NCBI GenBank assembly: GCA_049599895.1
Contig: JBMYPC010000059.1
Span: forward strand, 1-18,126
Direction of reading: 5' to 3'
Length of the DNA: 18,126 nt
From: Bacteriovoracaceae bacterium
GTDB lineage: Bacteria; Bdellovibrionota; Bacteriovoracia; Bacteriovoracales; Bacteriovoracaceae
Under the pieces are notes generated by a model that ran no database searches, was not told the DNA's origin, and saw only the letters and a program-made list of their open reading frames with translations. A program made the translations under genes and the position numbers. The number at the start of each line of letters is the position of its first letter. Position 1 is the stretch's first letter. Shown here in pieces: positions 1-18,126 of the stretch.

Positions 1-1
1 T

Positions 2-214
2 GATGGAAAGTATTCATTTCCAGAAATGATCGAGTTTGCTTCACGGGAAGAGTTTCTAAGGGCCGGTGATCTTATCGGAAGTGGAACCGTTGGAACAGGT
101 TGTGGACTTGAACTTGATAAATGGATAAAAGAGGGCGATGCCATTGAACTTAAAGTTGAAAAAATTGGAATTCTTAAAAATACTGTTGGGAAAAAGGTAA
201 AAATCTATGGATAG
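2..214 (+). CDS. Fumarylacetoacetate hydrolase (FAH) family protein, 3' part only (runs off window start)
   Basis: The frame is open from base 2 (DGKYSFPEMIEFASREEFLRAGDLIGSGTVGTGCGLEL...GDAIELKVEKIGILKNTV). GD-x-I-x-SGT and the C-terminal GD...IG-x-L-x-N-x-V pattern are typical of FAH-family C-termini. It overlaps the hmgA start. Confidence 0.88.
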   Translation, partial: DGKYSFPEMIEFASREEFLRAGDLIGSGTVGTGCGLELDKWIKEGDAIELKVEKIGILKNTVGKKVKIYG

Positions 215-1307
215 CTTTAAAAGTTCTGGAACCGTCACAAAACAGGCCCATGTGGATATCCCTGATGGACTTTACGAAGAAGAGCATGGAAGAAATGGCT
301 TTTTTGGACGAGTCAGTCAAATCTATCATGAAAATCCTCCTGTAAACTGGACTCATATCGAAGGAAACTTAAAGCCGAGACTTCTCCCTTCTCTTTTCAA
401 TGAAGAATCAATTCAAAATTCTTTTGCTGAAGTCCTAAAGAATAATGATACTGTTTTAAGTCTTGCCCATTATAAAGAAGATTTTAAAAATTTCTTTCGC
501 AATGCTGACTTTGATGAGCTTTATTTTATTCATGACGGCGAAGGAACCATTGAAACTCTCTTTGGTCATGTTCCTTATAAAAAAGGCGATTATATTGTTA
601 TCCCTCGAGGGACGACCTATAAACTTTATTTAAAAACTCCTTCAAAGATTTTGAAGGTTGAATCAGCTTCAGAATTTGAACAACCAGAGAGAGGCATGCT
701 TGGCCCCAACGCCCTTTATGATCAGACAGCTCTTTTTGTTCCAAGCTCAAGCTCTGGAAGCGAACAAGATAAAGACAATTATATTGTTGAGATTAAAAGA
801 TTGGGAGATATTTCAAAAGTTCACTACCCTTTTAATCCGCTTGATGGAAAAGGTTGGAAAGGAAACCTCTATCCCTACAAGCTTTCAATTTATGATATCT
901 GTCCCATTATGAGTCATCGTTATCATATTCCGCCATCAGGACACACAACCTTTGTTTGTCGAAATTTTGTGGTTTGCTCCTTTGTTGAAAGACCTCTAGA
1001 AGACTCAAAACATAAAGTCTTAAAAGTTCCTTTTTATCATTCTAATATCGACTTTGATGAAGTCCTTTTCTATCACCAAGGAGACTTTTTTAGTCGAGAC
1101 AATATTGATCCCGGGAATATCACTTTTCATCCACAGGGAATTCATCATGGACCACATCCCAATGCTTTTAAAAACACTATGGATAAAGAGTACACTGATG
1201 AATATGCCGTCATGATTGATACGAAAAACCCTTTAATACCGACAAAACTTTTTGAAAAGTTTGAAAATCCTGAATACTGGAAAAGCTGGAGTGCGAATGA
1301 ACCTTGA
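207..1307 (+). CDS. hmgA: Homogentisate 1,2-dioxygenase
   Basis: 366 aa with cupin motifs FFRNADFDELYFIHDGEG and GDYIVIPRGT. Fe-ligand regions are YHSNIDFDEV and FHPQGIHHGPHP. It is adjacent to an FAH-family gene. Confidence 0.93.
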   Translation: MDSFKSSGTVTKQAHVDIPDGLYEEEHGRNGFFGRVSQIYHENPPVNWTHIEGNLKPRLLPSLFNEESIQNSFAEVLKNNDTVLSLAHYKEDFKNFFRNADFDELYFIHDGEGTIETLFGHVPYKKGDYIVIPRGTTYKLYLKTPSKILKVESASEFEQPERGMLGPNALYDQTALFVPSSSSGSEQDKDNYIVEIKRLGDISKVHYPFNPLDGKGWKGNLYPYKLSIYDICPIMSHRYHIPPSGHTTFVCRNFVVCSFVERPLEDSKHKVLKVPFYHSNIDFDEVLFYHQGDFFSRDNIDPGNITFHPQGIHHGPHPNAFKNTMDKEYTDEYAVMIDTKNPLIPTKLFEKFENPEYWKSWSANEP

Positions 1308-1938
1308 TAATAAAAAAACCTTTTCTCCAAGCTCTGACTTTAAAGATAATTATAAAATCCTTATCGGCAGTGTTGTCCCAAGACCCATTGCCGTAGTTTC
1401 AACATTAAATGAAAATGGCACGAATAACCTTGCTCCATTTTCTTTTTTCACCGTCGTAAGTGCTAATCCTATGGTCATTGCTTTTTGTCCGTTCATTCGC
1501 TCAAGTGATGGTGAAGAAAAAGACACTGCAAAAAACATCAAAAGAGAAAAAGAATTTACCCTTAACTTCTGTACTGAACAATACGCAGAAAAGATTAATC
1601 TCGCGGCAACAGAGCTACCTTACGGAGAGGATGAGTTTAGTTTTTCAGGACTAACTCCTCTTGACTCGACACTTGTGAAACCAAAGCTTCTTAGAGAGTC
1701 TCCTATTAATTTTGAGTGTAAATTAAGAGACACTTTAAGCTACGGAGAAAGTCTTGGTGCTGGCCAAATCATCACAGGTGAAGTTGTAAAGATTCATATC
1801 GCTGATGAAATTTTTAAAGATGGAAAGATTGATACCGATCTTTATAATCCAATCGGAAGAGGTGCAGGTAACGATTGGATTCTCACGAACTCAAGAATGC
1901 AACTTGAAAGAAAGTCTAAGGCCCAAATTCAAAAATAG
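1297..1938 (+). CDS. Flavin reductase-like (FMN-binding split barrel) protein
   Basis: Motifs VVPRPIAVVST, NLAPFSFF, KDTAKNI, ESPINFEC and IGRGAGNDW. Start moved from the ORF-track 1252 to the ATG at 1297 (GGAG at 1288-1291), which overlaps the hmgA stop. Confidence 0.88.
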   Translation: MNLDNKKTFSPSSDFKDNYKILIGSVVPRPIAVVSTLNENGTNNLAPFSFFTVVSANPMVIAFCPFIRSSDGEEKDTAKNIKREKEFTLNFCTEQYAEKINLAATELPYGEDEFSFSGLTPLDSTLVKPKLLRESPINFECKLRDTLSYGESLGAGQIITGEVVKIHIADEIFKDGKIDTDLYNPIGRGAGNDWILTNSRMQLERKSKAQIQK

Positions 1939-1940
1939 AC

Positions 1941-1981
1941 AGCTTATCGCCGCCCTCTTGTGCGAGCTTTTTGATTTCTTT
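1941..1981 (+). terminator. Possible intrinsic terminator of the hmgA operon
   Basis: Imperfect stem AGC(tta)TCGC...GCGAGCT followed by TTTTGATTTCTTT, directly after the stop codon and between convergent genes. Confidence 0.4.
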
Positions 1982-2009
1982 CCTTAGAAGCAATAAATAT
2001 GCCAAGAGC

Positions 2010-4493
2010 TTAGAATGTAGGGAGTTCGGGTAGATCACTTCGACGTGACTCAGTCTTTTGCTCGACCAATCTGAGTATCAGTTTATTGAGCTGATTAACC
2101 TTTAATTCAAGCTTATTATTTTTGGTCATGTAATACTGGTGAACTTCTTTAAGTCGTGCACTGACAATGTTTTCAACTTCAGCATTTGAAAAGCTTTTTT
2201 GTTGTATCAAAAAGTTTGAAACACTTTCTTTGAACGTATCAAGCTCATGTTTCAGGATCTTGATCTCTTCAATATGATCTTGCTCAGCTGTTAACTGAAT
2301 ATGAGAAAGCTCTTCTTTCATCTTTGAATAATTTTGAAAGATTTCATGATTTATAGAAGTTGAAAGATCTTTAATTCCCTCGGAAATGGTCTTATAAAGC
2401 CCCTTGAGATGCTGTTCCTGTTCGAGGTTTTCCGAAGTGATTTGTTCAAAAAATGATTTCTGAGATGAAAGGATTTTCTTCTGTAAATCATTGTTCATCA
2501 TTTTGAATTCATTCGATTTTTCAACAAAGACTTGGCCTAAATTAAGCTCCACATCTTTTTCAATAGTAGAAGCCTTATTTTGAATCTCACCAATTCGATG
2601 CTCGATCGCTTGGTCAAAATTGGCCAAAGACCTTTCGTTAATTTTCTCAACACTCTCTGAATATTTCTCAGTTTTATTCTCAAGTTCACTCAATAGGCAA
2701 TCTTGAGTTGTGGATCGTAGCTCATTGACAATGAGGTCTTGATTTTTCTTCATTTCATGAAAGCAACTTGAGAGTTCTTTTGAAACAACCTGCTTGAGTT
2801 CCTCAATAAAATCCTTTTGGTGACGACTAGCAATCGACTCTAATCTCTGCTCTTGATTTTTATAACTTACTTGGCCAATCTTAGCAGCTGCAACCTCTAA
2901 GCTCTTTTTTGCTTCGGCTAAGTCGGCAGAATGGATTTCATCTATTTCTTCAGAATATTTCTCTATTAATGCTTTACTATAATCCCCTAGACTTTCAAGA
3001 GTGCTGTAAACCTGAGATTTCAAATTCGGTCTTAAAGTTGAAAGGGCCATCTCAACTTCTTGATCAAGAGTTTGAATCATTTTGTTTTCAAACAAGTTTT
3101 TTGTATTTTCTAAGATCTCTCTCGTTTCTGAAATCTTTGCTTGTATCTCATGATTTGTTCTTTCAAGGACAGAAGAGGAGGTCTTCTCGATTTGATGTAT
3201 CGTTTTTTGAGTTTGTCGTTCAGAGTCTTTAGAAAGCTTTTGTTGATAGTACTTATGAGTCTCTTGATTTTGTTTCTTAGAGTCTTCTTTTAGCTTTAAT
3301 AGATTATTTTGAAAATTCCTTTCTTCTCCAGAGCGGATTTTTTTCATATCCATCAGAAGATTATCTTTAATCAGACCCTGTTTTTTTTCACATGTCTTTT
3401 GAAAGTTCTTTTCAAGTTGAGCAGAAGCTCGAGAAAGCTTCTCGAAGGTGTTTTGAAGCAACTTCTCTCCTTCTTTTCGAGACTGCTCTTCAAACTCTTT
3501 TAAAACTTCACCCTTGATTTGATTTCCATCATTCTCGAGAACCCTTTTGGTTTCTCTCGCGATACTTTCAGAGAGGTCCTGAGTTTTTTCTTTAAAACCT
3601 TTGTGAATTCCTTCCAGTATTTTTTGAAAATTTGCAATTTCAAGGATTTTAGAGTTTTTAATCGTTTTGTTGAAATCTTCTTGGAGTACTTTTGATTGGT
3701 TCTCACTTGAAGATCGGAACTCCTCCTCATGCTTAATCGCAATTTCGTTGATTCTCTTTTTAAATCTCTGTTCTTGATCATTTGTAAGAGAGAGAAGACT
3801 TTTCTCAAACTGATCACGACAAAGATCTCGATGATGCTTAAGGTTCTCTAGGCTTTCCCTCATTCCTTTTTGAGAGTTTCGAGAAAGGGTCTTTACACAT
3901 CTTGAGATTGTCTCATCCCCAATTTCTTTACATTGAATAAGTGTTTTCTTTTGAAGATCAGAGAAAAGATTTGAAGCATTTTTTGTTAAGCTAACAAAAT
4001 TCTCATCAGCTTCAATCCTAAACTCTCGAATAAGACGCTTAAATAGCTTCTCAATTTCATGGCGGCTACTTAAAGACTTATTTTTGATAAAATCACCATT
4101 TTGGCTTTGAAAAAGATCTGTGCTTTTTTGAAAAGCTGTTTCCAAGTAATTTGAAAACTCGGATTGTAAATTTTGAGACTTTAGGACTTCTTCGGAGTGA
4201 ACCTTTTCAACTTTTTCAGAAAATGTTGCAAAGAGAATCGATTCAAGATTCTTTAGCTCTCTTTCAAACTTCTCTTTTCGTTTTTGATCGAGTTCAAACG
4301 ATTCAATAAGTTTATCGGCCTTAACTCTTAAAACCTTTTGCACTTCTGATGAATAATCTCTAATTTGATTTTGAAAACGAGATTCAAGTTTGGAGAAAAA
4401 CTGGTTTGAAACTTCGTTAAAATGACCCTTTAACTCTGGGGAAAGAACCCGAGCAACATCTTCAACTTTAATAATCGATCTTCCGTGATTCAT
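2010..4493 (-). CDS. Hypothetical 827-aa all-alpha coiled-coil protein (15/11-residue periodicity)
   Basis: Long ORF with AGGAG RBS 5 nt before the ATG. It is E/K/Q/S/L-rich, almost Pro-free, and has no signal peptide or TM segment. No family recognised. Confidence 0.85.
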   Translation of the reverse strand: MNHGRSIIKVEDVARVLSPELKGHFNEVSNQFFSKLESRFQNQIRDYSSEVQKVLRVKADKLIESFELDQKRKEKFERELKNLESILFATFSEKVEKVHSEEVLKSQNLQSEFSNYLETAFQKSTDLFQSQNGDFIKNKSLSSRHEIEKLFKRLIREFRIEADENFVSLTKNASNLFSDLQKKTLIQCKEIGDETISRCVKTLSRNSQKGMRESLENLKHHRDLCRDQFEKSLLSLTNDQEQRFKKRINEIAIKHEEEFRSSSENQSKVLQEDFNKTIKNSKILEIANFQKILEGIHKGFKEKTQDLSESIARETKRVLENDGNQIKGEVLKEFEEQSRKEGEKLLQNTFEKLSRASAQLEKNFQKTCEKKQGLIKDNLLMDMKKIRSGEERNFQNNLLKLKEDSKKQNQETHKYYQQKLSKDSERQTQKTIHQIEKTSSSVLERTNHEIQAKISETREILENTKNLFENKMIQTLDQEVEMALSTLRPNLKSQVYSTLESLGDYSKALIEKYSEEIDEIHSADLAEAKKSLEVAAAKIGQVSYKNQEQRLESIASRHQKDFIEELKQVVSKELSSCFHEMKKNQDLIVNELRSTTQDCLLSELENKTEKYSESVEKINERSLANFDQAIEHRIGEIQNKASTIEKDVELNLGQVFVEKSNEFKMMNNDLQKKILSSQKSFFEQITSENLEQEQHLKGLYKTISEGIKDLSTSINHEIFQNYSKMKEELSHIQLTAEQDHIEEIKILKHELDTFKESVSNFLIQQKSFSNAEVENIVSARLKEVHQYYMTKNNKLELKVNQLNKLILRLVEQKTESRRSDLPELPTF

Positions 4494-4495
4494 GG

Positions 4496-4535
4496 CAACT
4501 CCTACGTAAAGATATTTTATCTTCAGCAGGAGTTG
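4496..4535 (-). promoter_or_regulatory. 18-bp RNA hairpin sequestering the RBS of the 827-aa gene
   Basis: Minus strand reads CAACUCCU-GC-UGAAGAUA-AAA-UAUCUUUA-C-GU-AGGAGUUG-CC-AUG. The AGGAG is paired in the stem and no U-tract follows. Confidence 0.65.
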
Positions 4536-4578
4536 GATGCTCCGAAAGGCATAAAATACTCGTAAATTTTGAAGGGGT

Positions 4579-5862
4579 TTACTTCTCTTTTACAGTGACG
4601 ATTTCTTTGATCTTATCGAAAGTCTTTTCTTCTCGAATCGCGTACATGAGGTTCTGCTTAAGGTTTTGATTCCCATCGTAATACTGCTTAACCTGAGCAA
4701 CATCAACACCTGAGAGCTTGGCACTTTCCTCAAGTTTTGCATCAAAGTCTGACTCTTCAGCTTCGATACTATAATCTTGAGCAAGTTTGTCTAAAATAAG
4801 ACCTGACTTTACACGAAATTTCGCTTTGTCTTTGATGTCCCCTTCCCACTTTGAGTAGTACTCTTTTTTCATTTCTTCGTTGAATCCTTGCTGATCAAGG
4901 GACTTCTCAACATCTTTTCTCAAGATATTTTCTTGTTGTGCAATAAGAGCTTGAGGGATATCAAACGAATGAGTTTCTACAAGTTTTTCAAGAATGTCTT
5001 GGTGAAGTTTTTCTTTCACTTGCTTTTCTTTTTGAAGACGAATGTTTTGTTCAGTCTTGGTGTTGAAATCTTCAGTACTTTCAAAACCAAATTCTTTTGC
5101 CATCTCGTCTGTAAAATCTGGAAGTATTTTTTCTTTAATTTCAAGAATTTCAACTTCGAAAGTCACTGGTGCGCTCTTTAATTCTTCAACGTGGTAATCT
5201 TCAGGAAATGTTAGTTCAAGCTTTTTAGTTTCACCTGTACTTGCACCGATCAAACCTTCTTCAAAACCTGGAATAAACTGGTTTGACCCAATTTCGAGTA
5301 AAAATTCTTGTGCGGCCATATTCTCAGGGCTTGTCCCGTCGGCTTTAGTTCCTTTGAAGTTAATGACAGCAAATGATCCACTTTCTAATGGCTTACCTTC
5401 AACTCCTTTCATTTCTGCTTTTGAACCAAGATAAGAGTCTCTCATTCGATTGACATCTTCATCAGTCACTTCTGATTTTTCATATTCAAAGCTTAGCTTA
5501 TCTAAGTCTTTTAATTCTACTGCTGGAAAGGTTTCAACAATAGCCTCAAAGCTTACTTTCTTCCCTGCTTCATAATTTACATTTTCAAATGATGGATAAC
5601 CAACAAGTCTAATCTTTTCTTCGTTGATCGCTTCAAAAAATCTGTTTTGGATAAACTGATTAAGTGCATCTGACTCAACTTGTGGACGGTACATTTTTTC
5701 AATCACTGGAAGTGGAGCTTTCCCTTTTCTGAAACCTTTAAGATTGGCCGTTTTTTGCTTTTGAAGTAGCGCCATTTTGATCTCATCAGCAAGGTCTAAA
5801 GATTCAAAATTAAAAACGATTTTCTTAGTACAATCGTTGATTTCTTCAACGGAATAGTTCAT
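4579..5862 (-). CDS. tig: Trigger factor
   Basis: 427 aa with the ribosome-binding signature GFRKGKAP and an FKBP domain (IGSNQFIPGFEEGLIG, LTFPEDYH). AGAGGA RBS. Confidence 0.97.
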   Translation of the reverse strand: MNYSVEEINDCTKKIVFNFESLDLADEIKMALLQKQKTANLKGFRKGKAPLPVIEKMYRPQVESDALNQFIQNRFFEAINEEKIRLVGYPSFENVNYEAGKKVSFEAIVETFPAVELKDLDKLSFEYEKSEVTDEDVNRMRDSYLGSKAEMKGVEGKPLESGSFAVINFKGTKADGTSPENMAAQEFLLEIGSNQFIPGFEEGLIGASTGETKKLELTFPEDYHVEELKSAPVTFEVEILEIKEKILPDFTDEMAKEFGFESTEDFNTKTEQNIRLQKEKQVKEKLHQDILEKLVETHSFDIPQALIAQQENILRKDVEKSLDQQGFNEEMKKEYYSKWEGDIKDKAKFRVKSGLILDKLAQDYSIEAEESDFDAKLEESAKLSGVDVAQVKQYYDGNQNLKQNLMYAIREEKTFDKIKEIVTVKEK

Positions 5863-5901
5863 AGCTTCCTCTATTGTTTAAATGAATTTAATTGGTCCTT
5901 G

Positions 5902-5931
5902 CTTTTAGCTAGTGAGAGGGTCATCTGTCAA
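5902..5931 (-). promoter_or_regulatory. Putative sigma70 promoter for tig
   Basis: TTGACA (5931-5926), an 18-nt spacer, then TAAAAG (5907-5902) in the truA-tig gap. Confidence 0.55.
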
Positions 5932-5953
5932 TTTTTAAGGGCGTTTAGGCGAT

Positions 5954-6721
5954 CTAAGCATAGGAAACTTCGTGCAAAAAAAGTCCATGGGCAGGAGCGA
6001 CAAAACGCCTTTCAGACTTAAGCTCAGGGTCAAAAAGATCTTCAAATTGCGCAGCGCTTATTTTCCCTTGGGCATAATCTAAAAGAGTCCCAACCATAAG
6101 TCTGACCATCTGTTTTAAAAACCCCGAGCCTCTAAACTTTAAGCAAAAAATAGCTCTTCCCTCAACACCAAATGGCCCTACTTGATTCAACTGAGAAAGA
6201 TCTGCTTCAAAAATTTCTCTAATATAAGAATTCACAGGGGTGCCAACACAAAAGAAATTGTGAAAACTTTTTTCTCCATGAAAAAAATCCATCCCCTTCT
6301 CAAGCTTTGCAAGATCAAAGTCTCCTTGAAAATGGGCGACATAACGATAAAGAAACAAACCTGGATCTTCAAAACTTAAGTAATAGCGATACTCTTTGCT
6401 AAGTGAATCCTGAATAGGATGAAAACTCTCATCACATTCACAGGCCTCAATAATCTTGATTCCAGTAGGAAGTGTGTCGTTAAGCCCCTTTTTTAGGTTG
6501 GCACTCGGAATTGAGCGAGAGAGACTTAATTTTACAACTTGAGCTCTTGCATGAACTCCTGAATCCGTTCTTCCCGATGCCATGGTTAAAACAGAGTCGT
6601 CATTAAAGACCTTCGCTATTGTTTGATTAAGATCACCTTGGATCGTTTTCACATTTGGCTGAATCTGCCAGCCATAATAATCTGTACCGTCATATGAAAT
6701 TTTAAGTTTATAGGTATTCAA
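5954..6721 (-). CDS. truA: tRNA pseudouridine(38-40) synthase
   Basis: Motifs YDGTDYYGWQIQ, catalytic GRTDSGVHA, GSGFLKQMVRLMVG and APAHGLFL. The start is uncertain (TTG at 6721 or ATG at 6739). It overlaps the upstream gene's end. Confidence 0.95.
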   Translation of the reverse strand: MNTYKLKISYDGTDYYGWQIQPNVKTIQGDLNQTIAKVFNDDSVLTMASGRTDSGVHARAQVVKLSLSRSIPSANLKKGLNDTLPTGIKIIEACECDESFHPIQDSLSKEYRYYLSFEDPGLFLYRYVAHFQGDFDLAKLEKGMDFFHGEKSFHNFFCVGTPVNSYIREIFEADLSQLNQVGPFGVEGRAIFCLKFRGSGFLKQMVRLMVGTLLDYAQGKISAAQFEDLFDPELKSERRFVAPAHGLFLHEVSYA

Positions 6722-7706
6722 AAGTGATTCCCATTCCATATGTTGATCCACTGATTTGAATATCAGTATCACTAAAAGTGGAATAAGATTGGTGTCTCAT
6801 ATAAAAATCAAGACTCATTCTCGTCGCTTTATAAAGTGAATAAATGTCTCTTCCAAGACTTGGAAAAAAAGAACTCAAAGTAAAACTCAAGGCACCATTA
6901 GCTGAGTAACCATGCCCAACCTGTCTTCGATCCTTCGAAGCGTCTGTATCCTTTCTGTCATCACGACTCTGTAAAAGAAGCATGCCACCGTAGGCACCAC
7001 CCAAACTAATCCCCACATATTTCGATGGCCTTAAAGTCAGCCCTACTTCAAATTCCATGGGAATCGTCCAAAGTTTAAATTCAGTAGTACTTTCTTCAGC
7101 AATAGGAGGCGCAAAGTATCCATAGCCTCTGTTGTAACCAATTCCTAAATTAAATCCATAATAGAGAGTTTTATTCATTCTATTTTTAAGATTAAAAAAG
7201 AAAGTTCCAAGGTTTAAAGAATTACTTCCCTCTCGAAAAGTTCGGTTAAAGATGTCATTTCGATCTTGGTAATCATAATTATCAGTCATATAGACAAAGC
7301 TAAATGTTGATTTTCCTTCGTTGTGAATTGCAGTCATAAAGCCTGAATCAGATGTGACCTCATAACTTGAAACCTGTGTTTCTCCAGGGTTTGCAATATT
7401 GAACTGTCCAAACTTTTGAACATTTCCAGCATATTTTGAATTGTCTTTTTGGGGAAAGAAGTGGGCTGTTTTATCAGATTTCATTTTCTCATCGCCTGCG
7501 AACTCGCTTGATTTTTGAGAAGTGACAAGATGAGGAGCAGGCTCGTTTTTTTCTTTATTAGAATCGTTTGAGTAGAGCTTTTGCTCTATTTCTTCATCAA
7601 TTTGCCCAGGCATTGCTTGATAGCCAAGCTTTTCAGTAGATGAGCATGAAATGAGACTTAAAAGAAGGACAGAAAAAGTGACTTGATTCAAAGTTTTATA
7701 AGTCAT
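6708..7706 (-). CDS. Hypothetical lipoprotein with probable C-terminal outer-membrane beta-barrel
   Basis: ATG at 7706 with GGAGG at 7720-7716. Signal peptide MTYKTLNQVTFSVLLLSLIS-C contains a lipobox, followed by a polar linker. The C-terminal part has Gly/aromatic alternating strands (YYGFNLGIGY, FEVGLTLR, YVGISLGGAYG) and ends YGMGITFEYL. Confidence 0.7.
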   Translation of the reverse strand: MTYKTLNQVTFSVLLLSLISCSSTEKLGYQAMPGQIDEEIEQKLYSNDSNKEKNEPAPHLVTSQKSSEFAGDEKMKSDKTAHFFPQKDNSKYAGNVQKFGQFNIANPGETQVSSYEVTSDSGFMTAIHNEGKSTFSFVYMTDNYDYQDRNDIFNRTFREGSNSLNLGTFFFNLKNRMNKTLYYGFNLGIGYNRGYGYFAPPIAEESTTEFKLWTIPMEFEVGLTLRPSKYVGISLGGAYGGMLLLQSRDDRKDTDASKDRRQVGHGYSANGALSFTLSSFFPSLGRDIYSLYKATRMSLDFYMRHQSYSTFSDTDIQISGSTYGMGITFEYL

Positions 7707-8442
7707 CTTCTTTTTCCTCCCATTTAAAAATATCTCCAAGTTCCCCGCGATTTAAAAGAAAATAAATTAAAGAGATAAAGATATAAGAATAAATCACAAG
7801 CCCTACCATGATCTCATGGTAAGAAAGAGTTAAGAGAATTAAGATAAAAATAAAAATCAAAAAGTATCTTCTATTTTTACGGATCCACTTTGATTGCTTC
7901 AAGCTATTGAACGGAACATTAGTAATCATGAGACTCGCAAAGAGCACAACTAAGGCACCAGGAATAATCAGGGTATCTTTAAGAATTGAGAATTCAATAG
8001 AAAGAAGAACTAAACCAATAACAGCAAGTGCCGCTGCCGGACTTGGAAGCCCTTGGAAAAAGACCGATCCTACTTTCTCAATATTTGAATTAAATCTTGC
8101 AAGCCTTAAAGCCGCGCAGAGAAGAAAGATAAATGAGATGACAATCCCAACTCTTCCAAAACTTTGAAAATAATAAAAATACACCAAAAAACTTGGAGCA
8201 ATACCAAAAGTAATAATATCGCTCATTGAATCAAATTGTTCACCGAAGCTCGACTGAGTTCCAGTTAGACGAGCAACTCTTCCATCAACAGAATCAAAAA
8301 TGCTTCCTAAAATAAGAATCATACAAGCTTTATCGAACTGACCAGTCATTGAAAGAATGATGGAGACAAAACCACAGGCCATATTTAAGGCCGTAAAAAT
8401 ATTTGGGAGGAAAAAGGCAATCTTTTGTTTATTTCCGATCAT
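7696..8442 (-). CDS. pssA: CDP-diacylglycerol--serine O-phosphatidyltransferase (CDP-alcohol phosphotransferase type)
   Basis: LPNIFTALN at the N-terminus and an intact CDP-alcohol motif DSVDGRVAR...SSFGEQFDSMSDIITFGIAP. Also AALRLARFN and FFQGLPSP. Polytopic membrane protein. Confidence 0.92.
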   Translation of the reverse strand: MIGNKQKIAFFLPNIFTALNMACGFVSIILSMTGQFDKACMILILGSIFDSVDGRVARLTGTQSSFGEQFDSMSDIITFGIAPSFLVYFYYFQSFGRVGIVISFIFLLCAALRLARFNSNIEKVGSVFFQGLPSPAAALAVIGLVLLSIEFSILKDTLIIPGALVVLFASLMITNVPFNSLKQSKWIRKNRRYFLIFIFILILLTLSYHEIMVGLVIYSYIFISLIYFLLNRGELGDIFKWEEKEDDL

Positions 8443-8484
8443 TTTTGGTCAATAACTTTTTAATTTTAGTATGTTGTTATTGGT

Positions 8485-8514
8485 AGTATATCGCTCTATT
8501 ACCATAGATATCAA
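8485..8514 (-). promoter_or_regulatory. Putative internal sigma70 promoter for pssA
   Basis: TTGATA (8514-8509), an 18-nt spacer, then TATACT (8490-8485). It is overlapped by an inverted repeat at 8481-8504. Confidence 0.55.
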
Positions 8515-8515
8515 G

Positions 8516-9157
8516 TTAAGCTTTCGCTGAAGTCGCTGCAATTGCAGGGTTAACACTTGAAATTATAGACTTTCCTGCGTTTAACTCATCTCCAATCTGA
8601 GATTGAACCTTATAGGTCTCATCAAAATAAAGAAGCGCGAGTCCTCCAAACGGCATAAGACCGATATTGGCCCTGGCCTTCCCTCTGTCGCCAGGTGCGA
8701 TGACGGTTTCAGGACTCATCGAAAACCAACATTTCACAAGCTGAATCCCAAGAGTTCCCGCAGACTTTGAATTGAGCTGAATTAAAACTCCGTTTTCTTC
8801 ATCTTCAGTGGATTCTAGTTTATAAGTCATAAACCTATTGGCTTCTTTCATGAGCTTCTTTTGCACATCTTTAATTTCAGCACTTACAGGAAGGTAAACT
8901 CCATAATTATCAAAAAATCCGATTCTCACCTGCATGACTGTTTGATTTTTTCCAAAAAGAGGATGATCTACCCCTTCTTGAATTCCAGTCACCTTTCCAG
9001 AGATAGGAGCATAAACTTCTTCCCTTGTGAGAAGCTGATCTGTAAAAAGAGGAATCTTTCTTTTTCTAAAAATAACAAGAGCGATCCCGTAAAGAACGAT
9101 TGCCAATAAAAAGAGCAACCACCATGAAAAAAGATAAAACACAAAGAGTGGAAACAA
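8516..9157 (-). CDS. psd: Phosphatidylserine decarboxylase-like protein, catalytic residues apparently replaced
   Basis: N-terminal hydrophobic anchor, then segments collinear with short (~210-230 aa) Psd proteins: APISGKV, FFDNYGVYLPVSAEI, GLMPFGGLALLYF, IGDELNAGKSII. It sits just upstream of pssA. The start is uncertain (TTG 9157 or ATT 9196). Confidence 0.72.
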   Translation of the reverse strand: MFPLFVFYLFSWWLLFLLAIVLYGIALVIFRKRKIPLFTDQLLTREEVYAPISGKVTGIQEGVDHPLFGKNQTVMQVRIGFFDNYGVYLPVSAEIKDVQKKLMKEANRFMTYKLESTEDEENGVLIQLNSKSAGTLGIQLVKCWFSMSPETVIAPGDRGKARANIGLMPFGGLALLYFDETYKVQSQIGDELNAGKSIISSVNPAIAATSAKA

Positions 9158-9191
9158 AAAGGCAAAATGATATCGATTTGAAAGATAAGTT

Positions 9192-9788
9192 CTAATTTTT
9201 CTTTTCCTTTAACGCAAACTCTACTTTAACTGGTCTAAAATAAAAAGGCTCTAGGTTAAGTTTTAGTTCTTTCACTCTTTTAAAGAATGATTTCTCGTTC
9301 TTTAATATCAATTCATGAGTGAGTTTTTCATTCTCTACATATTCTAAATCATTAGAATAGAAATCAGCGGTTTTATCTAAAAGATTATCTTTGGGGACAA
9401 GCTTTGACTCTTCTTCATCTCCATTCCAAGAATATTGAAAAAACTCATTCTTATATGCATTACAAAAAAAACTTCCCCGATCAAATCCAAGAAGCTTTGG
9501 GACTTGATGATGATAAAAACCATAACAATCAATTTCATCTTGAGAAAGAATATCTTCAAAGGGCTTAACAACTCTAATTCCAGTATAAGATCCAGGGCCC
9601 TTTGCAAGCACTAAGTTCTTGAGGGAATCAAGGTCTTGCCCATGAGATTTTAAGATTTCATAAACCTCTCCATGAATCACTCGTGAGGTTTTTTTCTCTG
9701 GAATTTCTTTATATTCAATCCAACTTAGGTCTTCACCAAGAAGACCGATCCTTAAAGTCACAGTTGTATCAATAAATAAAGTCGTCAT
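9192..9788 (-). CDS. tsaB: tRNA threonylcarbamoyladenosine biosynthesis protein TsaB (divergent)
   Basis: N-terminal LFIDTT, GPGSYTGIRV motif and C-terminal LEPFYFR. Position directly after rseP. Confidence 0.88.
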   Translation of the reverse strand: MTTLFIDTTVTLRIGLLGEDLSWIEYKEIPEKKTSRVIHGEVYEILKSHGQDLDSLKNLVLAKGPGSYTGIRVVKPFEDILSQDEIDCYGFYHHQVPKLLGFDRGSFFCNAYKNEFFQYSWNGDEEESKLVPKDNLLDKTADFYSNDLEYVENEKLTHELILKNEKSFFKRVKELKLNLEPFYFRPVKVEFALKEKKN

Positions 9789-9794
9789 AAGTTC

Positions 9795-11324
9795 TTATCG
9801 AGTAAAATCGTTAAAAATTGCCCCAAACATTAAAAGAAGAACGATCGAGAGTCCTACCTGTTGAGCAATTTCCATTTTCCTTCTTGAAATGGGTCCTCGA
9901 TTTAAAATCTCAAGGAAGATAAAAAGAATATGACCACCATCAAGAATTGGAATAGGTAATAAGTTAATTATCCCTAAATTAACAGAAAATAACGCCATCA
10001 ATTGTAAAAAATAAGTAATACTGATTTCAAAGGAATCATTGGCAAGCTTTCCAATAGTGACTGGCCCACCAATTTGCTTCAAGCTCGCTTGCCCTGAAAT
10101 TAACATGTAAAAGCCATCAATAGTTTTTTGGATCGCTACAATTGTTCTTTGAAAGCCACTTGAAAGGGCGGCACCAAAGCTTTCAGGTTTTGTCATCACA
10201 AATTTTGGCCTTACGTACTCTCCAGCACTGTAAACACCAATTTTTTTAACGACTTTTCCATTAATCTTATCAAGTTCAGGAGTCAGTTTTTTTGTAACTT
10301 TTTTTCCTTCAGAGATAAGCTTCACCTCAACTGATTCCCCCTTACTTTGCTGAATCAGATCTCTCATTTGCATGAAACTTGTGAGAACAATGCCGTCGAC
10401 CTGGGTCACAATGTCATTCGACTTGATTCCCGCTTTAAAGGCCGCTGAATTATCAACAACCTTTTCAACGACAAGATCTTTTGGATAAAGCCCAAGGGCG
10501 ACTAATTCTTGTTTTCTCGTTTCAAGTTCAGTCGTTTGAAAACTCACTCCTTCTCTTTTCCTTTGGTCATCTTGAAAAAGGTCAATGAAGTTTTTATTTG
10601 GAGCTGTGAGAATCTCTTCAAGGGAACTTACAACCTCCTCACCTTGAAAACCATCGCTAAGCTTTAAAGTCTTTCCTTCACTTGAGATAAGAATTGGTTT
10701 TAAAAGAAGAGGTGGCACTTCAACAATTGCCTCAAAAAACTTCTTTCCTCCAAGGTTTACAGGAAGAACAACTTCAGCTCCTCTTCTTATCACTGTAACA
10801 GTGTTAACATTGTTAACTTCATCCCCTAAAAGATCAGTAGGATTTTTAATCTCTCTATCATTAACCTTATAAAGAATATCTCCTGTGTTAAATCCAAATG
10901 AAGCAAGTTTATGAGTTTTAAGAACTGGTCCAAGCTTAATTTCAGGAATCTTTTCTCCATTCACTGAAAGAAAAAAGAATAAGGCCATCGCCAGTAGAAA
11001 GTTTGCTAGTGGCCCACCAAAAACAATCCAGAACCTTGCCCACTTTCCTTTAAAAGTGAAACTGTACTTTCTTTGATCTTCTGGAATGCTCTCTTTATTA
11101 AGAGGATCATCACCAAACATTTTCACGTATCCACCAAGAGGAATCGCGGAAAACGCGTACTCAGTATCACTCATTTTAAATTTTAATAGCTTTGGACCAA
11201 AGCCAATTGAAAATGTTTCAACACGAACTCCAAACAGCCTTGCAAAGAGAAAATGTCCCAATTCATGAAAGAAAACCAGAGGAGTTAAAAAAAGAATAAA
11301 AATTAATACAGCTGTAATCGACAT
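9795..11324 (-). CDS. rseP: RIP metalloprotease RseP (site-2 protease with PDZ domains)
   Basis: HELGH zinc motif, FSIGFGP, IPLGGYVKM, GGPLANF, PDZ-like segments, and NLLPIPILDGGH. Confidence 0.96.
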   Translation of the reverse strand: MSITAVLIFILFLTPLVFFHELGHFLFARLFGVRVETFSIGFGPKLLKFKMSDTEYAFSAIPLGGYVKMFGDDPLNKESIPEDQRKYSFTFKGKWARFWIVFGGPLANFLLAMALFFFLSVNGEKIPEIKLGPVLKTHKLASFGFNTGDILYKVNDREIKNPTDLLGDEVNNVNTVTVIRRGAEVVLPVNLGGKKFFEAIVEVPPLLLKPILISSEGKTLKLSDGFQGEEVVSSLEEILTAPNKNFIDLFQDDQRKREGVSFQTTELETRKQELVALGLYPKDLVVEKVVDNSAAFKAGIKSNDIVTQVDGIVLTSFMQMRDLIQQSKGESVEVKLISEGKKVTKKLTPELDKINGKVVKKIGVYSAGEYVRPKFVMTKPESFGAALSSGFQRTIVAIQKTIDGFYMLISGQASLKQIGGPVTIGKLANDSFEISITYFLQLMALFSVNLGIINLLPIPILDGGHILFIFLEILNRGPISRRKMEIAQQVGLSIVLLLMFGAIFNDFTR

Positions 11325-11384
11325 AATGCTCCATTCCCTATTTTTAGATAGGGTTATTCTACATCATTCAATTAAGGGGTGCAC

Positions 11385-12218
11385 CTATAAGGTATTTGGA
11401 ACAGCCTGGGACAAGATAAATGCAGCATAAAATGGTGCGACGACAATTAAGCTATCAATTCGGTCGTATACTCCCCCGTGTCCAGGAATAAGCTGAGAGG
11501 AATCTTTCACATTAACGATTCTTTTAAGTTTTGATTGAAATAAATCTCCAAGCTGGGCCGTAATAGAAAGAAATGGAAAAAGAAGAACATGAAAGAGAGA
11601 AACATTTAAAAAGAAATATTGCCAGAGAGCTAAAGCACAAATTGAACTCACGATTGCTCCCCCCACGGCCCCTTCGATAGTTTTATTCGGACTTACAGCT
11701 TCCCAAAGCTTGTGTTTTCCAAATTTCTTTCCACAAAACCAAGCTCCAATATCTGTTCCAAAATTAATGACGAGCAAGATGGTAATCACTCGTTCCCAAA
11801 AAGGATGAGTTAATAATGCAGCAATCGCCATACTCGGAAGTCCAATTAAAAGGAAGGGAGCGACTCTCATTGAGCGAGCAAATTGCAAAAGTGATTCGCT
11901 CAGACTTCTTTTCACAAAAAGAAAGATAAAGAGAAAGACATTGAGAACAATCCCAGCGTTAACAAACATTTGGTAATACCCGTAGCTTGACTCAATGAAA
12001 TTAAAAAAGATGAAGCAAGAAACAAGAAGAGCCTGATTAAGAAGATAAGGTAAGGACTTTCGCCGATACCCAAGAATATTTGTATAGAATTCGTCAGTAA
12101 AAAGAATCGATGTCACGAGAATGAAAATACTAACCGCGCGTTCACCCTGTACCATACAGAAAGCGACAATCGCCACAAGGACAATTGCTGAAATTATTCT
12201 TTTTTGGGTATTGGACAT
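11385..12218 (-). CDS. cdsA: Phosphatidate cytidylyltransferase
   Basis: DIGAWFCGKKFGKHKL, SPNKTIEG, GDLFQSKLKR, and KDSSQLIPGHGGVYDRIDS. Confidence 0.96.
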   Translation of the reverse strand: MSNTQKRIISAIVLVAIVAFCMVQGERAVSIFILVTSILFTDEFYTNILGYRRKSLPYLLNQALLVSCFIFFNFIESSYGYYQMFVNAGIVLNVFLFIFLFVKRSLSESLLQFARSMRVAPFLLIGLPSMAIAALLTHPFWERVITILLVINFGTDIGAWFCGKKFGKHKLWEAVSPNKTIEGAVGGAIVSSICALALWQYFFLNVSLFHVLLFPFLSITAQLGDLFQSKLKRIVNVKDSSQLIPGHGGVYDRIDSLIVVAPFYAAFILSQAVPNTL

Positions 12219-12232
12219 GAGTTTTATACCTT

Positions 12233-12997
12233 CTAGGAAACTGAAGGCCCGGTGGCCTTAAGAATCTCGTCTTTTTGCGCTTTTGCTTTTTCACAAGTAT
12301 CTGTCAGGCTAGTTTGAGAGTCAATGGCCCCAAACCTTCTCTCACGATTTGAAACCTTAGAGAGAATTGATTCAAAAATTTCACGGCTAAAATCTGGCCA
12401 CTGAGTGTCTAAGAAATAAAGTTCTGCATAGGCCATTTGCCAGAGAAGAAAGTTTGAAATTCTTTGATCACCACCGGTTCGGATAAGAAGATCAATTTCA
12501 GGAACAGCAGGATTATAAAGAGAATTTGCGAGAGATTCTGAATCAATTTCTTTACCAGGATTTTCCTTAATAAATTGATTCACCGCTCGACAAATTTCTG
12601 TCCGCCCACCATAACCAAAAGCAAAATTAAGTTTTAAGCCTTTCGCATTTTTTGATTTTTCTTCAAGCTTTTTAACAAGATCGTAGGTTTCTTTTGGGAG
12701 TCCTGATAACTCTCCAATGACTTTAAAACAAATGTCGTTTTTAAGGACTCGATCCCATTCTTTAAGAACATACTTTTTTAAAAGTTTAAAAAGAAGAAGG
12801 ATTTCTTTTTGAGGACGACTCCAATTCTCAGTAGAAAAAGCATAAAGAGTCAAAGACTCTAAACCAAGATCATCGGCAGCCTCAACAATTTCAGAAACAA
12901 CCTTACTTCCACGAATGTGCCCCCAAAAACGAGGACGCGAGCGGCCTTTGGCCCATCTCCCATTCCCATCCATAATGAGTGCAACATTTTTAATCAT
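12233..12997 (-). CDS. uppS: Undecaprenyl diphosphate synthase
   Basis: IMDGNGRWA, YAFSTENWSRP, DLLIRTGGDQRISNFLLWQ, and RERRFG. Confidence 0.97.
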   Translation of the reverse strand: MIKNVALIMDGNGRWAKGRSRPRFWGHIRGSKVVSEIVEAADDLGLESLTLYAFSTENWSRPQKEILLLFKLLKKYVLKEWDRVLKNDICFKVIGELSGLPKETYDLVKKLEEKSKNAKGLKLNFAFGYGGRTEICRAVNQFIKENPGKEIDSESLANSLYNPAVPEIDLLIRTGGDQRISNFLLWQMAYAELYFLDTQWPDFSREIFESILSKVSNRERRFGAIDSQTSLTDTCEKAKAQKDEILKATGPSVS

Positions 12998-13021
12998 GGA
13001 GTTTACTTTGGATTTTTGAGC

Positions 13022-13579
13022 TTAAAGGCTCATGATTTCATTTTCTTTGGTGCCCATAAGTTCATCAACTTGTTTGATATACTTATCAGTCACTGTCTGA
13101 ATCTCAGCTTGAAACTTCTTTGATTCATCCTCACCAATTTCTTTATCTTTTTCAGCTTTTTTAACGACATCATTTTGATCGCGACGTGCGTTTCGAATCG
13201 CAATTTTTGCATCCTCACCAATCTTTTTAACATCACGAACTTGTTCTTTTCTTCTCTCTTCAGTGAGAGCCGGAAAAGGAATTCGAATGAGGTTTCCATC
13301 ATTTGATGGAGTTAGCCCAAGATTGGCACCGAGGATTGCTTTTTCAATGTCAGCAATCATCGTTTTATCAAAAGGTTGAATTTGAAGTAGCCGAGCTTCT
13401 GGAGTACTCACCTGACCGACTTGAGCTACAGGAGTTGGAGATCCATAATAATCAACACTCACTCCATCAAGAACATTTGCCGAAGCTCTACCCGTTCTCA
13501 CTTTCGTTAGTTGATTCTTTAAAGAATCAATGGCCTTTCCCATAGAAGTATTAAGCTTATCTTTGATTTCATCCATCAT
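13022..13579 (-). CDS. frr: Ribosome recycling factor
   Basis: 185 aa with VRTGRA, VDYYGSPTP, LTEERRK and IRNARRD. AAGGAG RBS. Confidence 0.98.
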   Translation of the reverse strand: MMDEIKDKLNTSMGKAIDSLKNQLTKVRTGRASANVLDGVSVDYYGSPTPVAQVGQVSTPEARLLQIQPFDKTMIADIEKAILGANLGLTPSNDGNLIRIPFPALTEERRKEQVRDVKKIGEDAKIAIRNARRDQNDVVKKAEKDKEIGEDESKKFQAEIQTVTDKYIKQVDELMGTKENEIMSL

Positions 13580-13601
13580 AACACTTTCTCCTTAAGCGAA
13601 A

Positions 13602-14330
<729 letters not shown>

Positions 14331-14345
14331 TTAAGAAAACTGAGA

Positions 14346-15233
14346 TTACTTACCTGTCATCTTTGCGACTTCATCAGCAAGATTGTCTTCTTTTTTCTCA
14401 ATCCCTTCCCCAAGGTTGAGCTTATAGAATGCATTAAGCTCGATGTCTGTTCCAAGCTCTTTCGCTTTCGCTGCAATTAACTTAGAAACTGTAAGGTCTG
14501 GGTCTTTAACAAATTTTTGCTCTAGAAAACAAACTTCAGAAGCAAGCTTCTTAAGTTTTCCTTGAACAATCTTAGGAATCATCTCTGTCGGCTTACCTTC
14601 ATCTTTAAGCTGAGCTGAGTAGATCTCTTCTTCACGCTTCTTATAATCTTCGTCGATTTCATCAGCTTTTAAGAACTTTGGAGCCGCAGCAGCTGCATGC
14701 ATAGCAAGGTCTTTAAGAAGCTCTTGAACAACAGCATTGTTCGCTTCAGCAGATGTCTTAAGGTCAATCAAAACACCGATCTTTCCACCATGGTTATAAG
14801 AACCAAGAACGCCAGTGCTCTCAACAAGATCAAATCTTCTAAGATCAATCTTTTCACCACACTTAAGTGTTAGCTCGTTAACCGCTTCTTGTTTTGCAGT
14901 TTTAAGCGCTTCAATGTCAGCTGGTTTTTCTTTAAGAATTGCGTTTGCCATTTCTTTAGCAAAGTTTTGAAAATCATCACCTTTAGAAACAAAGTCTGTT
15001 TCGCAGTTTACTTCAAGAAGAACACCTGTGCTTCCTTCTACTAATGAAACAACAACACCTTCAGCAGCAATTCTTGATTGCTTCTTTTGAGCAGCTGCAA
15101 GACCTTTCTTTCTTAGAAAGTCGACTGCTTCTTCAAGGTTTCCATTTGTCTCTCCAAGAGCTTGTTTACAGGCCATCATTCCAGCACCTGTCATTTCTCT
15201 TAGTTTTTTTACATCACTTGCAGTAATTGCCAT
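14346..15233 (-). CDS. tsf: Translation elongation factor Ts
   Basis: VKKLREMTGAGMMACK and EVNCETDFV. 295 aa, directly after rpsB. Confidence 0.98.
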   Translation of the reverse strand: MAITASDVKKLREMTGAGMMACKQALGETNGNLEEAVDFLRKKGLAAAQKKQSRIAAEGVVVSLVEGSTGVLLEVNCETDFVSKGDDFQNFAKEMANAILKEKPADIEALKTAKQEAVNELTLKCGEKIDLRRFDLVESTGVLGSYNHGGKIGVLIDLKTSAEANNAVVQELLKDLAMHAAAAAPKFLKADEIDEDYKKREEEIYSAQLKDEGKPTEMIPKIVQGKLKKLASEVCFLEQKFVKDPDLTVSKLIAAKAKELGTDIELNAFYKLNLGEGIEKKEDNLADEVAKMTGK

Positions 15234-15288
15234 GATCCTTTCCTTTTAAAAGTTCGATTGATATTAAACTAAATTAAAAATGTTTTGC

Positions 15289-16086
15289 TTATTCTTCTTC
15301 TGCACCAGACTGAAGGTCGATGTCTTTCTCATACTTAGAAAGAATTTCAGACTCAAGTGCTGTATCTCTTGAATCATCATCTTTTCCACCAGATTTTGTT
15401 CTTGAAGTTTTCGAACCTTCGGCAACAGATTGCGCGAAGTACTCAAGGAACATTGTGATTGATTTGATTGCATCGTCGTTTCCAGGAACAACATAATCAA
15501 CTGGAGTTGGATCACAGTTTGTATCAGTAATAGCAACAACAGGAATTCCCAGAACTTTGGCTTCTTGAATAGCGATTTTTTCAGAGCTTGGATCAACAAC
15601 AAAGATCGCTCCAGGAAGCTTTCTCATATCCTTGATACCACCAAGGTTTCTTTCAAGCTTTGTCACGTCTTTTTCAATTTTTGATCTTTCTTTTTTCGTG
15701 AGAAGAGCGAAGTCTCCTGTCTCTTTCATCTTTTCAACTTTTCTTAGCTTATCAATTGAAAGAGTAATGGTTTTAAAGTTTGTAAGCATCCCACCTAGCC
15801 ATCTGTGAGTAACGTGGTAAGCACCACATGATTCAGCAGCTTTAGAAACAACTTCAGAAGCTTGTCTTTTTGTTCCAACAAAAAGAACTGGCTTACCGCT
15901 AGCAGCAGTTTTCTTTAAAAAATCATAAGCTTGTTTCGCAAGAGGAATGGTTTTTCCTAGATCGATAACGTAGATTCCGTTTCTTTCTCCAAAAACGTAT
16001 TTTTTCATTTTTGGATTCCATTTGTGAGTTTGGTGACCAAAGTGAGCACCAGCCTTGAGTAGACCTTCTAGGTTTAATTCAGACAT
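15289..16086 (-). CDS. rpsB: 30S ribosomal protein S2
   Basis: AGAHFGHQ, WNPKM, RWLGGMLTNF, DTNCDP and PGNDD. True start is the ATG at 16086 with AAGGAG RBS, not the ORF-track GTG at 16119. Confidence 0.98.
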   Translation of the reverse strand: MSELNLEGLLKAGAHFGHQTHKWNPKMKKYVFGERNGIYVIDLGKTIPLAKQAYDFLKKTAASGKPVLFVGTKRQASEVVSKAAESCGAYHVTHRWLGGMLTNFKTITLSIDKLRKVEKMKETGDFALLTKKERSKIEKDVTKLERNLGGIKDMRKLPGAIFVVDPSSEKIAIQEAKVLGIPVVAITDTNCDPTPVDYVVPGNDDAIKSITMFLEYFAQSVAEGSKTSRTKSGGKDDDSRDTALESEILSKYEKDIDLQSGAEEE

Positions 16087-16099
16087 AACTATCTCCTTT

Positions 16100-16180
16100 A
16101 AGACGGTTAACTTCACCACCCTTTTGCCGACGAAAATCGTCAGACCATCTTAATTTCAGGTGGCTAGAGGTTTATTGTTG
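16100..16180 (-). promoter_or_regulatory. rpsB 5' leader (S2 autoregulatory / t44-like cis element)
   Basis: Outer stem GCCACC (16164-16159) pairs with GGUGGU (16120-16115) and encloses the hairpin CUGACGA-UUU-UCGUCGG. It is followed by GAAGUUAACC, resembling the conserved 3' part of S2 leaders. Confidence 0.65.
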
Positions 16181-16184
16181 GAGA

Positions 16185-16195
16185 TTTGTAACACA
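16185..16195 (-). promoter_or_regulatory. Putative extended -10 promoter of rpsB-tsf
   Basis: TGTGTTACAAA (TG-n-TACAAA) lies just upstream of the leader and resembles the TGTG extended -10 type known for rpsB promoters. Confidence 0.5.
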
Positions 16196-16306
16196 GAAGG
16201 CGTGGGAGCACCAGAGCTCTGAGTGCTTAAAATAACAAAGTTTTTCAACTAAAACACAGTGCAAAATGAGGGGCCACCACTGACGCGCGACACAAAAACA
16301 AATAGA

Positions 16307-18124
16307 CTAACTGTCCTTAGCTCCAAGAACTTCTCTGCCCTTAGAACCATTGGCCGGTCCGATAATACCATTGACCTCAAGCTCTTCGATGAGATTAGCC
16401 GCTCTGTTGTAACCGATTCTCAATCTTCTTTGGAGCATTGAGGCACTTGCGACTCTCGCCTCAAGAACAGTTTCTAAGGCCTGTTTATAAAGTTCGTCTC
16501 GTGAACCTCCACCACCGGCTCCCGCTCCGGGAGATCCTGATGGACCAGCATCCCCACCATTTTCAAGAAACTCTAAAGCTTCGGCATCATATTCAACATC
16601 CACTCGAGAAAGTGAATTTGTGATCATTTCGATTTCATCTTCTTCAACAAAACTTGAATGCACTCTAATTGTCTCAACACCTTGTTTAAAAAGCATGTCT
16701 CCTTTACCAAGAAGTTTCTCTGCTCCGTAGCGATCAAGAATCGTCGATGAGTCTTTACCTGTTGTCACTTTAAAAGAAACCCTCGTTGGAAAGTTTGATT
16801 TAATGACCCCAGTGATGACATCAACTGAGGGCCTTTGAGTAGCAACAATTAAGTGAATTCCCGCCGCTCTTGCTTTGGCCGCAAGTCTTGAAACCGAAGT
16901 TTCAATTTCTTTTCCATTTTTTGTGAGAATTAAATCCGCAAATTCGTCGATGATAACTACGATATACGGCAAGCTAAAGTCTTGTTCATCAAATTTAAAA
17001 TATTTTCGAATCTTTTCTTTATACTCATCACTGCAGGTTTTAAGTTTATCGTGATAACCCAAAAGGTTTCTTACCCCAAAATCTTTAAGAATTGAGTAAC
17101 GACGATCCATTTCTTGAGTGGCCCATAAAAGAGCATTCATTGCCGTAGGTGAATCAGTAATCACAGGCAACGTCAGGTGTGGAAGATTTGAATAGAGGGC
17201 AAGTTCAAGCTGTTTCGGATCAATAAGTATAAGCTTCAATTCTTCAGGTGAACGTTTGATTAAAAGCGATAATAAAAGTGTATTGATAAAAACTGATTTA
17301 CCTGCACCCGTTGCACCAGCGACAAGCATGTGTGGCATACTCGCAAGGTCTGTTACCAGGGCGTCACCGAAAGCATCTTTCCCCATCGCAATTGGAAGCT
17401 GGGCTTTAGTGTTTTGAAATTCATCTGAATCAAGAATGTCTCCAAGAAAAATAATCTCTCTAGGACTTCTAGGAACCTCGATACCGATCGTACTTTTTCC
17501 ACGCATGGGATAGACAATTCGTATCGGAGCTCCATAAAGAGCGAGAGAGAGATCTTCTTGTCTTTTGGTGACTTTAGAAACTTGAACACCTTGGCCTAAT
17601 TCAAGTTCAAAAGTATCGACAACTGGACCCTTTAAGATATTGATAATTTTTCCATCAATCTTAAATTCAGCAAGTTTCTCTTCAAGGCAGTGAATGATCT
17701 TGGTGAAATAGTTTTTATCTGGTCCAAGTTTATCTTCACTAATTTTTTTATAACTCAAATCACTGACAATCGATTGGTAGCTTTCTTTTGTGATTCCTGG
17801 TTGAGCTGAAGAAGTCTGTACTGAAGGAGTTTTCTCTACCTTATCTTTTGCTTGAGGAGCTTCTTCTTGAGTCTTAACAGGTGTTTCCTGAATAGGTGCA
17901 GGCTCGATAGAGGTGCTCTCTTGCTTAACTTCTTCTTTCTCTGTAGGAGCAGTAATCTTTTCAATTCGAGATTTAAAATCGATCTTTTTTGAAACATCTT
18001 TAAGAGCAGTTAGAGGATTAGAAAGAGGCTTTTTCTTCTTTGCTGAGCTTCTTGGTGAAGAATCTTGAATCGTCACCTTCGTCTTTTTCTTAGGAAGAAG
18101 TTCTTTTAATGAAACTGTCTTTAG
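16307..18124 (-). CDS. ftsK: DNA translocase FtsK, C-terminal part (5' end beyond window)
   Basis: Walker A GATGAGKS, IDPKQLEL, Walker B IIDEFAD, ATQRPSVDVITG and LLGKGDML, plus gamma domain LQRRLRIGYNRAA. The frame stays open to the window edge. Confidence 0.97.
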   Translation of the reverse strand, partial: LKTVSLKELLPKKKTKVTIQDSSPRSSAKKKKPLSNPLTALKDVSKKIDFKSRIEKITAPTEKEEVKQESTSIEPAPIQETPVKTQEEAPQAKDKVEKTPSVQTSSAQPGITKESYQSIVSDLSYKKISEDKLGPDKNYFTKIIHCLEEKLAEFKIDGKIINILKGPVVDTFELELGQGVQVSKVTKRQEDLSLALYGAPIRIVYPMRGKSTIGIEVPRSPREIIFLGDILDSDEFQNTKAQLPIAMGKDAFGDALVTDLASMPHMLVAGATGAGKSVFINTLLLSLLIKRSPEELKLILIDPKQLELALYSNLPHLTLPVITDSPTAMNALLWATQEMDRRYSILKDFGVRNLLGYHDKLKTCSDEYKEKIRKYFKFDEQDFSLPYIVVIIDEFADLILTKNGKEIETSVSRLAAKARAAGIHLIVATQRPSVDVITGVIKSNFPTRVSFKVTTGKDSSTILDRYGAEKLLGKGDMLFKQGVETIRVHSSFVEEDEIEMITNSLSRVDVEYDAEALEFLENGGDAGPSGSPGAGAGGGGSRDELYKQALETVLEARVASASMLQRRLRIGYNRAANLIEELEVNGIIGPANGSKGREVLGAKDS

Positions 18125-18126
18125 TT

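Follow-up and report, generated by a model that had tools for sequence, protein, structure and literature searches.

A conserved homologue of short-type phosphatidylserine decarboxylase, with its catalytic residues replaced, is encoded upstream of pssA in Bacteriovoracaceae

The window, i.e. the whole stretch of 18,126 nucleotides of contig JBMYPC010000059.1 that was analysed, carries a string of genes on its reverse strand, to which all window coordinates below refer. The string includes cdsA (11385..12218), which encodes a CDP-diacylglycerol synthase (PF01148, E 3.6e-53), and rseP (9795..11324), which encodes an M50 site-2 protease with a PDZ domain (PF02163, E 5.6e-67). These are followed by a tsaB-like gene (9192..9788), identified by synteny and by a match to TIGR03725 (E 2.2e-9, 37.6 bits with a cut-off of 69.3), a model that is matched by the N-terminal ~70 residues of the product only. 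Further downstream lies pssA (7696..8442) for CDP-diacylglycerol-serine O-phosphatidyltransferase (TIGR00473, E 5.6e-40, 136.9 bits, cut-off 107), the substrate of which is the product of CdsA. The motif D-G-x2-A-R...G-x3-D-x3-D of PssA is intact, including the invariant residues D50, D53, G54, A57, R58, G67, D71 and D75. The next gene (6708..7739), which overlaps pssA by 44 nt, was recognized from the list of open reading frames, Pfam and synteny as a conserved gene for a predicted lipoprotein with a LISC lipobox and without a Pfam family. Between the tsaB-like gene and pssA the list gives an intact reading frame for a Psd-like protein, here called psdL (8516..9157), of 213 amino acids from TTG at 9157 to the stop codon at 8516..8518. 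It is open throughout, in agreement with the first-pass annotation, which had described it as full length and uninterrupted. The host of psdL is a marine predatory bacterium, and its family, the Bacteriovoracaceae, is called predatory.

Probably, translation of psdL starts at a non-canonical ATT codon (9196..9194) and not at TTG 9157. The profile of the clade matches the window DNA over 8549..9196, beginning at model position 2, and the orthologues open with M-x-x-x-Y-L about 14-15 residues ahead of the position that aligns with the TTG. The 13 additional codons (9158..9196) read I-R-T-Y-L-S-N-R-Y-H-F-A-F, and the ATT shares 1 nt with the stop codon TAG of tsaB (9194..9192). A putative Shine-Dalgarno sequence, AGGA (9205..9208), lies 8 nt 5' of the ATT, and inspection of the window sequence upstream of TTG 9157 revealed no comparable site. 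The N-terminal residues 1-30 of the 213-residue form (9068..9157) are predicted to be a hydrophobic membrane anchor by a Kyte-Doolittle scan and by the structural model, in which this region forms helices at 2-9 and 13-29. In the 226-residue form with the extension, hydrophobic 19-mers span residues 10-46 on the same scale. The anchor is followed by F30-R31-K-R-K, and R31 is retained in 132 of 152 family sequences.

The product of psdL is a homologue of short-type phosphatidylserine decarboxylase (Psd), as was confirmed by several methods. The NCBIfam short-Psd models match it over nearly its full length at E 1.7e-9; the best of them, NF003678, scores 37.3 bits, which is below its curated cut-off of 225. 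When 24 clade members were compared by hhalign with four canonical short Psd proteins from the same phylum as the host, they aligned collinearly over 199 columns with a probability of 99.5 % (E 3.2e-23). In this alignment SPxxGkV is paired with SPADGKV, e-x-G-i-y-l-P with N-V-H-x-N-R-x-P, and PfGGtV with FGSRVD. The AF2 model of PsdL (pLDDT 93.5, pTM 0.89) has the Psd fold, as judged by VIA-align against the beta chain of E. coli PSD (7cnx_C; Z 10.9, rmsd 3.6, 153 aligned residues), residues 1..170 of the model being placed on residues 28..252 of the chain. Its structural neighbours in the ESM Atlas are PF02666 clusters (TM 0.80-0.83). In a quick tree the 24 clade members (SH-aLRT 98) grouped with the short type (99), apart from 30 long-type Psd proteins. 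The homology asserted by the first-pass annotation, and the superposition on E. coli Psd that it proposed as a check, were thus borne out. The Pfam model PF02666 (PS_Dcarbxylase), to which it had also proposed an alignment, gave no match to PsdL at E <= 1, and none at E <= 10 in a genome-wide search. Likewise, a sequence search of the PDB with the clade profile returned no Psd at E <= 1, the weak matches being to biotinyl domains and EIIA (E >= 0.06).

Psd cleaves itself at a Gly-Ser bond by means of an Asp-His-Ser triad, and the Ser is converted into the pyruvoyl cofactor. In PsdL, Ser53 (8999..9001) stands where the triad has its Asp (D90 in E. coli), so that P-A-D-G reads P-I-S-G; Tyr85 (8903..8905) takes the place of the catalytic His (H144 in E. 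coli); and Gly172 (8642..8644), which is followed by Leu173, takes that of the Ser from which the pyruvoyl group is formed (S254 in E. coli). The cleavage loop F-G-S is hence present in an uncleavable form, P169-F-G-G172 (8642..8653). These replacements had first been read by eye. The codon positions were confirmed by arithmetic on the sequence, and the same correspondence was found in three independent alignments (L-INS-i with four short Psd proteins, profile hhalign, and L-INS-i including E. coli Psd). As the structural alignment stops at model residue 170, which is chain residue 252, G171-G172 come to lie on G253-S254. According to a report on the E. coli enzyme, its pyruvoyl group derives from S254 and the substitutions H144A and H144N abolish decarboxylation (PMC7952604). 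Since Ser, His and Asp are replaced by Gly172, Tyr85 and Ser53, PsdL is predicted to be unable to cleave itself or to decarboxylate.

The state of these positions was determined in a tally of 152 family sequences, clustered at 50 % identity. Forty-six loci that came from a pattern-based locus scan (8-row alignment) were left out of the Gly-Gly count, because the scan pattern itself contained P[FL]GG. At the pyruvoyl-Ser position Gly occurs in 138 of the 152 sequences and Ser in 3. The His is retained in a single sequence, its position being taken by Tyr (49), Met (25), Phe (17) or Trp (13), and the Asp is retained in 10, with Asn in 61 and Ser in 36. Sequencing error or recent decay was ruled out by this clade-wide state. 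The orthologues share the loss, which is ancient and common to the whole Bacteriovoracaceae clade. The four canonical short Psd proteins have 61 invariant columns in common. Of these, 38, among them every polar one, survive in no more than 20 % of the 24 clade members; the 12 that survive in 70 % or more are all F, R, P, G, L or V. Both the column of Y137, a phosphate ligand in E. coli Psd, and that of D142, where PsdL has Asp83, vary within the clade. The lipid-binding role that the first-pass annotation had mentioned is weakened by this loss of the canonical polar columns and of the Y137 ligand. Other positions have become characteristic of the clade. The motif P155-G-D-R-G-K160 (8678..8695) is found with G156 in 147, D157 in 150, R/K158 in 127 and G159 in 130 of the 152 sequences, and the P-F-G-G loop with P169 in 125, F/L170 in 135, G171 in 141 and G172 in 138. 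Near-invariant are D157 and P90 (150/152 each) and G166 (149/152); together with G156 and P51 they are each kept in 146-150.

No other Ser or His was found to take over the active site: a conserved His is absent among the columns that are conserved in at least 50 % of the 152 rows, and none of the family columns conserves a substitute Ser nucleophile. It is barely plausible that PsdL is still a self-processing decarboxylase that uses a different nucleophile, for instance Thr/Ser173 in a shifted register, to yield a ketobutyryl or pyruvoyl group. Of the 152 sequences, 69 do have Thr at position 173 and 26 have Ser, and Ser-to-Thr variants of pyruvoyl enzymes process slowly. However, in the alignment with the long type Thr173 falls on the Thr of G-S-T and not on its Ser, and the catalytic His is missing in 151/152, H144 being indispensable in E. 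coli according to PMC7952604. Moreover, Leu173 is present in the window protein and in its closest relative, P0004; Thr173 as a cryptic nucleophile was rejected on account of the Leu in the window.

The psdL clade comprises at least 225 sequence clusters (50 % identity) and covers most genera of the Bacteriovoracaceae. A word-indexed protein search had given 3 relatives, and an exhaustive search was used for the family; 1/10 clusters carried a name, which was 'hypothetical protein'. Of the 151 family genomes, 141 were matched by the clade profile, as were 104 of the 110 of high quality and 64 of 69 genera. In the seven closest distinct pairs with dS < 1 the dN/dS of psdL was 0.022-0.102, compared with 0.006-0.091 for pssA and 0.042-0.131 for tsaB. 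These pairs belong to genera other than that of the window, whose protein is 50 % identical to its nearest relative. In close relatives psdL is consequently under purifying selection, with dN/dS below 1 as the first-pass annotation had asked of the orthologues. At the same time PsdL evolves fast: its median identity in the family is 0.31, versus 0.56 for PssA and 0.48 for RseP, and its terminal branches in the quick tree measure 0.3-3.3, against 0.1-0.8 for the long-type Psd of the family. Canonical short Psd proteins from four different families are 0.45 identical, and their PssA proteins 0.50. In five genera psdL has been cleanly deleted, tsaB being followed directly by pssA in all five match-less family genomes examined. 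The gene is thus dispensable, and any role of PsdL must be accessory, not essential.

The fast evolution and the clean deletions would suit a slowly decaying relic, i.e. a functionless frame that is kept open only as a part of the operon that feeds ribosomes to pssA. The same can be said of two further genomes (G002 and G005), which have only very divergent, degenerate syntenic frames, and of the stop codons that occur inside a few profile matches (G131, G066, G145 and G005). This explanation is nevertheless quite improbable. A spacer that served coupling alone would not preserve amino acid motifs, and five positions are each retained in 146-150 of the 152 sequences. In addition, the dN/dS of 0.02-0.10, the frame, which is uninterrupted in almost every one of the 141 matching genomes, and the predicted fold with a pLDDT of 93.5 all speak against it. 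PsdL is very probably a dead descendant of Psd that is under selection.

The position of psdL in the genome is conserved as well. The gene order rseP-tsaB-psdL-pssA is fixed: among 21 family loci, psdL has pssA as its neighbour in 20 and tsaB in 20. A canonical short psd likewise lies directly 5' of pssA in four families of the phylum outside the Bacteriovoracaceae. From the stop codon of psdL to the ATG of pssA the median distance over 68 loci is 10 nt, and 60 of them have 20 nt or less. In the window the gap is 73 nt, on the same strand, and contains a promoter-like site (8514..8485), for which reason the coupling of the two genes is probably weaker here than in most relatives. No RNA run was listed as containing 7600-9900 of the window; the one run that contains this part in full is of DNA from a seawater metagenome and may be its source. 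PsdL is very probably a membrane-anchored protein of full length that descends from the short-type Psd normally encoded upstream of pssA, and it is predicted to be catalytically dead.

A second, intact psd is present in the same genome, as had been suggested for a search. It is of the long type (G000:C8:8736-9626, 296 amino acids, PF02666 E 6e-50), has the motifs DYHRFH and FGGST, and lies on contig 8, unlinked to psdL on contig 59. An intact long-type psd was likewise found in 24 of 24 family genomes tested, in addition to the genome of the window, and seven genomes outside the family that have a short psd beside pssA gave no second PF02666 match. PsdL accordingly shows the attributes of a pseudoenzyme, namely loss of the catalytic residues, an intact frame, purifying selection (in related genera) and, in the same genome, a live member of the enzyme family. 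A dimeric state has been described for E. coli PSD. It might be thought, then, that PsdL pairs with the live long-type Psd and tunes its maturation or activity, as both copies occur together in all these family genomes and as there is a precedent in another pyruvoyl enzyme, AdoMetDC, which in Trypanosoma brucei is bound as a heterodimer and activated by its dead paralogue, prozyme, according to PMC5201418. This is unlikely, because the two copies belong to deeply split Psd subfamilies (SH-aLRT 99, stem lengths 1.9 each), are unlinked, and psdL is genetically tied to pssA and not to psd.

Conserved charged residues (D157, R/K158, E84, E94 and R108) are found in the remodelled loops of PsdL. They might just as well belong to a new catalytic site. 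The active-site loops would in that case have been rebuilt into a pyruvoyl-independent catalytic or ligand site (P-G-D-R-G-K, E-x-G, P-F-G-G-T) of an enzyme whose substrate would be PS or a different lipid or head group that is made beside PssA. The most conserved positions do lie in three Psd active-site loops (P51/G54, E84/G86/P90, and G156-D157-R158-G159 with P169-G172), with D157 kept in 150/152 and R/K158 in 127/152, and in close pairs the purifying selection on psdL is as strong as that on pssA. We consider such a neofunctionalized enzyme unlikely. Most of these positions are Gly or Pro and so structural, and D157 itself may be structural, because G-D occurs in the canonical hairpin too. 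A His, Ser or Cys nucleophile that is conserved family-wide is missing, the nearest being Cys143 (81/152) and Thr/Ser173 (95/152), and five genera have deleted the gene.

The presence of psdL beside pssA in most of the family, combined with an intact psd elsewhere, points to a likely new, non-catalytic role. Its most likely function, with a probability of roughly one half, would be that of an accessory factor which acts with PssA in PS/PE synthesis and does not itself catalyse a reaction. A long-type enzyme may have taken over PE synthesis, so that catalysis was no longer required of the copy beside pssA. This copy would have been kept as an uncleaved, non-catalytic beta-sandwich domain at the cytoplasmic face of the membrane, made together with PssA through translational coupling. 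It could then serve as a regulatory or scaffolding factor of PS synthesis, or of the hand-over of PS to the live decarboxylase. The more specific idea that PsdL is a dedicated regulatory subunit, which would gate the flux from PS to PE while bound to PssA or while connecting it with the live Psd, is tentative.

In textbooks PE is made by way of the psd-pssA pair, and Psd is treated as a self-processing enzyme with one function. A literature search, which covered journals outside subscription, found no paper on a catalytically dead Psd homologue. That the catalytic apparatus was lost while the fold, the anchor, new motifs and the coupling to pssA were kept points to an unrecognized non-catalytic layer in bacterial PS/PE synthesis. 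Annotation of psdL-type genes as 'phosphatidylserine decarboxylase' would over-predict the capacity for PE. If PsdL were indeed a regulatory subunit, it would be the first pseudoenzyme to be described as a regulator of the bacterial PS/PE pathway.

Among known systems, PsdL is closest to the short-type Psd (PRK05305 group; NF003678, NF003680, TIGR00164), the bacterial and archaeal phosphatidylserine (archaetidylserine) decarboxylase. Both are of the same length class (~210-230 amino acids) and have the same fold, an N-terminal anchor that ends in F-R and a place directly upstream of pssA. PsdL differs in the replaced Ser, His and Asp, the loss of 38/61 columns, a score of 37 versus 225 bits, a faster evolution and the gain of the motifs P-G-D-R-G-K and P-F-G-G-[TS]. 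With E. coli PSD (PDB 7CNW-7CNZ, 6L06) it has a beta-sandwich core in common (Z 9.5-10.9, 153-156 aligned residues), and the alignment stops at the cleavage loop, precisely at the end of the beta chain of E. coli PSD. That enzyme is of the long type with amphipathic N-terminal helices, whereas PsdL has a hydrophobic anchor; they are ~12-14 % identical, and D90, D142, H144, H147 and S254 have no counterparts in PsdL except for Asp83 in the D142 column. The best structural match of the PsdL model is PTS EIIA-Glc (Z 13.5-13.7, 123-135 aligned residues), the higher Z probably being due to the fact that EIIA-Glc is a single uncleaved chain that covers the whole domain. EIIA-Glc has a conserved pair of active-site His residues, which can be phosphorylated. 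Despite the Z of 13.7, PsdL as an EIIA-Glc was ruled out, there being no conserved His in the clade, and its membrane-anchored, lipid-related context is also unlike that of EIIA-Glc.

LytM/M23 peptidases bind Zn through HxxxD and HxH. PsdL as such a peptidase was ruled out on the same ground, the absence of a conserved His, with a fold match of Z 8-10 only. LytM domains share the broad fold class of the PsdL model (EnvC 4bh5 9.1, DipM 7qrl 9.4, SpoIIQ 3tuf 9.6), and no sequence homology between them and PsdL was detected. Unlike PsdL, the LytM factors (EnvC, NlpD and DipM) and SpoIIQ are periplasmic, related to peptidoglycan and derived from Zn peptidases. They are dead enzymes that have been reused as protein-binding regulators, catalytically inactive LytM domains regulating amidases according to PMC10336132 and PMC10268282. 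The prozyme of T. brucei AdoMetDC is, like PsdL, a dead pyruvoyl-decarboxylase paralogue beside a live one (PMC5201418); its fold and pathway are unrelated to those of PsdL, and for prozyme both heterodimerization with the live enzyme and activation of it are established. By analogy, the role of PsdL may parallel that of the dead LytM domains and of prozyme, which regulate live enzymes.

The gene psdL (8516..9157, minus strand) is an open reading frame of 213 codons counted from TTG 9157, without interruption. The Pfam model PF02666 did not match it at E <= 1, nor at E <= 10 when the genome was searched. Eight short-type phosphatidylserine decarboxylase (Psd) models of NCBIfam matched, the best being NF003678 (E 1.7e-9, residues 7-202 on profile positions 30-217 of 218), at a score of 37 bits that lies far under its cut-off of 225. 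Profile comparison (hhalign) of 24 members of the clade, the catalytically dead Psd-like relatives of psdL, with four canonical short Psd that belong to this phylum but to other families gave 99.5 % probability and E 3.2e-23 over 199 columns. The AlphaFold2 model of PsdL (mean pLDDT 93.5, pTM 0.89, 141 sequences in the input alignment) was aligned by VIA-align with the beta chain of E. coli PSD (7cnx_C; Z 10.9, rmsd 3.6, 153 aligned residues, model 1..170 on chain 28..252), with PsiD (8x4q; Z 9.3) and with an Aspergillus arginine decarboxylase (9jer; Z 9.0). The model, the profiles and the fold match to E. coli PSD uphold the Psd homology claimed by the first-pass annotation. In a quick maximum-likelihood tree of 58 rows, to whose groupings long-branch caution applies, the 24 clade members (SH-aLRT 98) grouped with the short type (99) and apart from 30 long-type Psd. 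PsdL descends from Psd, has a fold and is anchored in the membrane, its hydrophobic N-terminus being followed by F-R-K-R-K. NF003678 ('phosphatidylserine decarboxylase family protein') also matches the control genome Synechococcus elongatus, which PF02666 does not; another divergent Psd-like group may exist in cyanobacteria.

Auto-cleavage of E. coli Psd is described as driven by D90/D142-H144-S254, with S254 converted to the pyruvoyl group, and decarboxylation is abolished in H144A and H144N (Cho et al., 2021, PMC7952604). D90, H144 and S254 correspond to the Asp of P-A-D-G, the His of N-V-H-x-N-R and the Ser of F-G-S-R in the short type. They fell on Ser53, Tyr85 and Gly172 of the window PsdL in three agreeing alignments (L-INS-i with canonical short Psd, hhalign, and L-INS-i including E. 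coli Psd from NC_000913). The structural alignment stops with model residue 170 opposite the last residue of the beta chain (252), which places Gly171-Gly172 on Gly253-Ser254 independently of the sequence alignments. The first-pass annotation had regarded the protein as a candidate pseudoenzyme; the three codons lie exactly where it had read them, in an unbroken frame. Judged from its sequence, PsdL is devoid of the pyruvoyl-forming residue, the catalytic His and the canonical substrate-site residues. Its sole His, His65, occupies a column that is not conserved. Residual self-processing is very unlikely for the window copy, in which Leu directly follows Gly-Gly.

An exhaustive search of 1.84 billion representatives yielded 225 clusters at E <= 1e-3, of which 120 reached E <= 1e-10. 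A 152-row alignment was built from the query, the 150 relatives listed (of the 225 clusters) and protein P0003. The relatives carry the same losses: at position 172, the canonical Ser, Gly occurs in 138 rows and Ser in 3; at position 85 His occurs once, beside Tyr (49), Met (25), Phe (17) and Trp (13); and at position 53 Asp is found in 10 rows, Asn in 61 and Ser in 36. This clade-wide loss rules out sequencing error or recent decay. Across the four canonical short Psd 61 columns do not vary; 12 of them were kept in at least 70 % of the 24 clade members, 38 in at most 20 %, and 11 were intermediate. The retained columns are all F, R, P, G, L or V; the lost ones take in every polar column (N-E-Q-N, Q-I-A-G, A-R-R-I-V and S-R-x-D). 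Motifs particular to the clade are P51-x-x-G54, E84-x-G86-[ILV]-[YF]-[LFM]-P90, P155-G156-D157-[RK]158-G159-[KR]160, G166 and P169-[FL]-G-G-[TS]-V, with D157 and P90 (each 150/152), G166 (149/152) and G156 (147/152) near-invariant. The window copy keeps them save for Asn at Glu84 and Leu at Thr/Ser173, the latter common to its nearest relative (P0004, 50 % identical). A catalytic site rebuilt around D157/R158 would suit the near-invariance of D157 but is unlikely. Because the canonical polar pocket is gone, protein-protein regulation or scaffolding is rated above canonical PS binding.

The host is a marine member of the Bacteriovoracaceae; related loci are titled Halobacteriovorax, Bacteriovorax or Bacteriovoracaceae, and the only DNA run to cover the locus in full is a seawater metagenome. 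The gene psdL stands in the minus-strand string ftsK, rpsB, tsf, pyrH, frr, uppS, cdsA, rseP, tsaB-like, psdL, pssA, a lipoprotein gene, truA-like and tig. The gene pssA (7696..8442, minus strand) encodes CDP-diacylglycerol-serine O-phosphatidyltransferase (TIGR00473, E 5.6e-40, 136.9 bits where the cut-off is 107), and the catalytic Asp, Gly and Arg residues of PssA do not vary among 60 aligned orthologues. From the sequence, the probable start of psdL is a non-canonical ATT (9196..9194), which shares 1 nt with the stop codon TAG of tsaB. AGGA lies 8 nt upstream of this ATT, the two spanning 9194..9208 (minus strand), and the 13 codons before TTG 9157 (I-R-T-Y-L-S-N-R-Y-H-F-A-F) match the M-x-x-x-Y-L N-termini of orthologues, e.g. 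M-I-R-T-Y-L-S-N in locus L015. In the tsaB-like gene (9192..9788, minus strand, 198 aa) the match to the TsaB model is confined to the first ~70 residues (37.6 bits, cut-off 69.3); despite this partial match its position is conserved across the family, with dN/dS 0.04-0.13, and the product may be TsaB in a divergent or reduced form. Overlapping the end of pssA by 44 nt is a predicted lipoprotein gene (6708..7739, minus strand, 343 aa, L-I-S-C lipobox), which had no Pfam family and follows pssA in most family loci. An 827-aa frame at 2010..4493 (minus strand) had no Pfam family at E <= 1e-5.

With a single-protein query, matches were found in 21 of 24 genomes of the family and in 4 of 16 genomes of the phylum outside it; these four (L021, L025, L027, L028) are canonical, with S-P-A-D-G, N-V-H-x-N-R and F-G-S-R-x-D. 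The clade profile matched 141 of 151 family genomes (own genome included), 104 of 110 high-quality ones and 64 of 69 genera. In the 21 family loci psdL is adjoined by pssA in 20, the remaining locus ending at a contig edge, and by tsaB in 20. Since in four other families, too, the gene immediately upstream of pssA is a canonical short psd, the dead gene descends by position from the live one. Between the stop of psdL and the first ATG of pssA the median distance is 10 nt, and 60 of 68 loci have <= 20 nt; in the window the gap is 73 nt, with a promoter-like site at 8514..8485. Two contigs titled 'Sulfitobacter sp.' and 'Flavobacteriaceae bacterium' MAGs (L059, L104) carry a typical Bacteriovoracaceae rseP-tsaB-psdL-pssA locus, the PsdL of L059 sharing 87 % identity with the one in family genome G009; they are probably mislabelled or contaminated bins.

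A second, intact psd is present in the window's genome as its one strong PF02666 match (contig 8, 8736-9626, 296 aa, E 3.8e-50; hmmscan E 6.1e-50), a long-type Psd with D-Y-H-R-F-H and F-G-G-S-T. The long type occurs in all 24 family genomes tested for it (E 1e-43 to 1e-52). Outside the family, 7 of 16 genomes have a short psd beside pssA (G028-G031, G037-G039), and in these PF02666 matches nothing else at E <= 0.001; one further genome (G036) is without any PF02666 match. The simplest history is that the family ancestor had both genes, that PE synthesis rested on the long type and that the copy linked to pssA ceased to be catalytic. PsdL as a regulator of the long Psd would fit the presence of the latter in all 24 family genomes tested and is unlikely given the adjacency of psdL to pssA. 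Family long-type Psd (L001:1240-2130, L031-L058) have A-[FP]-x-E-A-R-Y in place of E. coli P-A-D-G, with Glu or no Asp at the D90 column, and retain D142-Y-H144-R-[FY]-H147 and G-G-S-T, which fits the reported D90/D142 interchangeability in E. coli. Strong or medium additional PF02666 matches in G014 (C23, C53), G018 (C24) and G033 (C21), with E 7e-41, 7e-28 and 5e-28, appear by sequence to be further Psd paralogues.

Selection was estimated (Nei-Gojobori) on closest orthologue pairs from genera other than the window's, some loci having been found via a motif pattern. The seven distinct pairs with psdL dS < 1 among those listed gave dN/dS of 0.022, 0.041, 0.045, 0.047, 0.047, 0.059 and 0.102; among the pairs listed, pssA gave 0.006-0.091 and tsaB 0.042-0.131. 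These values show purifying selection on psdL in close relatives; the gene is also tied to pssA and accompanied by a live Psd. Despite the low dN/dS it evolves fast overall: median identity within the family is 0.31 for PsdL, 0.56 for PssA, 0.37 for TsaB and 0.48 for RseP, and between the four families with canonical short Psd the identity is 0.45 for Psd and 0.50 for PssA. The gene is also dispensable. The clade profile had no match in 10 of 151 family genomes, and in all five of these examined (G043, G052, G055, G057, G071) pssA comes next after tsaB, the two lying too close together for an ORF to fit between them. Highly divergent ORFs occupy the psdL slot in G002 and G005, and a few profile matches contain stop codons (G005, G066, G131, G145). 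A decaying relic would account for such losses and for the fast divergence; set against the dN/dS values it is distinctly improbable.

We infer for PsdL a non-catalytic role as an accessory factor, either in the synthesis of PS or in handing PS over to the live Psd, and it would be made together with PssA through translational coupling. A full-text literature search outside subscription journals turned up no account of a Psd homologue that is catalytically dead. PsdL is very probably a pseudoenzyme derived from a well-known enzyme family. Its model also resembles EIIA-Glc (VIA-align Z 13.5-13.7) and LytM domains (Z 8-10), the latter by a common fold class. Precedents are described for a dead 'prozyme' paralogue that activates the pyruvoyl enzyme AdoMetDC (PMC5201418) and for cell-wall hydrolases that are regulated by catalytically inactive LytM factors (PMC10336132, PMC10268282).
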